NCBI GenBank assembly: GCA_049288015.1
Contig: JBAQGX010000003.1
Coordinates: forward strand, 138,034-202,033
DNA length: 64,000 nucleotides
Source: Candidatus Nanoarchaeia archaeon
Lineage (GTDB): Archaea; Nanobdellota; Nanobdellia; Pacearchaeales; GW2011-AR1
Direction of reading: 5' to 3'
In this document: piece by piece, positions 1 through 64,000 of the stretch
Numbering within the stretch: position 1 is the first letter of the stretch
How the letters are laid out: the number at the start of each line of letters is the position of its first letter
Made by a program: the position numbers and the translations under genes
The notes under the pieces: generated by a model
Databases searched by the model: none
What the model was told of the DNA's origin: nothing
Seen by the model: only the letters and a program-made list of their open reading frames with translations

Positions 1-93
1 TATTATCTCCTTCTAAAAGTAGACATAAAGTCATTAATTTTTTCATTTCTGTAACTGGACTATTTACTTTAAAAGTATTTATTCACCGAAGAA

Positions 94-690
94 TTATTGT
101 CCTCTTGAAACTTGATTATAACCTAATCTCTCGTTTTTTGACTGCTTTGGAGATTTAGCTTTTGCAATATGCTTATCTTGTTTTGACATTTCCTTTTCAA
201 GCTCTTTTGTTGCTTCTGCGGAGGCTTCTTTCTTCTCTTCCTTTTCTTTTGCCTCTTCAGGGGTTTCCTGCGCTTTGTTTTCCTCTTCTTTCTGTTCACG
301 AGCTTCCTTTAATCTTTCAATTGCAGATTTCTTCTTGTTTGCAACTTCTGTGGCTTTCTTGTTTCTATTTTCTAATCTTATCTTCTTGAATTTCAAATTT
401 TCTGGGAATTCAGCCAATTGAGCTATTACTTTATCTCCATCTTTTATTGCTTTAACTTTGATCTTTGATGGTGGATTTTTGATACTCCTCTTCCATATGT
501 ATTCATTCAAAAATTTGTCAACTCTAACTTTGTTCAAATCTCTGTCTCTTATTTTCATATGTCTTACGAGAAATTCTCTTATGGCTTTTACAGCTCTATT
601 TGCCCTTTTATATCTAGCAACATGTTTCCACTTTGCTCTTAAGGGGATAATATATTCTCTTTCAACTTTGTCAGATTTTGTTTCAGCCAT
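94..690 (-). CDS. rpl31e: Ribosomal protein L31e (eL31) with a ~100-aa K/E-rich C-terminal extension
   Basis: N-terminal ~90 aa match the eL31 core (REYIIPLRAKW...VKAIREF...). The remainder is low-complexity KEKEEKK. It lies in the conserved S19e-L39e-L31e cluster. Confidence 0.8.
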   Translation of the reverse strand: MAETKSDKVEREYIIPLRAKWKHVARYKRANRAVKAIREFLVRHMKIRDRDLNKVRVDKFLNEYIWKRSIKNPPSKIKVKAIKDGDKVIAQLAEFPENLKFKKIRLENRNKKATEVANKKKSAIERLKEAREQKEEENKAQETPEEAKEKEEKKEASAEATKELEKEMSKQDKHIAKAKSPKQSKNERLGYNQVSRGQ

Positions 691-692
691 TT

Positions 693-896
693 TTAACCCA
701 TATAGGACTTTCTCATTTTTCTTGGTTTAATGTTAAGTTTTGTTCTTCTCCATGATCTTCTATTTCTCGTTACTGCAGAAGGATGGATTCTTTTTCCTAC
801 TCCGTATTTTTTCAATATGACCCAAACAGGAGCCCACTTGGTCTGCCTGTTTTTCTTCATTAACTTTACTTTTTTAGCGTGATTTTTTATTCCCAT
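693..896 (-). CDS. rpl39e: Ribosomal protein L39e (eL39)
   Basis: 67 aa, very basic, with a MGIKNHAKKVKL...WAPVWV pattern typical of eL39. Position between S19e and L31e. Confidence 0.85.
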   Translation of the reverse strand: MGIKNHAKKVKLMKKNRQTKWAPVWVILKKYGVGKRIHPSAVTRNRRSWRRTKLNIKPRKMRKSYMG

Positions 897-1321
897 ATGC
901 CCTCCAGGAATTTTCTTCCCTTTTCTGTTAATTGTCTTCCGGGCTTTCTGCTCTTTACTCCCTTTACTGTTTTTGCGATTTCAGTAAATCCTGCTTTGTC
1001 AGATTGCTGTAGAATTGCTCTGATTATCTTTCCTCCAGATTTCCTGAATTCTTCCGGCTTGTATCCTCTTGATTTTCTGCTTCCATATCTTGTTCTTAAT
1101 CTACTTACTCCGACGATTTTTCTCTTGTAAATTTGTCTTAGAATACTTGCAGCTCTTTTATACCAGAAATCTTTGTCTTCAATAGGTCTTTGTTTTGATG
1201 GTCCAGATTTTACAAATTTGATCCATTCAGGCTCTTGGAATTCCTCCATTTTTTTAAGAGCTTCTGCTAGTTTCAGATTATATTCTTGCGCACCTAGATC
1301 ATATATAGGATTTTTTTCCAT
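887..1321 (-). CDS. rps19e: Ribosomal protein S19e (eS19)
   Basis: 144 aa with a WYKRAASILRQIY...GVS motif characteristic of eS19. First gene of the S19e-L39e-L31e cluster. Confidence 0.85.
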   Translation of the reverse strand: MEKNPIYDLGAQEYNLKLAEALKKMEEFQEPEWIKFVKSGPSKQRPIEDKDFWYKRAASILRQIYKRKIVGVSRLRTRYGSRKSRGYKPEEFRKSGGKIIRAILQQSDKAGFTEIAKTVKGVKSRKPGRQLTEKGRKFLEGIWE

Positions 1322-1398
1322 TTTACAGCCGTTCCTTACGGAACTAGATTGGCCTAAGCCATTTAGCTAAAAATCAGAACTAGAATTCATTTATAAAT

Positions 1399-1722
1399 TT
1401 ATCTAATTAAAGGAAGAATCTCATTAATTATTCTTTCTACCTCTCCCAATTTTAGAAGGTCCACTTTTTCTTCTCCTGCATATGCATAAACAGTAACTTT
1501 TTTTGTTTCTCCTAATCCTTCATCTTGACTTTGTGCTTTTACAGTAATTCCAAAATTTCTAAGATGATAAATTCTCTCTTCACTGTACTGAGCAGGATTA
1601 TCATAGTGCGAAACAAAATATGGGGAAAGCTCATTACTCAATACTGGATTGCTCCCAAGTTCTATCTTTCTTTTTGCAACTTCTAGACTGAGATTACCTG
1701 CCTCATAAATCTTTTTAGCCAT
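1399..1722 (-). CDS. Hypothetical protein (107 aa)
   Basis: Clean ORF in gene-dense context. No recognisable motif. Confidence 0.4.
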   Translation of the reverse strand: MAKKIYEAGNLSLEVAKRKIELGSNPVLSNELSPYFVSHYDNPAQYSEERIYHLRNFGITVKAQSQDEGLGETKKVTVYAYAGEEKVDLLKLGEVERIINEILPLIR

Positions 1723-1819
1723 ATAAAATAAATTCTATAAATAGTTTATAACAATTTGTATTATTCAATATTCACCTTAAGAAGACCAATTAATGTAATT
1801 AGATACTAAGTTCGAGAGT

Positions 1820-2143
1820 TTATAGTGTTTCCAGATATTGATGAATCTTTATTACCAGACTTACTTTCTGTTCCTCAATATAGGCCCTTGAAGCCGCGGC
1901 ACTAATATATTCCGGACTTATGTTATATTCTTCCAATGCAGGGAGAATTCCATGATCAATACCATTAATAGCATCTCGAGTTGTGTCTACTCTGCAGGTT
2001 GCAAGCTTTTCCAATGCTCTCTGGGGGAGTACGAACATCTTTTTGGGATGAACGCCATTTTTTAAAGATAGTAAATGAATTTCTTCGGAATCTGGATGGT
2101 AAGCGATTTCCACATAGGAGTCATGATACAATTCTGACATCAT
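1820..2143 (-). CDS. Hypothetical protein (107 aa)
   Basis: ORF with no recognisable motif. Confidence 0.4.
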   Translation of the reverse strand: MMSELYHDSYVEIAYHPDSEEIHLLSLKNGVHPKKMFVLPQRALEKLATCRVDTTRDAINGIDHGILPALEEYNISPEYISAAASRAYIEEQKVSLVIKIHQYLETL

Positions 2144-2200
2144 CCAAAAGGCTAATTAGTTTAATTTATATTATTTATGATACTTAGATATGAATAATAA

Positions 2201-2446
2201 TTACCTAACAATTTTTCTCCACTTTTTTAGAACGATTGTAAATCCGATGATCCTTGCATTATAATTTCTTCCCAATACTCCAAGAATTTCTTCAGTCATT
2301 TCTTTCACTTTTTCTTTCTCATGTCCTGCACTCTTGAGAACAGAGATTCTTATGCTAGTATGTGTCTTAAAATTGTTCTTGAGGCTTTCAATGAAGTTTT
2401 CGGTTACTCCATTCTTTCCGATTTGTATCTCAGACTGTTTTATCAT
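2201..2446 (-). CDS. YhbY/CRS1 (CRM-domain) RNA-binding protein
   Basis: 81 aa with an IGKNGVTENFIESLKN...GFTIVL pattern typical of the CRM/YhbY fold. Confidence 0.65.
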   Translation of the reverse strand: MIKQSEIQIGKNGVTENFIESLKNNFKTHTSIRISVLKSAGHEKEKVKEMTEEILGVLGRNYNARIIGFTIVLKKWRKIVR

Positions 2447-2476
2447 ATCTAAAAGAGAAATTTCGGTTTTATAAAA

Positions 2477-2881
2477 CTAGAGGCCATCTTTTCCTGCGAT
2501 TATGGAGTTCAGATATTTTTCCAATCCAATTTCATCCCTTTCATAGAGATTTCTATCTTTTCTCAATTTGTTTGACCTGAAAATCTTGCTTGGCTCTGGA
2601 ATTGCGCCTCTCTCACTAGAAAACGAGAAAAAGTCATAATGTATTCCTCCGGAGGAAACTATCAATCCTTCATCTAAGCTTCTGTGATTCATAGGTTTCA
2701 GTTGCTGATAAATTCTCTCTCTTATTCTAGATATTTCATCGGGAGTATTAATTATCAGGAAAGTCCATCTGTGCCTTGCCAATTCTTGGTCTCCAGTTCC
2801 TGTCTTAGTATTATACCTTACCTGTCTATCAATTTCCATAAAAACTTGAATAGAGTAATCTTTAAATTGATTATTGTACAA
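2477..2881 (-). CDS. Hypothetical protein (134 aa)
   Basis: ORF with no recognisable motif. Confidence 0.4.
   Translation of the reverse strand: MYNNQFKDYSIQVFMEIDRQVRYNTKTGTGDQELARHRWTFLIINTPDEISRIRERIYQQLKPMNHRSLDEGLIVSSGGIHYDFFSFSSERGAIPEPSKIFRSNKLRKDRNLYERDEIGLEKYLNSIIAGKDGL
2861..2868 (+). promoter_or_regulatory. TATA-like box (TTTAAATT) ~23 nt upstream of the tRNA-Gly 5' end
   Basis: AT-rich TATA-like octamer at the spacing expected for an archaeal promoter. Confidence 0.35.
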
Positions 2882-2891
2882 AAAAATATAA

Positions 2892-2962
2892 GCGTCGTTA
2901 GTTTATCGGTAGAACACAAGATTCCCAATTTTGTAAGCCGGGTCCAATTCCCGGACGGCGCA
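2892..2962 (+). tRNA. tRNA-Gly (anticodon CCC)
   Basis: Manual fold. Acceptor GCGUCGU pairs with ACGGCGC (one G-U). Anticodon stem CAAGA/UUUUG with loop UUCCCAA. T-arm CCGGG-UCCAAUU-CCCGG. Discriminator A, CCA not encoded. GC-rich island. Confidence 0.8.
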
Positions 2963-2971
2963 TTTGATAAA

Positions 2972-3898
2972 ATGGATTTAAAAACAAAAATAGGAAATAT
3001 AAGCTTTGATTCTTATGTATGCAATGCTTCTGGACCTAGAGACATTAGCTTAAAAGAGCTTAAAATTATAGGAGAATCTGACTCTTCAGCTGTGGTAATG
3101 AAGTCTTGCACTATTGAGCCAAGAGGGGGGAACGAAGAACCAAGATATGCTAAATTACAGTTAGGAGCTATACAAAGTATGGGGCTTCCTAATTTAGGTT
3201 ATAAAGAGTACCTTAAAATCTCATCCAATCTTAAAAGATATAATAAACCAATTATTGCCAGTATTGCAGGATTATGCGAAGAGGATTTTCCAAAAATGAT
3301 CGGAGCATTTCAGAAAAGTGATGTGGATTTAATTGAGGTAAATTTGAGCTGCCCAAACTTGGAAGGGAAACCACAAATAGCTTATGATTTTGAAGAATCA
3401 GATAATATTTTAGAAAAAATTTCAAATCTTGGAAATAAGCCCGTAGGATTAAAACTCCCAGCATATTATGATATGGTTCACCAAGAACAGCTAGCCGAAT
3501 TAATAAAGAAATATGATATTAAATTTATTACTTGCATTAATTCAATAGGTAATTCGTTGGTCATTGATTCAGAAACAGAAAGACCCGTAATAAAACCTAA
3601 AAGGGGTTTTGGGGGTCTTTGTGGAGAATACATAAAACCTATTGCATTGGCAAATGTAAGAATCTTTTATGAACTTTTAGAAGGAAAAGTATCAATTTTT
3701 GGCGTTGGCGGAATTAAGTCAGGAAGAGATGCATTTGAATTTCTTCTGGCTGGTGCAGATGCGGTTCAAGTAGCTACTACTTTCGAAACAGAAGGACCTG
3801 ATTGTTTTAGAAGAATAAATTTAGAACTGGAAGAAATTTTTAAAGAAAAGAATTATAATTCAATCCAAGAAGTTAAAGGAAAGTTAAAATATTTATAA
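2972..3898 (+). CDS. pyrD: Dihydroorotate dehydrogenase, class 1 (PyrD)
   Basis: Motifs NASGP, LSCPN, GGIKSGRDAFEFLLAGADAVQVAT. The listed ORF start at 2684 overlaps the tRNA, so the in-frame ATG at 2972 (MDLKTKIG) is used. Confidence 0.8.
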   Translation: MDLKTKIGNISFDSYVCNASGPRDISLKELKIIGESDSSAVVMKSCTIEPRGGNEEPRYAKLQLGAIQSMGLPNLGYKEYLKISSNLKRYNKPIIASIAGLCEEDFPKMIGAFQKSDVDLIEVNLSCPNLEGKPQIAYDFEESDNILEKISNLGNKPVGLKLPAYYDMVHQEQLAELIKKYDIKFITCINSIGNSLVIDSETERPVIKPKRGFGGLCGEYIKPIALANVRIFYELLEGKVSIFGVGGIKSGRDAFEFLLAGADAVQVATTFETEGPDCFRRINLELEEIFKEKNYNSIQEVKGKLKYL

Positions 3899-3928
3899 AA
3901 TAGGATTTAGCTATTAGGTCTTTTCAGA

Positions 3929-4735
3929 TTATTCTATAGGTATACTAAATTTTTCGATATCTGCCTTTTTTACTTTTATTACGTCAAATTTCGCAACTCC
4001 GAACGTCCCTGCCTTCATCCCTCTGCTTTTTGAAATTGATTTTCCTAAAAATCTGTGAACCTCTATGTCTTTGTGATTTTTTTTCCAATCTCTTGAATAT
4101 TTTGCGCAGAAGATTGCGGCCTCTTTTATGCTATCTTCATTTGCCTTTCCTTTTATGTTAACAAAAGGACTCCCGGCTGCTGCAGTATGAAAAACATATT
4201 CATCTGGAGCCACTTGTCTAACCAGTTCTTCATTGCTGTTCTCATCTTTTCCGCCAAGAATTAATATTCCTCCTTTTGTTACTAACCTCCTGAAATTTTT
4301 ATGTTGTAATGAAGAGTTAACAATTTCCAAACATCTTTTTTGGTTTTTCCAAGTTAATTTTTCAAGCGCATTGTTAAAATCAAGCCACTCTGAAGTTGAA
4401 TGTTCATGCTCATCCAATCTAACTTTTCCCATACCTACCTCTACAGCATAAAGTGAATATGATTGTCCGATGAAACCAGGCCTGTCTGAATACTTCTTTT
4501 TGTATTCATATTCTCCCTTGAGTTCAAATTTTTTTATCTGTCCTTTGATGCTCAAGCCAGTTTCCTCTTTTACTCCTCTTCTAGCAGTTTCTTCTTCACT
4601 TTCATTTCCTTCAATTCCTTCTTTTGGAAACTCCCATCCTTTCCAATGAAGTTTTCTCTTAAGAACAAGATAATTTATTTTGTTTTCCTCTTTTGAATAA
4701 ACTACAATGAAAACGGATCTACGGTACTTATCCAT
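3929..4735 (-). CDS. Nudix hydrolase fused to an uncharacterised C-terminal domain
   Basis: Nudix box GVKEETGL/REtxEExGu in the N-terminal half. The C-terminal ~120 aa (GGILILGGKDE...HTAAAGSPF) are not assignable. Confidence 0.6.
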   Translation of the reverse strand: MDKYRRSVFIVVYSKEENKINYLVLKRKLHWKGWEFPKEGIEGNESEEETARRGVKEETGLSIKGQIKKFELKGEYEYKKKYSDRPGFIGQSYSLYAVEVGMGKVRLDEHEHSTSEWLDFNNALEKLTWKNQKRCLEIVNSSLQHKNFRRLVTKGGILILGGKDENSNEELVRQVAPDEYVFHTAAAGSPFVNIKGKANEDSIKEAAIFCAKYSRDWKKNHKDIEVHRFLGKSISKSRGMKAGTFGVAKFDVIKVKKADIEKFSIPIE

Positions 4736-4762
4736 AATTTTGATACATTTGCAATGTTTAAA

Positions 4763-5281
4763 TTAATTACGATAACATACTTTTGGAAGAGAGTCAGTTA
4801 ATCCAATATAGGGGCGGAATAAACTTCCTATTTTTTCAAAATGGCATAGCTCTAAGCTGCTAAAATAAGATCTGACTTCTTCTTCTATGCATTTTCTTTT
4901 TCCCTCTCTAAATCTAAACCAATCTCCGTTGCCGATATGAAATTCATGACCTAAAGTATTTGACATATATTTAAGATAATAATACATGGAAGAATTTTTC
5001 TCTTTTGACTCGTCCAGTACGCTCATGAGTCCCTTTGAAACTTTTTTAGTGATATTAGAAAAATATTCTTCCCTTAAGGGATGATTATGATGGCGGGTGG
5101 TTGTACAGTTTACTTCAGTTGGATCAACTTTTTCACCATTCAAAATTTTCCCAGCTATAACAACAAGGCTGTAGATTTCATAATCATCTGGAATTGTCAA
5201 GTCATAAACTTTAGGCTCTTTGAATTGCAGCAAAAGGGCTCCGCAAGTTTGATGCTCAAGTTCATCTTCTTCTGTTGGCAT
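4763..5281 (-). CDS. Hypothetical protein (172 aa)
   Basis: ORF only. Cys/His-containing, no confident family. Confidence 0.4.
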   Translation of the reverse strand: MPTEEDELEHQTCGALLLQFKEPKVYDLTIPDDYEIYSLVVIAGKILNGEKVDPTEVNCTTTRHHNHPLREEYFSNITKKVSKGLMSVLDESKEKNSSMYYYLKYMSNTLGHEFHIGNGDWFRFREGKRKCIEEEVRSYFSSLELCHFEKIGSLFRPYIGLTDSLPKVCYRN

Positions 5282-5335
5282 GGTCTGGAAAGATAAAATT
5301 TTTTATATAAAGATTATTGTCGCGCGATATATCAA

Positions 5336-6238
5336 TTAACTTCTTGGTCTTTTGAATAATATATTCTTAGAGATTTCATTCAGGGCGAGAGGTATGCAAT
5401 AAGTTTCAAGAACATTAAACGCAGAAACATATTTTTTTATGGAAGAATAATTTCCAGAAAATATATTTTTGCTTATTGAACTAATGACCTCTTGAGGAGA
5501 TTCTCCTTCTATGTCACTAATAATCTTTGAAGTTCCCATTATCTTTAAGTGTCTTTTATTTCTTGCATGAAGATCTGTGTCTGGAACAATTGGAACATTT
5601 ACATTTTCATTTGATAATCTCAATGATAATTCCTCCGCAGGCTTGTTGATATCATGATAATCTATTTTATTGCCAATAAGACTTAATCCCAATCTTAGAC
5701 CTGCTCTTAGCAGAAGGTTGCTGTATCCATTCCATTCGATATACACTTTTCCGCTATATTTTCTGCATAACTCTTCCAATTCTTTTTCCTTTTCTTCAGA
5801 TATATGACCTGCTGTTCTTGTTCCGTTGTCTGCATATGGATGATCAAGTCCGATAAGGACTTCATTTCCAGACAACTCTTTATATTCTAAAGCAGATTCT
5901 ATTATTTCTTCAGCTTCTGATTCTGGTCTTGCGCAGTCATAATTATATCCAGTTGTCAATATTTGCAATCCCTTTCCGTTAGAAGTATTATATTCAGTAA
6001 AAGGAAATATATACCTTGAAGATCCGTTGTCATTTATAACGAATCCTAAGTTATCATGCTTTATGCCTTGTATCTTATCGGCTCTTCCAAGGAGTTTGGA
6101 GTATATGTTATGATCAAGTTCACCTAGACCAATGACATCCAAGCTGTTTGTTTTCATGACTCTCAAAATATCTTCAAGCTCATTCTTTCCATTGAACAAG
6201 AAGGGGTGAATATGCAAGTCAATACTAGCCCTTTTCAT
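5336..6238 (-). CDS. PHP-domain metal-dependent phosphoesterase
   Basis: N-terminal IDLHIHP motif and several His/Asp positions typical of the PHP fold. Confidence 0.55.
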   Translation of the reverse strand: MKRASIDLHIHPFLFNGKNELEDILRVMKTNSLDVIGLGELDHNIYSKLLGRADKIQGIKHDNLGFVINDNGSSRYIFPFTEYNTSNGKGLQILTTGYNYDCARPESEAEEIIESALEYKELSGNEVLIGLDHPYADNGTRTAGHISEEKEKELEELCRKYSGKVYIEWNGYSNLLLRAGLRLGLSLIGNKIDYHDINKPAEELSLRLSNENVNVPIVPDTDLHARNKRHLKIMGTSKIISDIEGESPQEVISSISKNIFSGNYSSIKKYVSAFNVLETYCIPLALNEISKNILFKRPRS

Positions 6239-6287
6239 CAGGCTTTAGGCAAAAATCTATTTATAACCCTTATGATAGATTAGTCCA

Positions 6288-7649
6288 TTACGATCTCTTT
6301 ATTACCGTGCCATTATCAGAATCTTCAACAGAATACCCAAGATCCTTTAGCTTATCTCTTATGTCATCAGCCATTTTCCAGTTTTTTTCCTTTCTGGCTT
6401 TGTCACGGTCTTTTACAAGATTTTTGACTTCTTCAGAAGTGTCTATTTCTTCTTTTTCGAAGAGTTTCAATCCCAATACAGAATCCATTTTTTTTATTGT
6501 TCCTATCTTTCCCTTTGCTTTTGTATTTCTGACTAATTTCCATAGAATCTGAAGTGCATTTGGCATATCCAAGTCGTCATTTATGAATTTCTCAAATTTT
6601 TTAAGATAATCTTTGTTTGTTTTTTTATCATCTTTCAATTCAGAAATTATATTCTTTAATCTGTTAAGAGAGTTTTGCGCGTTCTGAAGATTTTCTAGTG
6701 AGAATTCAAGAGGTTTCCTGTAATTTGAAGTTAGAACAAAATATCTGTAAGACATTGAATTGAACCCGTCTTCTTCCAATTCGGATATTGTGTATAATCC
6801 TCCTTTGCTCTTTGAAATCTTTTCTCCATTTGTTGTAAGAAAAGCTCCATGAACCCAGTAGTTTACAAATTTTTTTCCGGTAGCAGCCTCGCTTTGCGCA
6901 ATTTCATTTGTATGATGAACTTGTATATGATCTTCTCCCCCTGTATGTATGTCAAAGTGTTCTCCCAAATATTTCATTGACATCGCTGAACATTCTATAT
7001 GCCATCCAGGAAACCCTATTCCCCAGGGAGATTTCCATTCTTGTTGTCTTAATCCCGGTTTTTCAGAAAATTTCCAGAGAGCAAAATCTGTCTTGTTCCT
7101 TTTCTCTCCCATTGATACTCTTTTCCCAGCCTGCAAATCTTTTATGTTAAGCCTTCCAAGCTTGCTGTAATCTTTGAATTTGCTTGTATCAAAATAAATC
7201 CCATCGCTTGTTTTGTAAGTATAACCTTTAGTTTCCAATCTTTTGATCAATTCTATTTGTTCCTTGATATTATCTGTAGCTTTTGTCCAGATAGTTGGTT
7301 CAATGATGTTTAACTTTTTGAAATCTTCAAGAAAAATCGAGAAATAATAAGAAGTAATTTCTTTTGCAGTCTTTCCTTCTTTTTTTGCTTCTTTTTCGAT
7401 CTTGTCTTCGCCTTCATCTGCGTCACTTGTCAAGTGCCCTACATCAGTTATATTGATTACATGTTTTACTTTATATCCATCATACTCAAGAACTCTCTTT
7501 AAGATATCAGAAAAAATATAGCTTCTCATGTTGCCAATATGCTGATACCAATACACTGTTGGCCCGCATGAATACATCCCAATAGTTTTTCCTTTTATAG
7601 GCTTGAAAGTTTCTTTTTTTCTTGTTAAAGTATTATATATTTTTAACAT
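6288..7649 (-). CDS. cysS: Cysteinyl-tRNA synthetase
   Basis: MYSCGPTVY...HIGN class I signature and KISKSKG (KMSKS) motif. 453 aa. Confidence 0.9.
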   Translation of the reverse strand: MLKIYNTLTRKKETFKPIKGKTIGMYSCGPTVYWYQHIGNMRSYIFSDILKRVLEYDGYKVKHVINITDVGHLTSDADEGEDKIEKEAKKEGKTAKEITSYYFSIFLEDFKKLNIIEPTIWTKATDNIKEQIELIKRLETKGYTYKTSDGIYFDTSKFKDYSKLGRLNIKDLQAGKRVSMGEKRNKTDFALWKFSEKPGLRQQEWKSPWGIGFPGWHIECSAMSMKYLGEHFDIHTGGEDHIQVHHTNEIAQSEAATGKKFVNYWVHGAFLTTNGEKISKSKGGLYTISELEEDGFNSMSYRYFVLTSNYRKPLEFSLENLQNAQNSLNRLKNIISELKDDKKTNKDYLKKFEKFINDDLDMPNALQILWKLVRNTKAKGKIGTIKKMDSVLGLKLFEKEEIDTSEEVKNLVKDRDKARKEKNWKMADDIRDKLKDLGYSVEDSDNGTVIKRS

Positions 7650-7686
7650 AAAATCTAAACGAGAACCGAATTTAAAAATCTAATAT

Positions 7687-8247
7687 TTACTGGATTGTTA
7701 CAAATATATTCGTTGAGAATGCATTTGTATTTGGCTGTGTCTCAAGTGCGGTCAATCCGTAGATTATTGTACATTGTGGAGCTGTACTTGGTATATCAAA
7801 CTTAACTAGTATAGGCAAATCAAGTGATCCCCCTGGACCTAATGTAAACGTTCCTGAATTTCCAAGAAGATAAGCATTTGCCTGGGCAGCAGTAAATGTA
7901 GTTCCACAGTTATGAACATCACTTGCAGTCAAATTATAAGTGAACGTCGCTGTAGTAGATGTCTCTGGGTTCTTTACTGAGAAAGCAAATCCTGCAGGTG
8001 TTCCGCCTCTGCCTATAGTGATTTCTCTTGAAGCAGGATAAACTGCCAAGTTTGTATTTTCTGTAGTGAATAGTTGATTTATCTGATCTTGAATTGCAGT
8101 GTTTATCTGATCTACCGCGCTAGTGCTGCTTGTGAAAATTGTTCTTATCAATACGAGTGCAAGAACAAGAGTTACAACAACAAGAACAATGGTAACGATT
8201 GTGTTCATGCTCATCTCTATTGCTGCTTTTCTATCTTTGAAATTCAT
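7687..8247 (-). CDS. Secreted type-IV-pilin-like protein
   Basis: N-terminus ...DRKAAIEMSMNTIVTIVLVVV resembles an archaeal class III signal (K-A-A then a hydrophobic helix). The remainder is a Thr/Asn-rich beta-type domain. Confidence 0.45.
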   Translation of the reverse strand: MNFKDRKAAIEMSMNTIVTIVLVVVTLVLALVLIRTIFTSSTSAVDQINTAIQDQINQLFTTENTNLAVYPASREITIGRGGTPAGFAFSVKNPETSTTATFTYNLTASDVHNCGTTFTAAQANAYLLGNSGTFTLGPGGSLDLPILVKFDIPSTAPQCTIIYGLTALETQPNTNAFSTNIFVTIQ

Positions 8248-8561
8248 TTTACGGAAGAAGTTAAAGTGCTATTTAACTGCTGAGCATAAATTTGATTAAC
8301 ATATGGAGAAAGCCATACTAAATCAATAATAAACATGGCAACGTTTAGAACAAATCCGATTGCATTCAGAATCATTCCAATCCTTGCTTTCTTTGTTTTT
8401 TCCTTCCTCTGCTGACTTAAGCATAAAAAGAAACCAATTACAGAAGTTGCGAATCCCACAACAGGATAAAAAAGAAACATTGCCAGACTCACAATCCCTA
8501 AAGTGAATCCCGCTACACCTAAACCTCCAGAACTTTTCTTTTCCTCTTTTTCCTTTGCCAT
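8244..8561 (-). CDS. Small integral membrane protein
   Basis: Two predicted TM helices. 4-nt overlap with the downstream pilin-like gene suggests co-transcription. Confidence 0.45.
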   Translation of the reverse strand: MAKEKEEKKSSGGLGVAGFTLGIVSLAMFLFYPVVGFATSVIGFFLCLSQQRKEKTKKARIGMILNAIGFVLNVAMFIIDLVWLSPYVNQIYAQQLNSTLTSSVK

Positions 8562-8611
8562 CTTATGTTACAAAGAACTTATAATTATTTATAAATCTTT
8601 TTGAGCCAAAA

Positions 8612-8683
8612 TGGGAACGCGGGGAGTTGGACCCCGGACACCATGAGCTTCAGTCATGTGCTCTCCCGCTGAGCTACGTTCCC
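8612..8683 (-). tRNA. tRNA-Phe (anticodon GAA)
   Basis: Manual fold of the reverse complement. Acceptor GGGAACG/CGUUCCC, D-arm UAGCUCAGCGGGAGAGCA, anticodon loop CUGAAGC, discriminator A. Confidence 0.85.
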
Positions 8684-8720
8684 AATATAAAACCTGCAGA
8701 AGTATCTTTAAATCTTTTGT

Positions 8721-9356
8721 TTGAACTCAATTTCATCACCTTTAAAAGTAAACATTCTAAATTTAATTATGGATAATCTTGTTTTAGAAATAAAGAGAAA
8801 GCTCGTTCACATAAGCTCGGTTTTTTACATTATAATCTACTGCCTGATAAAAGAATTTTTCAGCCAGCAAGCAGCAATTTTGTCGCTTGTTTTTATCTTG
8901 ATATGCTTATCTTTCCTTGAATTTTTGAGAATGAAATTTAACAAAGAGATTCCATTCTTCCACCAGCTGTATCGTGAAAACGAAAGAGATACAGTTTCAG
9001 GAAGTATCTATCTTCTGATTGGAATTATCATAGCATTTTCTGCATTTGAATTCAATATTGCCGTAACCGCAATTTTAATGATGATTTTTGGAGATACGGC
9101 ATCAGCAATTATTGGAAGATTAGGCAAGCATAAAATAGATCATCTTAGTCGTTCATGGGAAGGAATAGCTGCAGAGTTCATTGTTGATCTGGTTGTAGGA
9201 TTTATCCTCCTGAACAATGTTGCGATTATTATTTTTATGGCCCTGATTGCAACAATCACAGAAACGTTGCTGAAACCTATTGATGATAATCTCGCTATTC
9301 CAATAGTTGCCGGATTTGCGGGCCAGGCACTGATGATGCTTTTAGGCCATTTATAG
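8721..9356 (+). CDS. CTP-dependent polyprenol/lipid kinase-type membrane protein (dolichol kinase or CDP-archaeol synthase-like)
   Basis: Multi-TM protein with the MMIFGDTASAIIGRLGKHKI motif typical of the CTP-transferase/dolichol-kinase superfamily. Confidence 0.5.
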   Translation: MNSISSPLKVNILNLIMDNLVLEIKRKLVHISSVFYIIIYCLIKEFFSQQAAILSLVFILICLSFLEFLRMKFNKEIPFFHQLYRENERDTVSGSIYLLIGIIIAFSAFEFNIAVTAILMMIFGDTASAIIGRLGKHKIDHLSRSWEGIAAEFIVDLVVGFILLNNVAIIIFMALIATITETLLKPIDDNLAIPIVAGFAGQALMMLLGHL

Positions 9357-9403
9357 AAATAAAAGACATAAATTCTTTTAAACCCCAAGTCAAACTTATT
9401 TTT

Positions 9404-9802
9404 ATGAGTACATCCAGAGACACATTCTTGTTTAATGTTATTGAAGTAGAGTGTTCCCCAAAATTTTCTCCTTATTATGAAGTTGCAAAGAAACTTTCTG
9501 CCAGATCTTGGCATAGCAGTGGAAGAGGCTTTGTGTCTCTGGATTTGTTGACACTTGACATGGCTTATGATGTTGCGAGCCAAAAAGTGAATTATCAGAT
9601 AATGAGTGATCTTTCAATTCAAGATATTGATCATCAAGATTTTAGGCATGAGGGATTGGTTGGATATTCTGGATCTCCTACGATGATAAAAAATATCAGA
9701 ACATTGGACAGATACGAAATGTCTGAACTGGGAAAACTTTTTATTGTTAAGTTAAAAAATAGAAGAGAATTTCTTGCTTCTCATGAAGACGATAAAAAGT
9801 AA
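9404..9802 (+). CDS. Hypothetical protein (132 aa)
   Basis: ORF with no recognisable motif. Confidence 0.4.
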   Translation: MSTSRDTFLFNVIEVECSPKFSPYYEVAKKLSARSWHSSGRGFVSLDLLTLDMAYDVASQKVNYQIMSDLSIQDIDHQDFRHEGLVGYSGSPTMIKNIRTLDRYEMSELGKLFIVKLKNRREFLASHEDDKK

Positions 9803-10106
9803 GTTGGGAATAGGCCACCTTCTGTCGAACCCCGTAATCGGACGGTTCGTGTTAACATTCAACTAAGCGGCACTAAGCCTTGCACCCGCAGAGTCAGCCG
9901 TTTCATCATATCTCATTCTTCGCGGTTCGTCTCACGATTCATTACTCCAAATGAGCTGTGTCGTTTCTGTTCTGGAGCTGTACCTCACGGCACTCTTCCT
10001 TTCGAAAGACAGCTTTAATTGGTGGGCGGACCTTCCTCAGGATAAGAAATCATTATTAGGTTTCTCGGCAATTTAATGCCATATCCCGCAGTTAACTTCC
10101 CAACTT
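9801..10106 (-). ncRNA. rnpB: RNase P RNA (archaeal, compact ~306 nt)
   Basis: Minus-strand reading carries CUGAGGAAGGUCCGCCCACC (compare the universal P4 5' strand GAGGAAAGUCCGGGCUCC). Near the 3' end it carries ACAGAAGGUGGCCUAU (compare ACAGAAnCCGGCUUAU), with CCACC/GGUGG complementary. It has GCAAGGCUUAG (CR-III-like) and a terminal helix AAGUUGGGAA/UUCCCAACUU. GC-rich island in AT-rich DNA. Confidence 0.65.
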
Positions 10107-10154
10107 AATATTCTGAATTTTAGATCATTTTTAAGCTTTATGAAATAAGAATTT

Positions 10155-10391
10155 TTAGAGTCCAAGAAGCTTATACACCAAAAATGCAGGCCAGACAAGT
10201 GCCTTTAGAACTGCAACAACTCCCTGCCAAAAAGTAGTAGACTGTTGAATGTAATAAACTACTGCGCCGACAAACCCTAAGAAATAAACTCCGCAAGGGG
10301 CACTGTGATGATACATTTTCCACTTCATCTTATCGGCTTTATTTTCATTATACCAATACTTTGCTTCACTCTTTTTTCTATTAGGCATCAT
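10155..10391 (-). CDS. Small membrane protein (78 aa)
   Basis: ORF with two hydrophobic segments. Confidence 0.35.
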   Translation of the reverse strand: MMPNRKKSEAKYWYNENKADKMKWKMYHHSAPCGVYFLGFVGAVVYYIQQSTTFWQGVVAVLKALVWPAFLVYKLLGL

Positions 10392-10464
10392 ATATTGTAG
10401 AAATTATTTTATTTAAAGTTTTCTAAAATGCTATATTTATAAGTAAGTTTGTTTTTAAAAACTT

Positions 10465-10662
10465 ATGAAAAGAACTGCCGGAATGTATAAGTTTGGAATT
10501 GGATTTTGGACCGGAGCTTTAGTTTATAGTATAATAAATTTGATTATGAACTCCACAGGTTATCTTCAAAGCAAGGTTCTTGTTTATAATTATATAATAT
10601 CTGGAGCAGCAATTATAGGTTTTGTTTTGAATCTGATTCTACTGAAAAAAATAAAAAAATAA
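10465..10662 (+). CDS. Small membrane protein (65 aa)
   Basis: Short hydrophobic ORF. Could be spurious. Confidence 0.3.
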   Translation: MKRTAGMYKFGIGFWTGALVYSIINLIMNSTGYLQSKVLVYNYIISGAAIIGFVLNLILLKKIKK

Positions 10663-10727
10663 TTCTTTTCTTTGTTGGTGTGCTTAAATTTCATAACTAA
10701 TATAAACAAATTGCCTTCCGTTCTTGT

Positions 10728-12527
10728 ATGTGTGGTATAATTGGATATATTGGAGAAAAAGAGGCTACTCCTATTCTATTAAGTGGATTGAAGAAGCTTG
10801 AATATCGAGGCTATGATAGTGCGGGAATATGCATTTCAGATAATCAAGAATTAAAGGTAGTAAAAAAGAAGGGAAGAATATCTGAACTTGAAAATTCTCT
10901 TTCTCAGAATTCTTTGTCTGGGAAAATTGGAATTGCACATACCAGATGGGCCACTCACGGAGAGCCTAATGAAGTTAATGCTCATCCGCATCTTGACTGC
11001 AAGAAACAAATAGCTATTATTCATAATGGTATAATTGAAAATTTTTATTCCCTTAAAAAATTGTTGGAAAGTGAAGGCCACATTATAACTTCACAAACAG
11101 ATTCAGAAATAATTGCCCATCTCATTGAAAATTTTTATTCTGGAAACCTTGAAGATGCTTTGGCAAAAGTTCTGAAGTTGATCGAAGGTACTTTTGGTCT
11201 TGTGGTATTAAGTAGTGCTGAAGATAAGCTGGTGGTTGCCAGAAAAGGATCTCCGATTGTAATCGGTGTAGGGAATAATGAAATGTTTGTTGCTTCTGAT
11301 GTTCCAGCCATTTTGGAGCATACTAACAAGATTATTTATCTTCAGGACAATGAAATTGCGGTTCTGTCAAAAGACAGTTATTCAATAAAACATATTAATG
11401 GAAATTGTGTGAATGCGGTTGTTCATGAGATAAAATGGTCCGTGGAGCAATTAGAAAGAGGAAACTTCAAGCATTTTATGCTGAAGGAAATTTTTGAACA
11501 ACCTGAAACGATTGAAAACGTGATAAGAGGAAGGATAAAAGACGGGAAAATAAAACTGACTCTTGATATAGATTTTAATTCTATTAACAGGATAATTCTT
11601 ACAGCCTGCGGAACAAGCTGGCATTCTGCCTTAATAGGAAAATATCTTATTGAGAATTTCTGTCAGATACCTACGGAAGTTGACTATGCATCAGAATTCA
11701 GGTATAGAAATCCACTTGTTGACAAGAACACACTTCTTGTTGCAATTTCTCAGTCCGGTGAGACTGCAGATACTCTAGCAGCAATGAGAGAAGCGAAGTT
11801 GAAGAACGCAAAGACCATAGGAATAGTCAATGTTGTAGGTTCAACAATAACAAGAGAAGTCAACTCAGGAATTTATCTTCACGCTGGTCCTGAAATTGGA
11901 GTGGCATCTACGAAAGCTTTTACTTCCCAAGTTGCCGCATTGCTGCTTCTTGCATTGTATATAAAACAGGAAAGAGGATTTCCACTTGATCAAAAAATTC
12001 TGAATGAGTTTGAAAATATTTCAAATAAAGTAAAAGAAATTCTTGATAATAAATCTGAGATAGATAAAATAGCAAAGCAGTTTTCAGATTCGAGAAATTT
12101 TTTGTATTTTGGGAGAGGAATAAATTTCCCTGTTGCTCTTGAAGGCGCGTTGAAATTAAAAGAGATTTCTTATATTCATGCAGAAGGATATCCTGCTGCA
12201 GAAATGAAGCACGGTCCTATAGCATTGATTGATGAGAATATGCCAACAATATTTATTGCAACAAAATCAGATATCTCTAGCAAGATATTAAGCAATATGC
12301 AAGAAGTCAAGGCAAGAAACGGTGTTATAATCGCAGTTGCAAACAAGGATAATCCCGAAATAAAAAAGATTGCAGATTATGTAATTGAAGTTCCTGAAAC
12401 TTTTGAAGAGCTTTCTCCAATATTAAATGTAATTCCCCTCCAACTTTTGGCATATTCAATTGCAGATATGAAGGGGCTTGATGTAGACAAGCCAAGAAAT
12501 CTTGCAAAGTCTGTGACTGTAGAATAA
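10728..12527 (+). CDS. glmS: Glutamine--fructose-6-phosphate aminotransferase
   Basis: MCGIIGYIG N-terminal nucleophile, two SIS domains, C-terminal KSVTVE. 599 aa. Confidence 0.9.
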   Translation: MCGIIGYIGEKEATPILLSGLKKLEYRGYDSAGICISDNQELKVVKKKGRISELENSLSQNSLSGKIGIAHTRWATHGEPNEVNAHPHLDCKKQIAIIHNGIIENFYSLKKLLESEGHIITSQTDSEIIAHLIENFYSGNLEDALAKVLKLIEGTFGLVVLSSAEDKLVVARKGSPIVIGVGNNEMFVASDVPAILEHTNKIIYLQDNEIAVLSKDSYSIKHINGNCVNAVVHEIKWSVEQLERGNFKHFMLKEIFEQPETIENVIRGRIKDGKIKLTLDIDFNSINRIILTACGTSWHSALIGKYLIENFCQIPTEVDYASEFRYRNPLVDKNTLLVAISQSGETADTLAAMREAKLKNAKTIGIVNVVGSTITREVNSGIYLHAGPEIGVASTKAFTSQVAALLLLALYIKQERGFPLDQKILNEFENISNKVKEILDNKSEIDKIAKQFSDSRNFLYFGRGINFPVALEGALKLKEISYIHAEGYPAAEMKHGPIALIDENMPTIFIATKSDISSKILSNMQEVKARNGVIIAVANKDNPEIKKIADYVIEVPETFEELSPILNVIPLQLLAYSIADMKGLDVDKPRNLAKSVTVE

Positions 12528-12633
12528 AATCTAAGAAACACTTAAAAACTTGTTGTGCTTAGAACCCCTATGAAAAAGGTGAGTATTATAGCCTTAGTTT
12601 TTGATCTTTTTTAAAAGGAGGTGAAACTTAAAA

Positions 12634-12852
12634 ATGAAAATGAATGTGATTGATTGGATAGCCTTTATATTGGTAGTTATTGGAGGCCTCAACTGGGGTC
12701 TGCTTGGACTTGCAGGTATAGATATAGTTCAGACTATTTTTGGTAATACTTTAGCTTCATATATAGTTTATCTCATAATAGGACTTGCAGCTATATGGAT
12801 GATTATAAGCGCTATCAGAATGGGAATGGGCATGAAAGGCAAGAAAAAATAG
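12634..12852 (+). CDS. DUF378-family small membrane protein
   Basis: VIGGLNWGLLGLAG...IFG pattern. Strong SD (AAGGAGGTGA) 8 nt upstream. Confidence 0.55.
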   Translation: MKMNVIDWIAFILVVIGGLNWGLLGLAGIDIVQTIFGNTLASYIVYLIIGLAAIWMIISAIRMGMGMKGKKK

Positions 12853-12912
12853 GTGGAATACTACCAAAAATTTTTTATTTATATTATTTTTTATAATAAA
12901 GTATTAATATAA

Positions 12913-13383
12913 GTGATTTTTCAGATTTACATGGAAAAAAAGAGAGTTATTTCATTGGTTGTTTTCGTCCTGCTTATATTTGCGGGATTTGCAACTTATT
13001 TTTTTGTTTATACCAAGCAGTCTTCAATTCAAGGTGACGTTATTACAAACGGGAGAGATGCTCACGGATGTTTGGTGAATGAAGGGTATGGATGGAACAA
13101 CACGCAGGAATCCTGCATAAATGATTGGTTGCGGCAGAAGTATCAAATTGTTGATTTTCAATCTTGTACTGATGCTGGTTATGCATTGAGCGAAAATAAT
13201 ACAACAGGAAGTCTTCAGTGCCAAGCTCTTAATGGCAGCATATTTGTTAATAGCTCAACTGCTTTAATAATAATTAATTCTTCGGAGATAGGCAATGGCA
13301 ATACAACTTTTGTAGGAAACTTTACAATAAATCAGACTGCAGGTAATGAGACTAATTTAACTAATTCTACAAATAATTCCTAA
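12913..13383 (+). CDS. Secreted/membrane-anchored N-glycosylation-rich protein
   Basis: N-terminal TM/signal anchor (probable true start MEKKRV at 12931). Cys-containing core, then a tail dense in N-x-S/T sequons. Confidence 0.45.
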   Translation: MIFQIYMEKKRVISLVVFVLLIFAGFATYFFVYTKQSSIQGDVITNGRDAHGCLVNEGYGWNNTQESCINDWLRQKYQIVDFQSCTDAGYALSENNTTGSLQCQALNGSIFVNSSTALIIINSSEIGNGNTTFVGNFTINQTAGNETNLTNSTNNS

Positions 13384-13495
13384 AAAGAAATTTTTAGTCC
13401 AATCATTGGAAGCGGAAAGAAATATAATTTTTTCTTAGATTTATCAAAATAAAATCCAACCTAAAAATCGTACCATGCGAAAATAAATTCTATTT

Positions 13496-14068
13496 TCATA
13501 TGTCTTCTTCTTTCCAAGTTAGTTTTTCTTTTGTTGGACCAAGAACCATTTCCCCTTTTGGATTTGAGAGATAAAATAATTTGTAATTATCAAAAGATTT
13601 TCTGATTGGAGAATTTCTTCTTAGATGCCAGGCTCCAAGAATGACAACTAAAGGTCTTCTTGATATTTCAAGAAATTTTCCAACCATCTTTACATGTTTG
13701 TTCTCTCTCCTGTAAGCTAAATCTTCTAACTCTTTCTCTTCCTCTTTCGTAACCTTCATATTTCGATTTATTTTTGTTTGAAGTTTTCTATTTATTAGAA
13801 AGTTCTCAAAATCTATTCCTATTAATTTTATATTTTTCTTATGACATAATTTAATTAATTCTTTTACCTCATCCATTGAAGTCATATTAGAAATCTTATT
13901 TTTTTTCATGATTTTATTGAATTCAAAATCAGATTCTACTTTGTTGTTTTCCATATTTTCAGACAGCACAAAAATTGGCTTGTACTTGTCTATGATTTCT
14001 TTTTGCTTTTCAAATGTATCAATCATTCCGTGCGTGTCAGCAATCAAAATCAAAAGTGGTTCTTCCAT
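13496..14068 (-). CDS. Hypothetical protein, possibly TraB/Tiki-like (GxxH motifs)
   Basis: ILIADTHG near the N-terminus and VVILGAWHL near the C-terminus resemble the paired GTIH / GAAHL motifs of the TraB/PrgY/Tiki family. Shorter than typical members. Immediately downstream of the E1-like gene. Confidence 0.35.
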   Translation of the reverse strand: MEEPLLILIADTHGMIDTFEKQKEIIDKYKPIFVLSENMENNKVESDFEFNKIMKKNKISNMTSMDEVKELIKLCHKKNIKLIGIDFENFLINRKLQTKINRNMKVTKEEEKELEDLAYRRENKHVKMVGKFLEISRRPLVVILGAWHLRRNSPIRKSFDNYKLFYLSNPKGEMVLGPTKEKLTWKEEDI

Positions 14069-14092
14069 GAGTTATTAAAAGAAGGAGCAGTT

Positions 14093-15130
14093 TTAATTCT
14101 TTCCAAATGTTCTCCAACTAATTCCTAAATTCATGAAGTCTATTTCTGCAAATCTGTCAATATTCAAATTTCCCTTTCCAATTAAATACTTGAAAATTTC
14201 CATAACTTGGATATTTGCAACGGCCCCTGCAACCGGTCCAAGATTTCCTGTTTGAGAAATATCTTTTATTACTTCCAATTTGCCCAAAGGGTCACTAGAT
14301 TTTTGATATTCAAGAAAATCATCAAATTTTGCGCTTTTGCCAGGGACTATTATTGGACCAACCATTCCTAAATGCATATTATATCCTCCGGCTACACAAT
14401 AAGGGATATTGTATTTTGTTGCATACTTGTCTATTATCCTAGTCGTTTCGGCTATGGAAGGAGAGTCAGCACAGTTTACTAGGAAATCAGAACCTAAAAT
14501 CATCTCTTCCAAACTTTCATTTTCAGAGACAACTTTTCTAAAGGGAATAATGTTTGCGTCTTTTAATTTTCTTTTTATCACATTAACTTTATATTTTCCA
14601 ATATCTTTAGAATCAAAAAATAATTGCCTGTTCAGATTGCTTTCTTCTACCTTATCTGGATCAGTTACTCTTATTTCTCCAACACCTATTTGATACAGTC
14701 CATTTATTATCCATGTCCCAATACCTCCGACACCAAAAACGGAAACTTTTGAATTTTGTATCTTTTCTTGAATTATAATAGTTTCATCAGATGAGTCTGT
14801 CAGTTCATCTATAAAAGAAATCTGTTTTGAATATCTGTCGTTATCTTGAGGAGAATACTCTCTGACAATTCCTTCTTTCTCAAGTGCACTTAGGCACTTT
14901 GTAATTGCCTTTTCATCATAATTAGGCTTAAGAGTATTCAACAATCTTTCGGAAGTTTGTTCGGTCTTAAGCTCTTCGATTACTCTTTTAACCAAAGGAT
15001 CTACCTTAAACTTTTTAATTTTTCTTGTACCTGTAAAAATGACCTGATAGATATCTTCCGAATCTTTCAGAATATAAATTGAATCTTTAAGCTTTAATTT
15101 TTTTACCATTATCTTTATTAAGAAAAACAC
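14093..15130 (-). CDS. E1-like ThiF/MoeB-family adenylyltransferase with a ~110-aa N-terminal extension
   Basis: Rossmann motif VSVFGVGGIGTWI...VTDPDKVEESNLNRQ, then CADSP...CVAGG. No CxxC zinc motifs. The listed start is GTG at 15130, and an in-frame ATG (MVKKLKLK) lies at 15109. Confidence 0.7.
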   Translation of the reverse strand: MFFLIKIMVKKLKLKDSIYILKDSEDIYQVIFTGTRKIKKFKVDPLVKRVIEELKTEQTSERLLNTLKPNYDEKAITKCLSALEKEGIVREYSPQDNDRYSKQISFIDELTDSSDETIIIQEKIQNSKVSVFGVGGIGTWIINGLYQIGVGEIRVTDPDKVEESNLNRQLFFDSKDIGKYKVNVIKRKLKDANIIPFRKVVSENESLEEMILGSDFLVNCADSPSIAETTRIIDKYATKYNIPYCVAGGYNMHLGMVGPIIVPGKSAKFDDFLEYQKSSDPLGKLEVIKDISQTGNLGPVAGAVANIQVMEIFKYLIGKGNLNIDRFAEIDFMNLGISWRTFGKN

Positions 15131-15151
15131 TTCTCCGCAAGAATAAACTTC

Positions 15152-15310
15152 TTACATCCAATATTTTACGCTTGTTCCACCTGAATGGATATGTTCTTCA
15201 ATCAACTCGAGACCCTCATAGCCAGTCTCAGTTTTTCCTGTTTCATTTCTAACCTTGACTCTGTAAGAATCTATCAGAGTTTCTCTCAAATCTTCTTCAA
15301 GATCTACCAT
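15152..15310 (-). CDS. Small acidic peptide (51 aa) with an internal Gly-Gly, directly upstream of the E1-like gene
   Basis: Hand-translated ORF not in the supplied track: MVDLEEDLRETLIDSYRVKVRNETGKTETGYEGLELIEEHIHSGGTSVKYWM. Same strand, ~40 nt before the E1-like start. Confidence 0.35.
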   Translation of the reverse strand: MVDLEEDLRETLIDSYRVKVRNETGKTETGYEGLELIEEHIHSGGTSVKYWM

Positions 15311-15359
15311 GTAAAAACAGATTGGAGTACATCTTTTAAATTTTTCTATACTTTGTTTT

Positions 15360-17171
15360 TTATCTCTTTATCCCCAAAGTTCTTAATGAATTAAAGATAA
15401 CAGAAACATCAATCACTTCTTGTATGACTGCTCCTGCAATTGGAACAATAAATCCTGCTGCCGCAAGAAGCATTCCTACGATGCTTAATCCTATTCCTGT
15501 AAACATGCTTTCTTTTGCAATTTTCATTGTTTTCCTAGAAATGTTAATAGAATCATAGACTTCAGAAAATCCTCCACCTAGAAAAACAATATCTGCTGCC
15601 TCTGATGAAGCTGTATGTTCTTCATGGCTGAAAACCATTCCTATGTCTGCAAGAGCCAAGGCAGGCGCATCATTTATTCCATCACCGATCATTGCCACTA
15701 CCTTTCCTTTTTTCTTAAGGAATTTTATTCCCTTCTGCTTTTCTTCAGGAGACATTTCATACTGGACATCAACATTCATGTCAATTTCAGACTTCAATTT
15801 TTCAGCTGCAGCTTTTTTATCTCCAGTGAAGACATGGATATCCATTCTGTATCCCTCAAGTTTTTTTATTATAGGTCTTGCATCTGATTTTATTACATCA
15901 TCAAAAATAAACTCCGCAATCAATTTTCTTCCTTCAACAAGATGCACATCATCAGAAGAAGATTCTTCTCCTTTCAGAAGCATGAATTTCTTGCCTCCAA
16001 CTTTCCCAGAAATTTGGGAGCCTGGCTTTTCTTCAACTTCAGAAGCAACAAGTCCCTGGACCTTTTCTCTTCTTGCCTCTTTTATTATGGCTTGGGCAAC
16101 AGGATGAAGGGAATTTCTTTCGATTGCCTCTGCAATGCTCAAGATTTTGGATTTATTGTATTTTTTATCGACTATATTTATTTTTTTCAGAACTGGTTTC
16201 CCTAGAGTTATTGTTCCGGTCTTGTCAAAGACCAAAGTGTCTGCTCTTGAAAGGTCTTCAATGCTTCCAAGATCCTTTACAATTATCTTTTTTCTTGCAT
16301 TTGCGCTCATTCCTCCAATCAAAGCAACCGGTGTCGCCAAAAGGAGGGGGCATGGCGTTGCAATGACTAAAACTGCCAGCACATAATTGAAATTATGCCA
16401 ATACAGATAAGCTCCTCCCGAAATTACCAAAGCAATTACAGTAAAAATCCAGTTGTACTTATGAGCCATTCTTATCATTGGAGATTTTTCTTCCTGTGCC
16501 TTTCTTACCATGTTTATGATTTGCCTGTAAGTAGAGTCTTTGTCTTCTTTTGTGACTTTTATGATAATTGAAGCTCCCATGTTTATTGTTCCGCTTCTTA
16601 TTTTATCTCCTTTTAATTTGTCAACAAAATATGGCTCTCCAGTTAAAGAGGATTCATCGATCTGAGAATACTCTGAAGCAAGGATCCCATCCAAAGGAAT
16701 GACTTCTCCTTTTCTTACGAATATTTTCTGTCCGATTTTTACGCTTTCAATCTTTACTAGCTTGTTTTGAGTTTCATTTTGATATAATAAAACGTCGTGG
16801 GGTATTCTGTTTGTCAAGGAAGTAAGTGAGCTTTTTGCACGTGCCTGTGCGTATTTTTCAAGAGCATTTCCTCCAGTTATCATAAGAACGATTACGCTTC
16901 CTATGAGAAGTTGCTGCGAGGCAAGTGAAACCGCTATCGTAAGGATTGCAAGATAGTCTATTGAAAAATCCTTTCTGGAAAAAGAGACAATTCCTTCAAC
17001 AAGAACTTGTATGCTTCCAGGAATTATTCCAATGATGAATAAAATATTTGATATTAAATTGGATTGGTAGCCGTATTTGAATATTAATCCCAGTGCAAGT
17101 GTAAGGAAAACAAAAGCAGGAATGAGAAACATGCCATATTTTCCATAAAACTTTCCCGACCTCTTCATCAA
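15360..17171 (-). CDS. P1B-type heavy-metal-translocating P-type ATPase (no N-terminal HMA domain)
   Basis: DKTGTIT phosphorylation motif, GDGINDAPAL hinge, CPC in the TM6 segment (ATPCPLLLATP). 603 aa. Confidence 0.85.
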   Translation of the reverse strand: MMKRSGKFYGKYGMFLIPAFVFLTLALGLIFKYGYQSNLISNILFIIGIIPGSIQVLVEGIVSFSRKDFSIDYLAILTIAVSLASQQLLIGSVIVLMITGGNALEKYAQARAKSSLTSLTNRIPHDVLLYQNETQNKLVKIESVKIGQKIFVRKGEVIPLDGILASEYSQIDESSLTGEPYFVDKLKGDKIRSGTINMGASIIIKVTKEDKDSTYRQIINMVRKAQEEKSPMIRMAHKYNWIFTVIALVISGGAYLYWHNFNYVLAVLVIATPCPLLLATPVALIGGMSANARKKIIVKDLGSIEDLSRADTLVFDKTGTITLGKPVLKKINIVDKKYNKSKILSIAEAIERNSLHPVAQAIIKEARREKVQGLVASEVEEKPGSQISGKVGGKKFMLLKGEESSSDDVHLVEGRKLIAEFIFDDVIKSDARPIIKKLEGYRMDIHVFTGDKKAAAEKLKSEIDMNVDVQYEMSPEEKQKGIKFLKKKGKVVAMIGDGINDAPALALADIGMVFSHEEHTASSEAADIVFLGGGFSEVYDSINISRKTMKIAKESMFTGIGLSIVGMLLAAAGFIVPIAGAVIQEVIDVSVIFNSLRTLGIKR

Positions 17172-17210
17172 AATAATAAGTGATAGAAGTTTAAAAATCT
17201 TGCACGTTCG

Positions 17211-17912
17211 TTATACTATAACTTCTGCTTCTTCGCTCTTTATTGCATCAAGAATTCTTTCTGCCACTTTTTCCGGAGTGTCTGTTTTTGGCATTTGAAC
17301 TTCAGAATTTGGCTTCCATTCCATTTTTGCATTGATTGAATTTTTCATAAAGTTGCTTAGGGTCATTTTTGGAAGTACAATGCTTACGATTATTTTGTCT
17401 TTTGCAAGTTCCTGCCTTGCAGTAAGTGAGATTGAATTGACTGCGTGCTTAGTTGAAGAGTAAGCTGCAAGATTTGGAATGTACATTTTTGAAAGCATTG
17501 AGCTTATATTAACAATCATTCCTCCACCCTGCCTTTTCATCTGGGGAATTACTGCCTGCATTGTTCTTATAAGTCCGAACACATTAAGTTCCATTATTTT
17601 CTTGTAATCATTTATGTCTGTGTTTTCAACAGTAAATCCATGCATTCCCTGCCCTGCATTATTTATTAGAATGTCAATTCTCCCAAATCTTTCAATAGCT
17701 TCTCTTACCATATTTTTGATATCTTCTTCACTTGTGATATCTGTTTTAATTGCAAAAGAATTTGGAATCTCTTTCTGAAGTTTCTTTAATATGTTTTCAG
17801 AACGTGCAGCCAGAACAACTTTTGCTCCTTTGCTTGAAAGAAGCCTTGCAGTTGCAAGTCCTATCCCCTGAGAGGCTCCGGTGACAATCACAACTTTTCC
17901 CTCTATTTCCAT
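17211..17912 (-). CDS. Short-chain dehydrogenase/reductase (SDR)
   Basis: VVIVTGASQGIG cofactor motif, NNAG, catalytic S...YxxxK (YSSTK). Confidence 0.85.
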   Translation of the reverse strand: MEIEGKVVIVTGASQGIGLATARLLSSKGAKVVLAARSENILKKLQKEIPNSFAIKTDITSEEDIKNMVREAIERFGRIDILINNAGQGMHGFTVENTDINDYKKIMELNVFGLIRTMQAVIPQMKRQGGGMIVNISSMLSKMYIPNLAAYSSTKHAVNSISLTARQELAKDKIIVSIVLPKMTLSNFMKNSINAKMEWKPNSEVQMPKTDTPEKVAERILDAIKSEEAEVIV

Positions 17913-17994
17913 GAAACTGAAATAAGAAAAGAATATTTAAGAGTTGTGGACTTAAGATCGAAAACTGTAAAAAGTATTAATAAATGCTAATCTT

Positions 17995-18351
17995 ATGGAT
18001 GAAGAGATAAAAATTGAAGAATTAAAGGAGAGAATAAGAAAATTTTGTGAAGCTAGGGATTGGGACAAATTTCATAATATTAAAGACTTAGCAGTTGCAC
18101 TTTCTATAGAGTCATCAGAGCTTTTAGAATTATTTAGATGGAAAAATCCAAAAGAAGTTGAAGAAACTTTAATGAACAGAAGAGAAGACATTGAAGATGA
18201 AATAGCCGATATTTTTTACTTTTTATTAAGAATTGCTCAAATGAATAACATTAACTTGTCTAATGCCTTGAATAGAAAGATAGAAAAAAATGAAAAAAAA
18301 TATTCAATAGATAGATTTAGAGGCTCAAATAAAAAGTACAATGAGTATTAA
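17995..18351 (+). CDS. MazG-like nucleotide pyrophosphohydrolase
   Basis: All-alpha ~118 aa. ELKERIRKFCEARDWDKFH...ALSIESSELLELFRW and a later EDEIADIFYFLLRIA are typical of the MazG/YpjD family. Confidence 0.7.
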   Translation: MDEEIKIEELKERIRKFCEARDWDKFHNIKDLAVALSIESSELLELFRWKNPKEVEETLMNRREDIEDEIADIFYFLLRIAQMNNINLSNALNRKIEKNEKKYSIDRFRGSNKKYNEY

Positions 18352-19110
18352 ATGGTACAAATAAGATTAATGCCCACAGGGTCATTGGAATCATTGGAAC
18401 ATCTTTATAATACGGTAATAAATCCAATTTCAAAATCAAAGATAAAAGAATATTTTGGTGAAGAGGAATTTTCAAAGATAAATGAATCTTTATCTGAAAA
18501 AGAAGTGGCCATATGGGGTCTTGAACCCGGAAAATTTAATGAAGTTGCCTGGAAAAATTTTGATCAAGGAGATATAGTAATTTTTGTACCTTCAAACGAA
18601 GATTTGATAATAGGAGAATTAAGGTACAAAGCGGCAAATATAGAATTGGCCAAGAGTTTGTTGGGATCAAGTGAACGATCTGGACAATTTTGGGAATTCC
18701 TTATTTTTGTTAAAATACTTGGTTCTATTAATTTAGATAAAAGATCATTTTTGACTCAACTCGGTTACTCAGAACAAGACAATCTTCAAGCCAATCGTGA
18801 TGTTACTGATAAATTCTTAAGTACTTTTTTATCAATTGAAAATTTTATTAGTAAATATTCTAAGGATGAAATTAATTTAGAATTCTATAGAAATATGACC
18901 CCCAAACAAATGTTTGAAAGGAAAGGAAATGAGAGGTCCAAGTCAAATTTAACAAGAGAAGAATTAAAGGAGAAAAAAAACTTGGAAGAAGAATTACCAA
19001 AACTTGAGAGTTTGGTAGGCATTTTTGGATTTCCTTCTAAAGAACAACTGGAAATAAAAAAAGATAGGTTAGAAGAATTGAGAAATAAAGAGAACATTAA
19101 ATTACAATAA
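18352..19110 (+). CDS. Hypothetical protein (252 aa), translationally coupled to the MazG-like gene
   Basis: Start codon immediately follows the MazG-like stop. N-terminal beta-rich region (AIWGL...GDIVIFVPS), C-terminal K/E-rich coiled-coil-like tail. Confidence 0.45.
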   Translation: MVQIRLMPTGSLESLEHLYNTVINPISKSKIKEYFGEEEFSKINESLSEKEVAIWGLEPGKFNEVAWKNFDQGDIVIFVPSNEDLIIGELRYKAANIELAKSLLGSSERSGQFWEFLIFVKILGSINLDKRSFLTQLGYSEQDNLQANRDVTDKFLSTFLSIENFISKYSKDEINLEFYRNMTPKQMFERKGNERSKSNLTREELKEKKNLEEELPKLESLVGIFGFPSKEQLEIKKDRLEELRNKENIKLQ

Positions 19111-20103
19111 AATTTTTTCTTAGAAAAATAACAATAAACAAGTACTCAACTCACCAGCTAGATTCTGAACATAATATAAATGAGGCTTTTAGTGGCTGCG
19201 TGCTGAAACCCTCGTGTTCTTGGGTCTTACACAGCAGCTCTATCAACGTCATCTTCTTTGACGGCCTTTGTTGAATCGTTTTGCGGGCTGCTTCGAGCTT
19301 AGATGCATTCAGCTCTTATCAGTCAGCGCGTAGCTTCGCGGCCTGCCAATTGACAACCGCACACCAGAGGCGCCCAATCCCCGTTCCTCTCGTACTAGAA
19401 GATTGTTCCACTCATTCAACGACACACCTAGTAGATATCATACAAACTGTCTCGCGACGTTCTTAACCCAGCTAACGATACCTTTTAATGCGTGAACTCC
19501 GACACCCTTAGCTGCTACTGCACAGCTAGGATAGGTAGAGCCGACAGCGATGTACCAAACCGCCCCGTCAATACGGACTATCGGGGGCGACAAGCCTGTT
19601 ATCCTTGGGGTACCTTTTCTATCAGACACGGCTTCCATTAAAAAAGCACGTGGGTTCACTAAGCCCGACTTTCATCCCTGCATTCCTTGCTTTTCAGAAT
19701 ACAGTCAGACAAGCTTTTGCCTTCGCACTCTGCTCCGGATTTCCAAGCCGGATGAGCTTGTCTTTGGGTCCTATCGATATCTTTTCGACAGGGCACCGCC
19801 CCAGTCAAACTGCCCGCCTGCTGCTGTCCCCATAAAGAGTAAGCAACCTTAGAAAAAATGAGTAGTATTACAAGTTCGCTCCGCCATCACCGAAATGACA
19901 GCTTCGACGCTCCTACCTATTCTATGCATCCTTTCTAAGATCACAACAACAAGTTGCAGTAAAGGTCCACAAGGTCTTCGCTTCCCACTAGGCGTCCGTG
20001 GCATTTTCGCCACACAGTATTTTCAGAAGGCTCAAATCAGGGACAGTGACGACCTCGTTAAACCATTCATGCAAGTCGTAATTCGTACGACAAGGTATTA
20101 CGC

Positions 20104-20780
20104 TCAATTATGTTACATCTCTTTCGAGAAGGTTAACCATTTCTGATTAACTCTGAATGTCGCCATTCAGTTCGGACTATATCTTAACCGTTTCCGGTTT
20201 CTGACGTATAGTCTCTGAGGATTTTAGATAATTCAATATTGGTTTGCGATTCATCTCTGATATTAGTTTAGCAATTTTGTCAAGTCCGTTTTTAGTGAGA
20301 TGTTCTTTTTTATTCATTAAATCAATAACTTCAGAAAAAAGTTCAAAGTCTTTTCTCTTTGAAGTATTCAATTTATTTTTATTGAAAAATTCAACTATTT
20401 TGTTGAGATTCTCCAAACCTCTCACCCTGAATTCTTTTCTTGTTCCATGAAAATCTGTTCTGTTAACTTTAACATCTCCAAAACCAAAATAATCCTTTAT
20501 TTTGTAAAGAACTTTTTCGTCTTTCTCATGTTGAACAATTCTAAATTCAAGTAAGACTTGCCATCCCAAACTCATTTCAGGAATTCTATTGATAGAGATA
20601 TGAAAACATCCTTCTCCATCTGTGAATCCTACAATCCATGAACCATCTAATCTTTCCTGCTGATTGTCTGCAGTCATAACATTTTCACAAAGACGAAATT
20701 TATTAAACTTGTCCTTGTAGTCTGACATTCTCAGAGTTTCCAGCATTTAGTCAGATTTTGATAAGGCAATCGTAATCTTT
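20104..20780 (-). mobile_element. ~677-nt intron in 23S rRNA domain IV (after ...CUUAAGGUA), archaeal bulge-helix-bulge (BHB) type, carrying a homing-endonuclease ORF
   Basis: The exon sequence is interrupted between CUUAAGGUA and GCGUAAUACCUUGUCG (E. coli ~1930 region). Only ~107 nt remain outside the ORF, too little for a group I ribozyme core. Boundaries are +/- a few nt. Confidence 0.7.
20177..20746 (-). CDS. LAGLIDADG homing endonuclease (intron-encoded)
   Basis: WIVGFTDGEGCF motif, 189 aa, lies entirely inside the 23S insertion. Confidence 0.85.
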   Translation of the reverse strand: MLETLRMSDYKDKFNKFRLCENVMTADNQQERLDGSWIVGFTDGEGCFHISINRIPEMSLGWQVLLEFRIVQHEKDEKVLYKIKDYFGFGDVKVNRTDFHGTRKEFRVRGLENLNKIVEFFNKNKLNTSKRKDFELFSEVIDLMNKKEHLTKNGLDKIAKLISEMNRKPILNYLKSSETIRQKPETVKI

Positions 20781-20814
<34 letters not shown>

Positions 20815-22813
20815 GATGGGTCTTAGCTCCCTTGAAAAAGAGTTTGAAACACCACCACTGGGCAGGTCTCACCGAGTATATACAGCTTTTCAGCTTAGCA
20901 CTCGGCTACGTTTTTGGTAAACAGTCGGGCCATCCTTGTAACTGTGATCTATCAATGCTCCTTGCGGACAAAGATAGACACCCCTTAAACCGAAGTTATG
21001 GGGCTAATATGCCGAATTCCCTTGATTTGTTTGACCTTTCATGTCTTAGCCTATTAAGCCAGAGCACCAGTGCCGGTTGTGGGTACAGTTAACTAAATTC
21101 GTTTAGCAATATATTTTTCACTGGCTCCCGGAGTCAGCGATTTTGTCCTGCAAATTTATACAGATCTTAGCATTACGCTCCCAATATTTCTTTGCAGAAG
21201 CATTCTCTCAAATGCTCGCTTATCCCGAAACGGTATATTACAAAAAATTTAGCTAGTAAATGAATATTAACATTTTTTCCATCGCTGTATTCAGTTAAGG
21301 TACAACTTAGGAACTGACTAACCCTTGGCTAACATATATTGCCAAGGAAACCTTGCTCTTACGACACTTTGCGTTTTCAGCAAAGTCACTTCTTACTATT
21401 GCCAAGATTCTCATTGCTTATCGCTCCACTCTTTGTCTCCAAAAAGCTTCTGCGCAATAAACACGCCTGCTTACTCGAACGCTCAAATGAGCGCCGCCGA
21501 AGTCTCGGTATTATGCTTAGCCCCGTCCATTTTCAGGGCCCTGAGCCTCGATGGGTGAGCTGTAACGCTTTCTTTAAATGATAGCTGCTTCTGAGCTTAC
21601 ATCCCCACTGTCTCAGGTTCAAGACACCTTTTGATACACTTAGCATAAATTTAGGGACCTTAACTTTGGTCTGGGTTATTCCCCTTTCGGAACGATACCT
21701 TACGCACCGCCCCTGTTTCATATTTTACGCAGCCAACAGCTTCCGAGTTGGAAAAAGTTCCGTAAGCATAAGCTCCTGCGAACTTTATCCGTACTATACA
21801 CCGCTGGCAAACTAAATACGACTATACGAAGGCATATTTCAGCAGGAACCAGCCATCGCCGAGTTAGATAGGCTTTTCACTCCTATTCTCAAGTCATCCA
21901 AGTATATGTACGTAACACCGGTTCAGTCCTCCATCCCCCTTTCGAGAGACTTCAACTTACTCAAGAATAGATCACCCGGCTTCAGGTCTGTCCCATATGA
22001 CTGACGCTGTTTCCAACTTGCTTTCGCTTCGGTTACTCTTCATAAAAGATTAGCCTCGCCATATAAGAAAACTCCTTGGCCCGTTCTTCGAAACGTACGA
22101 TACAACCCTTTTCCTTGCGGAAAGAGCAGTATCAATCTGTAGCTGTTAGATTTCAAATCTTTTCACACTCTGCTAAGAGTTCTTTTCAGCTTTCCCTCGC
22201 GGTACTAGTGCGCTATCGGACTTTGGTTCTATTTAGGGTTAGCGGTTAATTCCGCCATGTTCAGACCTCCAATCCAGGAGGCCCTACTCTTTGAGCAACT
22301 CCATATATCATTCGTCTACCGGGCTATCACCGTCTAAGGCCCCTCTTTCCAGAGGAGTTTGACTCCTATACTTAGGAATTTACGCTCACCACATCTCTGT
22401 TCTCTTTTCAAAGACAGATTCAGTTTGCCCTCTATCCTTTTCGCTCTCTGCTAATAAGGATATCATTATTTATTTTCTCTTCCTGCAGGTACTAAGATGT
22501 TTCAATTCCCTGCGTGGTTCCCCCTCTCGGGGTGATTCGGAGATCCAAGGTTCAAAGCTTGCATGCAGCTCGCCTCGGCTTATCGCAGCTTGCCACGTCC
22601 TTCATCAATTCCAAAGCCAAGCTATCCGTCTAACAGCATAAAAAATTACATTATGTCGTATGTTTTTACACATCTGCACAAATAAATTGTGCTCTAGCTA
22701 GTGAGTTGAGTACTTGTCTCATTGAATATAACTCCTCCTTCCGGAGAAGTGTTCTCAACATGATACATCGACGTAATCGATGCACCACCTCAACGTGTGA
22801 GTATGATCTGTAA

Positions 22814-22996
22814 TTAATAATTTATGTAATTTATTCCATGAACGATATCTTGCATATATCTTCTCATTTCGTCTACTTTCATTGCTCCCGAAAATCTACC
22901 AACGATTACTTGTGATTCTAATCCTTTTAGAGCAGCAGCTTGTTCAACATTCTCTCTTGGAGTTTCTTTTACTGCATATTCACTTTCCATTTCCAT
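22814..22996 (-). CDS. Small ORF (60 aa) in the 16S-23S spacer, second gene of the spacer module
   Basis: ATG at 22996 is preceded by GGAGGA 3 nt upstream. It overlaps the stop of the upstream spacer ORF by 17 nt. The listed alternative start is TTG at 23020. Confidence 0.4.
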   Translation of the reverse strand: MEMESEYAVKETPRENVEQAAALKGLESQVIVGRFSGAMKVDEMRRYMQDIVHGINYINY

Positions 22997-23501
22997 TTCC
23001 TCCGTTTTGTTTTTTGACAATATACTCTTGGATTATTGGATGCATTTCGTTAAATAGAATTGAGTTGTAATATCCCCATCTTCCTGTATCGTCGCTGATT
23101 GTCTTATAATATTCTTGAGCTATAGCTCTAACACCCTCTGGATGTATTCCTCTTGATATTGCTCCTCTGATCTCATTTGCAATTCTTGCTTCCACGTCGT
23201 CGATTCTAAGTTTAGTGTGAAGATTAATTGCGTGTCCTCCAGAAGGTCGGTTTCCTTCCTTGCTTCCCCAAGTCTGTCCGTACTTTTCAACATACATCAT
23301 TACTAGGTCGAACATCTTTCTGTCAGCGCATCCTAACTTTTTGTTCTCCTTATATTGGGTAATGTACTGATCGAACATAGGTTTTATGTTTATCTCTTCG
23401 AATGATTTGCCCTCTTCAATTGTGTCTACTAGTTCCGTAGCTAGCGCTAGTTCTAGTTCTCCTGCTTCTTGTCTTGTTAATGTGTCAATTTCGCTTTCCA
23501 T
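22980..23501 (-). CDS. Hypothetical acidic protein (173 aa) encoded inside the 16S-23S spacer
   Basis: Clean 173-codon ORF starting 25 nt downstream of the tRNA-Ala 3' end and ending before the 23S processing stem. No recognisable family. Confidence 0.5.
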   Translation of the reverse strand: MESEIDTLTRQEAGELELALATELVDTIEEGKSFEEINIKPMFDQYITQYKENKKLGCADRKMFDLVMMYVEKYGQTWGSKEGNRPSGGHAINLHTKLRIDDVEARIANEIRGAISRGIHPEGVRAIAQEYYKTISDDTGRWGYYNSILFNEMHPIIQEYIVKKQNGGNGNGK

Positions 23502-23525
23502 TTTTATTTTTCCATTCCAGAAGAA

Positions 23526-23596
23526 TGGACCTGCCGGGAATTGAACCCGGAACTCCTCGGTGCAAACGAGGTATTCTGCCGTTGGACTACAGGCCC
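23526..23596 (-). tRNA. tRNA-Ala (anticodon UGC), the spacer tRNA of the rRNA operon
   Basis: Manual fold of the reverse complement. Acceptor GGGCCUG/CAGGUCC, anticodon loop UUUGCAC, T-arm CCGGG-UUCAAUU-CCCGG, discriminator A. Confidence 0.85.
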
Positions 23597-23707
23597 TTGT
23601 TTTATTTTAGCCCGTAGTGGTTTTTAAATTTTGTTCAGTCAATATTATTTCCATAACAAAATGGAAAGTATGTAGGAATACCGACGAATATAATCTCGTA
23701 AAATTTT

Positions 23708-25148
23708 AGGAGGTGATCCATCTGCAGGTTCCCCTACAGATACCTTGTGACGACTTAACCTACCTCATCATGCTAGGATTCTCCTCTAATGAGTTTCATC
23801 TTAACATAACTTGGTTGGTTTGACGGGCAGTGTGTGCAAGAGACAGTGACATATTCACCGGGCAATGTTGATACCCGATTACTACGGATTCCGGTGTCAC
23901 GAGGGCGGGTTGCAGCCCTCGATCTAGACTGGGATAGACTTTAAGGGATTAGCTTCTCCTTTCGGAGTTGCATCCCATTGTATCTACCATTGACGCGCCC
24001 GTGTTGCCCAGGGCATTTAGGCTGTGCCACCTAACGTAGCCCACACTTTCATCCATGTTACCATGGCAATCTGTATATTGTACACGTAGTAAATATACAT
24101 GTGGGTCTTGCCTGTTACCTGATTTAACAGGTCACCTCACGGCACAGGCTGACGTCGGCTATGTAACCCCTCTCAGCGTGTCAGGTAAGCCCTTCAGACT
24201 GACCTTCATTCTGCTGTCGGTCCTGGTGAGGTTCACGGCGTGGAATCTGATTGAACCGCACGCGTCACCCGTTGTAGTGTCTCCCCGCCAATTCCTTTAA
24301 GTTTCGGTCTTGCGACTATACTTCCCAGGTAGCACACTCTTCGGCTTCCCTCAAGCACCAATGCCTCTCGAAGAGGCACTGATGTTTAGTGTGCAGTGTT
24401 TACTGCCGGGACTACATGGGTATCTAATCCATTTTGCGCCCCCGGCCTTCATCCCTCACTGTCAGAACTGTCCTCGTAAGATGCCTTCGCTGTTGTGAGT
24501 CCGTCTAAGATTAACGCATTTAACCGCTACTTCAAACGTACTTCTTACGTCTTCCAGTCTCTAGCCTAGTAGTACTCTATGCGCGCCCTATCCTTAAGAG
24601 ATAAGATTTCACAAAGAACTTGCTAGACAAGCTACGGATGTTTTAGACCCAATAAAGATGGCTGCGACTTGGACAGCTAGTATTACCGCGGCGGCTGGCA
24701 CTAGTCTTGCCCAGTCCTTATTCGCCAAACTTTTTAGATTTGGCAAAAGCTTCTCAATGAGAAGCACTCTGGCTCGCTCTGTCACACTTTCGTGTATTGC
24801 AGAAGATTCCCAGCTGCTGCACCCCGTAGGGCTGGGAGTAGTATCTCAGACTCCCTCTCAGGGCCTCTCCGCTAAGAGCCCTTATGGATCGTCGGCTTGG
24901 TGGGCAGTTACCCCGCCAACAACCTAATCCACCGCAGCCTCATCCTTGAGCACGAGTTTTAGAGATGAACCATTCCAGGGTATATCTCCTATCAGGTATT
25001 AATCTCAGTTTCCCGAGGATATCCCTGACTCAAGGGTAGATTAGCTACGTGTTACTGAGCAGTTCGCCTTCCATTGCAAGCAACAGAAAGACTTGCATGC
25101 CTAAGTGCAAACCAGAGAGCCGCAGCCGCCAGCAGGATCAACTGGATT
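23708..25148 (-). rRNA. rrs: 16S rRNA
   Basis: Plus strand at 23708 reads AGGAGGTGATCCATCTGCAGGTTCCCCTACAGATACCTTGTGACGACTT, the reverse complement of the 16S 3' end. The 5' end (reverse complement AUCCAGUUGAUCCUGCUGGCGG) is near 25148. A 17-19-bp processing stem flanks it (23664-23682 / 25239-25257). Confidence 0.85.
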
Positions 25149-25185
25149 TTTGAAAAACTATGATAGTTTTTGGGCAAAAATATTA

Positions 25186-25336
25186 TTTACTTTTTATATC
25201 CTGAATTTCCTAAAAACGGCTCGGCGAGAATTATCAATGGGTATTCCTACATACTTCATACCTTAACGTAAAACTTGTCATTATTAAGGCACTCATTTTG
25301 ACTGATAGACTTAGCTGATTTTATATTTATAAATGT
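25186..25336 (-). promoter_or_regulatory. rRNA operon promoter/leader region with candidate TATA boxes
   Basis: Minus-strand TTTATAAATATAAAATC (25318-25336) and GATATAAAAAG (25186-25203) lie upstream of the 16S processing stem. A palindrome AAAAACUAUCAUAGUUUUU sits next to the mature 16S 5' end. Confidence 0.4.
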
Positions 25337-25381
25337 TTTGCTCATCTCGAGGAAATTTTATTTTGTCGAGGGGAAAATTAA

Positions 25382-25915
25382 TCAAATATACTTTCTTACT
25401 TCTAGTCCATTTTTGGACACTATTCTCAGTTCTTCTCGCATTGCAAAATACTCTAAAATCTTATGAGTGCTTGTATTTTTATCAAGAACTTCAATGTTGG
25501 GAAAACCAGAATCTATTCTGTTTTGAACTTCTCTATCTGCTCCTAAAAAATCATAGCTTCTTGACATTTCTAGATTATAAGAAGTAGGATTCTTAGCTAC
25601 AGACAAAAGAGTGCAGTCCCTTAGCTTTATCCTGACAATATCGTTTGCATATTTTTTTCTCGGATTTAAACTTCCAAAATAACGTAAAATTAATTCGGTT
25701 TGCAACTCTGGACAGGTTCCATCGTAATGACCAATAATTCTTCTCTCTTTTTTAGAAATATTTTCCACCCTGAATATATTTGTCTTTCCTATTTTAGTAA
25801 GTGCATTGTCATATAAATCATTGAATAACCAGGTTGATCCTTGGAAGCATAGGACTCTCTCTACCAGATTCTTGAAAGATTCATATTCTTCTTCGGTGAT
25901 TGTTTCACTGTTCAT
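25382..25915 (-). CDS. Hypothetical protein (177 aa)
   Basis: ORF divergent from the rRNA operon. No recognisable motif. Confidence 0.4.
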   Translation of the reverse strand: MNSETITEEEYESFKNLVERVLCFQGSTWLFNDLYDNALTKIGKTNIFRVENISKKERRIIGHYDGTCPELQTELILRYFGSLNPRKKYANDIVRIKLRDCTLLSVAKNPTSYNLEMSRSYDFLGADREVQNRIDSGFPNIEVLDKNTSTHKILEYFAMREELRIVSKNGLEVRKYI

Positions 25916-25985
25916 GCTTTTTCAGCATGAAATTCCTATTTAAATCTATGCAAATTTTTAAAAATATTATTTTATTATTTACTTT

Positions 25986-26210
25986 ATGGATCCGAATAAT
26001 ATGCAGATGAGGATGCAGGAGATGCAGCAGAGCGGGGCATTTGCTGATGTCTTTGGAAGGCTTGTATCGGGAAAGGCAGGATACAAACCTGTTATTGAAA
26101 AGAAGCAGGAAATATTAATGTGCAAGAGATGCATGACGCCTTTTCTAATTCAAGAGCAGAAATTCTGCCACGAATGCGGAATGAAGATTGAGTATCTCCC
26201 AAAACAATAA
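25986..26210 (+). CDS. Small zinc-ribbon protein (74 aa)
   Basis: CKRC...CHEC pair of CxxC motifs. Stop overlaps the start of the downstream PE-domain gene. Confidence 0.45.
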   Translation: MDPNNMQMRMQEMQQSGAFADVFGRLVSGKAGYKPVIEKKQEILMCKRCMTPFLIQEQKFCHECGMKIEYLPKQ

Positions 26211-26665
26211 TGTCTTTAAAAGAGTATGAAAAGAAAAGGAATCTGGAAAAGAGTGGTGAGCCAAAGGCAGTTGTAAAAAAGGATTCTAAGAAATTAATAT
26301 TTATTGTTCATGAACATCATGCTTCCCATCTTCATTGGGATTTAAGGCTTGAAATGGACGGTGTTTTGAAATCTTGGGCTGTTCCAAAGGAGCCTCCTGA
26401 AAAACAAGGTATCAAAAGGCTTGCAGTTCAGGTAGAAGATCATCCCTTTGATTATGCAAAATTTCATGGAACAATCCCAGAAGGAAATTATGGTGCGGGA
26501 AAAGTTGAAATCTGGGACAATGGAACTTATGAGATAAAATTCAGCGACTCAAAGAAAATCGAATTGATTTTTCATGGAAAGAAATTGAAAGGGCATTATG
26601 CTTTGATAAAAACTAATTATGGGAGCAAGCCGGACAAAAGCTGGTTGTTCTTCAAACTAGATTAG
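26210..26665 (+). CDS. Stand-alone LigD-type 3'-phosphoesterase (PE) domain protein
   Basis: FIVHEHHASHLHWDLRLEMDGVLKSWAVPKEPP...VEDHPFDY...GTIPEGNYGAG matches the LigD PE-domain signature, including the conserved His cluster. Confidence 0.8.
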   Translation: MSLKEYEKKRNLEKSGEPKAVVKKDSKKLIFIVHEHHASHLHWDLRLEMDGVLKSWAVPKEPPEKQGIKRLAVQVEDHPFDYAKFHGTIPEGNYGAGKVEIWDNGTYEIKFSDSKKIELIFHGKKLKGHYALIKTNYGSKPDKSWLFFKLD

Positions 26666-26903
26666 GATCTTCAACAATTGTTTCTATTGTTATTCTTGAG
26701 CAGATTTTACCATCATCAACTTCTGTTCTTAACAATATATTTCTATGATAAGCATCAAGGCTTAATACTATTCTTGATATGTCGATGTTATCTTCATAAC
26801 AGACCCCATTCTTGTTAACAACTTCTAAGTCAAAACCAGATCCATCATCACCGAATTTTTTTGTTGTGACTTCTAAATCAAAAAGATATTTCACATCTCT
26901 CAT
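26652..26903 (-). CDS. Hypothetical protein (83 aa)
   Basis: ORF only. Confidence 0.35.
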   Translation of the reverse strand: MRDVKYLFDLEVTTKKFGDDGSGFDLEVVNKNGVCYEDNIDISRIVLSLDAYHRNILLRTEVDDGKICSRITIETIVEDPNLV

Positions 26904-26957
26904 ACCTTTGAGATATTTAATTTTACTTTTAAGAATTGTTATCTTTAGATATAATAT

Positions 26958-27374
26958 TTATTTGGATTTGTTCAGGCTTTTATTAAGATCTTCCACATTT
27001 TCTATTATCTTTTTGACTATTGGTCTTATTTTTTTCTTGTCCAAATCAAATGTATCAACATCTTTTATTTCCCATCTTCTTATTTTGCATAGATTGTATT
27101 CCGGATTTTCAAATATTTTTTGTGGCACATCGTCTGCAACAACTATGATTAAATCCTGCTTTCTGAGGTTTTCAAGGCTTAAAGTCTTTGATTGGTTTGG
27201 AAGTATCAGTCCGAATTCTTTGCAGACTTCTTGCTGTTCTTTCTGCATGTTTCCGCTGAAGCTTATTAATCCCGCGCTGGAAATATTATGCTTGCTTATT
27301 TTCTTCATATGCTCTTCAGCAACTCTGCTTCGGAAAACATTGTGCTTGCATATAAACAAGATGTTCATTTTCAA
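26958..27374 (-). CDS. Low-molecular-weight protein tyrosine phosphatase / ArsC-like
   Basis: ILFICKHNVFRSRVAE gives the C-x5-R P-loop of LMW-PTPs. 138 aa. Confidence 0.75.
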   Translation of the reverse strand: MKMNILFICKHNVFRSRVAEEHMKKISKHNISSAGLISFSGNMQKEQQEVCKEFGLILPNQSKTLSLENLRKQDLIIVVADDVPQKIFENPEYNLCKIRRWEIKDVDTFDLDKKKIRPIVKKIIENVEDLNKSLNKSK

Positions 27375-27377
27375 GAA

Positions 27378-28259
27378 TTATACACCGAATCTTGCTCCGG
27401 CTTTTGCTTTCCTCTTTGCTTCTTCCTGAACATTTCCCTGTTCTCCAATCCACCAATCAATGTTTGGTATTTGGTTTACAGTCTCAAGATTATGCGCTTC
27501 GCAATATCCTTTGGCGAGAAGATAAAAGACTATTCCCAGGCTTTTCGAACTCTTGTTGTTTCCGATTATTATCTGGTTTGCTCCATATGAAAAATTATTT
27601 GTATCGCAGATCATCAATATTTTCTTGTTGACTTTCATTGTGTCATTCAATGCATTTTTGTCAACCCAAGAATCTGAGACTATTGTTAATTCATTTTCAA
27701 AGAAATCCGGAAGACTTGAGTTTGTCAATATTCCAGAAGGATATTTTTTTGTGAATGTTCTTATTCCTGTAATCTCCGAGAATTTTTCAGCAGCTCTCCA
27801 TCCAGCCTGCCTCTTGCATACGAGAATTATTTCATTTGGATTGAATTGTATAAGATACTTTATTCCTTCTTTTATTTTTTCGTCGATCAAGTCTGTGTTG
27901 AATATTGCAAGTCCATCAGCTCTTCTTCTATATACAAATGGTCTCATGTCAGGAGTTATGACTTTTGTTCCAATATATATTCCAGAATTAATATAATCTT
28001 CAAGGGGAACAAGCATATCTGTTCTTTTTTCTCCCTTAATCTGCTCTTTAAGTTCCTCTGTCTTTATTCCTTCTTCTGAAAGTTTTTTGGCTCTTTCCAA
28101 AAGCTTTCTTTTCTTTTCTTCAATTTCAGTGTCGTTGATTGATTCTTTTTCAGCTTCTCTTTCAAGATTTTCTTCTTTTAACTTTTCCTTCTTCTTAGAT
28201 TTCTCTTCAACCCTCTCTTCGTTCTCAATTTCTTCCTTTGATTCTTTCTTCTTGACCAT
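27378..28259 (-). CDS. rps2: Ribosomal protein S2 (uS2) with a ~70-aa K/E-rich N-terminal extension
   Basis: Core VPLEDYINSGIYIGTKV...FVYRRRADGLAIFNTD matches the archaeal/eukaryotic uS2 (SA) family. Position downstream of enolase matches the conserved RpoK-eno-S2 cluster. Confidence 0.85.
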   Translation of the reverse strand: MVKKKESKEEIENEERVEEKSKKKEKLKEENLEREAEKESINDTEIEEKKRKLLERAKKLSEEGIKTEELKEQIKGEKRTDMLVPLEDYINSGIYIGTKVITPDMRPFVYRRRADGLAIFNTDLIDEKIKEGIKYLIQFNPNEIILVCKRQAGWRAAEKFSEITGIRTFTKKYPSGILTNSSLPDFFENELTIVSDSWVDKNALNDTMKVNKKILMICDTNNFSYGANQIIIGNNKSSKSLGIVFYLLAKGYCEAHNLETVNQIPNIDWWIGEQGNVQEEAKRKAKAGARFGV

Positions 28260-28314
28260 GAATTCTCAAAGAAAAAGTATATTTTTAAGGGTTTCTATAA
28301 TTCGTTTAAAGATT

Positions 28315-28566
28315 TTAATTTCCAAAAAGACTTTCCAAATCCTTAATTGTTAAATGGCTTTGTGTTTTACCACTGAAATCAAATAAAGGAGAGTCATACA
28401 TTTTTTCCATTTCTTCAGAAGCGGCCTTGCTGTATCCTCTTTCTTCTAGCGCATATTCAAATATGCTTTTTCTCATACTTGCAGTTGACTCTATACTGTT
28501 ATAACAATAATAGGCCAATCCTCCAACAACCAAACCCAAGATGATTAGTCCCTTAGCTTTTGCCAT
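28315..28566 (-). CDS. Small membrane-anchored protein (83 aa)
   Basis: N-terminal TM helix. ORF only. Confidence 0.35.
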   Translation of the reverse strand: MAKAKGLIILGLVVGGLAYYCYNSIESTASMRKSIFEYALEERGYSKAASEEMEKMYDSPLFDFSGKTQSHLTIKDLESLFGN

Positions 28567-28602
28567 GAGAATTTATTCTTATTCATTTTTTAAAATTATC
28601 TC

Positions 28603-29055
28603 TTATTTCTTCTGACTAGTCATTCCTCTTGTTACATCCAGAAGAGTATTTTTTGCATCTATCTTACGTAACAAGCCTCTTGTAGTTTCTGAAACTTCCT
28701 GTTTAAGTTTATTAATATTGTCTACAGCTCTCCTCATCCCTGCTGTTGCAAGTTGGGCATTTATCAAGGCTATTCTTTCGCTTTCATGAATTTCTTTTAC
28801 GCTTTCTCCAATATTATAAAGTGAACTTCTCAATAGACTTAAGTTCTCGCCAAATCTCTTAAAATTATCTTCAATCTCTTGGGATCTATTTTTGCTTTCA
28901 ACATAATCTCCCATGATTCTATAAATCTGATAATAAAGTTCTCTTCTTGTTTCCATGGGAACTAGATTGGACTCTAGATATTTCAATGAATAAATCTCCT
29001 CTAATTTGTTAGAGATCATTGCATAGAACTCTTCATCTGTGCCAGGATATCCCAT
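28603..29055 (-). CDS. Hypothetical alpha-helical protein (150 aa)
   Basis: ORF. Its N-terminal ~55 aa are paralogous to the adjacent 67-aa ORF. Confidence 0.4.
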   Translation of the reverse strand: MGYPGTDEEFYAMISNKLEEIYSLKYLESNLVPMETRRELYYQIYRIMGDYVESKNRSQEIEDNFKRFGENLSLLRSSLYNIGESVKEIHESERIALINAQLATAGMRRAVDNINKLKQEVSETTRGLLRKIDAKNTLLDVTRGMTSQKK

Positions 29056-29136
29056 TACTCTAGCTTAGAACTTATATTATTTAAGAATTATGTATCTCCA
29101 GTGAATATTTTTCTATAACTTATTTGAACTGTTAAT

Positions 29137-29340
29137 TTAATGTCTTTCAGAATCACTTAGTTCTTGTCCACGCTTTTTTACTACTCTCTTGCATTCTATA
29201 TAATCTCCCATTAATCTTAGGACTGAATTTTGAAGTTCTTCCCTTTCCATGGGAACAAAATCAATGCCTTGTAATGAATAAAGTTCTTCCAACTTTTGAG
29301 ATGCCGCTGTATAGAACTCTTCTTCTTTGTTATGTTTCAT
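29137..29340 (-). CDS. Truncated paralog (67 aa) of the adjacent 150-aa protein
   Basis: EEFYTAASQKLEELYSLQGIDFVPMEREEL...LRLMGDYIECK aligns with EEFYAMISNKLEEIYSLKYLESNLVPMETRREL...YRIMGDYVESK. Confidence 0.35.
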   Translation of the reverse strand: MKHNKEEEFYTAASQKLEELYSLQGIDFVPMEREELQNSVLRLMGDYIECKRVVKKRGQELSDSERH

Positions 29341-29381
29341 TTTAAGACCTATTATACAGCCTACTTAAGGGTTGTGTATCT

Positions 29382-30539
29382 CTATTTCAGATTCTTTTGT
29401 ATTTCAATAAGTCTCTTGATTTTTACTTCTCTGACTTTGCTTGTTATTCCGCATTTCAGGAAATCTGCCTGAAATCCAAAGGCCAGATCTGCAAGAATAT
29501 TTTCTTCGGTGTCCCCACTTCTATGCGAGAAGACAATTTTTATGTTATTTTCTTTTGCCAATTTGCACACTCTTTTTACTTCGCTGAGAGGTCCGATTTG
29601 GTTTGGTTTTACAATTAAGGCGCTTATGCTCTTGTTTTTTATTGCCTCGTTTAATCTTTTGTAATTTGTTGTTGTCAGATCATCTCCTACAATGAGGCTG
29701 TTTGGGAATTTTTTGTTGAGCTTTGCAAAACTCTTGAAATCTTCTTCGTCAAAAGGATCCTCAACATAAAAGAGATTGAAATTGTCGATCATGTTAGAGA
29801 TGTAATAAAATTGCTCTTCATCAGTTCTTTTGAATATCGGATTGTTGTAAAGATATTTTTTTCTCTTGAAGAAAGTTGAACTTGCAATATCAACACCTAA
29901 TGGAAGATTAAGTTCACTAAGTACATCCAAAGCTTCTTTGTCCATAAGCGAAGTAACCCAAGCGTCTTCGTCGTTTCTTTTTGATTTGAATGTGCTGTCT
30001 CTCTTCTTTAAAATCTGTTCGGCTCTCTCTTTTCCATCTTTCATGGTTTCAAAAGCCTCTTCAACATTTCTTGTATCAGGGATTAACAAGAATTCTTGGA
30101 AGTCTGGTTTTTTGCTATTAGTAGTATGTTCTCCTCCTCCGATGCAATTTCCAACTAGTCTTGGAAATTCTTTGGCGTTTGGATTAATCAATTCCCACAC
30201 TTGTTTTTTCTGTTCTTTAGCCAAGGCTTTTAGAATTGCAGATTCAAGTGCGAAAGTTGTGTTTGCTCCTACTTGCCTATCTATGATGTCCTCCACTCTT
30301 CTTAGATCGTCAAATTTTTCAATATTTTCTTTGGAAAAATAATCTGAGAATTCTCCTATCTTGTTTATATCTTCATCCAGAGTTTTCTTGTAAGGTTCTG
30401 CTTCATGCTTTCCTCTTGATTTTCCTGTTGGAGAACTTGCAGAAAAATCTCCTACATTTGTTTTGATTTGAACCAAAATAGTTTTCTCTTTTCTGGAGTC
30501 AAGAATTTCTTTAGCAGAAGTAGATTTTATTACCACCAT
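29382..30539 (-). CDS. eno: Enolase (phosphopyruvate hydratase), compact 385 aa
   Basis: SHRSGDTEENILADLAFG signature, with upstream metal-binding DD/E residues. Confidence 0.9.
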   Translation of the reverse strand: MVVIKSTSAKEILDSRKEKTILVQIKTNVGDFSASSPTGKSRGKHEAEPYKKTLDEDINKIGEFSDYFSKENIEKFDDLRRVEDIIDRQVGANTTFALESAILKALAKEQKKQVWELINPNAKEFPRLVGNCIGGGEHTTNSKKPDFQEFLLIPDTRNVEEAFETMKDGKERAEQILKKRDSTFKSKRNDEDAWVTSLMDKEALDVLSELNLPLGVDIASSTFFKRKKYLYNNPIFKRTDEEQFYYISNMIDNFNLFYVEDPFDEEDFKSFAKLNKKFPNSLIVGDDLTTTNYKRLNEAIKNKSISALIVKPNQIGPLSEVKRVCKLAKENNIKIVFSHRSGDTEENILADLAFGFQADFLKCGITSKVREVKIKRLIEIQKNLK

Positions 30540-30586
30540 TTTGGTGAAAAATCTTTTTTGTTTATATATTTTTAGATTTAGAAAAA

Positions 30587-30964
30587 TTAATCTTCTCCGC
30601 CAGTGCTTTCTTCAGGCTCTTCTTCAACTTCATCATCTGGAGTTGCAAGTTCCATTATTTCTCCTTCTTTTTCAATCTCTCCTTCGTCGGATACTTCTCC
30701 TTCTTCCACCTTCTTATCGCTGCTTATCTTTTCTTTTACTCTCTTCAACTTTTCCTCTTTCTTTGTAGGCAGAGGTCTGTTGACTGAGATTGGAAGAATC
30801 CCTGAACCAAATTCAATTTCGGCGATTTTCAAAGGATCATAATGGATTTTTTCAAGTTCTTCTGTGTTTATTTTCACAAGCAAAGGTGCATTCATTGCAA
30901 TCTGCAGAGCTCTTGCTCCAAGAATTCTTGAAATTTCATATCTTGAGAATTTTTCTTTTTCCAT
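30587..30964 (-). CDS. rpoK: DNA-directed RNA polymerase subunit K (Rpo6/RpoK) with an acidic C-terminal tail
   Basis: YEISRILGARALQIAMNAP core motif, then a ~45-aa D/E-rich extension. Confidence 0.8.
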   Translation of the reverse strand: MEKEKFSRYEISRILGARALQIAMNAPLLVKINTEELEKIHYDPLKIAEIEFGSGILPISVNRPLPTKKEEKLKRVKEKISSDKKVEEGEVSDEGEIEKEGEIMELATPDDEVEEEPEESTGGED

Positions 30965-30965
30965 T

Positions 30966-31763
30966 TTATAAATAATTTTTTAGGCTTGAAATAACTTTCT
31001 CTCTGACTTTTTCAGACAAATCGAAAACATTTCCCATTTCTTCAATGCTTAATGTTCCACTTTCTCCTTTTTGCATTGCGAATATAGTCTCTTCGAATCC
31101 GGAAGTTGTAAGTCTCATCTCACTTGTGTCTTCCTCTTCTCTTGTTGGATCAACAACAAAATTGTCTCCTATTTTGTAGATTGTCAAGGATAAAGGAATT
31201 ATTTCTTTTGAAAGAGAAAGCTTCTTTTCATGCTTGTCATATAAAACTTTTCCGGTTTCTTCATCATATCCTGGAATCATTGTGCTGTTCAATGCAGCAA
31301 GTGCTGCAATTCCTGCAGCATCAAGCAGATTTCCATCATCATTTATTGAATAAACATCTATGAAAAGATTCCATACTTTCTCCCCTTCTTTTATGCATAG
31401 TTTTTCAAAATCAATATATTTGCTCTCTCTTATTCCTCTGTCCAGTATCCTTCCCATTTCAATTGCAGGTGTTTTTGGAGGTCCGCTTTCAAAATTTGAA
31501 GAACTCAATGGAGTTAGTTCAGCATTTGTCATCAGATTTCCCCTGTTTGGTGTGTCTGGGAAAGGTGTTGCAACATCCATTTTTATTCCGACTAGAACTT
31601 CAGTCTTCCCTATCTTTACTCTTGCGCTTCCTTCAGCATTTTTTGAAACTCCTGTTTCAATTTCTATCTTCCTGAATTCATCAAGTTTCCTTCCGTCAAA
31701 TCTTTTGCCATCTGAAAGATATCTTCTTATTATATTCTCGTTGAGTTTTCCTTCTTCTAACAT
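30966..31763 (-). CDS. rrp42: Exosome complex component Rrp42 (RNase PH-like, inactive subunit)
   Basis: RNase PH fold pattern DGR...DEFR...GSARVKIGKTEVLVGIK. Follows rrp41. Confidence 0.8.
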   Translation of the reverse strand: MLEEGKLNENIIRRYLSDGKRFDGRKLDEFRKIEIETGVSKNAEGSARVKIGKTEVLVGIKMDVATPFPDTPNRGNLMTNAELTPLSSSNFESGPPKTPAIEMGRILDRGIRESKYIDFEKLCIKEGEKVWNLFIDVYSINDDGNLLDAAGIAALAALNSTMIPGYDEETGKVLYDKHEKKLSLSKEIIPLSLTIYKIGDNFVVDPTREEEDTSEMRLTTSGFEETIFAMQKGESGTLSIEEMGNVFDLSEKVREKVISSLKNYL

Positions 31764-32474
31764 TTAATTTTTCTCCACGCTTTTTTTCAAAGCTTCTTTT
31801 TGTATTTCATGAATTTTCTTTGTTGCTTCTCTTGCAAGCTGAATAGCTTCTTTGAGCTGTTCCTTGCTTATTTTTCCATCAAGCTGCATGTGAGTTATTT
31901 CTCCGTCAGGAGTCATTGTTATAGGAATATCTGTAGGACCTTCTCCCTCTTCCCAATCCTCTTCAAGCTTGTTCACATCAACAACTAATTGTTTGTCAAG
32001 TTTTCCTATTGAAACACTGCTTACAAGACTCCTCATTGGAATTCCTGCCTGTGCAAGTGCAATTGCAGCTGCATTTATTCCTGCGCATCTTGTTGAAGCA
32101 TTTGCTTGAATGACATTTATGAAAACATCAACAACAGAATTTGGATATTTGTCTAGCATCAATATAGGCTCTAAAGCCCATTCTGTTATCTTGCTGATTT
32201 CGATGCTTCTTCTGTTCATTCCAGGACGTATTCTATCATTTACAGAGAAGCTGATCATGTTATATTCGCATCTTAGAATTCCTTTTTCAGGATCTTGTGC
32301 ATGTTGAGGATGCATTTTCCTAGGGCCATAAACTGCTGCTATTGCAATTGTGTCTCCGAACCCAAACATTGCGCTTCCATCTGCGTTTGGAACAACTCCT
32401 ACCTTAACAGTTACAGGTCTAAGTTCGTCAATCTTTCTTCCATCTGGTCTTTCGAATTCCTTTTCTTTTGTCAT
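31764..32474 (-). CDS. rrp41: Exosome complex exonuclease Rrp41 (RNase PH)
   Basis: RPDGRKIDELRPV...ADGSAMFGFGDT...TRCAGINAAAIAL pattern of the catalytic RNase PH subunit. Confidence 0.85.
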   Translation of the reverse strand: MTKEKEFERPDGRKIDELRPVTVKVGVVPNADGSAMFGFGDTIAIAAVYGPRKMHPQHAQDPEKGILRCEYNMISFSVNDRIRPGMNRRSIEISKITEWALEPILMLDKYPNSVVDVFINVIQANASTRCAGINAAAIALAQAGIPMRSLVSSVSIGKLDKQLVVDVNKLEEDWEEGEGPTDIPITMTPDGEITHMQLDGKISKEQLKEAIQLAREATKKIHEIQKEALKKSVEKN

Positions 32475-33139
32475 TTTTCCTTTTCCCTTTCAAACCATCT
32501 TTTCATCTCTTCAGTTAATCCTTCTAAGAAGAAATTTTCAGTTATGAACATTATAGCTTTTTTTGCAAACAACTCAGCTTCGGTATTTTCTCCGCTGATC
32601 CATATTATTCCATTCTGTCCGACAGTTATATTGCATTTTGTTTCTTCTTTTATCAAGTTTATCATGCTTCCTTCCTTTCCTATAACTCTTGGAACTTTGT
32701 TTGAATTTATTTTTATGATCATTCCATCATCTATCTTTCCAAGCCCGTGAACTCTTAATGTCAAATCAATTCCTCTTTTGTCTATGTTGACTATTTTTGC
32801 AACAACCATTTCCCCGAGATCAAGAGCTTCAGCAAATTCTCCTTGATTTACATATCTTGGAAATTCGCTCACTGGTAAGAATGCATTTTCAGGAGTATCA
32901 ATATCAATGAACCAGCCGCTTGATAATATGTTCACAGCCTGTCCGATAACAACATTTCCTTTTCTTGGTTGATATACACCTGAGATTGGAATAATTCTTA
33001 CAAGTCTGTCCTGTTCTTCAGCTACTCCAAATCTTGTTGAGACTATTTCATCATTTCTTTTTTCTGTCCACTCGCCGGGAAGATATTCTTTTCCTATTAC
33101 AATTGTTTCTCCAGGAATAACTAATTTTCTTTCTGTCAT
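32471..33139 (-). CDS. rrp4: Exosome RNA-binding subunit Rrp4 (N-terminal domain + S1 + KH)
   Basis: Domain-order pattern and a GKEGSMINLIKEETKC KH-like GxxG region. Immediately upstream of rrp41. Confidence 0.8.
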   Translation of the reverse strand: MTERKLVIPGETIVIGKEYLPGEWTEKRNDEIVSTRFGVAEEQDRLVRIIPISGVYQPRKGNVVIGQAVNILSSGWFIDIDTPENAFLPVSEFPRYVNQGEFAEALDLGEMVVAKIVNIDKRGIDLTLRVHGLGKIDDGMIIKINSNKVPRVIGKEGSMINLIKEETKCNITVGQNGIIWISGENTEAELFAKKAIMFITENFFLEGLTEEMKRWFEREKEK

Positions 33140-33140
33140 T

Positions 33141-33494
33141 TTAATTTAGTTCCTCTCCGGAAACTAGGTCAAGTGATTTAATTCGAGTTAAAATAGGTTC
33201 CCCTGATTCTGTCAAGAACATATTCTCCCATTTTTTATTTTTGAGAACTATTTTACCTAATCCTGAGCTGTAAACTTCTCTTGCTACATTATTCAAAAGC
33301 CCTAAATAATGAGATTCAGCATGATTGTACATTGTTTTAAGTTCGGAAAAAGATAAGAACCTTTTTACTTCTGGATTCTGAGATAAGAAAAAGAAAGCTT
33401 CATTGTACCTCTTTTTGTCTATAAGAGGCCTGACTTTTTGTTCATAAATTACCATCAACTGAGATTCATCATAAGCGGGCTGTGATTCTGCCAT
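33141..33494 (-). CDS. Hypothetical protein (117 aa) inserted between SBDS and Rrp4
   Basis: ORF with no recognisable motif. Its position is unusual for the conserved superoperon. Confidence 0.4.
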   Translation of the reverse strand: MAESQPAYDESQLMVIYEQKVRPLIDKKRYNEAFFFLSQNPEVKRFLSFSELKTMYNHAESHYLGLLNNVAREVYSSGLGKIVLKNKKWENMFLTESGEPILTRIKSLDLVSGEELN

Positions 33495-33495
33495 T

Positions 33496-34167
33496 TTATT
33501 GTTTTATTTCCTCAGTTATTGCACTTCCATGAGTGATAGAATTTAATTTGTCGTAGAAACTCATAACAATCCCTGCGGGAATATTAAGTGTTGCTTCAAG
33601 ACTTCCGTTTGGTAACCATTCTTCTCTTTCTTTATAGGGTCCTATTATTCCATAAGCTTGTCCTGTGTTAACGGCGGGAATAGTAACTTTTATTTTTTTC
33701 ATTTTAACGGTAATTGGTATAATTTTGCTTAGTTCTTGAAGAATATCGCTAATTTGGTTCTCTACGGGGGTATTCTTTATGTTAACATGTGCTTGTTCAA
33801 GTGCATTTTTAATCCTTTCGCTTGTATGGGGATTTCCTGTTTTAGGATCAATTGCATTCTTTGTCAAGAAGTCAATAACTTGTTTTATTTTCTTTTCTCT
33901 CTCTTCGTCCCTGTATTCTTGTGTTGTCAGTATTTCTCCGCTCTTTACAATATCTGCTATGATCTTGCTAGAGTCAGTAGTTCCAAAACATGATTTCAGA
34001 TCGTCTTGTGATGCTGCAAGACCTTTTTTTATATCCTTGAAAATTCTGTCGCTTTGAGCTCCAGGAGAAGTGCCCAAGCCTTTCTTAAATTTTAATGCTT
34101 CATCTAAGTCAACAACTATTTCAAAATTTTTGCCTGCTTTTTTAATTCTCGCAGTTGTATCGGTCAT
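33496..34167 (-). CDS. sdo1: SBDS/Sdo1 ribosome maturation protein
   Basis: N-terminal FYSH-like region (KAGKNFEIVVD), 223 aa. Canonical position between psmA and rrp4. Confidence 0.75.
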   Translation of the reverse strand: MTDTTARIKKAGKNFEIVVDLDEALKFKKGLGTSPGAQSDRIFKDIKKGLAASQDDLKSCFGTTDSSKIIADIVKSGEILTTQEYRDEEREKKIKQVIDFLTKNAIDPKTGNPHTSERIKNALEQAHVNIKNTPVENQISDILQELSKIIPITVKMKKIKVTIPAVNTGQAYGIIGPYKEREEWLPNGSLEATLNIPAGIVMSFYDKLNSITHGSAITEEIKQ

Positions 34168-34176
34168 TTTCTAATC

Positions 34177-34905
34177 CTATTTTTTCTCGGAATAAAACTC
34201 TTTTAATTGTTCTCCAACAACTCTGTCAAGTTTATCTTTATCATTTTTGACATAAGCCAATTCGAATCTCTCCAAATTGAATTTGTCTCCCTGAACTTCT
34301 TTGAAAATATCCAATGCTAACTTTACACCTTTCTTTATTGTCAAATCTTTCTTGTACTGCTCTCTTAATTTTTCTTTTATTCTTTCGTCATTTTCTCCTA
34401 TTGCATTTGCGTAATATGAGAAATAATTTCCAGTCACATCGCTAGTGAATAAAGAAGGCTTTTTGTTGACAACTCCTCCAACCATTAGTGCAGCTCCGTA
34501 AGGTCTTGCTCCGCCGTACTGTGTAAATTGCTGCTTCAAATCGGATATTTCCTTGATTATTGTCTCTGGCTCGATTGGAGAATCATAAGTTATTCTGTTT
34601 TGCTGTGCCAAAATCTGTGCTTTTTCAATCAAAACTCTTGCATCAGACATTATTCCCGCAATTGAAGAGATTATGTGTGAATCAATTTCGTATATTTTTG
34701 TTGCAGAAGATGGAACGATAAGCTTGTCATCTATTCTTTTGTCTGCAAGAATGAAAACACCATCAGTACAGACGATTCCAATACTTGAACTTCCGAGTCT
34801 TATTGTCTTTTCAGCATATTCAACCTGAAGTAGATGACCATCTGGGGAGAACATTGTAGCTGTTCTGTCATAACCCATTGTTTGATGCTGCATATCTATA
34901 TCCAT
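34177..34905 (-). CDS. psmA: Proteasome subunit alpha
   Basis: YDRTATMFSPDGHLLQVEYA alpha-subunit signature. 242 aa. Confidence 0.9.
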   Translation of the reverse strand: MDIDMQHQTMGYDRTATMFSPDGHLLQVEYAEKTIRLGSSSIGIVCTDGVFILADKRIDDKLIVPSSATKIYEIDSHIISSIAGIMSDARVLIEKAQILAQQNRITYDSPIEPETIIKEISDLKQQFTQYGGARPYGAALMVGGVVNKKPSLFTSDVTGNYFSYYANAIGENDERIKEKLREQYKKDLTIKKGVKLALDIFKEVQGDKFNLERFELAYVKNDKDKLDRVVGEQLKEFYSEKK

Positions 34906-35003
34906 TTTTATGTTATAGAGAAATTATAATTAATCTGGTTTTTTCTCTTTATCTGTGTTTTTAGGAACAGCCTTGCCTTTTAAAAGGTTTTCGGATGCCA
35001 AGT

Positions 35004-35282
35004 TTACTTCATCTTTTCCTTTAATCCCCTTAAAGTTCCGCTTACTCTTTGAACCTCTATCCTTTCCGGCCAGACACAGAAACTTGCGCGAACATCATTG
35101 ATCATTTCCCTATTAATTGATATTATGGCAGAATCTTTTTCTTTCTTGATCCAACCAAGACCTGTTTTTGACATTCCAAGCACCCCTATAAAATCAAGAA
35201 TAGACTTTTCTATGCTTCCGATATCTCCTTTGACAAGAAGATACCTTTTCTTCTCCCGCATTGTAGGACGAAGTGATTTCAT
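35004..35282 (-). CDS. rnp2: RNase P protein component 2 (Pop5/Rnp2)
   Basis: 92 aa with LRPTMREKKRYLL start, in the canonical position upstream of psmA in the exosome superoperon. Confidence 0.6.
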   Translation of the reverse strand: MKSLRPTMREKKRYLLVKGDIGSIEKSILDFIGVLGMSKTGLGWIKKEKDSAIISINREMINDVRASFCVWPERIEVQRVSGTLRGLKEKMK

Positions 35283-35316
35283 AATCTGGATAGTCGTTTT
35301 TATTTTATAATTCTTC

Positions 35317-35817
35317 CTAAATTCTGCAGGTTTTCAATCCTCTTTTCATGAGATAATTCTGGTGATAATCTTCTGCTCTGTAGAATGTTTCAACTTTTCT
35401 TATCTCTGTTACAATCTTCTTTCTGTATTTTTTCTGCTCTTTCGTCATTGATTTCTCGGCTTCAGCTTTCTGTTTTGGATCGTAATAAAATATGGCAGAT
35501 TTGTACTGGCTTCCAAAATCTGGACCTTGCCTGTTCCATTCGGTTGGATTATGAATTTTCCAGAAAATTTCTAATATTTTCCCGTAAGGAATATCTTTTG
35601 GATTGAATACTATCTCGCATACCTCGATAAATCCAGTTCTGTCTGAGCTGACTTGTTCGTAAGTAGGATCTGGATATTTTTTGCTGTCTCCGCCCATATA
35701 TCCGACAGTTGTTTTAATAACGCCTTTTACTGTTCTGAAAGCTTCTTCAGTATTCCAGAAGCATCCCGCTCCAAAAACGGCTTTTTCACTTTTTACTTTT
35801 GGTTTCTTTTTTTCCAT
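35317..35817 (-). CDS. msrA: Peptide methionine sulfoxide reductase MsrA
   Basis: GAGCFWNTE active-site motif. Confidence 0.9.
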
Positions 35818-36202
35818 CTTTTTTGAAATTGAGTGCTATAGAATTTATGCAGTATCTGTTTCCTGTAGGAGTTTGAGGAGCATCTTTGAATAAGTGGCCT
35901 AAGTGGCTTCCGCATCTTGCACATAAGACTTCCTTTCTTATCATTCCATGGCTAAAATCCGTTTTTATTTTTACGGAACCCTTTCTTGCATCATAAAAAC
36001 TCGGCCAACCGCAGCCAGAATCAAATTTAGTCGAAGAATCAAAGATAACATTCCCGCATGCAGCGCATAAAAACGCTCCCTTATCTTTGTTGTAAAGAAG
36101 TTTTCCTGTGAATGGAGCCTCAGTCTGCTTTTCTCTCAATACTTTGTACTGTTCGGGAGTAAGCTTTTTCTTCCAATCTTCCTCTGATTTTTTTACTTCC
36201 AT
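35786..36202 (-). CDS. msrB: Peptide methionine sulfoxide reductase MsrB
   Basis: Two CxxC zinc pairs and CGWPSF...[10 protein letters not shown]. Overlaps the msrA start by 32 nt. Confidence 0.9.
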
Positions 36203-36260
36203 TTACTAAGTATATTTTATAATGAAACAAAATTTATAAATCTTTATTCTAAGAACTTAA

Positions 36261-36755
36261 ATGAGAAAATCTCTGAGCATTTATGATTCTAAAACTCTCT
36301 CCGAATTGGATATAAGTTATGGAGAGGTAGTTGCTTTTGATAATGCAGATTTGGAATTGCCATCGCCTTTCATTGTTGCAATTGCTCAGAATCTAACAAA
36401 GATTTCTCATGACCAATTTTTTTCAAAGAGGTTAGGATTAGGCATGGTATTTTGGCCCAAGGGAGAAGAACCTGAATACTGGTCTTTTAATGCAAAAGGA
36501 GATATAATGCAGCTATGGCCTTTGAGTTCTGGAGATCTGAGATCTAGAAATTATGATATATTTAATCCCAAGGGAACCTATCTAGTTGAGAAAGCCTATT
36601 CTGGAAAAGAGGATGTTTTAAGTGCGCTTGAAAATACAACTGGTTTTAAGCCTTATGCTAGTAGGCTGATTATGGAAAGGGGAAAATTCGGAAGAGCTTT
36701 TGAAATACTTGGCTTGGAATCTATTTTGCCAAACCAGTTAAGGATAAGAAGATAA
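36261..36755 (+). CDS. Hypothetical protein (164 aa)
   Basis: ORF only. Confidence 0.4.
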   Translation: MRKSLSIYDSKTLSELDISYGEVVAFDNADLELPSPFIVAIAQNLTKISHDQFFSKRLGLGMVFWPKGEEPEYWSFNAKGDIMQLWPLSSGDLRSRNYDIFNPKGTYLVEKAYSGKEDVLSALENTTGFKPYASRLIMERGKFGRAFEILGLESILPNQLRIRR

Positions 36756-36858
36756 TTCTACAAAAATATATAAACTAGGAATTTTCTCTATTTTCAGAGA
36801 AAGAGGAAAAAGTAGTAAAATAATTAGATTAAGAAATCTTGAAAAATTATAGATTAAT

Positions 36859-38214
36859 ATGGAAGTATGCACAGTAAGCGGTTATGATGAAGTCGGAAAA
36901 AATATGACTGCTGTTAAAATTGGAGAAGACGTAATTATATTTGATGCGGGAATTCATCTTCCTGCTTTGGTTGAATTGCAGGAAAAAGATAAAGACGAAG
37001 CGGACAATGAACCTTATTCTGAAGAGGAATTAAGAAAGGCAGGAGCTCTTCCTGATGACGAAATTCTGGATAAGATTGGATGGAGAGACAAAGTTCGTGC
37101 AATAATAATAGGGCACTCACACTTGGATCATATTGGAGCAGTTCCTTACATTGCACATCGTTATCCAAATGCAAAGATAATAGGAAGTCCATTCACGATT
37201 GAATTTTTGGAGACAACATTAAGGGATGAAAGAATAAATTTGCCAAATCAAAGAATAAAAGTAAATGAGAATTCAAGTTATATAATAAAAGGAAAAAGTG
37301 GTAGTTACAAAGCTGAGCTTATTCATGCGACACACTCTACATTGCAATGTGTCTTTATTGCATTGCACACACCTGAAGGTGTTTTCTTCTACACTCTTGA
37401 TTTCAAATTTGACAATCATCCAGTGATTGGAGAACCTCCTAATTACAAAAGGATGATGGAACTTGGGAGAAAAGGAATTGATGTTCTTGTTGCAGATTCT
37501 CTTTACTCGGGAACGGAAAAAAGGACTCCGAGCGAAAGGATTGCTCGGGACTTAGTAGAGGATGCTATCATGTCTGTTCATGACAGAAAATCAGCACTTG
37601 TGATTTCTACTTTCTCATCGCATATTGCAAGACTGAAAAGTATTGTCGAGTTTGGAAGAAAAACAGGAAGGGAAGTTGTTTTCCTGGGGAGAAGTCTTGA
37701 TAGATATGTTGACTGTGCGGTTAAGGTAAAGCAATGTCCGTTTAGGAAGAATATCAGAATTTTCAAATACAAAAAACAGATCAATTCTTTGCTTGGAAAA
37801 ATAAATGGCAGCAAAGGAAAATATCTTGTAGTTTGCACAGGTCATCAGGCAGAACCAAGCTCCGTTCTTGACAGGATCGTCAAGGGTGAAACTCCTTTGA
37901 AATTGACTGAGGGAGATAATGTAATATTTTCTTCTAGTATAATTCCAACTCAGGTAAATATAGATGCAAGAGCAGAAATGGACAAGAAGCTTAAGAAAAA
38001 TAAAGTAAGGATTCAATCAGATGTTCATGTTTCCGGACACGGATCAAGGGAAGATTTGAGAGATTTGCTTCAGATACTAAAACCAAAACATCTTATTCCG
38101 GCCCACGGAGAACATAGATTAACAACTCCAATGGTTGAATTAGCTTCTGAACTGGGATATAAGGCTGGAGAGACAGTTCATCTGTCTTCTAATGGGAAAG
38201 TATTAAAATTCTGA
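36859..38214 (+). CDS. rnj: Archaeal RNase J (metallo-beta-lactamase + beta-CASP 5'-3' exoribonuclease)
   Basis: IIGHSHLDHIGAVPY HxHxDH motif and downstream beta-CASP His/Asp motifs. ~450 aa with no KH domains, which distinguishes it from aCPSF1. Confidence 0.75.
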   Translation: MEVCTVSGYDEVGKNMTAVKIGEDVIIFDAGIHLPALVELQEKDKDEADNEPYSEEELRKAGALPDDEILDKIGWRDKVRAIIIGHSHLDHIGAVPYIAHRYPNAKIIGSPFTIEFLETTLRDERINLPNQRIKVNENSSYIIKGKSGSYKAELIHATHSTLQCVFIALHTPEGVFFYTLDFKFDNHPVIGEPPNYKRMMELGRKGIDVLVADSLYSGTEKRTPSERIARDLVEDAIMSVHDRKSALVISTFSSHIARLKSIVEFGRKTGREVVFLGRSLDRYVDCAVKVKQCPFRKNIRIFKYKKQINSLLGKINGSKGKYLVVCTGHQAEPSSVLDRIVKGETPLKLTEGDNVIFSSSIIPTQVNIDARAEMDKKLKKNKVRIQSDVHVSGHGSREDLRDLLQILKPKHLIPAHGEHRLTTPMVELASELGYKAGETVHLSSNGKVLKF

Positions 38215-38229
38215 TTAATATTAGATTAA

Positions 38230-38730
38230 ATGAATGAAGATATTATTGGTGGTCTTAAGTCAGCTTTGACAAGAGGGTATTCCCTTGAAGAAGCCATGTT
38301 CTCTTTTTTTAATGCTGGATATAAAAAAGAAGATATTGAAGCAGCTGCAAAAACTCTTCAGGTTGAGTCAGAACCAAGAGATCTTGATTGGCAGCCTGAA
38401 CCTATTTGGGTGACAAGGCAAAGGATGCAAGGGAAGGTAGAAGCAGCTAAGTCTCCAATAGTTGTGGCACAAAAACAAAATTTTACTCCTCAAAGTATGA
38501 TGGTAGGTTCTAAACCAAAGCTTATAAGACAAGAGGTGCCTGAAACTAATATTGAGCCCGTTGTTGTTGCAACAGGCGTTTCTGCATATACTGCTCCAGA
38601 TTCAAGGATAAAAATAATAATTACACTTTTAGTAGTTCTTCTTGTATTACTGGCAGGTATTCTTGGACTTATCTTTTTATTCAGGCAACAGTTAATCCAA
38701 TTCTTCAATAGCTTATTCCAAAATGCCTGA
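38230..38730 (+). CDS. Hypothetical protein with C-terminal TM helix (166 aa)
   Basis: ORF with a C-terminal hydrophobic segment. Confidence 0.35.
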   Translation: MNEDIIGGLKSALTRGYSLEEAMFSFFNAGYKKEDIEAAAKTLQVESEPRDLDWQPEPIWVTRQRMQGKVEAAKSPIVVAQKQNFTPQSMMVGSKPKLIRQEVPETNIEPVVVATGVSAYTAPDSRIKIIITLLVVLLVLLAGILGLIFLFRQQLIQFFNSLFQNA

Positions 38731-39247
38731 AATTTATCAACCCGCAGAGGATTCCTTTTTTCTGAATAGTTTTTTGGTAAAAGAAATAAGAGAATTGAAA
38801 CAGAAAAAAATCTTGGACATGGGTTCCGGTTCCGGTTTCCAATCCAAAACATTGATAGAAAATGGAATTCATCCAGAAAATATTTTTTTGTCAGACATAA
38901 ATAAAGATGCAATAAATAATCTTAAGAAAGAATTCCCAAAATCCAGAGTAATTGAATCTGATTTGTTTAAGAATGTAAAAGATAAATTTGATTTGATCAT
39001 TTTTAATCCTCCTTATCTTCCAGAGGATAAATTTGATGCTGGTCTGGAAACAAGTGGAGGAAAAAAAGGGAGTAAAATAATAAACGAATTTCTTAAGCAG
39101 GCACGAAAACATCTTCTAAAAAATGGAAAAATATTGATTTTGACCAGCAGTTTTACAAAAGGGATTGACTGGATGGATTATAACCGAAAACTTTTAGGCA
39201 AAAAGAAAATTTTCTTTGAAGAACTTTATGTTTGGGAATTGATGTAA
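38723..39247 (+). CDS. HemK/Mtq2-like N5-glutamine methyltransferase
   Basis: SAM motif ILDMGSGSG and the NPPY substrate motif (IIFNPPYLP). Confidence 0.7.
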   Translation: MPEIYQPAEDSFFLNSFLVKEIRELKQKKILDMGSGSGFQSKTLIENGIHPENIFLSDINKDAINNLKKEFPKSRVIESDLFKNVKDKFDLIIFNPPYLPEDKFDAGLETSGGKKGSKIINEFLKQARKHLLKNGKILILTSSFTKGIDWMDYNRKLLGKKKIFFEELYVWELM

Positions 39248-39321
39248 GAACAGATAATAAAGTATAATCAATTTTATATATCTCCATAAGCTTGCAAAAT
39301 AATCTAAACCGGGGTAATAAA

Positions 39322-40482
39322 ATGGTCAAATTTACACATATGTCTGATGTTCACTTGGGAGGTTGGAAACAGCAGGCTTTGCAGGATCTTAATTTTGAGT
39401 CTTTTGCGGTCGTTATAGATGCTTCAATAAAAGAGAAAGTTGATTTCGTGCTTATTGCAGGAGATTTGTTTGATACAGCTTATCCTCCCATAGAAACACT
39501 TAAGAGAACGTTTATGGAGTTCAGAAAACTCAAGGAAGCAAGAATCCCTTGCTTTATTATTGCAGGAAGTCATGATTATTCGGTGTCTGGAAAAACTTTC
39601 CTAGATGTTCTAGAGAAAGCAGGATTTTGCAAAAATGTGGCTGACTTTGAAGAAAAAGATGGCAAGATAACCCTTAACCCCACAATATTCGGGGGGGTTG
39701 CGATTTATGGTTATCCTGGAAAGAGGTCGGGACTTGAAGTAGCTGATCTAAGAAGGGTCAAATTTAATGACTCTCCTGGGATGTTCAAGATTTTTATGCT
39801 GCATACAACTATTGACAAAGCTGTAGGAAAAATACCTACCGATTCTATTGAAACTGCACTTCTCCCAAAAGCAGACTACTATGCCTTAGGGCATTTGCAT
39901 ATTGATTATGAAAAGGATGGATTTGTTTATGCTGGTCCAACCTTCCCAAATAATTTTCAAGAACTTGCCGATTTAAAGAAAGGCAGATTTTATATTGTTG
40001 ATACTCAGTCAAAAAATCCGCTCAGGAAAATAGATATCAAATTGAAAGATGTGCAGTTCTTTGAGTTTATTATTACTGATGCATTGAAAGCAACAGAAAT
40101 GATAATTTCAGAATTGGATAGAAATGACTTGACAGACAAGATTGTTTTAATAAAAATAAGAGGAGAGTTAGAAAATGGAAAAACTTCGGATATTAAATTC
40201 TTAAAAATAGAAGAATTTCTAAAGCAAAAAAATGCATTCTTCATGCTCAGAAATACTCATGATCTTAAGCAAAAGGAAGTGGGGTTGGAAATTGAAGTAA
40301 AGGATTCTGAGAATATTGAGGATGATACGCTGAGAATTTATTCAGATCAGAATCCATCGAAATTTAATCTGTCAATTCCTTTGCTCCTAAATTCATTATC
40401 AATAGAAAAACAGGAGGGAGAAACTTCAGAGACTTTTCTGAATAGATTAGTTTCCGAGACTAAAAAAGTTTTGAGTTTTTAG
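39322..40482 (+). CDS. mre11: DNA double-strand break repair nuclease Mre11
   Basis: Phosphoesterase motifs HMSDVHLG, AGDLFD, GSHD, GHLH. ATG at 39322 follows a GGGGT RBS; the listed TTG at 39292 is less likely. Confidence 0.85.
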   Translation: MVKFTHMSDVHLGGWKQQALQDLNFESFAVVIDASIKEKVDFVLIAGDLFDTAYPPIETLKRTFMEFRKLKEARIPCFIIAGSHDYSVSGKTFLDVLEKAGFCKNVADFEEKDGKITLNPTIFGGVAIYGYPGKRSGLEVADLRRVKFNDSPGMFKIFMLHTTIDKAVGKIPTDSIETALLPKADYYALGHLHIDYEKDGFVYAGPTFPNNFQELADLKKGRFYIVDTQSKNPLRKIDIKLKDVQFFEFIITDALKATEMIISELDRNDLTDKIVLIKIRGELENGKTSDIKFLKIEEFLKQKNAFFMLRNTHDLKQKEVGLEIEVKDSENIEDDTLRIYSDQNPSKFNLSIPLLLNSLSIEKQEGETSETFLNRLVSETKKVLSF

Positions 40483-42531
40483 ATGAGAATAAAAAAAATA
40501 GTTCTGGAGAATATAAGGAGTTATGAATTTCAGGAGATAACTTTTCCAGAAGGTTCTACTCTTCTTGCAGGAGATATAGGTAGTGGTAAGACTTCTATTC
40601 TTCTTGGGATAGAATTTGCACTGTTCGGATTGCAGCCTGGACAAAAGGGAAATTCTTTATTGAGAAATGGATCAGACAACGGAAAGGTAATGATTGAATT
40701 TGAAGTCGATGGAGATAGTATATCCGTTGAGAGAATATTGAAGAGGGGAAAATCAATTTCGCAGGATTATTGTGCAATATCTATGAATGGCGAGGACAAA
40801 AAAGAAATATCTGTAACGGAATTAAAGAGCAAGATACTTGATCTGCTTAATTATCCTAAAGAATTTTCAAAAAAACAGAACCTTTTGTATAAATTCACAG
40901 TTTACACTCCTCAGGAAGAGATGAAAGAAATAATTCTTGAAGATCCGGAAGTAAGAATCAATACATTAAGACATATTTTCGGTATTGACAAGTATAAGAG
41001 GATTCTTGAAAATACTTCGTTGCTGTTGTCTAGGATAAGAGAAGAAAGAAGAACTAAAGAAGGAGCGACAGAAACATTGGACCAAGATAAGTTGGAGTTG
41101 GTTTCAAAAGAGGAAGAATTGGAATCAAAATATTATAATCTGTCTTCAATGGAAAAAGAATTGTTTGTTAAGAAAGAGAATAGGAATAAGATCGAAGAAG
41201 AACGAGCTGAAATTGCAGAGCAGATAGAAAAAAAGAGAAAATTCCAACAAGAAATAGAGAAGACAAATTTGATGATATTTAACAAAAAATCTTCCATATC
41301 AGACAATCTTAAATTGATTGACCAGATTAAATTTCAGATAAGAAATCTTGAGAATGTTTCTTTTGACGAGGGAAGAATAAATAAGATAGACGAAGATATT
41401 GAAATGAAGAAGCACGAAAAGGAAGAACTAAATGAAAAGATTCTTGATTTGAATTCTCAGATTGCATCATTAAATTCTAAGAATGAGACGAACAAAATTC
41501 TTGAAAAGAAGATTTCTAATTTAGAAATATGTCCTACATGTTTGCAGAATGTTGATTCAGTTTACAAAGCTAATATTATGAACAATGCACATTCAGATAC
41601 TTTTGAAAATACAAAAAAGATAGAATCTCTGGAATTCAGTAAAAAGAATCTGATGGAAAAATCTAGGAATATAAATTTGGATATTTCTTCAAAAGAAAAA
41701 GAGCTTACTGATTTGAAGATATTAAAAGTTAGATTGGAAGGTATAAAAGAAAGAAAAGAAAGGCTTCATGAAATTGAAATAACAAGCATCTCCCTTGAGA
41801 AGGATATTGATATGCTGAAGCAGCATGTTGAAAATTTGAACACTTCTGTTTTTGAACTGAACAAGTTTGATGCAATATACGAAGAAAAGCAGAGACAGCT
41901 TGAAGATGCACGTTCTGAAGAGATGGATGCAGGAATAAAAGTTGCAGAACTGAGAAAGGAGATTGAAGTTTTTTCAAATAATATAGAATCTCTAAAAGAA
42001 AGAATAAATAAAATAGAAGCCCTGAAAAAACAGCTGGATTATCTGAATGAGCTGGAAAATTGGCTTTCAAAAAATTTCTCGCCTCTTATTTCTCTTATTG
42101 AAAAGAATGTTATGGTAAAACTTAAGGCAGAGTTCTCAAAATCTTTTTCAGAATGGTTTAGTATGCTTGTATCAGACAATTTTCAAGTAAGGTTAAATGA
42201 TGATTTTACACCAGTGATAGAACAGCAAGATTACGAATTGGATTATGCTTACCTGTCTGGAGGAGAGAGGACCGCAATTGCGCTTGCATACAGGCTTTCT
42301 CTGAATCAAGTCATAAATTCATTTTTGAGCAAGATAAAGACTAGGGATCTGGTCATTTTGGACGAGCCAACAGACGGATTTTCAGATCAGCAGCTTGACA
42401 AGATGCGTGGGGTTTTGGAACAATTAAACGTTAAGCAGCTCATAGTTGTCAGCCATGAACAGAAAATAGAAAGCTTTGTAGACAACATAATAAAAATGAA
42501 AAAGGAACAGGGAATTTCCAAGACCGAATAA
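40483..42531 (+). CDS. rad50: DNA double-strand break repair ATPase Rad50
   Basis: Walker A GDIGSGKTS, long coiled coil with CPTC zinc hook, ABC signature LSGGER, Walker B ILDEPT. Start abuts the mre11 stop. Confidence 0.9.
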   Translation: MRIKKIVLENIRSYEFQEITFPEGSTLLAGDIGSGKTSILLGIEFALFGLQPGQKGNSLLRNGSDNGKVMIEFEVDGDSISVERILKRGKSISQDYCAISMNGEDKKEISVTELKSKILDLLNYPKEFSKKQNLLYKFTVYTPQEEMKEIILEDPEVRINTLRHIFGIDKYKRILENTSLLLSRIREERRTKEGATETLDQDKLELVSKEEELESKYYNLSSMEKELFVKKENRNKIEEERAEIAEQIEKKRKFQQEIEKTNLMIFNKKSSISDNLKLIDQIKFQIRNLENVSFDEGRINKIDEDIEMKKHEKEELNEKILDLNSQIASLNSKNETNKILEKKISNLEICPTCLQNVDSVYKANIMNNAHSDTFENTKKIESLEFSKKNLMEKSRNINLDISSKEKELTDLKILKVRLEGIKERKERLHEIEITSISLEKDIDMLKQHVENLNTSVFELNKFDAIYEEKQRQLEDARSEEMDAGIKVAELRKEIEVFSNNIESLKERINKIEALKKQLDYLNELENWLSKNFSPLISLIEKNVMVKLKAEFSKSFSEWFSMLVSDNFQVRLNDDFTPVIEQQDYELDYAYLSGGERTAIALAYRLSLNQVINSFLSKIKTRDLVILDEPTDGFSDQQLDKMRGVLEQLNVKQLIVVSHEQKIESFVDNIIKMKKEQGISKTE

Positions 42532-42581
42532 TTTTAAAACACTACCTCTAAATATATAAATCAAAAAAATTCTTAAAAAAG

Positions 42582-42851
42582 ATGGCAGAAATAGAACTAA
42601 CAGGCTTAAAGAGATTAGAGATAATATTAAAGAACCCAAAAAATTTTGACTCGAGACGTGATATTTCAGATAAAGATATAACTCCTGAAACAAAGTTTAG
42701 AGACTTGGGTTTTGACAGTCTTGATCTCCGTGAACTTGCATATCATGTAGAAAGAGAATTTGAGGTAGTTATCCCAGATGGTATAATATGTGATCTTGAA
42801 AAGGCAGGAGATTACCTTGATTATATATCAAAATATGAAAAAAGCTGCTAG
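42582..42851 (+). CDS. Acyl/peptidyl carrier protein-like (phosphopantetheine-attachment motif)
   Basis: DLGFDSLDLRELAYHVEREFEVVIPD closely matches the ACP consensus LG(x)DSLDxVEL...EEEFxIxIPD, with the modifiable Ser in DSL. Confidence 0.55.
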   Translation: MAEIELTGLKRLEIILKNPKNFDSRRDISDKDITPETKFRDLGFDSLDLRELAYHVEREFEVVIPDGIICDLEKAGDYLDYISKYEKSC

Positions 42852-42923
42852 AACTCATGTCCAACACAGTCCGAAAAGTTTATAAAATGCCTAATCTCTA
42901 GTAAATTATAAATTCTAGTAATT

Positions 42924-43574
42924 TTGAGGTTATATTCTAATAATAAAATGGATCAAGAACTAAAGGGTTCAATGAAGACCGGAACAACAATATTGGGTAT
43001 TGTTTGTAAAGACGGAGTTGTAATGGCCGCAGATAGAAGAGGCACTGCAGGCGGTATGGTTGTAAGCAAAAGTACACAGAAAGTCTTCTCCATAAATGAT
43101 TACCTAGTTATTTCTGGATGTGGGTTGGCAATGGAAATACAAAAGGTTCCAAAGTACCTTACTGCAGAATTAAAACTCAAAGAATTGAGATCAAAGGTAA
43201 GACCTTCAGTGAAGCAGGCAGCTAGTTTGCTTTCTAATATAGGCCTTTCAGGCCAGTCTGCATTCTTATTGGCCGGATTCAACGAAGATGGTACAACTGA
43301 GCTTTATTCAACAGATCCTATAGGGCATATTGAGAAAGTAGAAGATTATGATGCTAACTTTGGTTCAGGAATGCCTTTCGTATTGGGTTTCTTGGAAAGA
43401 GAGTATAAAAAAGGAATAAGTATCGAGGAAGGAGTAAAGCTTGCAGTAGAGTCTATTAAATCTTCAACACAAAGAGATACTGGTTCGGGAAATGGAATTG
43501 ATGTTTTTACCATAACAAAGGATGGAATTAAAAAAGTTGTTGATCAGGAAATAAAGCCAAATTACGGCGACTAA
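42924..43574 (+). CDS. psmB: Proteasome subunit beta (with propeptide)
   Basis: Propeptide, then a G|TTILGIVCKDGVVMAADRR mature N-terminal Thr nucleophile context. Confidence 0.9.
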   Translation: MRLYSNNKMDQELKGSMKTGTTILGIVCKDGVVMAADRRGTAGGMVVSKSTQKVFSINDYLVISGCGLAMEIQKVPKYLTAELKLKELRSKVRPSVKQAASLLSNIGLSGQSAFLLAGFNEDGTTELYSTDPIGHIEKVEDYDANFGSGMPFVLGFLEREYKKGISIEEGVKLAVESIKSSTQRDTGSGNGIDVFTITKDGIKKVVDQEIKPNYGD

Positions 43575-43598
43575 TTATATTCATATTATTCTATAAAA

Positions 43599-45485
43599 AT
43601 GACAGATATTTTGAAAAGTATAAAAGAGCAGCTTAATGCAAAAATTACTGAAGCAAATTTCGAAGGGGCAAATATAGTTCTTTATACAGATAATGAGAAT
43701 TTCTTCAAGGAAGGAGAAGGAAAAATAAAAGAGATAGTGGAGCAGATCAAAAAGAGGGTTGAGCTAAGAGCTGATGAAAAAATTCTTACAGAGAAAGAAG
43801 AGGCAAAAAAAATAATTAGGAAAATTGTTCCGGAAGAAGCTGAAATAACGGACATTTTATTTGATGATCACAGAAGTATTGTTGTAATTGAAGCAAAAAA
43901 ACTTGGTCTAGTAATTGGGAAGATGGGTTCTTTATTCTCGGATATAAGAAGGCAGACATTTTGGACGCCACAAGTTCAGAGATCCCCTGCAATTAAAAGT
44001 CCAATCACTGAAAACATAAGAGAAGTCCTTTATTCAAACAGTGCATACAGAAGAAAATTCCTTAATTCTATTGGAGAAAAAATCTACAAAGAATGGAGTT
44101 CTGAAAAGAAAGAAGAGTGGATAAGACTTACTTTCTTGGGAAGTGGTCGTCAAGTTGGTAGAAGTTGCCTATTGCTTCAGACCCCAAATTCAAAAATTTT
44201 GATTGATTGCGGTATTGATGTAGCCTCTTCAGGAGATGAAAAATTCCCACACTTCAATATTCCTGAGTTCAACATAAACGATCTCGATGCAGTTGTTATA
44301 AGTCACGCTCACCTTGATCATGTAGGCTTATTGCCTTATCTGTATAAGATGGGTTATAAAGGACCTACATACATGACCACTCCTTCAAGAGATCTTGCAG
44401 CTCTTACTGCTCTTGATTTCATCGGTGTTGCATACAAGCAAGCGGCCCAGCCTCTGTTTGGTTCAAAAGATATTAAAGAGATGGTAAAGCATACCGTTTG
44501 CTTGAACTTTAATGAAGTCACGGATATCGCTCCAGACATAAGAATTACTTTTTATAATTCTGGACACGCACTTGGAAGCGCAATGGTTCACTTTAATATT
44601 GGAAATGGTTTGCACAATTTCTTGTATACTGCAGATTTCAAATATATTAAGACAAGATTGCTTGATCCTGCTGTCGCAAATTTCCCCCGTGTTGAATCTA
44701 TTTTGACGGAAGCTACTTATGGTGCGAAAGAAGATGTTCTCCCTCCAAGAATTGAATCCGAAGAAAAACTATTGGATGTTATTAAAAGAACAATAGATAG
44801 AGGAGGAAAAGTTTTAATTCCAGAATTAGGTTTGGGAAGAGCTCAAGAGTCAATGTTGATAATTGAAGATGCCATTAGTAAAGGAAATCTAAAAGAGGTT
44901 CCGGTATATATTGATGGAATGATTTGGGATATAAATGCAATTCACACCGCTTATCCTGATTTTTTGAGTAGCAATGTTAGGAACAAAGTTTTCCAAGATC
45001 AAAATCCTTTTGTGTCACCAATTTTCTCGAGAGTTGGTTCTCCTTTGGAAAGAAAGAAAGTTATTGAAGGCGGACCTTGCATTGTTCTTGCAACTTCTGG
45101 TATGCTTGTAGGTGGAGCATCTGTTGAATATTTCAGGGAGTTTGCCGGAAATGAAAAAAATTCTATTGTATTTGTTTGTTATCAGGGTATTGGTAGTTTA
45201 GGAAGGCAAGTTCAAGAAGGATTAAAGGAAACAAAGTTAATGTCTGAAGGAAAAGAAGAGAACGTAAAAGTGAATATGGAAGTTCACACAATTGAAGGGT
45301 TGAGTGCCCACGCTGGAAGAAATGAAATTATCTCATTCTTTAATAATATAAAACCAAAGCCAAAAAGAATAATGATCAATCACGGCGAAGTTTCAAAGTG
45401 TCTTGATTTATCTTCAACACTTTACAAAATGAATAGGGTTGAAACAAATGTCCCAAGAAATTTGGAAACAATAAGACTAAAATAA
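43599..45485 (+). CDS. fttA: aCPSF1/FttA (KH-KH-MBL-beta-CASP transcription termination / RNA cleavage factor)
   Basis: Two N-terminal KH-like segments, VISHAHLDHVGLLPY HxHxDH motif, and beta-CASP motifs through to a C-terminal His. 628 aa. Confidence 0.85.
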   Translation: MTDILKSIKEQLNAKITEANFEGANIVLYTDNENFFKEGEGKIKEIVEQIKKRVELRADEKILTEKEEAKKIIRKIVPEEAEITDILFDDHRSIVVIEAKKLGLVIGKMGSLFSDIRRQTFWTPQVQRSPAIKSPITENIREVLYSNSAYRRKFLNSIGEKIYKEWSSEKKEEWIRLTFLGSGRQVGRSCLLLQTPNSKILIDCGIDVASSGDEKFPHFNIPEFNINDLDAVVISHAHLDHVGLLPYLYKMGYKGPTYMTTPSRDLAALTALDFIGVAYKQAAQPLFGSKDIKEMVKHTVCLNFNEVTDIAPDIRITFYNSGHALGSAMVHFNIGNGLHNFLYTADFKYIKTRLLDPAVANFPRVESILTEATYGAKEDVLPPRIESEEKLLDVIKRTIDRGGKVLIPELGLGRAQESMLIIEDAISKGNLKEVPVYIDGMIWDINAIHTAYPDFLSSNVRNKVFQDQNPFVSPIFSRVGSPLERKKVIEGGPCIVLATSGMLVGGASVEYFREFAGNEKNSIVFVCYQGIGSLGRQVQEGLKETKLMSEGKEENVKVNMEVHTIEGLSAHAGRNEIISFFNNIKPKPKRIMINHGEVSKCLDLSSTLYKMNRVETNVPRNLETIRLK

Positions 45486-45488
45486 ACT

Positions 45489-45845
45489 TTAATTTGCCAT
45501 ATCTTCTAGATCTAACTTTGCACTCTCTCTTAGATTTCTATATTCAATAGCTCTATTCGCTTTTATTGCCTTTTCGACTCCAAGATTCATCTCATTGCTA
45601 ATTCCTAAATTCATGTAAACAATTGTTGCATCTGCAGGCCTGTCTATCATAGCTAGATATGATTCAATACCTCTTTTTTTCTTATTTTTTATCAATTTAT
45701 CATAGAATAAATGAGAAGGAATAGGAATCTCTCTATAATTAAATAAACATTCCATAATGCACTTTCTTATATATTTTGAATCTCTCTTTTTGTTCGTGCT
45801 TCTTTTTCCCTCGTAAGGCGTTTCTAGAACAACTATTAGTGGCAT
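45489..45845 (-). CDS. Hypothetical protein, possibly DUF4406-like
   Basis: C-terminal GISNEMNLGVEKAIKANRAIEY resembles the GWExSxGAxxExxxA motif of DUF4406. Low confidence. Confidence 0.3.
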   Translation of the reverse strand: MPLIVVLETPYEGKRSTNKKRDSKYIRKCIMECLFNYREIPIPSHLFYDKLIKNKKKRGIESYLAMIDRPADATIVYMNLGISNEMNLGVEKAIKANRAIEYRNLRESAKLDLEDMAN

Positions 45846-45896
45846 TAAACCTTCAAATAAAAATTATTTTTAAAGATTTATATTAAAAAAAAGTAA

Positions 45897-46637
45897 TTAT
45901 TGAAAACTCTGGGGATTTTGGTTAATAATTGCCTGTGCCATAACATCTGCAAATGTCCCCATCTGAAGATATGCAGCATCAAGGTCGTTATAGTAAGCAA
46001 CATAATTACCCGAATTCCAATCATCTATGGCTGCTTTTATATCAGCAAGATGCTGGTACACTAAGGAGGTTATTGTTGCTGAATCAATAACAGGATATGG
46101 ATTACTTGTAGTCTGCCAAAATGCTACAATTTGAGGTACATATGCAACTAGTGCACTATTATAATAGAACATTGCATTTGTATCATTGTTCCTAAGAGAT
46201 TGGCTATAATTAATAAAAATATTTGCTTTTACATTCCACAAATTAACCAATTCCGAGGAGTTGCTTCCATATATAGGGTTTAGGATAGCCGCAACCTGAT
46301 TGTTGTTAGTTTGAAGTTGGCTTAAAACAGCATTATACGCAGCATTTGTAGGCGCACGACGAGCAGTTTCAGTCAATAAAAAGGCATTTGCCTGTAATAA
46401 ATCATGAAGGTTAGAATCAAAAACACTCGCAGAACTGTCAATATTAAGTTTAGCCGATTGAAGTTGAGATTGTAGCCCTATAACCTGTGATTGAGATTCT
46501 TGGAGTTGCGAATTAAGACTAACAACCTGTGACTGAGACGAAGAATAAAGTATGACTGCGACAACTACAACAAGAAATAAAACAATTGACAGTGAAATAA
46601 CAAGCCCATTATTCTTCTTCTGTACCCCTCTTGCCAT
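45897..46637 (-). CDS. Membrane-anchored extracellular protein, Q/N/S-rich with coiled-coil region
   Basis: N-terminal TM anchor (LVISLSIVLFLVVVVAVILY), then low-complexity SQSQ repeats. Confidence 0.4.
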   Translation of the reverse strand: MARGVQKKNNGLVISLSIVLFLVVVVAVILYSSSQSQVVSLNSQLQESQSQVIGLQSQLQSAKLNIDSSASVFDSNLHDLLQANAFLLTETARRAPTNAAYNAVLSQLQTNNNQVAAILNPIYGSNSSELVNLWNVKANIFINYSQSLRNNDTNAMFYYNSALVAYVPQIVAFWQTTSNPYPVIDSATITSLVYQHLADIKAAIDDWNSGNYVAYYNDLDAAYLQMGTFADVMAQAIINQNPQSFQ

Positions 46638-46741
46638 CTTTTCTTTACTGATTATAGAATATATTATTTATAAACTTTGTCAATAAAGCTCCTACAGACT
46701 TGAATAATTAACTTTAAAAATGAATTTTTTCTAGGTAGCTT

Positions 46742-47314
46742 ATGACACAAGGGATGTATCATTATATTGGGAAGGCATGGGAGAAGCCAGATCAGAAAGT
46801 TTTGAGACAGAGAATGATCGACTGGAGAGCTTCTCATTCGATTGTAAATGTTGATAAGCCACTTAGACTAGACAGAGCGAGGGAACTTGGATACAAAGCA
46901 AAAAAAGGATTCGTTGTTGTAAGAGTTAGAATTGGAAGAGGAGGACATAAAAGAACTCGTCCAACTGGAGGAAGAAGGAGTAAGAGATTGCACATAAGAA
47001 AAAATCTTAAGATGAATTATAAGTGGATTGCGGAGCAGAGAGCCGCAAGAAAATTCACAAATCTGGAAGTGCTTAATTCTTATCTTATCGGTAAAGATGG
47101 TGTAAATTATTTCTATGAAATTATTCTTGTAGATCCTGAAAGGCCCGAGATAAAGAATGATAAAAATATAAATTGGATTGCAAAACCCGGAAATAGGGGA
47201 AGAGTCTTCAGAGGACTTACTTCTTCTGGAAAGAAGTCGCGTGGTTTGAGAAAGAAGTCTAGAGAAATGAAAGTAAGGCCATCAATAAGGGCAAGAGGAA
47301 GACTCGGCAAATAG
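46742..47314 (+). CDS. rpl15e: Ribosomal protein L15e (eL15)
   Basis: MYHYIGKAWEKP start and a basic profile typical of eL15. 190 aa. Confidence 0.85.
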   Translation: MTQGMYHYIGKAWEKPDQKVLRQRMIDWRASHSIVNVDKPLRLDRARELGYKAKKGFVVVRVRIGRGGHKRTRPTGGRRSKRLHIRKNLKMNYKWIAEQRAARKFTNLEVLNSYLIGKDGVNYFYEIILVDPERPEIKNDKNINWIAKPGNRGRVFRGLTSSGKKSRGLRKKSREMKVRPSIRARGRLGK

Positions 47315-47373
47315 GATTTCTGCATAAACTTAAAAACATCTTTTGTTTTAATTTCTAATCTTTTAAAGGGGCC

Positions 47374-49062
47374 ATGAGATACGAAAAACTTGCAGAACTT
47401 TATGATTCTTTGGGAGCCACTACAAAACGTTTAAAGAAAACCGAAATTCTTTCGGAGTTTCTGAAGAAATTAGATGAGCATGAAAAAGATATTTTATACC
47501 TTCTTTTGGGAAGAATTTATCCAGAATATGATCAAAGAGAAACTGGTATCAGCAGCCAGCTTGCAATAAAGGCAATTTCAAAAGCAACAGGAATAAATTC
47601 TGAAGAAATAGTAAAAGAGTGGAAGCGGATTGGAGATCTCGGAAAAGTTGCAGAATCTCTTGTAAAAATAAAAAAGCAATCTACATTGAATAAAAAAGAG
47701 CTTGAAACTAAAGATGTACTTGTAAATTTAAGGAAGCTTCCAGAATTAGAAGGCAAGGGAACCGTTGATAAAAAAATTTCTTTGATTACAGAATTGTTAA
47801 CTTCTGCTTCTCCAGTAGAGGCTCTTTATCTAACAAGGACGCTTATTGGGGATTTGAGAATAGGAATTCAAGAAAGCACAGTAAGGGATGCTATGGCTTG
47901 GGCATTTTTCAATAATGAGGAAGGAATATCTAAAGATATTCAGAATATGATTGATAGAACAAATGATATTGGTGCAGTTTTTGATATTGTAAAGAAAGGA
48001 AAAATAAAAGACCTAGGAGGATTGAATTTGGAAGTTGGAAAACCAGTAAAAGTAATGCTTGCTCAGAAGGCCAAGACAATAAAAGAGGGTTTTGAAAAAG
48101 TTGGAAAGCCCTGCGCTATTGAATACAAATATGATGGGTTTAGATTGCTTATTCACAAAAAAGATAACGATATAAAATTATACACAAGAAGACTTGAAAA
48201 TGTCTCGAAGCAGTTTCCCGAAGTCCTTGATTATCTTAAAAAATATGTAAAAGGAAATTCTTTTATCATAGATAGTGAAGCGATTGGATTTGATAAAAAA
48301 ACTAAAAAGTATAAACCATTTCAAGAAATCAGCCAAAGGATAAAAAGAAAATACGATATTGAAAAGCTTCAGGAAGAACTTCCTGTTGAAATTAATGTTT
48401 TTGACATACTTTATTACAATGGCAAGACACTTTTGCAAGAGCCATTTAGTGAGAGGACAGCTTTGTTGAGAAAAATTGTTCAAAATCAAAAGTATAAACT
48501 CAAGGTAGCTAATCAGATTATTACCGACGATGAAAAAAAAGCAGACCAATTCTTCAAACAAGCTCTTGCAGATAATCAAGAAGGAGTAATGATGAAAAAT
48601 CTTGATTCTATTTATCAGCCCGGAAGCAGAGTCGGATATATGCTTAAAGTGAAGCCCGAAGAAAGAGAGATGGATTTAGTAATTGTCGGAGCAGAATATG
48701 GTACAGGAAAGCGTTTTGGTTGGATGTCTAGTTTTATTTTGGCTTGCAAACATGGAGATGAATTTCTTGAGATAGGAAAAGTGGGTACAGGAATAAAAGA
48801 AAAATTAGGTGGAGAAGTTTCATTTGACGAACTTACAAAAATCTTAAAGCCCTTAATAAAAAGTGAACAGGGAAGGTATGTTGAAATAAAACCTAAAATT
48901 GTTGTGACTGTTATTTATCAGGAAATTCAAAAATCTAGTCATTATCAATCTGGATTTGCATTGCGATTTCCTAGGGTAACTGCTCTGCGTCCTGATAGAA
49001 ATACAGAAGATGTAGAAAATCTTGAGCAAGTAAAAAAAGATTACGAAAGTCAGGGAAAATAA
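47374..49062 (+). CDS. lig: ATP-dependent DNA ligase
   Basis: Adenylation motif I AIEYKYDGFR (KxDGxR), an OB-fold region and conserved C-terminal motif VI. 562 aa. Confidence 0.9.
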   Translation: MRYEKLAELYDSLGATTKRLKKTEILSEFLKKLDEHEKDILYLLLGRIYPEYDQRETGISSQLAIKAISKATGINSEEIVKEWKRIGDLGKVAESLVKIKKQSTLNKKELETKDVLVNLRKLPELEGKGTVDKKISLITELLTSASPVEALYLTRTLIGDLRIGIQESTVRDAMAWAFFNNEEGISKDIQNMIDRTNDIGAVFDIVKKGKIKDLGGLNLEVGKPVKVMLAQKAKTIKEGFEKVGKPCAIEYKYDGFRLLIHKKDNDIKLYTRRLENVSKQFPEVLDYLKKYVKGNSFIIDSEAIGFDKKTKKYKPFQEISQRIKRKYDIEKLQEELPVEINVFDILYYNGKTLLQEPFSERTALLRKIVQNQKYKLKVANQIITDDEKKADQFFKQALADNQEGVMMKNLDSIYQPGSRVGYMLKVKPEEREMDLVIVGAEYGTGKRFGWMSSFILACKHGDEFLEIGKVGTGIKEKLGGEVSFDELTKILKPLIKSEQGRYVEIKPKIVVTVIYQEIQKSSHYQSGFALRFPRVTALRPDRNTEDVENLEQVKKDYESQGK

Positions 49063-49090
49063 TATAAACTTAATTTCAATATAACTAAAC

Positions 49091-50410
49091 ATGAAAAAGG
49101 GTGACTTAAAATCATTTTTTGCATTATCAGCAATTGTTTTTATTTTATCAATATATTTTGTAAGTGCAACTTATACTCTTACAGTAAACTCCAACGAAAC
49201 CAATGGTTCTACATGGTACGCAGGAGGGGCGGTCAGGTTATTTAATTTTACAATAATTGCATCAAACCTAAATACTACAACTAACATTACGCAACTAAAT
49301 TTTTCTCTCCCAAATTCAACATTTGCTTCTCCTGTAACAAATGTAAATGCTACATCCCCCGCTCCTTGGACTTGCACAGTTCTGGGATCTACTTTGGTAA
49401 ATTGTATTGGTAACTCTTCAAATGGAAGTGCAGCATTCATGCTTAATTTAACCATTAAAGTTACTCTTCCATCATTAGGTACTCAGGCAAACCAGACTTG
49501 GAATATTTCTAGTTTAGATAATTATTCTGAACTTAATTGGAGCCTCTGGAATAGTGAAGTGGACAATGTACTTCCATATATAGCTTTTATTAAGCCAACT
49601 GATGGTTTGAATACAAGCACAATAAATTATTCTTACATCCAAGCAAATATAAGTTTAAATGATTCTGGATCTGGTATAAATACGAGTGCAACCGCTATAT
49701 ATCTATATAATTCAACAAATATTGTTGCCTATTCTCCTACGAACATAGGTTCGGGGTATTATTTTACAAATTTTACTGGCTTAAACAATGGAATTTATTA
49801 CTTAATTGCAAACGCAACGGACTTCGCCGGGAATGTAAACAAGACGGCCAATATAACAATAACAGTAAATACTACTACAATTCCCCCTTGTAGCCCGAAT
49901 TGGGGTTGTATAAATTGGGGTAATTGTGTAAATAACACTGAAACATGTACTAGTGTGAATGACTCAAATTCTTGTGGTGTTACATTTAATGGAACATATG
50001 CAACCCAAGCTTGTAGTTCAGCATGTACCTCTTATTGGAGTTGTAGTAGTTGGTCTCCCGCAGTTTGTACCAATGGCTCTCAAACAAGAACCTGTACAGA
50101 TTTGAATAATTGTAGTCAGGCACAGGTTCAAAATCAGACTTGTGTGTCTGGAGGTTCTTTGAATGTTACCCAGCAGCAGTCAGGGCAATTATCAGGAACT
50201 TCGTCCTCATCTTCTATAATTTTTTATAGTGTTATTGGGGTTATAATTGTAATTACTGTTGTAGTAATTGTAGTTTTAGTGAGACTAAAGAATAAATCTT
50301 CTACAGACTTTGTTGGAAACTCAAAGAATAGTAATTCAGGATATAAGCCATATTCTCCTCCCGGAGGATCTTCGGGAAATAGTCCTGGTTCTGGTTTTCA
50401 GACTTATTAA
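49091..50410 (+). CDS. Cell-surface glycoprotein-like protein with C-terminal TM anchor
   Basis: Signal peptide, dozens of N-x-S/T sequons, a Cys-rich module (CSPNWGCINWGNC...) and C-terminal TM (IGVIIVITVVVIVVLV). Confidence 0.5.
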   Translation: MKKGDLKSFFALSAIVFILSIYFVSATYTLTVNSNETNGSTWYAGGAVRLFNFTIIASNLNTTTNITQLNFSLPNSTFASPVTNVNATSPAPWTCTVLGSTLVNCIGNSSNGSAAFMLNLTIKVTLPSLGTQANQTWNISSLDNYSELNWSLWNSEVDNVLPYIAFIKPTDGLNTSTINYSYIQANISLNDSGSGINTSATAIYLYNSTNIVAYSPTNIGSGYYFTNFTGLNNGIYYLIANATDFAGNVNKTANITITVNTTTIPPCSPNWGCINWGNCVNNTETCTSVNDSNSCGVTFNGTYATQACSSACTSYWSCSSWSPAVCTNGSQTRTCTDLNNCSQAQVQNQTCVSGGSLNVTQQQSGQLSGTSSSSSIIFYSVIGVIIVITVVVIVVLVRLKNKSSTDFVGNSKNSNSGYKPYSPPGGSSGNSPGSGFQTY

Positions 50411-50444
50411 TTTTGTAGAGAAATAACTGTCCTCGTGGCTGCTT

Positions 50445-50460
50445 AAAAACCTTTATAAAT
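50445..50460 (+). promoter_or_regulatory. BRE/TATA promoter (AAAAAC CTTTATAAAT) for the TBP gene; the transcript is probably leaderless
   Basis: TTTATAAAT ends 21 nt before the TBP ATG, preceded by a purine-rich BRE-like hexamer. Confidence 0.45.
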
Positions 50461-50480
50461 GGATTTTATTTACTTAAGTA

Positions 50481-51050
50481 ATGCCTGAGAAATCTTCTAC
50501 AAAGAATTACAAAATTCAAAATATTGTTGCGACAACTTCTCTTGAGAAACCTGTTCCTTTGACAAAGTTGGCCAGAACACAGCCAAACACTGAATATAAT
50601 CCAGATACCTTTCCGGGTCTTGTTTTAAGAATAAAAGAGCCAAAATCTGCCGTTCTTGTTTTCTCATCTGGAAATCTTGTTTGTACCGGAACAAAATCAA
50701 TTGCTCAGGTAAGACAAGTTATAGATGCAGTAATAAAACAGCTTAAGAAAATTAATGTAAATGTTACAACGAAGCCAAAGATAACTGTTCAGAACATTGT
50801 GGCTTCAGGAACTATTGATCTTAAACTTAATCTTAACTTTTTAGCTTTGGAAATGGAAAACACAGAATATGAACCTGAGCAGTTCCCTGGATTAGTTTAC
50901 AAGTTAGCAGAGCCAAATGCTACCTTCTTGCTATTTACAAACGGAAAACTAGTTTGCACTGGAACTAAAAATAAGGAGCAATTAGAGGAAAGTATGGACC
51001 AATTACTAAAGAACATAAAGGCCGCATTGAAAAATTACGATAATAAATAA
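50481..51050 (+). CDS. tbp: TATA-box binding protein
   Basis: Two direct repeats. YKIQNIVATTSLEKPVPLTKLA...PGLVLRIKEPKSAVLVFSSGNLVCTG, and the second repeat repeats the motif. Confidence 0.9.
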   Translation: MPEKSSTKNYKIQNIVATTSLEKPVPLTKLARTQPNTEYNPDTFPGLVLRIKEPKSAVLVFSSGNLVCTGTKSIAQVRQVIDAVIKQLKKINVNVTTKPKITVQNIVASGTIDLKLNLNFLALEMENTEYEPEQFPGLVYKLAEPNATFLLFTNGKLVCTGTKNKEQLEESMDQLLKNIKAALKNYDNK

Positions 51051-51098
51051 GAAAATTTATCCCAACACTTTTAAAAATATCTCTTTGCTAATTCTGTT

Positions 51099-52073
51099 AT
51101 GAAACATAACTGGAAGATTACAATCCTTCTCTTGTCGATGTTTATCGTGACTCAACTTATTGGGTTGTATGTAATCAATTATTATTCTCCAGTTCAGGTT
51201 GTAAATCACATAGAACAGAATACAACTGCCCCTCCTCTTCCATTTGGACTTGAACCTCCAGCAGTTCCTCAACAAGCCAATTTTTGGGAAACTTATTTTC
51301 CATCAATAATATTTGCATTCATAATTGCGATTTCTTTATTTTTCATTTTGACTAAATTCAGAGCAGAGTTTGTGCTTAGAGCGTGGTTTTTCATTGTTAT
51401 TGTTATTGCTTTATCAGTAACTTTGATTTCTTTCTTCCCAAATTCTCTGGTCTTTATTATAGGTTCTCTTATAGTTTCAATTGTTCTTTCTTACTTTAAG
51501 ATATATCGACAGAATTTTCTTATTCATAATATAACAGAGCTATTCATTTATCCAGGAATAGCAGCCATTTTTGTTGCACTATTAAGCAGCCCAACAAGTC
51601 CAGATCAAGGAATATATGCTGCAATTATACTCTTGGTTCTAATTTCATTATACGATATGTGGGCTGTTTGGCACTCAGGAGTCATGCAGAAGATGGCAAA
51701 ATATCAGATAAACAATCTTAAAATCTTTGGGGGATTCTTTGTTCCATATATTTCAAAGAGACTGAGATTGAAACTTAAGAAACTTAATAAATCTGGTAAG
51801 AAGAACAAGAAACTAAAGGTGAATATTGCTCTTTTAGGTGGGGGGGACATATTTTATCCGATTGTTGTTGCAGGAGTTGTCTTAAGAAAGTTTGGATTTA
51901 TGACTATTATGGGATTGCAGGTTCCTCTCGCTTCTATTTTAATTATACTTGGGGCTACTTTAGGATTGGGATATCTGTTCTTGTTCTCTGAAAAAAAGAA
52001 GTTTTATCCTGCGATGCCGTTTATTTCAGCAGGAATTCTTGTTGCTCTCGGGATTTGTTACCTATTTTTGTAG
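51099..52073 (+). CDS. Polytopic membrane protein, possibly presenilin/SPP-like aspartyl intramembrane protease
   Basis: ~8 TM segments. A YD in a TM helix (ISLYDMWAVW) and a later LLGGGDIFYP resemble the YD...GxGD catalytic pair of A22 peptidases. Confidence 0.4.
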   Translation: MKHNWKITILLLSMFIVTQLIGLYVINYYSPVQVVNHIEQNTTAPPLPFGLEPPAVPQQANFWETYFPSIIFAFIIAISLFFILTKFRAEFVLRAWFFIVIVIALSVTLISFFPNSLVFIIGSLIVSIVLSYFKIYRQNFLIHNITELFIYPGIAAIFVALLSSPTSPDQGIYAAIILLVLISLYDMWAVWHSGVMQKMAKYQINNLKIFGGFFVPYISKRLRLKLKKLNKSGKKNKKLKVNIALLGGGDIFYPIVVAGVVLRKFGFMTIMGLQVPLASILIILGATLGLGYLFLFSEKKKFYPAMPFISAGILVALGICYLFL

Positions 52074-52184
52074 TTACTTTGGAAAAGTAACAGATAGAAA
52101 GGTTTATAAAAGAATTTTTAGTGATTTCGTTACTAGCTGAAGACAAATAATTGGGTTTGTTTAATCAGATAAATTTTAACAAAA

Positions 52185-52958
52185 ATGTTAGTAAAATCAG
52201 ATATAATGAATAGGATCAAAGACCACTTTGATTTGAATATATATGAAACTAAAGTTTGGCTAGCTTTGCTTTCAAAAGGAATTGCTTCTGCAGGAGATAT
52301 TGCAAAAATTTCCCGTGTTCCAAGAAGTAGAACATATGACGTTCTCGAAAATCTTGAAAAGAAAGGATTTGCAATAGAGAAGCTTGGAAAACCTATAATG
52401 TACATGGGTATAAAGCCAAAGGGAATTCTTGAGAGACTGAAAAATAATGTAAAAAGGGATGCAGATGAAAGAATAAATTTCCTGTCAAACATAAAAGAAA
52501 CTGAAGAGTTCTTGGCATTGGAAGAGCTATATAACAACGGAATTGAACCTGTTAAGAAAGAAGACATGCCTCTTTCATTAAAAGGAAAAGAAGCAGTATC
52601 AGGTTATGTTAAAGAGCTAATAGAAAGAGCAAAGAAAGAATTAATTATATGCAGTAACACTGAGGATATAAAGGCTAAGATTAAATTATTCAAGAAAATG
52701 GTAGATACTTTAAGAAGATCAAGTATTAATCTAAAGGTTGTTTTATCGGGGGACGAAAAAGATATAGATGAGTTAAGTAAAATATTAAATATAAAAATAA
52801 AAAAGATAGAATCAAATGTTAAGTTCTTTATAATTGATAAAAAGGAAGTTTTATTCTATTTATCAAAAGAAAACAACGAGGAAAGTGCAATCTTGATAAA
52901 TTCTGAATTCTTTACAAGAGCATTCTCAGACATTTTTGAAATGAGTCTGAAGCAATAA
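52185..52958 (+). CDS. TrmB-family transcriptional regulator
   Basis: N-terminal wHTH (YETKVWLALLSKGIASAGDIAKISRVPRSRTYDVLENLEKKG) and a TrmB-type C-terminal domain. Confidence 0.7.
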   Translation: MLVKSDIMNRIKDHFDLNIYETKVWLALLSKGIASAGDIAKISRVPRSRTYDVLENLEKKGFAIEKLGKPIMYMGIKPKGILERLKNNVKRDADERINFLSNIKETEEFLALEELYNNGIEPVKKEDMPLSLKGKEAVSGYVKELIERAKKELIICSNTEDIKAKIKLFKKMVDTLRRSSINLKVVLSGDEKDIDELSKILNIKIKKIESNVKFFIIDKKEVLFYLSKENNEESAILINSEFFTRAFSDIFEMSLKQ

Positions 52959-52960
52959 TT

Positions 52961-54250
52961 CTAACTAGAAGTCTGAAGATTTGTTATATACATATCTTCA
53001 ATAATTTTACTATTCTTCTTTCTCCAATTAGTCATAAAATCCTTTAAATTAAAGTTTATCTTATTTTTAGCATACAATCTTCTTGACTTTACAAAAGCAT
53101 TTTTATGTTTCTTTCTGAATTTTATTGCTTCTTCTTTTTTGCTCTCAGAAGGTCCATTAATTACTTCTATATCTCTTCTTTTCACAATGAAGAAATAATC
53201 CGCATCTTTTTTGTCTTTGTAGAAGAAACCTTTGTCCTTTATATCAAAATATTTATTTATCTGCGAACTTAAATGATTGTAAAATTTTAATAGCTTACTC
53301 CCAGCAACAGATCCTTCTTGCTTATCAGTTGATGCTTTTACAAGCAAAAAGTCATATCCCTTTTTCTTTGCAGATTTTTCTACTTCTATCAAATCTGTCT
53401 CCTTTGTCTTAAAGTAAGAAATATCTGGATTTTTTACAAATTTAATACACGTCTCCTTGAATTTTGCGAAAACTTCATTTGAAAGGGTTGCAAGCGCATT
53501 TCTCTGTTTGTAAGTTGGATCAACAAGAATTATAGGGGACTCCAGTTTTGAAGAGTTCATGTCTATCATAATTCTATTTTTACTTGGATAATATTTTTCA
53601 ATATCAATTATTATCTTATCTTCTTTTGATTTTGCAATCTCCGATACAAATTTCAAAAAGTTCTTGTAATAGTAAATTAACAGTTCTAGTGAATATCCAG
53701 AGAAACCCTTGATATGAGATTCAGCCCCATAAACATTATTAGCATGACAAAAAGATTTTGCAAGAATTATACTATCACACAATTTACCACTTGTTTTTTT
53801 ATTCATGTATTTTACATGATAATAAGATAAGTCTGTAATATTTTCTGCGTCTTTTGGATTTGTAACTTTCATTACAGGAACAATTTCAAAATATAGCCAA
53901 GGCTCTATATTTATTTGAAAATAGTCTCTTGAACCATGAACTCTATTTATCTGATTTTCTAGTTTCAGACTATTAAGAACTTTTAATGTCAATCCAGAGA
54001 TATCTTCTTTGATATATTTTTTGTCAAATCTTAAAAAAATATCAACGTCATATTTGTCTTTCTTTATTAAAGTCTTTTTTGCGAAACTTCCTCCAACAAA
54101 AACCTCTGCATTTATTCTAAGCAAGGATAATTTTTTTCTTAACTTGGCCAAGAATTCCTTAAGATATGAATCTATTTTCTTTATTTCTTCTTCTGAAGGC
54201 TTAGCTTCAAGAAGGGCCTCTTTTAAGATATTTTCAATTTCTTTCTTCAT
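52961..54250 (-). CDS. cca: CCA-adding enzyme (archaeal class I tRNA nucleotidyltransferase)
   Basis: Pol-beta NTase motif FVGGSFAKKTLIKKDKYDVDIF (GS...D.D), 429 aa, a size typical of archaeal CCA enzymes. Confidence 0.65.
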   Translation of the reverse strand: MKKEIENILKEALLEAKPSEEEIKKIDSYLKEFLAKLRKKLSLLRINAEVFVGGSFAKKTLIKKDKYDVDIFLRFDKKYIKEDISGLTLKVLNSLKLENQINRVHGSRDYFQINIEPWLYFEIVPVMKVTNPKDAENITDLSYYHVKYMNKKTSGKLCDSIILAKSFCHANNVYGAESHIKGFSGYSLELLIYYYKNFLKFVSEIAKSKEDKIIIDIEKYYPSKNRIMIDMNSSKLESPIILVDPTYKQRNALATLSNEVFAKFKETCIKFVKNPDISYFKTKETDLIEVEKSAKKKGYDFLLVKASTDKQEGSVAGSKLLKFYNHLSSQINKYFDIKDKGFFYKDKKDADYFFIVKRRDIEVINGPSESKKEEAIKFRKKHKNAFVKSRRLYAKNKINFNLKDFMTNWRKKNSKIIEDMYITNLQTSS

Positions 54251-54638
54251 TTTTCCTTATAGAAGGGGTAAGATCAATTATATACTTTCCTTCCTCTAAT
54301 TTATAGACTAAGGGTCCGTCTTTATTAAATACTTTTACAAGGTCTATTTCAAATTTACCCTCCCCTGTTGATCTTACTGACTCTATGTCAAGTATAACGG
54401 GTATATCTTCTTCAACTATCCCTGCAAGTTCTCTAATATCTCTCTCAATCTTTACCTTGTCTTCTTCCTTTATCTCAATTGGATTTTCTTTTATTTTCTT
54501 TACAAGTTCATCCTTTACATAAAAGAAGAAGTGCCCTCCACATTTTGCGCATCCATCTAGAAGGGCTTTGCTACCTGCAGGATAAAACTCTCCGCAATGA
54601 ACGCACTGGTGAGGCATAAAACTATTAAACGCAAACAC
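54234..54638 (-). CDS. Zinc-ribbon protein (DUF2072-like), first gene of a conserved archaeal triad
   Basis: CVHC...CAKC four-Cys ribbon near the N-terminus. Co-directional and tightly spaced with the next two genes. Confidence 0.45.
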   Translation of the reverse strand: MFAFNSFMPHQCVHCGEFYPAGSKALLDGCAKCGGHFFFYVKDELVKKIKENPIEIKEEDKVKIERDIRELAGIVEEDIPVILDIESVRSTGEGKFEIDLVKVFNKDGPLVYKLEEGKYIIDLTPSIRKNEERN

Positions 54639-54675
54639 TATTTAATATTTTCTGCAAAGAATTATAATATTTCAA

Positions 54676-55092
54676 TTATTTATTCAGTAATAATTCAATC
54701 TTCTTTGGATTTTTCTTTATCTCTTTTACAATTGTTGCAGGTCCTACAATCGTAATTGCGCTAAAATCTCCCCCCGCAAGGGCATTTGCAATACCTTTCG
54801 TAACTTTTCCAAAAAATCCATTCCTTTCACTTCCAGAAATAACTGCGAGCTCGATTCCTTTGAAAGATTTTACATGATCAATCATGGCCATAGTGTCCCC
54901 TATTAATCTTGCTTCTTCATTCGGGGTTAATTTTCCTTGAATAACTAATATATTATTTCCTAGAACTATTCCTAGGACTTTCTTTATCCTGTCATCACTG
55001 TTTAATCCCTTTATCTCTGAGTAAGGAAGAAACTGGATTGAAAATCCTTTTATGCTACCTAATTTCTTTCCATCCCCTCTTTTTTTGTCCAT
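54676..55092 (-). CDS. DUF2073-like protein
   Basis: 138 aa with a Gly-rich core (GNNILVIQG...GDFSAITIVGPA). Sits between the GTPase and the Zn-ribbon gene. Confidence 0.4.
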   Translation of the reverse strand: MDKKRGDGKKLGSIKGFSIQFLPYSEIKGLNSDDRIKKVLGIVLGNNILVIQGKLTPNEEARLIGDTMAMIDHVKSFKGIELAVISGSERNGFFGKVTKGIANALAGGDFSAITIVGPATIVKEIKKNPKKIELLLNK

Positions 55093-55100
55093 TTTTTATA

Positions 55101-55742
55101 TTAAACTTTTTTTGATAATTTAAATATTGACTCGTAAAATTCTTCTAAATTTTTACCATATTTTGCGCTTATTCCTATAACATCATACTCTGGGAAGGCC
55201 ATTTCTACTCTTTTTATATCAGCTTTTTTCATATCTATTTTATTCGCAAGAATCAAGACCGGAATCTTTCTTGCAGCCAAGTTCCCAACGATTGTTAGAT
55301 TAACCTGATTGTAAGGGTTTTCCGTAGCATCTAACACAATAACAACCATATCCATATCATCAAGCCACTTTATACTTTCGATTACACCTTGAGTCGCTTC
55401 TCTTGCTCTTTCTTTTGCTTCCTTCTTATTCATCTTATACTTTAGGAATTCTTCATAATCAATCTTCGTTGCAATTCCAGGAGTATCAACAAGCTTGAAG
55501 ACCATCTTCTTTCCCTTAAATTCTATTTCCACTTTTTCTTTAAACTGAACACTTCTAGTCTCGTGTGGAATCTTGCTAACGCTTCCAATCTCCTCACCGG
55601 TAAAATCTTTACAGATTCTATTTGCAAGACTCGTCTTCCCAGCATTTGGAGGTCCATAAAATCCTAATTTTATCTCCCTTTTGTTGTTAAAAATACCAGA
55701 GAAAATTCTTCTGAAGAAACTCTTGAATACTTTTACTGCCAT
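55101..55742 (-). CDS. Small GTP-binding protein (HSR1/Era-like)
   Basis: G1 GPPNAGKTS, G3 DTPG, G4 NKID. Confidence 0.7.
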   Translation of the reverse strand: MAVKVFKSFFRRIFSGIFNNKREIKLGFYGPPNAGKTSLANRICKDFTGEEIGSVSKIPHETRSVQFKEKVEIEFKGKKMVFKLVDTPGIATKIDYEEFLKYKMNKKEAKERAREATQGVIESIKWLDDMDMVVIVLDATENPYNQVNLTIVGNLAARKIPVLILANKIDMKKADIKRVEMAFPEYDVIGISAKYGKNLEEFYESIFKLSKKV

Positions 55743-55797
55743 GTTATAAAATCACCACTCTAATTTATAAATATTTATTTTTGACAATATGACTGAT

Positions 55798-58371
55798 TTA
55801 TTTCTTTTTTGCATATATTTTCATCACATAATCTACTTGTTCTGATGACCACCTTGATTTTCTTAAGTTCTTTTCAATCTCTCTATTCTTTAATCCCTTT
55901 GTCTTAGAACTATTGATATAATTAATTATGTTATATAAATCATTTCTGTCCTTAAATAGATAAGACTCATATCTAAATCTATACCATCTTATTAATGCGA
56001 ATACAACAATCACTATTACAAAAATTATTCCTGCTATGATCAAAGCAAGAACAAGATACTTATTTACTCCCATCTTTACACTTGCAGGAGATAAAGATAT
56101 GCTCGTTAACGAAGGTGCTATGAATATTGGAAGTGCGTTAGGAGATAATGTTTCCGTTGTTGCAAAGCTGATTGTCTGTGGGTTTCCTGTCAAAGGTAGA
56201 TAATAATAATTCCCAGACTGCTGGTAGATATTATCAAATTTAATATTATCAAGATTTGAGGGGACTGCCAAGTAATATCCGCTTGGTCCATTTACATTGA
56301 GCTGTACAGTATCTAGTACGGGAGATACGGTACTACCATATACTGCTGAAAATTCTCCATAACTTACACTAGTACTAACATTTCCTAAGTCTGAAGCAAT
56401 TATTGCATTAATATAATCATCTTGTTGATTTGGATCATAGGTTCCTCCCCCTATACCTTTCAGTGCATCCAAATCTATAGTGCTATTAGTCTGAAAAAAA
56501 GGAACCAATGCACTTTGTGTCTGTTGAATAGAATTTGGCAAGTTGATAGATTCAAGTTGACTCATTATAGTTATATACTCGCTGTCAGAAGATGCACTAT
56601 TATTTGCGGCTGTTAAATCTTGTAACTGATTTGAAATATTTGCGAGATTAAGTGTCTTATTTAGGATAGTCCTAGCAAAGGAGGGAAAACTCCCCATTTG
56701 ACTCTGTAGGCTCTTTAGATCGTTTGTATCTAATATTAATAATTGATTTACTGCACTTTTTGGAGAGACAACTTGGATTGTAAAATTTGCACTAGAAGTG
56801 AGATTTAGAGAATTTGTTACAGTTATTTGAAGGCTGAAATTTCCTAACTGATTATAACTGTAAGTAGCATTGTTTGTTAAAGTTGTTTCTATCCCCTTTC
56901 CATCCCCAAAGTTCCACTGATAACTTGTTACATTAGCACCGAATGCATTCATATTAATTACAAAATTTGTTGGAGACAATGCAGTAGTTATTGTTGGATT
57001 TATTGATAATATCTGAGAAATCTGCAGAATATTTATTGGACTTGACAACAAGGTGTACGATCCCGTGTTATTGTTGAAATTTAGAACAAAATTATTGGAG
57101 CCGAATGCATTTGGAACAGCAAAATTGGCATAGTTCAGTGAGAAGTTCTGTATCCCATTAGTACTGTATGTTGGAGAAGCTGTACTAACATTGTAAAGAT
57201 TATGTAATATTACTATTCCTCTGCTTGTTGTTATACTTAAGTTAAAATCAGACAAGTTAAGATCTTGGCTTATATTTGAAGAAAATTTTATTGGAATGAC
57301 ACATCCACTTTGACAATTGTTACCATATTGGCTAGAGATATAATTTGATATTTCTGTCTCTAAAGGATTACCGTTATATTTTGAGTTTTCCGCCTCAGTA
57401 TTGTTTAAAATAAAGCTGCCAATTGGTGCAAAATTTCCAGGTTGTGCAAATATTGCATAATTTGCAGTGTAGCCTGTTAATGGTACATTGTTTCCATAAA
57501 ATCCACATAACGGACTTTGAGATTGGGAACCAATTAAATATTGATCTGAAGAATTAGATGCATCTGTTTTTATGCACACATAATAATAACCACCTATAAT
57601 TGGGAAACTATTCCCCGTATTATCCTGCGCTATACAACCTATCTCTCCTGAAGAATCTGCGGGTTCTTTACACATTCCTAATTGATTGAAATTGGAGTCA
57701 TAGATTGATAATGTAAGATTGGAAACTCCAGATCCAGATATATCTGCTCCTATATTAATCATTGGAGAACGCGATAAATAAACTTCTTCACAATAGTTTG
57801 TTGAATAAATTGAATAAGATGCACTAGATCCCAAAGATGAATTATAACATCCATAATATTTTACATTGGCCAAATCCTGAGCTCCTTTATACTGATTCCA
57901 TTCTATATTGTTGTCATTCAGTAAATCTATTGACAACTGTGACTCGTTTAATTCTGGCGCATTACTTGTTACGTTTAATGAAAAACTGTTGATGGAAGTT
58001 ATATTTCCAGTTATATTTATACCAAATACCATTGATTGTCCCGTATTTAAGTGAACTAAGCTTGTAGGAACTAAACTATTTGTGGTGACATAAGAATAAT
58101 TGCAGTTTGCTGGAGAACAAATATAATTAGAAGTTGGACTGAAATTTTGTGCACGAATAAAACTGATTAAAGGAATATTCTGGTTTAAATTAGTTGAAAA
58201 GGAAGAGTTTGCCATTTCATTGCTTATATTCACATCAATCCAGCCATTTATTGTACTGTTTGGGCTGTACTGTGAACTTATTGAAGAATTTATTAAAACA
58301 ATACTAGCAAAAACACTTTGGGAAAGAAAAATAGATGCCAATATTACAAAAAATATCACCAATCTTTTCAT
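55798..58371 (-). CDS. Large surface protein (857 aa) with signal peptide and C-terminal TM anchor
   Basis: N-terminal signal. Asn/Ser/Thr-rich with very many N-x-S/T sequons. C-terminal TM (LVLALIIAGIIFVIVIVVFALI) then a basic cytoplasmic tail. Confidence 0.5.
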   Translation of the reverse strand: MKRLVIFFVILASIFLSQSVFASIVLINSSISSQYSPNSTINGWIDVNISNEMANSSFSTNLNQNIPLISFIRAQNFSPTSNYICSPANCNYSYVTTNSLVPTSLVHLNTGQSMVFGINITGNITSINSFSLNVTSNAPELNESQLSIDLLNDNNIEWNQYKGAQDLANVKYYGCYNSSLGSSASYSIYSTNYCEEVYLSRSPMINIGADISGSGVSNLTLSIYDSNFNQLGMCKEPADSSGEIGCIAQDNTGNSFPIIGGYYYVCIKTDASNSSDQYLIGSQSQSPLCGFYGNNVPLTGYTANYAIFAQPGNFAPIGSFILNNTEAENSKYNGNPLETEISNYISSQYGNNCQSGCVIPIKFSSNISQDLNLSDFNLSITTSRGIVILHNLYNVSTASPTYSTNGIQNFSLNYANFAVPNAFGSNNFVLNFNNNTGSYTLLSSPINILQISQILSINPTITTALSPTNFVINMNAFGANVTSYQWNFGDGKGIETTLTNNATYSYNQLGNFSLQITVTNSLNLTSSANFTIQVVSPKSAVNQLLILDTNDLKSLQSQMGSFPSFARTILNKTLNLANISNQLQDLTAANNSASSDSEYITIMSQLESINLPNSIQQTQSALVPFFQTNSTIDLDALKGIGGGTYDPNQQDDYINAIIASDLGNVSTSVSYGEFSAVYGSTVSPVLDTVQLNVNGPSGYYLAVPSNLDNIKFDNIYQQSGNYYYLPLTGNPQTISFATTETLSPNALPIFIAPSLTSISLSPASVKMGVNKYLVLALIIAGIIFVIVIVVFALIRWYRFRYESYLFKDRNDLYNIINYINSSKTKGLKNREIEKNLRKSRWSSEQVDYVMKIYAKKK

Positions 58372-58414
58372 GTTAAAAACAAGGAGATGTATTTTATAAA
58401 TATTACTTTAATGA

Positions 58415-60829
58415 TCAATGCTTTTTTCGACGAGAATTTCTATTATTCCTTCTTGTTGCAGACTTATTCTTGGAGGATCTTTTCCTTGCTAGAATAACTG
58501 CAAGGTAAATCAAAGCCAATATGACTACAGTCATAATAACATTGAAAACAGTGAAGAAAGGAAGGGAAATTTGTGCAGGACATTCAATTGTTTCAGTTCC
58601 ACTCTGACAACTTGCGGGCGCAGATCCTGATCCACTCCACTTTGCTATGATATTGTAAGTAATAAATCCGTTCTGGCAACTGCTATTAGTTACTGAGGAT
58701 GTAATCGTACAATTTCCAACAACGGGAGGTGTAGGGCTTGAACAAAATCCACCACTACAAGAGAGACCTATCAAACAACTGTTGCTACTACATGAAACAG
58801 GGTTAGTCCCTAAAGGACAGCTACTTCCAAGATAACAAGAATTTACCCTGTTAGAAACACATTGAATATATCCTACTCCACAAGGCAGATTATTTCCAGG
58901 AGTAGTCATTCCACTTGGATTTGCGCACAAATGACTTATACTACTACATACCGCTGTTCCCAATGAACTTACACAAGTATCGCTACCAGGATAATTAAGG
59001 CAATCATAAGAACCACAACCTTCTCCGTATCCACAGATGTTATCTCCATTTGAATTTGGTGTTGCAACATTTGGATCCCCTAATGAAGAACAATCTTGAC
59101 TTTGGCAAGAATACCTTTGAGAATTATCTGTTATTAAAGAACTTGAATTATAACATAAGGTAGTTCCAACTCCGCAGTAAGGTATACTAGGTCCAGAGCA
59201 AGATTGTGAATCTGTTGCTGTCGTTCCTTTACATATGCAGGTTCTTGACTGTTCTCCATCTTGACATATAGTCTCGGCTCCACACTGCCAATTTGTTCGT
59301 GTGCTATCACTAACACTACATCCACTATCTGGTGGTGAAGGAGCAGAGCAACTATTTCCCAAAGTACAAGTGCTGGCTCCACTGCCAGCTACAGCCACAC
59401 ATTGACCTCCCGTAGAACATGTATCATAAGTCGTTCCCGAAGGAGCAGAGCAACTATTTCCCAAAGTACAAGTGCTGGCTCCACTGCCAGCTACAGCCAC
59501 ACATTGACCTCCCGTAGAACATGTATCATACAAGGAACCTCCTGATGTGCAAGTATTTGATGTGCTGTAGACATTTCCCCCATAAGTTATACTACATACA
59601 GTTCCTGCAGAATTGCATACTGGACTAGGAAGGCTAAACCCTGAACAGTTATTTGCGTCGTAATATGCTTGAATTTCCACCCCGTTTGTACAATCCCCCC
59701 AACCTGTACTTGTAATTTCAGGTGTACAACTAACAGGAGTATATGATGAAACATAAAAGCAAGTGTTCGCAGCATCAATCACATTATTTGATGAATCTGT
59801 GATATCATTGGATGTCCAGTTACAATAATATGAAGTTGGCGCAGGATTTGTTGAGTTGTAGGGGGAAATTGGATTTTGAAACATATAGGTCGCAGCACTA
59901 ACACTATCACAACCTGGATCTGAACCACATAAATTCTGATTCCCATCGTAACTACTACAGGAGGTATAACATGAAGAGGTTGAAGGAATTGTAACAACTA
60001 AATTATTAGCACTGTCTATTGTTGTAAGAATACTGGAACCAAGATATACTGTTGCATTTAGAATATAAGTTCCACTGTCTCCCGTTGGAGTAGTCCATCC
60101 CTGTATTAGTCCGTTTGAACCAGAAGCTAAACTTGGAAAGGTTGAAGAAGCACTGTCTCTAACGACTCCGCTAGACTTATCTGATATTGTAAAATCAACT
60201 GTCATTCCGGCACAATTTGTCCCATTAGCAATCAAATCCAAAGATCCTCCAGCAATTGCAGAACTGGTACTAAATGAAGTAGAAGTTAAAATGCAACTTA
60301 ACTGCAAATCAGGTATTTGACAGCAAATTTTATTGGTGTAATCAGTATAACTTCCTATATGGGAATTTGTGGGACTTATCAAAGAAACAACTTCAATAGG
60401 GTAAGTACTGTCACATGAAGCTACGTTCACGCATTGAATATCTTTGTAACCAACAATTGTATTATAATTTGTATCACTTGGAATCTCCGCATGAGAATTT
60501 GTTGAACTATACAATCCTAAAATTTTATTTACCGAAGAAGTAGTGGTAACTCCACTACCAAAATAGCAGCATAGAACATTAGGATACGACTGATAAGGAA
60601 ATTCTCCATGAGCATTTGTTGCAGCTGAAAGCCCCATTATAACATAACCCTGATTATTATTTGAGTCTAGTCCACACGCATTTGATGCAACAATTGCACA
60701 ATAGTATCCTTCCGTATTAAGTGCATTATAATTTACAGCAGCAGAAACAAGGTGAATTGAAATCAACATTAATGAAGATAATACAAGTAAAATAGAAAAT
60801 ACTACTAATCTTTGTTGCCCCTTTTTCAT
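58415..60829 (-). CDS. Large Cys-rich surface protein (804 aa) with C-terminal TM anchor and Arg/Lys tail
   Basis: Signal peptide. >80 Cys in repeated CxxxGxC-type modules, with a 34-aa module duplicated exactly. C-terminal TM plus RKRSSKNKSATRRNNRNSRRKKH. Confidence 0.5.
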   Translation of the reverse strand: MKKGQQRLVVFSILLVLSSLMLISIHLVSAAVNYNALNTEGYYCAIVASNACGLDSNNNQGYVIMGLSAATNAHGEFPYQSYPNVLCCYFGSGVTTTSSVNKILGLYSSTNSHAEIPSDTNYNTIVGYKDIQCVNVASCDSTYPIEVVSLISPTNSHIGSYTDYTNKICCQIPDLQLSCILTSTSFSTSSAIAGGSLDLIANGTNCAGMTVDFTISDKSSGVVRDSASSTFPSLASGSNGLIQGWTTPTGDSGTYILNATVYLGSSILTTIDSANNLVVTIPSTSSCYTSCSSYDGNQNLCGSDPGCDSVSAATYMFQNPISPYNSTNPAPTSYYCNWTSNDITDSSNNVIDAANTCFYVSSYTPVSCTPEITSTGWGDCTNGVEIQAYYDANNCSGFSLPSPVCNSAGTVCSITYGGNVYSTSNTCTSGGSLYDTCSTGGQCVAVAGSGASTCTLGNSCSAPSGTTYDTCSTGGQCVAVAGSGASTCTLGNSCSAPSPPDSGCSVSDSTRTNWQCGAETICQDGEQSRTCICKGTTATDSQSCSGPSIPYCGVGTTLCYNSSSLITDNSQRYSCQSQDCSSLGDPNVATPNSNGDNICGYGEGCGSYDCLNYPGSDTCVSSLGTAVCSSISHLCANPSGMTTPGNNLPCGVGYIQCVSNRVNSCYLGSSCPLGTNPVSCSSNSCLIGLSCSGGFCSSPTPPVVGNCTITSSVTNSSCQNGFITYNIIAKWSGSGSAPASCQSGTETIECPAQISLPFFTVFNVIMTVVILALIYLAVILARKRSSKNKSATRRNNRNSRRKKH
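59339..59542 (+). repeat. Perfect 102-bp direct tandem duplication (2 copies) inside the 804-aa surface protein gene
   Basis: AGGAGCAGAGCAACTATTTCCCAAAGTACAAGTGCTGGCTCCACTGCCAGCTACAGCCACACATTGACCTCCCGTAGAACATGTATCATA occurs at 59339 and again at 59441. It encodes YDTCSTGGQCVAVAGSGASTCTLGNSCSAPS twice. Confidence 0.75.
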
Positions 60830-60891
60830 GGACTGTTTAATGGATTGTATTTTATAAATATTTCCTAAGTTTGCGTAAAATTAATTAAAAC

Positions 60892-62307
60892 TTATCCCTT
60901 TATTACGAGTAGTGGCTTAAGTCTGACAACTTTTTTGCTTATTCCAAGTTTATCGACGATATTTACTACCTCTTCTATATCTTTGTAAGCCTCGGGAGCT
61001 TCCTCAAGCATACCCTTTATACTTCCTGCCTTGAATTTCACATTACTTTCTTCGAGTTCTCTTTTAAGATGTGATTCCGTTATTTCTTGCTTTGCTTTGG
61101 ATCTTGAAATGAGCCTTCCTGCTCCATGAGCTGTGGAAGCAAATGAGAATTCTTCTGCTTTTTTAGTTCCTAGAAGTACATAGGAAGAGGTACCCATGCT
61201 TCCAGGAATTAGAACAGGCTGTCCAGTCTTTTGATATTTTTTTGGAAGTTCTTTTCTCCCTTTTCCAAAGCTCCTAGTGGCCCCTTTTCTATGAACACAT
61301 AACTCTACTTTTTTTCCTTTTATTTTAAATGGTTCAAACTTCGCAATATTATGGGTTACATCATAAATTAATTTTACTTTTACATTTGGAAAATATTTCT
61401 CAAAAGATTTTCTTATTTTATATGTTATAATCTGCCTGTTTGCAAATGCAAAATTTGCAGAGGCATTCATTGCTTTAATATAATCTTGAGCAAGTTGAGA
61501 TTGAAGTGGGGCATAAACCAGTTCTCTATCTGGCAGATTTTCAATTCCAAATTCTTTTTCCATTTTATGAATATAGTCAGACGCAGTTTGGTGTCCTAGT
61601 CCTCTGCTACCAGTATGGATTAATACTGTTATTTTGTCTTTATCTAATCCAAAAACATCTGCTGTTTTTTTATCAAATATTTCGTCAATATACTGAACTT
61701 CTAGAAAATGATTTCCTGATCCAATTGTTCCAAGCTGGTTCTTTCCTCTTGCTTTAGCTTTCTGTGAAACTTTTTTTGAATCTGCATTTTTTATACATCC
61801 ATTATCTTCTATGTTTTCAATGTCATTTTTCGTGGCATATCCTTTTTTTAAAGTCCATTCTGCACCATGTTCAAGAATTTCATCCATTTCTTTTTCAGAA
61901 ATTTTTAATTCTCCACCAACTCCAACTCCTGAAGGGATATTTTTGTATAATTCATTTAGAATTTGATCTCTTTTTTCTAAGAATTCTTTCTTTGTTAGAT
62001 CTACTGAAAGTAGTCTAACTCCGCAGTTTATGTCATAGCCCACCCCTCCGGGTGAGACTATTCCTTTCTTTAAGTCAAACGCTGCTACTCCTCCGATTGG
62101 AAATCCATACCCTTGATGGGCATCAGGCATAGTAATTGATTTTTCAACAATTCCAGGAAGCATAGAAATATTCTCTGCCTGTTCAATTGTTTTATCATTT
62201 TTTATCTTTTCAATAAGCTTATCTGAAGCAAGAATAATTGCAGGGACAAGCATTTTTCCATGTCTGGGAATTTCATAGATATTTTCTGATTTTTTCTTTA
62301 TTTCCAT
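60892..62307 (-). CDS. rtcB: RtcB RNA-splicing ligase (tRNA/rRNA exon ligase)
   Basis: Conserved His/Cys metal ligands: DAHQGYGFPIGGVAAF, a GYDINCGVR-like loop, and HNHAGR-like TAHGAGR. 471 aa. Confidence 0.9.
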   Translation of the reverse strand: MEIKKKSENIYEIPRHGKMLVPAIILASDKLIEKIKNDKTIEQAENISMLPGIVEKSITMPDAHQGYGFPIGGVAAFDLKKGIVSPGGVGYDINCGVRLLSVDLTKKEFLEKRDQILNELYKNIPSGVGVGGELKISEKEMDEILEHGAEWTLKKGYATKNDIENIEDNGCIKNADSKKVSQKAKARGKNQLGTIGSGNHFLEVQYIDEIFDKKTADVFGLDKDKITVLIHTGSRGLGHQTASDYIHKMEKEFGIENLPDRELVYAPLQSQLAQDYIKAMNASANFAFANRQIITYKIRKSFEKYFPNVKVKLIYDVTHNIAKFEPFKIKGKKVELCVHRKGATRSFGKGRKELPKKYQKTGQPVLIPGSMGTSSYVLLGTKKAEEFSFASTAHGAGRLISRSKAKQEITESHLKRELEESNVKFKAGSIKGMLEEAPEAYKDIEEVVNIVDKLGISKKVVRLKPLLVIKG

Positions 62308-62522
62308 TATATTTCGAAGATGTAAGAGTCTCCTAATTTCTTTCCAGTACTTTTTATATTTCTTGGATTTATTCCTAAAAACTTGGAAAGTATACTTATG
62401 AAACCATCCTTTGCATTTGGATCATTTTCGTTGGCTTTCATATAAACAAGATATCTCCAATCTCCAAAACTTTCTATTTTGTCATTGCCAGAATTAAATT
62501 TTATTTTCACGTAAATTTTCAT
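62307..62522 (-). CDS. Small protein, DUF167/YggU-like (71 aa)
   Basis: Weak resemblance (IKVKPN...DGKAN) to DUF167. Its start overlaps the rtcB end. Confidence 0.35.
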   Translation of the reverse strand: MKIYVKIKFNSGNDKIESFGDWRYLVYMKANENDPNAKDGFISILSKFLGINPRNIKSTGKKLGDSYIFEI

Positions 62523-62557
62523 AAAGAATTCACCATTGTGCTATTTTTATAATTTTA

Positions 62558-62989
62558 CTAAATATCAATTACTGCTTGAGCCTTCCATCCATTCTTGACC
62601 TTTTTAAGATACATCTCAGAATAAGTTGCGGCTTTGATATGCTCTAGATTCATATAATTTTTAGTTTTGTCTCCATAAGCAATTGCCTTAAGAGTCATTT
62701 CTTTTTTTCCATTTTTTATTGAAACCTTAACATGCGAGCATACAAAACTCTTTGCATCAAGTAAATAGATCAATTCATCAAGAAATTTGTATAACAGTTC
62801 TTCATGATCTTCTGCAGAGATAACAAATCCTTTTTTTGCTTTGCTTTTTATTTTTTCGTACTTTGATATAAATTCAGAAACAGCTAAAGCCGAATTTTCA
62901 AATATTTCCTCAATACTTTTCCCCATTACAGTAAATTTAATATCAGCTGTGTGTTCCAAAAATTTATATTTTTTCATTGTTTGGCCCAA
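62558..62989 (-). CDS. Archease (RtcB activator)
   Basis: YKFLEHTADIKF N-terminal archease signature. 143 aa. Adjacent to rtcB. Confidence 0.85.
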   Translation of the reverse strand: MGQTMKKYKFLEHTADIKFTVMGKSIEEIFENSALAVSEFISKYEKIKSKAKKGFVISAEDHEELLYKFLDELIYLLDAKSFVCSHVKVSIKNGKKEMTLKAIAYGDKTKNYMNLEHIKAATYSEMYLKKVKNGWKAQAVIDI

Positions 62990-63405
62990 CAGAACAATTT
63001 AAGTTGTTTTGGACTATAATTAGTATCAATTGCAGTTATAAAAACACTTTGTGCATAAATATCTTTTTTTAATGTTAGCCCAGATTGACAAAGATCAGTT
63101 GTAAGGCATATTTGGGCCACACATACAAGTGAACTAGGGGTTAAACTCGTAATAGTGTTATTTATGTCAGATGGAAAATTATAGCTCTTCCAGTTTAGAG
63201 GTGGAGTCGAACTTATTATCTCCCCCCTCATGCTATAATTCAATTCAATTGTTCTTAGTATATAAATTTCATAGTTATAAATTGAAACTTGTGGAGTTGC
63301 TTGTTGATTATTTTGTTGATCTATTACAATAACCAAAACTGCTCCGATAAGTAAAACGGCAACAAAAGCTTCAACTATTCTTATCCATCCCCTTTGATTT
63401 TTCAT
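62974..63405 (-). CDS. Type-IV-pilin-like protein
   Basis: N-terminus MKNQRGW|IRIVEAFVAVLLIGAVLVIV matches the class III (prepilin) signal with Glu at +5 and a hydrophobic helix. Confidence 0.45.
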   Translation of the reverse strand: MKNQRGWIRIVEAFVAVLLIGAVLVIVIDQQNNQQATPQVSIYNYEIYILRTIELNYSMRGEIISSTPPLNWKSYNFPSDINNTITSLTPSSLVCVAQICLTTDLCQSGLTLKKDIYAQSVFITAIDTNYSPKQLKLFCWAKQ

Positions 63406-63406
63406 A

Positions 63407-63997
63407 TTACCAAATCTTAACTATCAGATTTCCCTCCTGTAAAGTGCTATTTTTGTAAAGATATGTTACTGGAAATAATTCTGAGTAAACGTTGCTGCTC
63501 TTAGGAGCGCCGCTAGTTCCAATTGAAGTTAAATTCTGATATGTAAAATTAAAACCGAAATTATCTACGGGTGAAATATTAAATTGGCTTTTCAGGGCAT
63601 TATAATTGTTGTTATATTCTCCTATTAAATTAATGATATCAAAATCTAATAAATAAGAACTTGTGTTTCGAACAGGTCCGATTGTATAATAATTTGTATT
63701 TGCATTTAATATGAGATTCTGTGATCCGGTAAGAGTTCCAGTAGGAATCAAACTAAACTGCGGAGAATAATAAATTTCAAAGATCATCTGATTCTGTGCG
63801 CCAGAAGAAGTGTCCACGTAAATGTCATGAGTTGAACTAACAGAATTAAATATTGCTCCAGTTGAATTTGTAACAACAATGTTTGGAGGCATTCCCAAAC
63901 TGCTTAAGTTATCTATCATGCCTACTAGTTGCAGATGATTCTGAACACCTCCTTGATAATTGGTTGATACTGTTATCAATGTTAAATTACTTCCCAT
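63407..63997 (-). CDS. Hypothetical Asn/Ser/Thr-rich secreted protein (may extend past the window edge)
   Basis: ORF co-directional and abutting the pilin-like gene. Beta-rich composition. Start lies 3 nt from the window end. Confidence 0.35.
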   Translation of the reverse strand: MGSNLTLITVSTNYQGGVQNHLQLVGMIDNLSSLGMPPNIVVTNSTGAIFNSVSSTHDIYVDTSSGAQNQMIFEIYYSPQFSLIPTGTLTGSQNLILNANTNYYTIGPVRNTSSYLLDFDIINLIGEYNNNYNALKSQFNISPVDNFGFNFTYQNLTSIGTSGAPKSSNVYSELFPVTYLYKNSTLQEGNLIVKIW

Positions 63998-64000
63998 ACT

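Follow-up and report, generated by a model that had tools for sequence, protein, structure and literature searches.

What does an E1-like enzyme do in a DPANN archaeon when it is encoded between a peptide of about 50 residues and a small protein of the TraB/Tiki kind? The question is raised by three ORFs on the minus strand of a 64,000-nt window, by which we mean the whole stretch of DNA analysed (contig JBAQGX010000003.1, positions 138,034 to 202,033, Candidatus Nanoarchaeia archaeon). As the original prediction described, the genes are co-directional and tightly spaced, with 42 nt separating the peptide gene from the gene for the E1-like enzyme and 24 nt separating the latter from the gene for a 190-aa protein. 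That prediction offered two readings: a ubiquitin-like (Ubl) system in which the peptide is trimmed to expose a Gly-Gly, and a RiPP-like modification of the peptide C-terminus. We found that the homologies, domain architecture, conservation pattern and gene linkage favor the latter, and we estimate a probability of roughly 60% that the cassette is a TLAT RiPP-type peptide-maturation pathway, comprising adenylation of a C-terminal Met, nucleophilic capture and Tiki-like processing, in a DPANN archaeon.

The precursor peptide gene (positions 15152..15310, minus strand) encodes MVDLEEDLRETLIDSYRVKVRNETGKTETGYEGLELIEEHIHSGGTSVKYWM and ends in ...EEHIHSGGTSVKYWM. The ORF predicted here exists and carries a Gly-Gly seven residues before its C-terminus, although its product is 52 aa including the Met rather than 51 aa, and its description as very acidic holds for the window copy (net charge -6) but not for the family (mean net charge -0.9, range -6 to +7). 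Since peptide relatives score 20-35 bits and cannot reach significance in 5.8 billion sequences, we scanned with a DNA pattern for the tail instead, which yielded a further 77 copies from metagenomes (70 distinct sequences) in addition to 26 peptides from enzyme-anchored loci, a set that is unbiased with respect to the tail. The window peptide consists of a conserved N-terminal M-x-x-L-E, a variable middle, Y-E-G-L at positions -21 to -18 and the tail T-S-V-K-Y-W-M. Across the 26 enzyme-anchored and 77 pattern-derived loci the tail reads T-S-(I/V)-(K/R)-Y-W-M-stop, and a Y-x-G-L motif lies at a fixed spacing of exactly 21 residues ahead of the C-terminus. In the enzyme-anchored set Y-21, G-19, T-6, Y-2, W-1 and M0 are each present in 26/26 peptides, while Lys at -3 is replaceable by R, M or Q. 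Family members range from about 46 to 60 aa, with a variable, low-complexity middle. The tail is kept through synonymous variation in its Thr, Ser, Ile, Lys and Tyr codons, indicating that the peptide is a real gene; it is also called in Logan and NCBI records. The peptide family has no matches in Pfam, NCBIfam, PADLOC or PHROG. Invariance of the extreme C-terminus is what a reaction at the terminal carboxylate would predict. RiPP antibiotics usually diversify, however, and a core peptide that is essentially invariant across the family, together with the conservation of the enzyme, is atypical for them and counts against our best explanation.

The cassette is conserved in DPANN archaea, in MAGs of Woesearchaeota, Pacearchaeota and Nanoarchaeota. 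Linkage was tested both ways, with one set of loci anchored on the enzyme and a metagenome set anchored on the peptide by its DNA pattern. The trio recurs at 27 genome loci, and at 39 of the 41 peptide-anchored metagenome loci with enough downstream DNA the peptide is accompanied by both the TraB-like gene and a full-length enzyme, a recurrence far above chance. Peptide orthologues adjoin the enzyme at 23/27 genome loci as well as at L004 and L005; of the remaining four genome loci, three are at contig edges and one retains a frameshifted remnant. The TraB-like gene is present at all enzyme-anchored loci with sufficient flanking sequence, and the only one of these to lack an intact peptide, L007, keeps a frameshifted remnant. 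At one locus (L115) the peptide and TraB-like gene occur with no enzyme within 8 kb, which counts against our best explanation. Neighbor clustering of about 100 loci found no conserved exporter, immunity gene or regulator beside the cassette, an absence that counts against the RiPP reading, and no conserved E2 or JAMM gene. The only recurrent neighbors were RtcB (13 loci) and pilus-like genes (7-8 loci), which we interpret as local synteny rather than as parts of the system. A viral or mobile origin was rejected, as IMG/VR contained no relatives and PHROG matches were solely to families of unknown function. Anti-phage E1 systems (CBASS Cap2, Bub/Bil, 6A-MBL) were likewise rejected: PADLOC returned only generic Rossmann-segment matches, and nothing for the peptide or the 190-aa protein.

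The enzyme gene (14093..15109, minus strand) encodes a 338-aa ThiF-like adenylyltransferase. Although the mechanical ORF runs from a GTG at 15130 to 14093, the true start is almost certainly the ATG at 15109, because an identical NCBI-called protein (P0001) and all homologues begin there. The protein matches Pfam PF00899 (E 4e-41), with the ThiF domain beginning at about residue 93-100. Its best PDB matches by sequence (phmmer) are MccB (4e-24), in an alignment that begins at residue 69 of the 345-aa ORF, and PaaA (5e-19). The same two proteins give full-length Foldseek superpositions (347-351 columns) on the AF2 model (pLDDT 89), with a TM of 0.76 over 347 columns for MccB (3h5n) and 0.73 for PaaA, whereas ThiF and MoeB cover only about 260 columns. 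The N-terminal domain (about residues 1-95; 14825..15109, minus strand), delimited from AF2 secondary structure and the MccB/PaaA superposition, is modelled as four β-strands followed by three helices and a strand. It appears to be a peptide-clamp/RRE-like domain that, by homology, would bind a leader; the original prediction had likened an extension of ~110 aa, somewhat longer than the roughly 95 aa that precede the ThiF domain, to such domains. Residue-by-residue alignment of the adenylation (Rossmann/ThiF) domain (14096..14824, minus strand) pairs its GVGGIG/NLNRQ/GKYK/CADSP with GCGGIG/NLTRQ/GKNK/SADHP in MccB, giving counterparts of the MccB ATP/Mg site in GVGGIG, the Arg of N-L-N-R-Q, the Lys of G-K-Y-K and the Asp of N-C-A-D-S-P. 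The columns G126, G128, G129, G131, R161, K174 and D215 are invariant in 34 homologues. Cysteines occur only at positions 72, 213 and 238, which leaves the 240-300 loop, corresponding to the crossover-loop region, free of them. The enzyme has no CxxC zinc pairs, the MccB CxxC aligning to SAKFDD, and a Pfam search found no extra domain such as rhodanese. Both the sequence and the MccB alignment thus bear out the intact GxGxxG ATP site and lack of CxxC motifs noted at the outset, and the best PDB sequence matches and best full-length predicted fold agree with an MccB/PaaA-type enzyme carrying a clamp-like N-terminal domain and with the RiPP-like C-terminal modification proposed for it. There are 714 homologues, with about 62-73% identity among the matches listed, and those that are named belong to DPANN archaea.

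The third gene (13496..14068, minus strand) encodes the 190-aa protein, which is assigned by profiles, and more tentatively by predicted fold, to the Tiki/TraB/ChaN superfamily and is a candidate metal-dependent peptidase or hydrolase. Its AF2 model has a pLDDT of 95, and its top Foldseek PDB match is ChaN (2g5g; probability 0.97, but TM only 0.43). Pfam models were matched below threshold, PF01963 (TraB_PrgY_gumN) by 19/42 family members (best 6.9e-5) and PF04187 (ChaN) by 8/42, while DUF5682 was matched by 8/42. A family-profile search of 1.84 billion proteins found relatives (E 1e-5 to 1e-9) that exceed Pfam gathering scores (P0258, P0286, P0305 (ChaN), P0294 (TraB)), which by transitivity links the family to PF01963/PF04187. 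The family is small, with 193 cluster representatives at E<=1e-3 in that search. It resembles the Tiki/TraB/PrgY/ChaN/erythromycin-esterase superfamily in its weak profile matches and probably in its predicted fold, and it appears to have the same pairing of GxxH motifs alongside a conserved Glu and Arg. At about 190 aa the protein is nevertheless far shorter than TraB or ChaN, which have about 250-400 aa, and itself falls under Pfam thresholds. In the window protein the motifs are A-D-T-H13, Glu36, Arg120 and G-A-W-H147; within the family R120 is invariant and E36 and H147 are at least 90% conserved, whereas H13 is replaced by E or S in some members. The TraB/Tiki-like identity first suggested by ADTHG and GAWHL is therefore supported at the superfamily level. 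In nearly all loci the gene adjoins the peptide and enzyme genes, and these cassette-linked copies, including that of the window, retain GxxH...E...R...GxxH, whereas the solitary paralogues L125 and L126, which have neither a peptide nor an enzyme gene beside them, no longer carry the GxxH His residues. A metallophosphoesterase reading of GDTHG was rejected, with a weak Metallophos match in 3/42 members versus 19 for TraB, as was a MoaC hint (E 0.02) that was not reproduced across members.

The Ubl reading depended on conservation of the Gly-Gly, which was profiled across the 26 enzyme-anchored and 70 pattern-anchored distinct peptides. In the enzyme-anchored set G occupies -8 in 19/26 peptides and -7 in 18/26 (otherwise P, K or Y), and in the metagenome set -7 is G in 38/70 and P in 27/70. 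G-P, S-G, G-K and G-Y are common in place of Gly-Gly. Orthologous loci therefore conserve the small ORF and its Y-W-M end but not its GG, and trimming to GG fails on the very feature by which it was to be judged. A broader version would make the peptide a Ubl- or Pup-like mini-modifier, activated at its C-terminus by the E1-like enzyme as encoded or after GG trimming and ligated to target lysines or another amine such as a lipid head group, with the Tiki/TraB-like hydrolase processing or deconjugating it. The enzyme does belong to the E1 superfamily, its conservation is high and of a housekeeping type, an exporter is absent, and enzyme, hydrolase and small substrate mirror the logic of the minimal archaeal UbaA/JAMM/SAMP system. 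Intermolecular capture is also chemically possible, as EnfB amidates a peptide C-terminus with external primary amines in vitro (PMC11256085). However, trimming at the common G-P-T would put a Pro at the new C-terminus, a peptide of about 46-60 aa whose middle varies cannot form a β-grasp fold, the cassette holds no E2, JAMM or rhodanese partner, and the architecture is that of the MccB/PaaA peptide-modifying branch rather than of UbaA, MoeB or ThiF. SAMP/UbaA, ThiS/ThiF and MoaD/MoeB resemble the cassette in that an E1-like adenylation domain activates a C-terminal carboxylate, but they require a β-grasp substrate ending in Gly-Gly, which the cassette lacks, and use crossover-loop Cys or persulfide chemistry, whereas the sequence of this enzyme has no Cys in that loop. 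We therefore consider tagging improbable. A role for the enzyme as a ThiF/MoeB-type activator of sulfur carriers (thiamin, molybdopterin or tRNA thiolation), with the small ORF and 190-aa gene unrelated to it, is extremely unlikely: sub-threshold NCBIfam matches to ThiF, MoeB and UbaA models and the database names "SAMP-activating enzyme E1" and "molybdopterin/thiamine biosynthesis adenylyltransferase" point that way, but all NCBIfam scores fall far under their cut-offs (ThiF 98 versus 275 bits, UbaA 74 versus 450). The fold match to these enzymes is partial, compared with the full-length match specific to MccB and PaaA that includes the N-terminal clamp domain, and the lack of a crossover-loop Cys and rhodanese domain and the strict linkage to the peptide and TraB-like gene across roughly 100 loci likewise argue against it.

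Within the peptide-modifying branch, the closest solved relative is MccB, the microcin C7 synthetase of E. coli (PDB 3h5n, 6om4), which likewise joins an N-terminal peptide clamp to a ThiF adenylation domain, shares the Arg, Lys and Asp of the ATP site, modifies a ribosomal peptide whose gene adjoins its own and needs no catalytic Cys. This kinship would favor a microcin C-like Trojan-horse product, that is, a stable peptide-nucleotide conjugate processed to an aminoacyl-adenylate mimic, yet we regard such a product as very unlikely. MccA is 7 aa long, ends in Asn and yields a phosphoramidate peptidyl-AMP, whereas the archaeal peptide is about 50 aa long and invariably ends in Met (26/26 enzyme-anchored peptides), and a plain Met acyl-adenylate would be hydrolytically labile. 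The N-P bond chemistry of MccB depends on a terminal Asn residue and its conversion to a succinimide (PMC12150305). The archaeal enzyme also lacks the zinc-binding cysteines of MccB, the tetracysteine site that with the terminal residue characterizes the microcin C subfamily, the cassette lacks MccC-F genes and no MccC/D/E/F-like genes are conserved nearby, and the host is archaeal. A more credible, though still unlikely, alternative keeps the adenylation chemistry and recasts the Tiki/TraB-like protein as an esterase or amidase whose action on the modified peptide is to reopen or inactivate it, serving recycling, immunity or signal shut-off in the manner of PrgY/TraB or erythromycin esterases, or else as a partner that assists the enzyme with no catalysis of its own. 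Erythromycin esterases and pheromone-shutdown proteins belong to the superfamily, as does ChaN, which is non-enzymatic and is the top fold match here; the His residues vary within the family; and the gene usually overlaps the enzyme start, suggesting co-translation or a complex. ChaN is a haem-binding protein and not a protease; that the nearest solved relative is of this kind, that its TM is weak (0.43) and that the His residues are not invariant count against a hydrolase role. Against this alternative, the cassette has no other peptidase, yet a leader of about 40 aa presumably must be removed, and the GxxH...E...R...GxxH set is kept in cassette-linked copies and its His lost in unlinked ones.

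For TLAT-type maturation, our inferred scheme, which covers substrate docking, Met adenylation, the choice of nucleophile, the sequence of events and what the hydrolase does, is as follows. The ~50-aa peptide would be the substrate. Its segment Y-x-G-L...(V/I)-E-(E/D), which starts at a constant distance of 21 residues from the C-terminus, would dock on the clamp/RRE-like domain, and the ATP site would receive the invariant tail T-S-(I/V)-x-Y-W-M. The enzyme would then adenylate the α-carboxylate of the C-terminal Met, and the acyl-adenylate would be captured by a nucleophile without a cysteine thioester intermediate, most likely intramolecularly to give a small C-terminal macrocycle. Candidate nucleophiles are the invariant Thr at -6 (or Ser at -5), which would give a lactone comparable to the Ser3-Met11 ester of GBAP, the Trp indole N, as in IndF, and a backbone amide, as proposed for EnfB. 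Among the points against this explanation, Lys at -3 is replaceable, and an indolylamide formed by Trp at -1 would have a strained 9-membered ring. TIKI trims the end of a peptide, and short hydrophobic peptide pheromones are the targets of TraB and PrgY. The Tiki/TraB-like protein may be an accessory hydrolase, most simply a leader peptidase that frees the modified core. In graspetide loci, a leader-peptidase role has been predicted for Tiki/TraB peptidases (PMC8939145).

Published bacterial systems provide the nearest chemical models. Bacterial TLATs adenylate the C-terminal carboxylate of precursors whose tails include NWYFI (IndF) and WWIVI (EnfB), giving an indolylamide (IndF), an imide (EnfB) or a thiolactone (GrcB) (PMC12150305, PMC12596934, PMC11256085). 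By their published descriptions these clusters are similarly minimal, with a precursor, a ThiF-like enzyme and sometimes a peptidase, and what likewise sets the IndF and EnfB precursor families apart is a conserved C-terminal motif that is hydrophobic and includes Trp; adenylation and then intramolecular capture is the reaction that we propose for the archaeal cassette as well. Their hosts, however, are Firmicutes, and they have ABC or other transporters and an M16 peptidase, where the archaeal cassette has a Tiki/TraB-like partner and no transporter. In addition, the archaeal tail TS(I/V)KYWM places Trp at -1 rather than at -3 or -4, and the archaeal core is nearly invariant over the whole class. 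PaaA (pantocin A; PDB 5ff5), the second-best structural and sequence match, is also an RRE-ThiF fusion acting on a leader-containing precursor, but it cyclizes an internal Glu-Glu-Asn, whereas the archaeal peptide conserves its extreme C-terminus and has no conserved EEN in alignments or profile. The Enterococcus faecalis fsr pheromone GBAP ends in ...QWM and gives a Thr/Ser-to-Met lactone a chemical precedent for peptides ending in ...YWM, by analogy only and not homology; its cyclization is carried out by the membrane protease FsrB and involves neither ATP nor a ThiF-like enzyme. In GBAP the C-terminal Met carboxylate is esterified to a Ser hydroxyl (Ser3-Met11; PMC7028047).

In the literature searched, TLAT-RiPP reviews and an archaeal RiPP survey make no mention of archaeal ThiF-like systems, in agreement with the initial view that neither reading had been described for such a genome. 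The TLAT RiPP field is young and its characterized examples are all bacterial, and the cassette looks like the first archaeal peptide-tailoring pathway of this kind rather than a ubiquitin-like one. It would extend TLAT RiPPs to Archaea and add to them the tail motif …TSIKYWM and a Tiki/TraB-like type of accessory hydrolase; it would also correct the misleading database names given above, which affect metabolic reconstructions. The genomes of DPANN archaea are very small, and the organisms themselves are presumed to be host-dependent. That many small-genome lineages keep the system, with the enzyme 60-70% identical between them and the core unchanged, suggests that the product matters for DPANN biology in signalling, attachment or as a cofactor. 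As a tentative extension, possible but rather doubtful, the product could be a lineage-wide, essentially invariant modified peptide instead of a niche antibiotic, for example a cyclic TS(I/V)KYWM depsipeptide or an indolylamide, perhaps prenylated in some lineages, that would serve Woesearchaeota/Pacearchaeota-type DPANN as a conserved signal, as a factor in adhesion or host interaction, or as a cofactor derived from a peptide; a bolder version is Pup-like, β-grasp-free tagging by an E1 homologue, with the activated peptide transferred to other molecules. If a lineage-wide modified peptide is correct, Archaea would gain their first ThiF-like RiPP pathway, and DPANN symbiosis a conserved molecular handle. 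The cassette is small enough for in vitro reconstitution from three synthetic genes.

A sub-clade of loci (L010, L025, L026 and 9/77 metagenome loci) carries a fourth gene of about 300 aa between the peptide and TraB-like genes, which is absent from the 64-kb window. Its product has a weak PF00348 match (2e-4), and weak FPPS/OPPS PDB matches (E 0.2-0.5) at the aspartate-rich motif region. This possibly polyprenyl-synthase-like gene invites comparison of the sub-clade, though not of the window, with ComQ/ComX, where such a transferase lies beside a Trp-containing pheromone precursor.

Two short elements flank the window cassette. Within the 49-nt spacer that follows the P-type ATPase stop, a TTTAAAA element (15334..15340, minus strand) lies 24-30 nt 5′ of the peptide ATG; it is a possible archaeal TATA box for a leaderless or near-leaderless cassette transcript, although a chance match is likely because the genome is AT-rich. 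A TTTATTTT run (13480..13487, minus strand), 9-16 nt past the point where the 190-aa ORF stops, could be an archaeal oligo-T terminator that closes the cassette.

All three genes of the original prediction were found in the window, and its account of them proved correct in all essentials: the ORFs are co-directional on the minus strand, follow a heavy-metal P-type ATPase gene (15360-17171, minus strand; NCBIfam TIGR01525, E 3e-139) and are separated by spacers of 42 nt and 24 nt. A 52-aa peptide ORF ending in ...YEGLELIEEHIHSGGTSVKYWM before its stop codon (15310..15152) is followed by a ThiF-family ORF (15130/15109..14093) and by a 190-aa ORF for the TraB-like protein (14068..13496). Because the ATG at 15109 (M-V-K-K-L-K-L-K-D-S) is the start in the database copy and in all enzyme homologues, we take the enzyme to be 338 aa long. 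The window is AT-rich and archaeal, bearing an archaeal 16S-tRNA(Ala)-23S operon and an archaeal RNase P RNA, and an identical copy of the enzyme is assigned by NCBI to 'Candidatus Nanoarchaeia archaeon', a DPANN lineage. In most loci the gene order is peptide, TraB-like protein, enzyme, and stop and start codons frequently overlap, whereas the window copy is rearranged to peptide, enzyme, TraB-like protein. At 15107-15154 (minus strand) the peptide and enzyme ORFs share a reading frame with just the peptide TAA and 14 sense codons between them, and stop-codon read-through would yield a peptide-enzyme fusion; the shared frame is probably coincidental, since gene order differs in most loci.

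Residues ~93-332 of the enzyme form a ThiF domain (Pfam, E 4e-41), and its scores fall far under the cut-offs of the NCBIfam ThiF, MoeB, UbaA and TcdA models. No curated E1 of the sulfur-carrier or ubiquitin-like (Ubl) kind is its orthologue. A PDB sequence search ranked MccB first (4e-24, aligned from residue 69) and PaaA second (5e-19), with ubiquitin E1s, ThiF and MoeB lower. Alignment to MccB shows that the glycine loop, the N-L-x-R-Q Arg, the G-K-x-K Lys and the A-D Asp are all kept, and that S-A-K-F-D-D sits opposite the MccB CxxC zinc ligands. In an AF2 model built on 34 homologues (pLDDT 89), a module of four strands, three helices and one strand precedes the Rossmann domain, and the whole chain superposes on MccB (Foldseek TM 0.76 over 347 columns) and PaaA (TM 0.73), while ThiF and MoeB superpose on the C-terminal ~260 columns only. 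In its architecture the enzyme belongs with the peptide-modifying MccB/PaaA branch, upholding the likeness originally proposed; this branch is now named the ThiF-like adenylyltransferases, or TLATs (PMC12250964, PMC12596934).

We traced enzyme homologues to their contigs and to 27 loci in DPANN MAGs (GTDB genomes), and found a homologous small ORF near the enzyme at every locus with sufficient flanking DNA except L007; three further loci without it lie at contig edges. At L007 the peptide is a frameshifted remnant (597-663) that still ends in K-K-Y-W-M-stop, after a run of A, and the TraB-like gene (674-1251) is also split by a frameshift; either the homopolymers were misread in sequencing or the cassette is decaying. 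Among the 26 distinct peptides found beside enzyme homologues, counting back from the terminal Met as position 0, Tyr at -21, Gly at -19 and Thr at -6 are invariant, as are Tyr, Trp and Met at -2, -1 and 0 (each 26/26); position -5 is Ser in 24 of the 26, -4 is Ile or Val, and -3 is Lys in 19, Arg in 4, Met in 2 and Gln in 1. A Y-x-G-L motif lies at a fixed distance from the C-terminus, and the N-terminal M-E-x-L-E is likewise conserved, whereas the middle differs between peptides in both length and sequence. Synonymous changes occur in the codons of the tail (ACA/ACC/ACT/ACG, AGC/AGT, ATA/ATC/ATT, AAA/AAG and TAT/TAC), indicating that selection acts on the protein, and the core is unchanged even at L030, where enzyme identity has fallen to 50%. 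The peptide ORF is therefore a genuine gene under strong constraint.

As an independent, peptide-first test, we scanned a metagenome collection for the back-translated tail T-[ST]-I-K-Y-W-M-stop. The scan returned 91 loci, of which 77 encode peptide-like ORFs that have the Y-x-G-L features further upstream, and 14 are unclear or plainly matched by chance. Where downstream DNA sufficed, 39 of 41 peptide-like loci carried a full-length enzyme as well as the TraB-like gene, the exceptions being L087, whose enzyme is truncated, and L115, where no enzyme lies within 8 kb. For both the peptide and the 190-aa protein, no curated family exists.

The original prediction gave as its first possibility a Ubl system, in which the peptide is trimmed to expose a Gly-Gly near its C-terminus and then adenylated, and proposed conservation of this pair in orthologues as a check. 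The pair is not conserved: beside enzyme homologues, -8 is Gly in 19 of 26 peptides and -7 in 18 of 26 (otherwise Pro in 4, Lys in 3 and Tyr in 1), and among the 70 distinct peptides found through the tail pattern, in which these positions are unbiased, -7 is Gly in 38 and Pro in 27. The enzyme has three cysteines (72, 213 and 238), none within the flexible 240-300 crossover-loop region, where ThiF Cys184 and UbaA Cys188 sit. Given the variable Gly-Gly, a short and variable peptide and an enzyme without the E1 cysteine, we rejected Ubl trimming as the leading explanation. The strong acidity reported for the peptide holds for the window copy but is not a family trait in the profiled peptides.

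The TraB/Tiki-like guess for the 190-aa protein fared better. Although the protein has no above-threshold match in Pfam or NCBIfam, sub-threshold Pfam matches among 42 aligned members (TraB_PrgY_gumN in 19, ChaN in 8, DUF5682 in 8), distant relatives from the family profile that exceed the gathering score of Pfam's ChaN or TraB model, and a fold match that is weak in TM terms together support membership of the Tiki/TraB/ChaN superfamily. Its AF2 model is confident (pLDDT 95), and the closest PDB fold is Campylobacter ChaN (probability 0.97, with a TM of just 0.43). The family is small, with 54 matches in a 90%-identity clustered database and 193 representatives at E<=1e-3 among 1.84 billion for the profile, and one member is annotated by JGI as an 'uncharacterized iron-regulated protein'. 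Both predicted GxxH-type motifs are present (A-D-T-H13 and G-A-W-H147), together with E36 and an invariant R120. The motif His residues vary within the family, and the His-replacing members P0125 and P0127 are solitary genes with no peptide or enzyme adjoining, which suggests that metal-site residues matter in the cassette context. The stand-alone homologues at L125 (2504-3091) and L126 (499-1101), 66-71% identical to the window protein and with no adjoining peptide or enzyme gene, have the His of one or both motifs replaced (ADAHG...NAKEL; GDTEG...GAKEL). As in the window, MazG-like and P-type ATPase genes neighbour the L125 homologue.

Each characterised TLAT adenylates a peptide carboxylate, which a nucleophile then attacks. 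In MccB the nucleophile is an Asn side chain, in PaaA and EnfB an amide of the backbone or of a side chain, in GrcB a Cys and in IndF the Trp indole N (PMC12150305, PMC11256085, PMC12596934). TLAT precursor families are identified through hydrophobic, Trp-rich motifs conserved at the C-terminus, NWYFI and WWIVI (PMC12150305, PMC11256085), and the archaeal peptide fits this logic, with a leader bearing a recognition motif at a fixed distance and an invariant Y-W-M end. On this likeness we propose that the enzyme would adenylate the C-terminal Met and that capture of the acyl-adenylate would be intramolecular. The preferred nucleophile would be the invariant Thr-6 (or Ser-5), which would close a macrolactone of 6-7 residues; next come the Trp indole N and then a backbone amide. 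Lys-3 can be replaced by other residues and is excluded for that reason. GBAP, a peptide lactone joining Ser3 to the C-terminal Met11, offers chemical precedent for such a macrolactone (PMC7028047). The Tiki/TraB-like protein is the sole candidate peptidase within the cassette, such peptidases being predicted as leader peptidases at graspetide loci (PMC8939145), but it may instead be a ring-opening esterase, a shut-off enzyme or a scaffold. Combining the observed homologies, linkage and conservation with chemistry that we infer, we put the probability of this general TLAT-type mechanism at about 60%, and that of any one specific product much lower.

The cassette's enzymology is most likely that of TLATs; what is new is its occurrence in Archaea, its tail motif and accessory hydrolase, the missing exporter and the extreme degree of conservation. 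Archaeal ThiF-like RiPP systems go unmentioned in TLAT reviews, in a survey of lactic acid bacteria, in an archaeal RiPP genome-mining study and in the IndF paper, which reports a bacterial screen of RefSeq. Literature searches pairing DPANN lineage names with ThiF gave nothing relevant. Neighbour clustering at ~100 loci showed no transporter, immunity gene or regulator conserved beside the cassette, and no copies were found on viral contigs in IMG/VR. Together with an invariant core and an enzyme that is 62-73% identical across DPANN homologues (among the matches listed), this is atypical of a RiPP and suggests a product conserved throughout the lineage (a signal, a surface or host-interaction factor, or a cofactor) rather than a diversifying antibiotic. 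An intermolecular 'tagging' role also keeps some probability.

A sub-clade carries a fourth gene of ~300 aa between the peptide and TraB-like genes, at L010 (2420-3355), L025 (2435-3373), L026 (2438-3388) and 9 of the 77 metagenome loci (L043, L065, L071, L078, L088, L107-L109 and L112); it is absent from the 64-kb window. Its product shows weak polyprenyl-synthase similarity (PF00348, 2e-4) with conserved D-x-x-x-D and D-D-L-I-D motifs, and recalls ComQ, a polyprenyl-synthase-like enzyme that prenylates a Trp of the ComX pheromone. As a lead only, it could be a ComQ-like peptide prenyltransferase.

The commonest cassette neighbour is an RtcB RNA-ligase gene (13 of ~100 loci, at L005 4036-5199 and 12 others), mostly on the opposite strand, which we interpret as local synteny and not as part of the system. 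Typical DPANN cassettes in MAGs labelled 'uncultured Methanosarcinales archaeon' (L022) and 'uncultured Gammaproteobacteria bacterium' (L027) are most likely on mis-binned DPANN contigs. In the window, ordinary genes for a MazG-like nucleotide pyrophosphohydrolase (17995-18351, plus strand) and a DUF378 membrane protein (12634-12852, plus strand) flank the region. The ~1-kb 16S-23S spacer holds a 173-aa ATG ORF (22980-23501, minus strand) that adjoins tRNA-Ala (23526-23596) and has no Pfam match; it may represent a genuine gene, another mobile insertion or a spurious reading frame. Inside the 23S rRNA gene (19167-22653), which spans 3487 nt versus 2987 nt for the model, a 189-aa ORF (20177-20746, minus strand) matches LAGLIDADG_1 strongly (E 1e-25); the gene probably contains an intron that encodes a homing endonuclease.

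Follow-up and report, generated by a model that had tools for sequence, protein, structure and literature searches.

Two adjacent open reading frames, ORF-A and ORF-B, are genuine protein genes located in the spacer between tRNA-Ala and the 23S rRNA gene within the window, the 64,000-nt stretch of archaeal DNA analysed here. With a probability of about 70%, they represent a genuine cassette that is a lineage-specific accessory, lies in a hypervariable expression slot and is transcribed together with tRNA-Ala and 23S rRNA. We propose that the cassette encodes a lineage-specific accessory protein, whose amount would be tied to rRNA transcription, in a "free-expression" slot. The best reading of the evidence is that it is neither a homing endonuclease nor a recognisable mobile element, nor a core, conserved ribosome-biogenesis factor. 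An earlier note on this DNA had described a protein-coding module, co-oriented with the rRNA genes, between tRNA-Ala and the 23S processing stem, and this description is supported here. rRNA spacers are normally assumed to be non-coding, and annotation often masks them or passes over them. Since these spacer genes are under purifying selection (dN/dS 0.11), part of the tRNA-Ala/23S precursor is implied to serve as mRNA in this archaeon.

Organization of the rRNA operon and its spacer

On the minus strand, the gene order is 16S, tRNA-Ala, ORF-A, ORF-B, a pre-23S leader of ~160 nt and 23S (Table 1). The whole 16S-23S spacer measures 1054 nt, with 872 nt from tRNA-Ala to 23S; in a survey of complete genomes, the mean 16S-23S spacer was 419 +/- 170 bp. 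16S, tRNA-Ala and 23S lie on the same strand in the window, and the same order is found in the related lineages L004, L010, L011 and L013-L021. Inverted repeats forming processing stems flank both 16S and 23S in the window. The 23S stem, whose 5' arm had previously been placed near 22694-22714, is real: positions 22693-22717 pair with 19138-19162 (25 nt, 96% complementary), and the pairing extends to ~40 bp. The pre-23S leader is nearly invariant in a three-way alignment of the window, L004 and L011 and is 98.1% identical to that of L022, while the tRNA-Ala sequence is identical in all four.

Table 1. Positions of the operon, cassette and slot features within the window.
Feature	Position	Strand	Basis or remark
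16S rRNA gene	23708..25148	(-)	Rfam RF01959, 1293 bits
16S processing stem, 3' arm	23666..23682	(-)	pairs with 25240-25256; 17-nt inverted repeat, 100% complementary
TATA-like TTTAAAAA, candidate internal promoter	23621..23628	(-)	~25 nt upstream of tRNA-Ala; inferred from sequence
tRNA-Ala (UGC)	23526..23596	(-)	ARAGORN and Rfam
Conserved tRNA trailer TTCTTCTGGAATGGA, upstream slot border	23511..23525	(-)	in 12/12 spacers compared, two empty ones included
A-rich, SD-less ORF-A leader AAAATAAAA	23502..23510	(-)	read from sequence
ORF-A, 173 aa, D1 + disordered linker + D2	22980..23501	(-)	NCBI WAU65_02175, hypothetical protein
D1 module, aa 1-85, acidic three-helix unit	23247..23501	(-)	lineage alignments and AlphaFold2
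D2 module, aa 94-167, three-helix, motif WGYY..LF..HPIIQEYI	23001..23222	(-)	lineage alignment and AlphaFold2
Shine-Dalgarno GGAGGA for ORF-B, within ORF-A end	22998..23003	(-)	read from sequence
ORF-B, tail module T, 58 aa	22814..22990	(-)	NCBI WAU65_02170; alternative start 22996 gives 60 aa
Conserved junction TTACAGATCATACTCA, downstream slot border, directly 3' of the TAA stop	22798..22813	(-)	in occupied and empty relatives
Pre-23S leader, including 5' arm of 23S processing stem (22693-22735)	22654..22797	(-)	arm pairs with 19122-19162
23S rRNA gene	19167..22653	(-)	Rfam RF02540, 2060 bits
Insertion in 23S, 676 nt	20105-20780	(-)	L004 23S lacks it

As had been claimed for the 173-codon ORF, its ATG (23501) is the 25th nucleotide past tRNA-Ala, with 24 nt in between; its stop lies at 22980. 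ORF-B has two in-frame ATGs, at 22996 and 22990, and a stop at 22816-22814. It overlaps ORF-A by 11 nt when read from ATG 22990, the start annotated by NCBI, or by 17 nt from ATG 22996. The earlier description of this gene was right about the 17-nt overlap from ATG 22996, but GGAGGA stands 1 nt before that ATG rather than 3. ATG 22990 is the better start because GGAGGA stands 7 nt upstream of it.

Coding status and selection

Both ORFs show native codon usage, with codon log-likelihood ratios of +0.383 (ORF-A) and +0.475 (ORF-B) bits/codon, the genome's genes ranging from 0.15 to 0.47. This signal is confined to the ORF frame; the other five frames score -0.37 to -0.99 for ORF-A and -0.37 to -1.33 for both ORFs overall. 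Relative to the close relative L022, ORF-A carries 58 substitutions, distributed 11/8/39 by codon position (p = 1.4e-7), and no indels, giving a dS of 0.48, a dN of 0.052 and a dN/dS of 0.11. These substitutions cause 18 amino acid changes, where 42 would be expected under neutrality, and 18 or fewer were obtained in 0 of 20000 simulations (P < 5e-5). For ORF-B, 14 changes were observed against 19.6 expected neutrally (P = 0.0055), the third-position bias of this short gene alone being not significant (p = 0.08). The comparisons show that both ORFs are under purifying selection. In L004 and L011, in-frame tblastn matches reach 61-67 bits, whereas off-frame and reverse controls do not exceed 37 bits; blastn of the ORF region against these two lineages yields no match. 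Randomness of the ORFs, which the earlier note had linked to a lack of conservation and to stop codons in orthologous spacers, did not hold up: dN/dS is low in the comparison with L022, and the ORFs are open in four lineages.

Selection at this locus is accompanied by rapid divergence. Among the three deep lineages (window, L004 and L011), dN/dS is 0.37-0.62, with dS saturated, so large parts of the proteins are weakly constrained. Between sister lineages, the cassette proteins share 35-40% identity (dN 0.56-0.65), whereas neighbouring proteins share 84-95% (dN 0.03-0.09); the cassette proteins thus diverge ~10 times faster than their neighbours. Within the L004 lineage, copies from six samples are all identical, and L010 differs by indels only.

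Module architecture across the clade

The cassette had been described as a two-gene module. Its protein-coding nature stands, but it is better regarded as three modules, D1, D2 and T, with a lineage-dependent ORF split. The modules are found at the same position in four lineages of one genus-level clade (window, L004, L011 and L022), where the ORF boundaries differ: [D1-D2]+[T] in the window and L022, [D1]+[extra D]+[D2-T] in L004, and [D1]+[D2]+[T] in L011. T, with its conserved core V.VGRF..AM...Y...NYI.Y at 22817-22909 in ORF-B, is conserved in L004 (fused to D2), L011 and L022. An hhalign comparison of D1 with D2 (probability 88.7%, E 2.5e-6) shows that the two are homologous, being diverged copies of one ~80-aa helical domain joined in ORF-A. 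AlphaFold2 places helices at residues 4-30, 39-55 and 61-74 of D1 and at residues 94-117, 121-139 and 148-167 of D2. These two three-helix units are of low confidence, with a pLDDT of 59 for ORF-A and 55.7 for the concatenation of ORF-A and ORF-B; T receives no confident placement in the concatenation model. A Foldseek search of the models against the PDB returned nothing below E 0.25 and gave no functional lead. Because D2-T forms one polypeptide in L004, T probably works together with D2.

Proposed transcription, processing and translation

ORF-A begins 24 nt past a co-oriented tRNA, with neither a promoter nor a terminator in between, and the first 15 nt of this interval are the conserved trailer. 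Since 24 nt leave no room for a promoter, the cassette would share a transcript with tRNA-Ala and 23S, started at the rRNA promoter or at the candidate TATA-like element upstream of the tRNA. Processing of the tRNA 3' end would then yield an mRNA whose 24-nt leader is A-rich and lacks an SD, and the 3' end of this mRNA would be set by cleavage within the ~40-bp 23S processing stem. The A-rich, SD-less context of ORF-A resembles that found before most genes in the genome. ORF-B translation may be coupled to that of ORF-A through the GGAGGA inside the ORF-A end and the 11-nt overlap. SD motifs are rare in this genome (8/47 genes); in our reading, the clearest examples stand before closely packed downstream genes, e.g., at 30966-31763 and 32471-33139.

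Release of the mRNA had been attributed to the same BHB cleavages that excise the tRNA and 23S rRNA. This attribution is not backed by folding: in MFE cofolds, no canonical bulge-helix-bulge (BHB, 3-4-3) motif for EndA cleavage was seen in the ~40-bp, near-perfect 23S duplex or in the 17-bp perfect 16S helix. The secure landmarks are instead the tRNA 3' end and the ~40-bp 23S stem. BHB motifs at 16S are absent from some archaea (PMC12918454).

The choice of promoter separates the preferred reading from the rival that survives best. According to this rival, the operon is functionally split: 16S would be transcribed separately, and tRNA-Ala, ORF-A, ORF-B and 23S would be transcribed from an internal promoter as a tRNA-led mRNA, an arrangement intermediate on the way to unlinked rRNA genes. 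Except for the promoter used, such a split would fit the main explanation. In the window, L004 and L015, the TATA-like TTTAAAAA keeps a constant distance from the tRNA, ~25 nt upstream of its 5' end, and DPANN archaea often have unlinked rRNA genes (PMC8997704). However, this element is a resemblance to a consensus and is not conserved in L013, L014 and L018. The 16S processing stem encloses 16S, as it does in ordinary co-transcripts, and no terminator-like T-run follows 16S, sense-strand runs of at least five T being absent from the entire spacer. A functional split is a possibility to be kept in mind, though a rather doubtful one.

A variable slot between nearly invariant processing sequences

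The spacers compared range from 191 to 1071 nt and share their flanks; among the lineages included, L012-L021 were retrieved by an exact pattern, the 3' 46 nt of tRNA-Ala. These comparisons show that related lineages either lack an insert in the same slot, bounded by the conserved trailer and the conserved junction, or have other content there. L018 and L019, whose 16S is ~88% identical to that of the window, have an empty slot, and other lineages outside the clade carry unrelated small ORFs in it. The slot ORFs of L015 and those of L020 show no supported homology in BLASTP (E = 0.56), and searches for close variants of the slot ORFs of other lineages gave singleton clusters in all cases. All four clade lineages have an occupied slot. 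The cassette is confined to this genus-level clade, of which four lineages are known (window, L004, L011 and L022), so that its distribution may be under-sampled. Short spacers lacking the ORFs, together with a lack of expression evidence, had been named in advance as a sign of recent insertion or of a degraded intron; L018 and L019 do have empty slots, and each of the four clade lineages has retained D1, D2 and T.

This pattern bears on whether the cassette has a dedicated ribosome-linked function, its products acting as a ribosomal protein or assembly chaperone that is specific to the lineage and produced at a level matching that of rRNA. A place inside the rRNA transcription unit would couple dosage to rRNA synthesis, and both the purifying selection on ORF-A and the retention of the cassette in 4/4 clade lineages agree with such a role. 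Against it, the proteins are acidic (pI 5.2-5.3, and 4.55 for D1), unlike rRNA-binding proteins, and their dN is ~10 times that of neighbouring genes. The number and fusion state of the modules differ among lineages, and no similarity to a ribosomal or biogenesis family is found. Furthermore, the empty slots of L018 and L019 suggest normal rRNA maturation without the cassette, and elsewhere the slot holds unrelated ORFs. We consider this function unlikely; in particular, the ribosome-biogenesis factor suggested earlier fits poorly with the fast divergence and with a slot that is empty or differently filled at ~88% 16S identity.

Family and homology searches

That neither protein resembles a nameable family, as noted earlier from the sequence alone, was borne out by searches of Pfam, PHROGs, NCBIfam, PADLOC and the PDB, none of which gave a credible match. 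For ORF-A and ORF-B, Pfam returned no match at E <= 1, and PHROGs, NCBIfam and PADLOC returned nothing below E ~0.04, all far under curated cutoffs. The PDB, searched both by sequence and by profile, gave only LtaS (22 bits, E 6.7e-4); this match, scattered across a gap-rich part of the concatenated profile from three lineages, was judged spurious. Among 1.84 billion cluster representatives searched exhaustively with phmmer, the only matches were proteins encoded in the same slot, and no cassette homologue outside the slot was found among ~15 billion proteins. When ORF-A or the three-lineage alignment served as query, a word-indexed protein search recovered only the query itself; it missed relatives present in the collection and was thus uninformative. 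Among viral contigs, 186 pattern matches were obtained, of which 0 were confirmed by tblastn. A literature search on spacer-encoded proteins in Nanoarchaeia or DPANN found nothing relevant.

Several specific identities were rejected on these grounds. ORF-A and ORF-B match no homing endonuclease profile (LAGLIDADG, HNH, GIY-YIG and others), whereas an ORF in the 23S gene, used as a positive control, matches PF00961. A 23S IVS protein is contradicted by the absence of a PF05635 match and by the position of the cassette upstream of the 23S 5' end. Small, adjacent, co-directional genes with an 11-nt (or 17-nt) overlap are what is expected of a type II toxin-antitoxin pair, but no match was found in Pfam, NCBIfam or PADLOC, the ORFs number 2 or 3, and D2-T is a single protein in L004. 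For the ORF region of the spacer read as a structured RNA, there is no Rfam match and no excess of folding (z = +0.63).

The 23S gene of the same operon carries a true mobile element, with a LAGLIDADG ORF at 20177-20746 (PF00961, E 1e-25). The presence of this element is one reason to ask whether the cassette is itself a selfish or mobile insertion, that is, a free-standing homing-type element or a toxin-antitoxin pair harboured in a highly expressed rRNA operon. Others are that relatives differ in whether the slot is filled and with what, its borders being sharply conserved, and that the genes are small, overlapping and fast-evolving. However, nuclease, integrase, transposase, toxin and antitoxin domains are all absent, no relative was found on viral contigs, and no copy was found beyond the slot. 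Codon usage is native, all clade members carry the cassette, ORF-A is under purifying selection, and the ORF split is not that of a fixed pair. On reading the borders of the window copy, no terminal repeats or target duplications were seen; only the L016 insert has the 7-nt GATTAAT at both ends. The selfish insertion raised in the earlier note is therefore improbable, more so than a ribosome-linked function. It is scarcely credible that the ORFs are products of chance in an expanded purine-rich, AT-rich spacer in which RNA alone matters, as might be argued from an ORF of at least 173 codons in 7/5000 Markov shuffles of the spacer (0.14%, low but above zero), from the lack of homologues beyond the clade and from the low-confidence structure models, given the selection on ORF-A, the frame-specific codon usage, the ORFs open in four lineages despite divergence beyond blastn for L004 and L011, and the lack of an RNA family match or excess RNA structure.

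Comparison with known systems

Coding sequences that follow tRNAs directly are known from the E. coli thrU-tyrU-glyT-thrT-tufB operon and from mitochondrial "tRNA punctuation". The cassette resembles these tRNA-linked mRNAs in that a co-oriented tRNA immediately precedes a coding sequence, no promoter lying between them, and therefore tRNA end-processing would define the mRNA end. In contrast to them, it lies between archaeal 16S and 23S, and its 3' side adjoins the 23S stem.

In Leptospira, Coxiella and others, intervening sequences of the 23S rRNA contain ORFs for S23p/IVS proteins (PF05635). Both they and the cassette consist of a small all-helical protein (predicted in the present case) encoded within an rRNA transcription unit and patchily distributed, and the cassette, too, would be removed from the precursor during maturation. 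Unlike S23p/IVS, however, the cassette lies in the spacer rather than in a 23S helix, lacks a PF05635 match, consists of repeated three-helix units and a tail peptide, and is archaeal. The LAGLIDADG intron endonucleases of archaeal rRNA genes offer another parallel, as protein genes in an rRNA operon whose presence varies among relatives; ORF-A and ORF-B differ in having no endonuclease motif or profile, in lying outside an intron, and in occurring at one locus only and in 4/4 clade members.

The operon of this reduced-genome archaeon, with coding DNA placed between its 16S and 23S, also recalls the unlinked or expanded rRNA operons of DPANN archaea and symbionts (Brewer et al., bioRxiv 705046; PMC8997704). 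Unlike those operons, the spacer of 1054 nt falls below the 1500-bp "unlinked" cutoff, and the operon still looks linked because its processing stems are intact and its genes co-oriented.

Perspectives on the slot

A hypervariable slot between nearly invariant RNA-processing sequences constitutes a compact natural system, which bears on the origin and evolution of orphan genes, on tRNA/rRNA-punctuated archaeal mRNAs and on the breakup of linked rRNA operons in DPANN. More speculatively, and with a greater chance of being wrong than right, the slot that follows the tRNA-Ala trailer and precedes the pre-23S leader may be a "free-expression" site where new protein genes arise and turn over. Sequence in the slot would be transcribed at rRNA level and freed by tRNA/rRNA processing, so small lineage-specific ORFs could arise or be captured there. 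Tandem duplication may enlarge such ORFs (as with D1, D2 and the extra D of L004); they may also merge or divide, become subject to selection and give way to others. If so, the rRNA spacer of these reduced-genome archaea would be a birthplace of orphan proteins and an initial stage in rRNA gene unlinking. Example tryptic peptides of the products of ORF-A and ORF-B are SFEEINIKPMFDQYITQYK and WGYYNSILFNEMHPIIQEYIVK.

Two Genes in the rRNA Spacer

The spacer that separates the window's 16S rRNA gene from its 23S rRNA gene totals 1054 nt, with 872 nt separating tRNA-Ala from the 23S rRNA. The published mean for such spacers is 419 ± 170 bp, and rRNA genes are termed "unlinked" at a limit of 1500 bp, under which the window spacer falls (bioRxiv 705046). 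An earlier note on this DNA had described a protein-coding module here, and this observation was confirmed, apart from minor adjustments of the Shine-Dalgarno (SD) spacing and the overlap. As claimed, a 173-codon frame (ORF-A) starts at the 25th nucleotide past tRNA-Ala; when the spacer was Markov-shuffled 5000 times, frames of at least this length arose 7 times. The GGAGGA motif (23003-22998), placed by the note three nt before the ATG at 22996, actually lies 1 nt ahead of that codon and 7 nt ahead of the ATG at 22990; on account of this spacing, the latter is the likelier start of ORF-B, giving 58 aa, which is also the version annotated by NCBI (WAU65_02170). Both ORFs are labeled by NCBI as hypothetical protein only.

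Features of the rRNA operon and of the corresponding intervals on related contigs (L numbers)
Feature	Position	Strand	Remarks
16S rRNA	25148-23708	minus	Rfam, ARAGORN
16S stem	25240-25256 with 23666-23682		17-bp perfect stem bracketing 16S
TATA-like TTTAAAAA	23621-23628	minus	~25 nt upstream of tRNA-Ala
tRNA-Ala(UGC)	23596-23526	minus	Rfam, ARAGORN
ORF-A, 173 aa	ATG 23501 to stop 22980	minus	
ORF-B	ATGs 22996 and 22990, stop 22816-22814	minus	frame differs from ORF-A
23S processing stem	22693-22717 with 19138-19162		extends to ~40-bp near-perfect duplex, 22693-22735 with 19122-19162
23S rRNA	22653-19167	minus	Rfam, ARAGORN
23S insertion, 676 nt, low-GC	20105-20780	minus	ORF 20177-20746
16S-to-tRNA-Ala spacer part	L013 13171-13729		
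16S-to-tRNA-Ala spacer part	L015 2837-3218		
16S-to-tRNA-Ala spacer part	L018 5217-5557		
Slot interval with 51-aa ORF	L013 12753-13099		unrelated to ORF-A/ORF-B
Slot interval with 68-aa ORF	L015 2187-2765		unrelated to ORF-A/ORF-B
Slot interval with 72-aa ORF	L016 1484-1979		unrelated to ORF-A/ORF-B
Slot interval with 77-aa ORF	L020 110-736		unrelated to ORF-A/ORF-B
Slot interval with 55-aa ORF	L014 4520-5036		unrelated to ORF-A/ORF-B

Codon usage, module conservation, and substitution pattern agree that ORF-A and ORF-B are genes. A codon model built from 30 of the window's long ORFs scores them at +0.383 and +0.475 bits per codon, respectively, compared with 0.15-0.47 for bona fide genes and -0.37 to -1.33 for the five alternative frames in each case. 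A word-indexed protein search with ORF-A matched only the query itself; exhaustive phmmer against 1.84 billion cluster representatives yielded three partial homologues, each encoded directly 3' of tRNA-Ala in the rRNA operon of a related metagenomic contig. The translated spacers share three conserved modules (D1, D2, and the tail T), whose distribution over reading frames differs by lineage: [D1-D2] + [T] in the window and L022, [D1] + [extra D copy] + [D2-T] in L004, and [D1] + [D2] + [T] in L011. This cassette is too diverged for a blastn match between the window and L004 or L011, but in-frame tblastn gave 61-67 bits, with off-frame and reverse controls at most 37 bits.

The close relative L022, picked up as a 90%-cluster member, allowed a comparison at short range. 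ORF-A has no indels relative to it and 58 substitutions, which fall 11/8/39 on the codon positions (p = 1.4e-7) and give dS 0.48, dN 0.052, and dN/dS 0.11; its 18 amino acid differences compare with an average of 42 and a minimum of 29 in 20000 neutral simulations. ORF-B is under weaker constraint (dN/dS 0.47; 14 amino acid changes observed vs 19.6 expected, P = 0.0055). At the RNA level, the ORF region matched no Rfam family and showed no excess folding relative to shuffled sequence (z = +0.63).

Domain Architecture

By hhalign, D1 and D2 are related with a probability of 88.7% (E 2.5e-6), and D1 is also related to the extra ORF of L004 (probability 94.7%). The cassette is therefore a tandem array of one ~80-aa domain plus a tail, and the fusion of D2 with T in L004 suggests that these two modules act together. 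AlphaFold2, run on a shallow alignment, predicted two three-helix units in ORF-A separated by a disordered linker (aa 76-98), which coincides with the stop and restart codons of other lineages; confidence was low (pLDDT 59 for ORF-A and 55.7 when ORF-A and ORF-B were concatenated), and T was not resolved. ORF-A is acidic (pI 5.3; D1 4.55, D2 8.6), and ORF-B has a pI of 5.2.

Sequence and profile searches of Pfam, PHROGs, NCBIfam, PADLOC, and PDB gave no credible match, in keeping with the earlier impression that neither protein resembles a homing endonuclease or any nameable family. Likewise, a Foldseek search against PDB returned nothing under E 0.25, and viral contigs held no relative. Homing endonuclease, 23S IVS-protein, and toxin-antitoxin families were each rejected after the defining profile match failed for ORF-A and ORF-B.

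Divergence among Sister Lineages

Between the window and L004, a blastn segment over the whole 16S is ~97.5% identical (99% in the last 620 nt), and ten neighboring genes show 84-95% amino acid identity, with dN 0.03-0.09, dS 0.7-1.9, and dN/dS 0.03-0.11. For the cassette, all three pairings among the window, L004, and L011 give 35-40% identity, with dN 0.56-0.65, dS 1.05-1.5, and dN/dS 0.37-0.62. The cassette has therefore diverged roughly 10 times faster than neighboring proteins, and its divergence among sister lineages is several times greater than its own short-range dN/dS of 0.11 would predict. Episodes of relaxed or positive selection are one possible explanation for this excess. Another is the exchange of old alleles through invariant flanks. 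The three lineages have identical tRNA-Ala sequences, and few positions vary in the tRNA trailer or the ~160-nt pre-23S leader. Different alleles occur within one sample, namely L011 and L022 in JGI 3300081534 and L002 and L006 in ERZ25039473.

In the ERZ25039xxx contigs (L010, L005, and L006, compared with L004), several genes, including those for ribosomal protein S2, a short-chain dehydrogenase, and a P-type ATPase, carry frameshift-type splits, and the L010 spacer has 4 indels relative to L004. Long-read indel errors are the most likely cause; thus, the broken ORFs of L010 are not to be taken as pseudogenization.

A Slot with Variable Content

Public collections were scanned for exact copies of the final (3') 46 nt of tRNA-Ala. 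The 185,579 species genomes contained a single match, from the L004 species and cut by the contig end; metagenomes provided nine further contigs, with tRNA-to-23S spacers of 191, 234, 347, 496, 497, 517, 517, 579, and 627 nt. In these relatives, whose 16S 3' part is 87-89% identical to that of the window, the trailer TTCTTYTNGAATGGA is common to all nine spacers and the junction form (T)CACAAATCATAYTCA is present in most, with the variable part, or slot, exactly in between. The 16S-to-tRNA-Ala part measures 110-111 nt in the window clade vs 341-559 nt in L018, L015, and L013.

The slot is essentially empty in L018 and L019; in the remaining relatives, it holds ORFs of 51-95 aa starting 25-85 nt past tRNA-Ala. 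None of them resembles D1, D2, or T or has a significant Pfam match. The five present in the protein collection, including those of 51, 68, 72, and 77 aa, are singleton clusters; the 55-aa ORF of L014, absent from that collection, has a four-cysteine pattern (C-x11-C-x7-C-x3-C). Gene-like codon scores (0.41 in L013, 0.31 in L015, 0.25 in L020, and 0.20 for the 72-aa ORF of L016) suggest that these, too, may be genuine genes. Between L015 and L020, flanks are ~95% identical and the slot ORFs unalignable. As relatives' slots are empty or differently filled, the D1/D2/T cassette is limited to one genus-level clade, and the slot itself seems to be a position of general occurrence with fast turnover.

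Predicted Expression and Processing

The cassette has the same orientation as the rRNAs. It begins after a gap of 24 nt from tRNA-Ala, the first 15 nt of which are trailer kept even at empty sites, and ends 0 nt from the conserved junction, filling the whole variable interval; it has no room for its own promoter. The sense strand of the spacer has no T runs of at least 5. Transcription would start upstream, at the rRNA promoter or at TTTAAAAA, a possible internal archaeal promoter that is conserved in the window, L004, and L015 and lies within the conserved block AAAATTTAAAAACCACTACGG. The mRNA 5' end would be made by tRNA 3' processing and the 3' end by cleavage within the 23S stem.

The 23S processing stem noted earlier is present. 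Release by bulge-helix-bulge (BHB) cleavages, also proposed, is not borne out, as MFE cofolds of the 23S and 16S stems contain no canonical 3-4-3 BHB. Archaea without a BHB at 16S were reported in a recent study (PMC12918454). In the window, the stems may follow a non-EndA route, perhaps as RNase III-like substrates, or adopt an alternative fold.

The leader of ORF-A is A-rich and SD-less, as for most genes of the window: among 47 long ORFs, only 8 carry an SD core no more than 22 nt ahead of the start, and the sequence upstream of most is A-rich and ends in AAA. SD motifs are clearest before tightly spaced downstream genes, e.g., 30966-31763 and 32471-33139. ORF-B, with its SD motif and overlap, would be translated in the manner typical of coupled downstream genes.

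Possible Roles

Homology and fold searches gave no evidence of cassette function. Its features are purifying selection at short range with very fast change over longer distances; duplication of a domain, along with fission or fusion; presence in one clade with the site empty in relatives; and native codon usage without mobility genes. Together, these features point to a lineage-specific accessory protein in a "free-expression" position rather than a core factor or selfish element. As to the biological role, something outside the two classes named next, with a young gene of marginal function among the options, is the most probable; a ribosome- or pre-rRNA-associated role is unlikely, and one of conflict or addiction type slightly more so. 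As for the two readings offered in the earlier note, the rapid change, clade restriction, and empty site in relatives speak against a core ribosome-biogenesis factor, and native codon usage and the lack of mobility genes against a recognizable selfish insertion.

In expression logic, the cassette resembles tRNA-linked mRNAs, such as those of the tufB operon and of mitochondrial punctuation. Its situation also resembles that of 23S IVS ORFs and of intron-encoded endonucleases, a LAGLIDADG example of which lies within the 23S of the same operon. Literature searches turned up no account of proteins encoded in such spacers in Nanoarchaeia or DPANN. Orphan genes may be born and turn over within the rRNA spacer.

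Insertions in 23S rRNA and Probable tRNA Introns

The 676-nt insertion in the 23S rRNA encodes a 189-aa LAGLIDADG endonuclease (PF00961, E 1e-25), and L004 and L010 lack it (their 23S measures 2814 nt vs 3487 nt in the window); it is probably a mobile rRNA intron, with no group I or II intron found there in Rfam at the gathering threshold. The 23S is longer in L019 (4092-7422, 3331 nt) and L014 (5037-8086, 3050 nt) than in L004, which suggests further, different insertions in this group. Finally, two tRNA matches on L013 (9053-9167 and 1688-1808) probably contain introns, given their spans of 115 and 121 nt.
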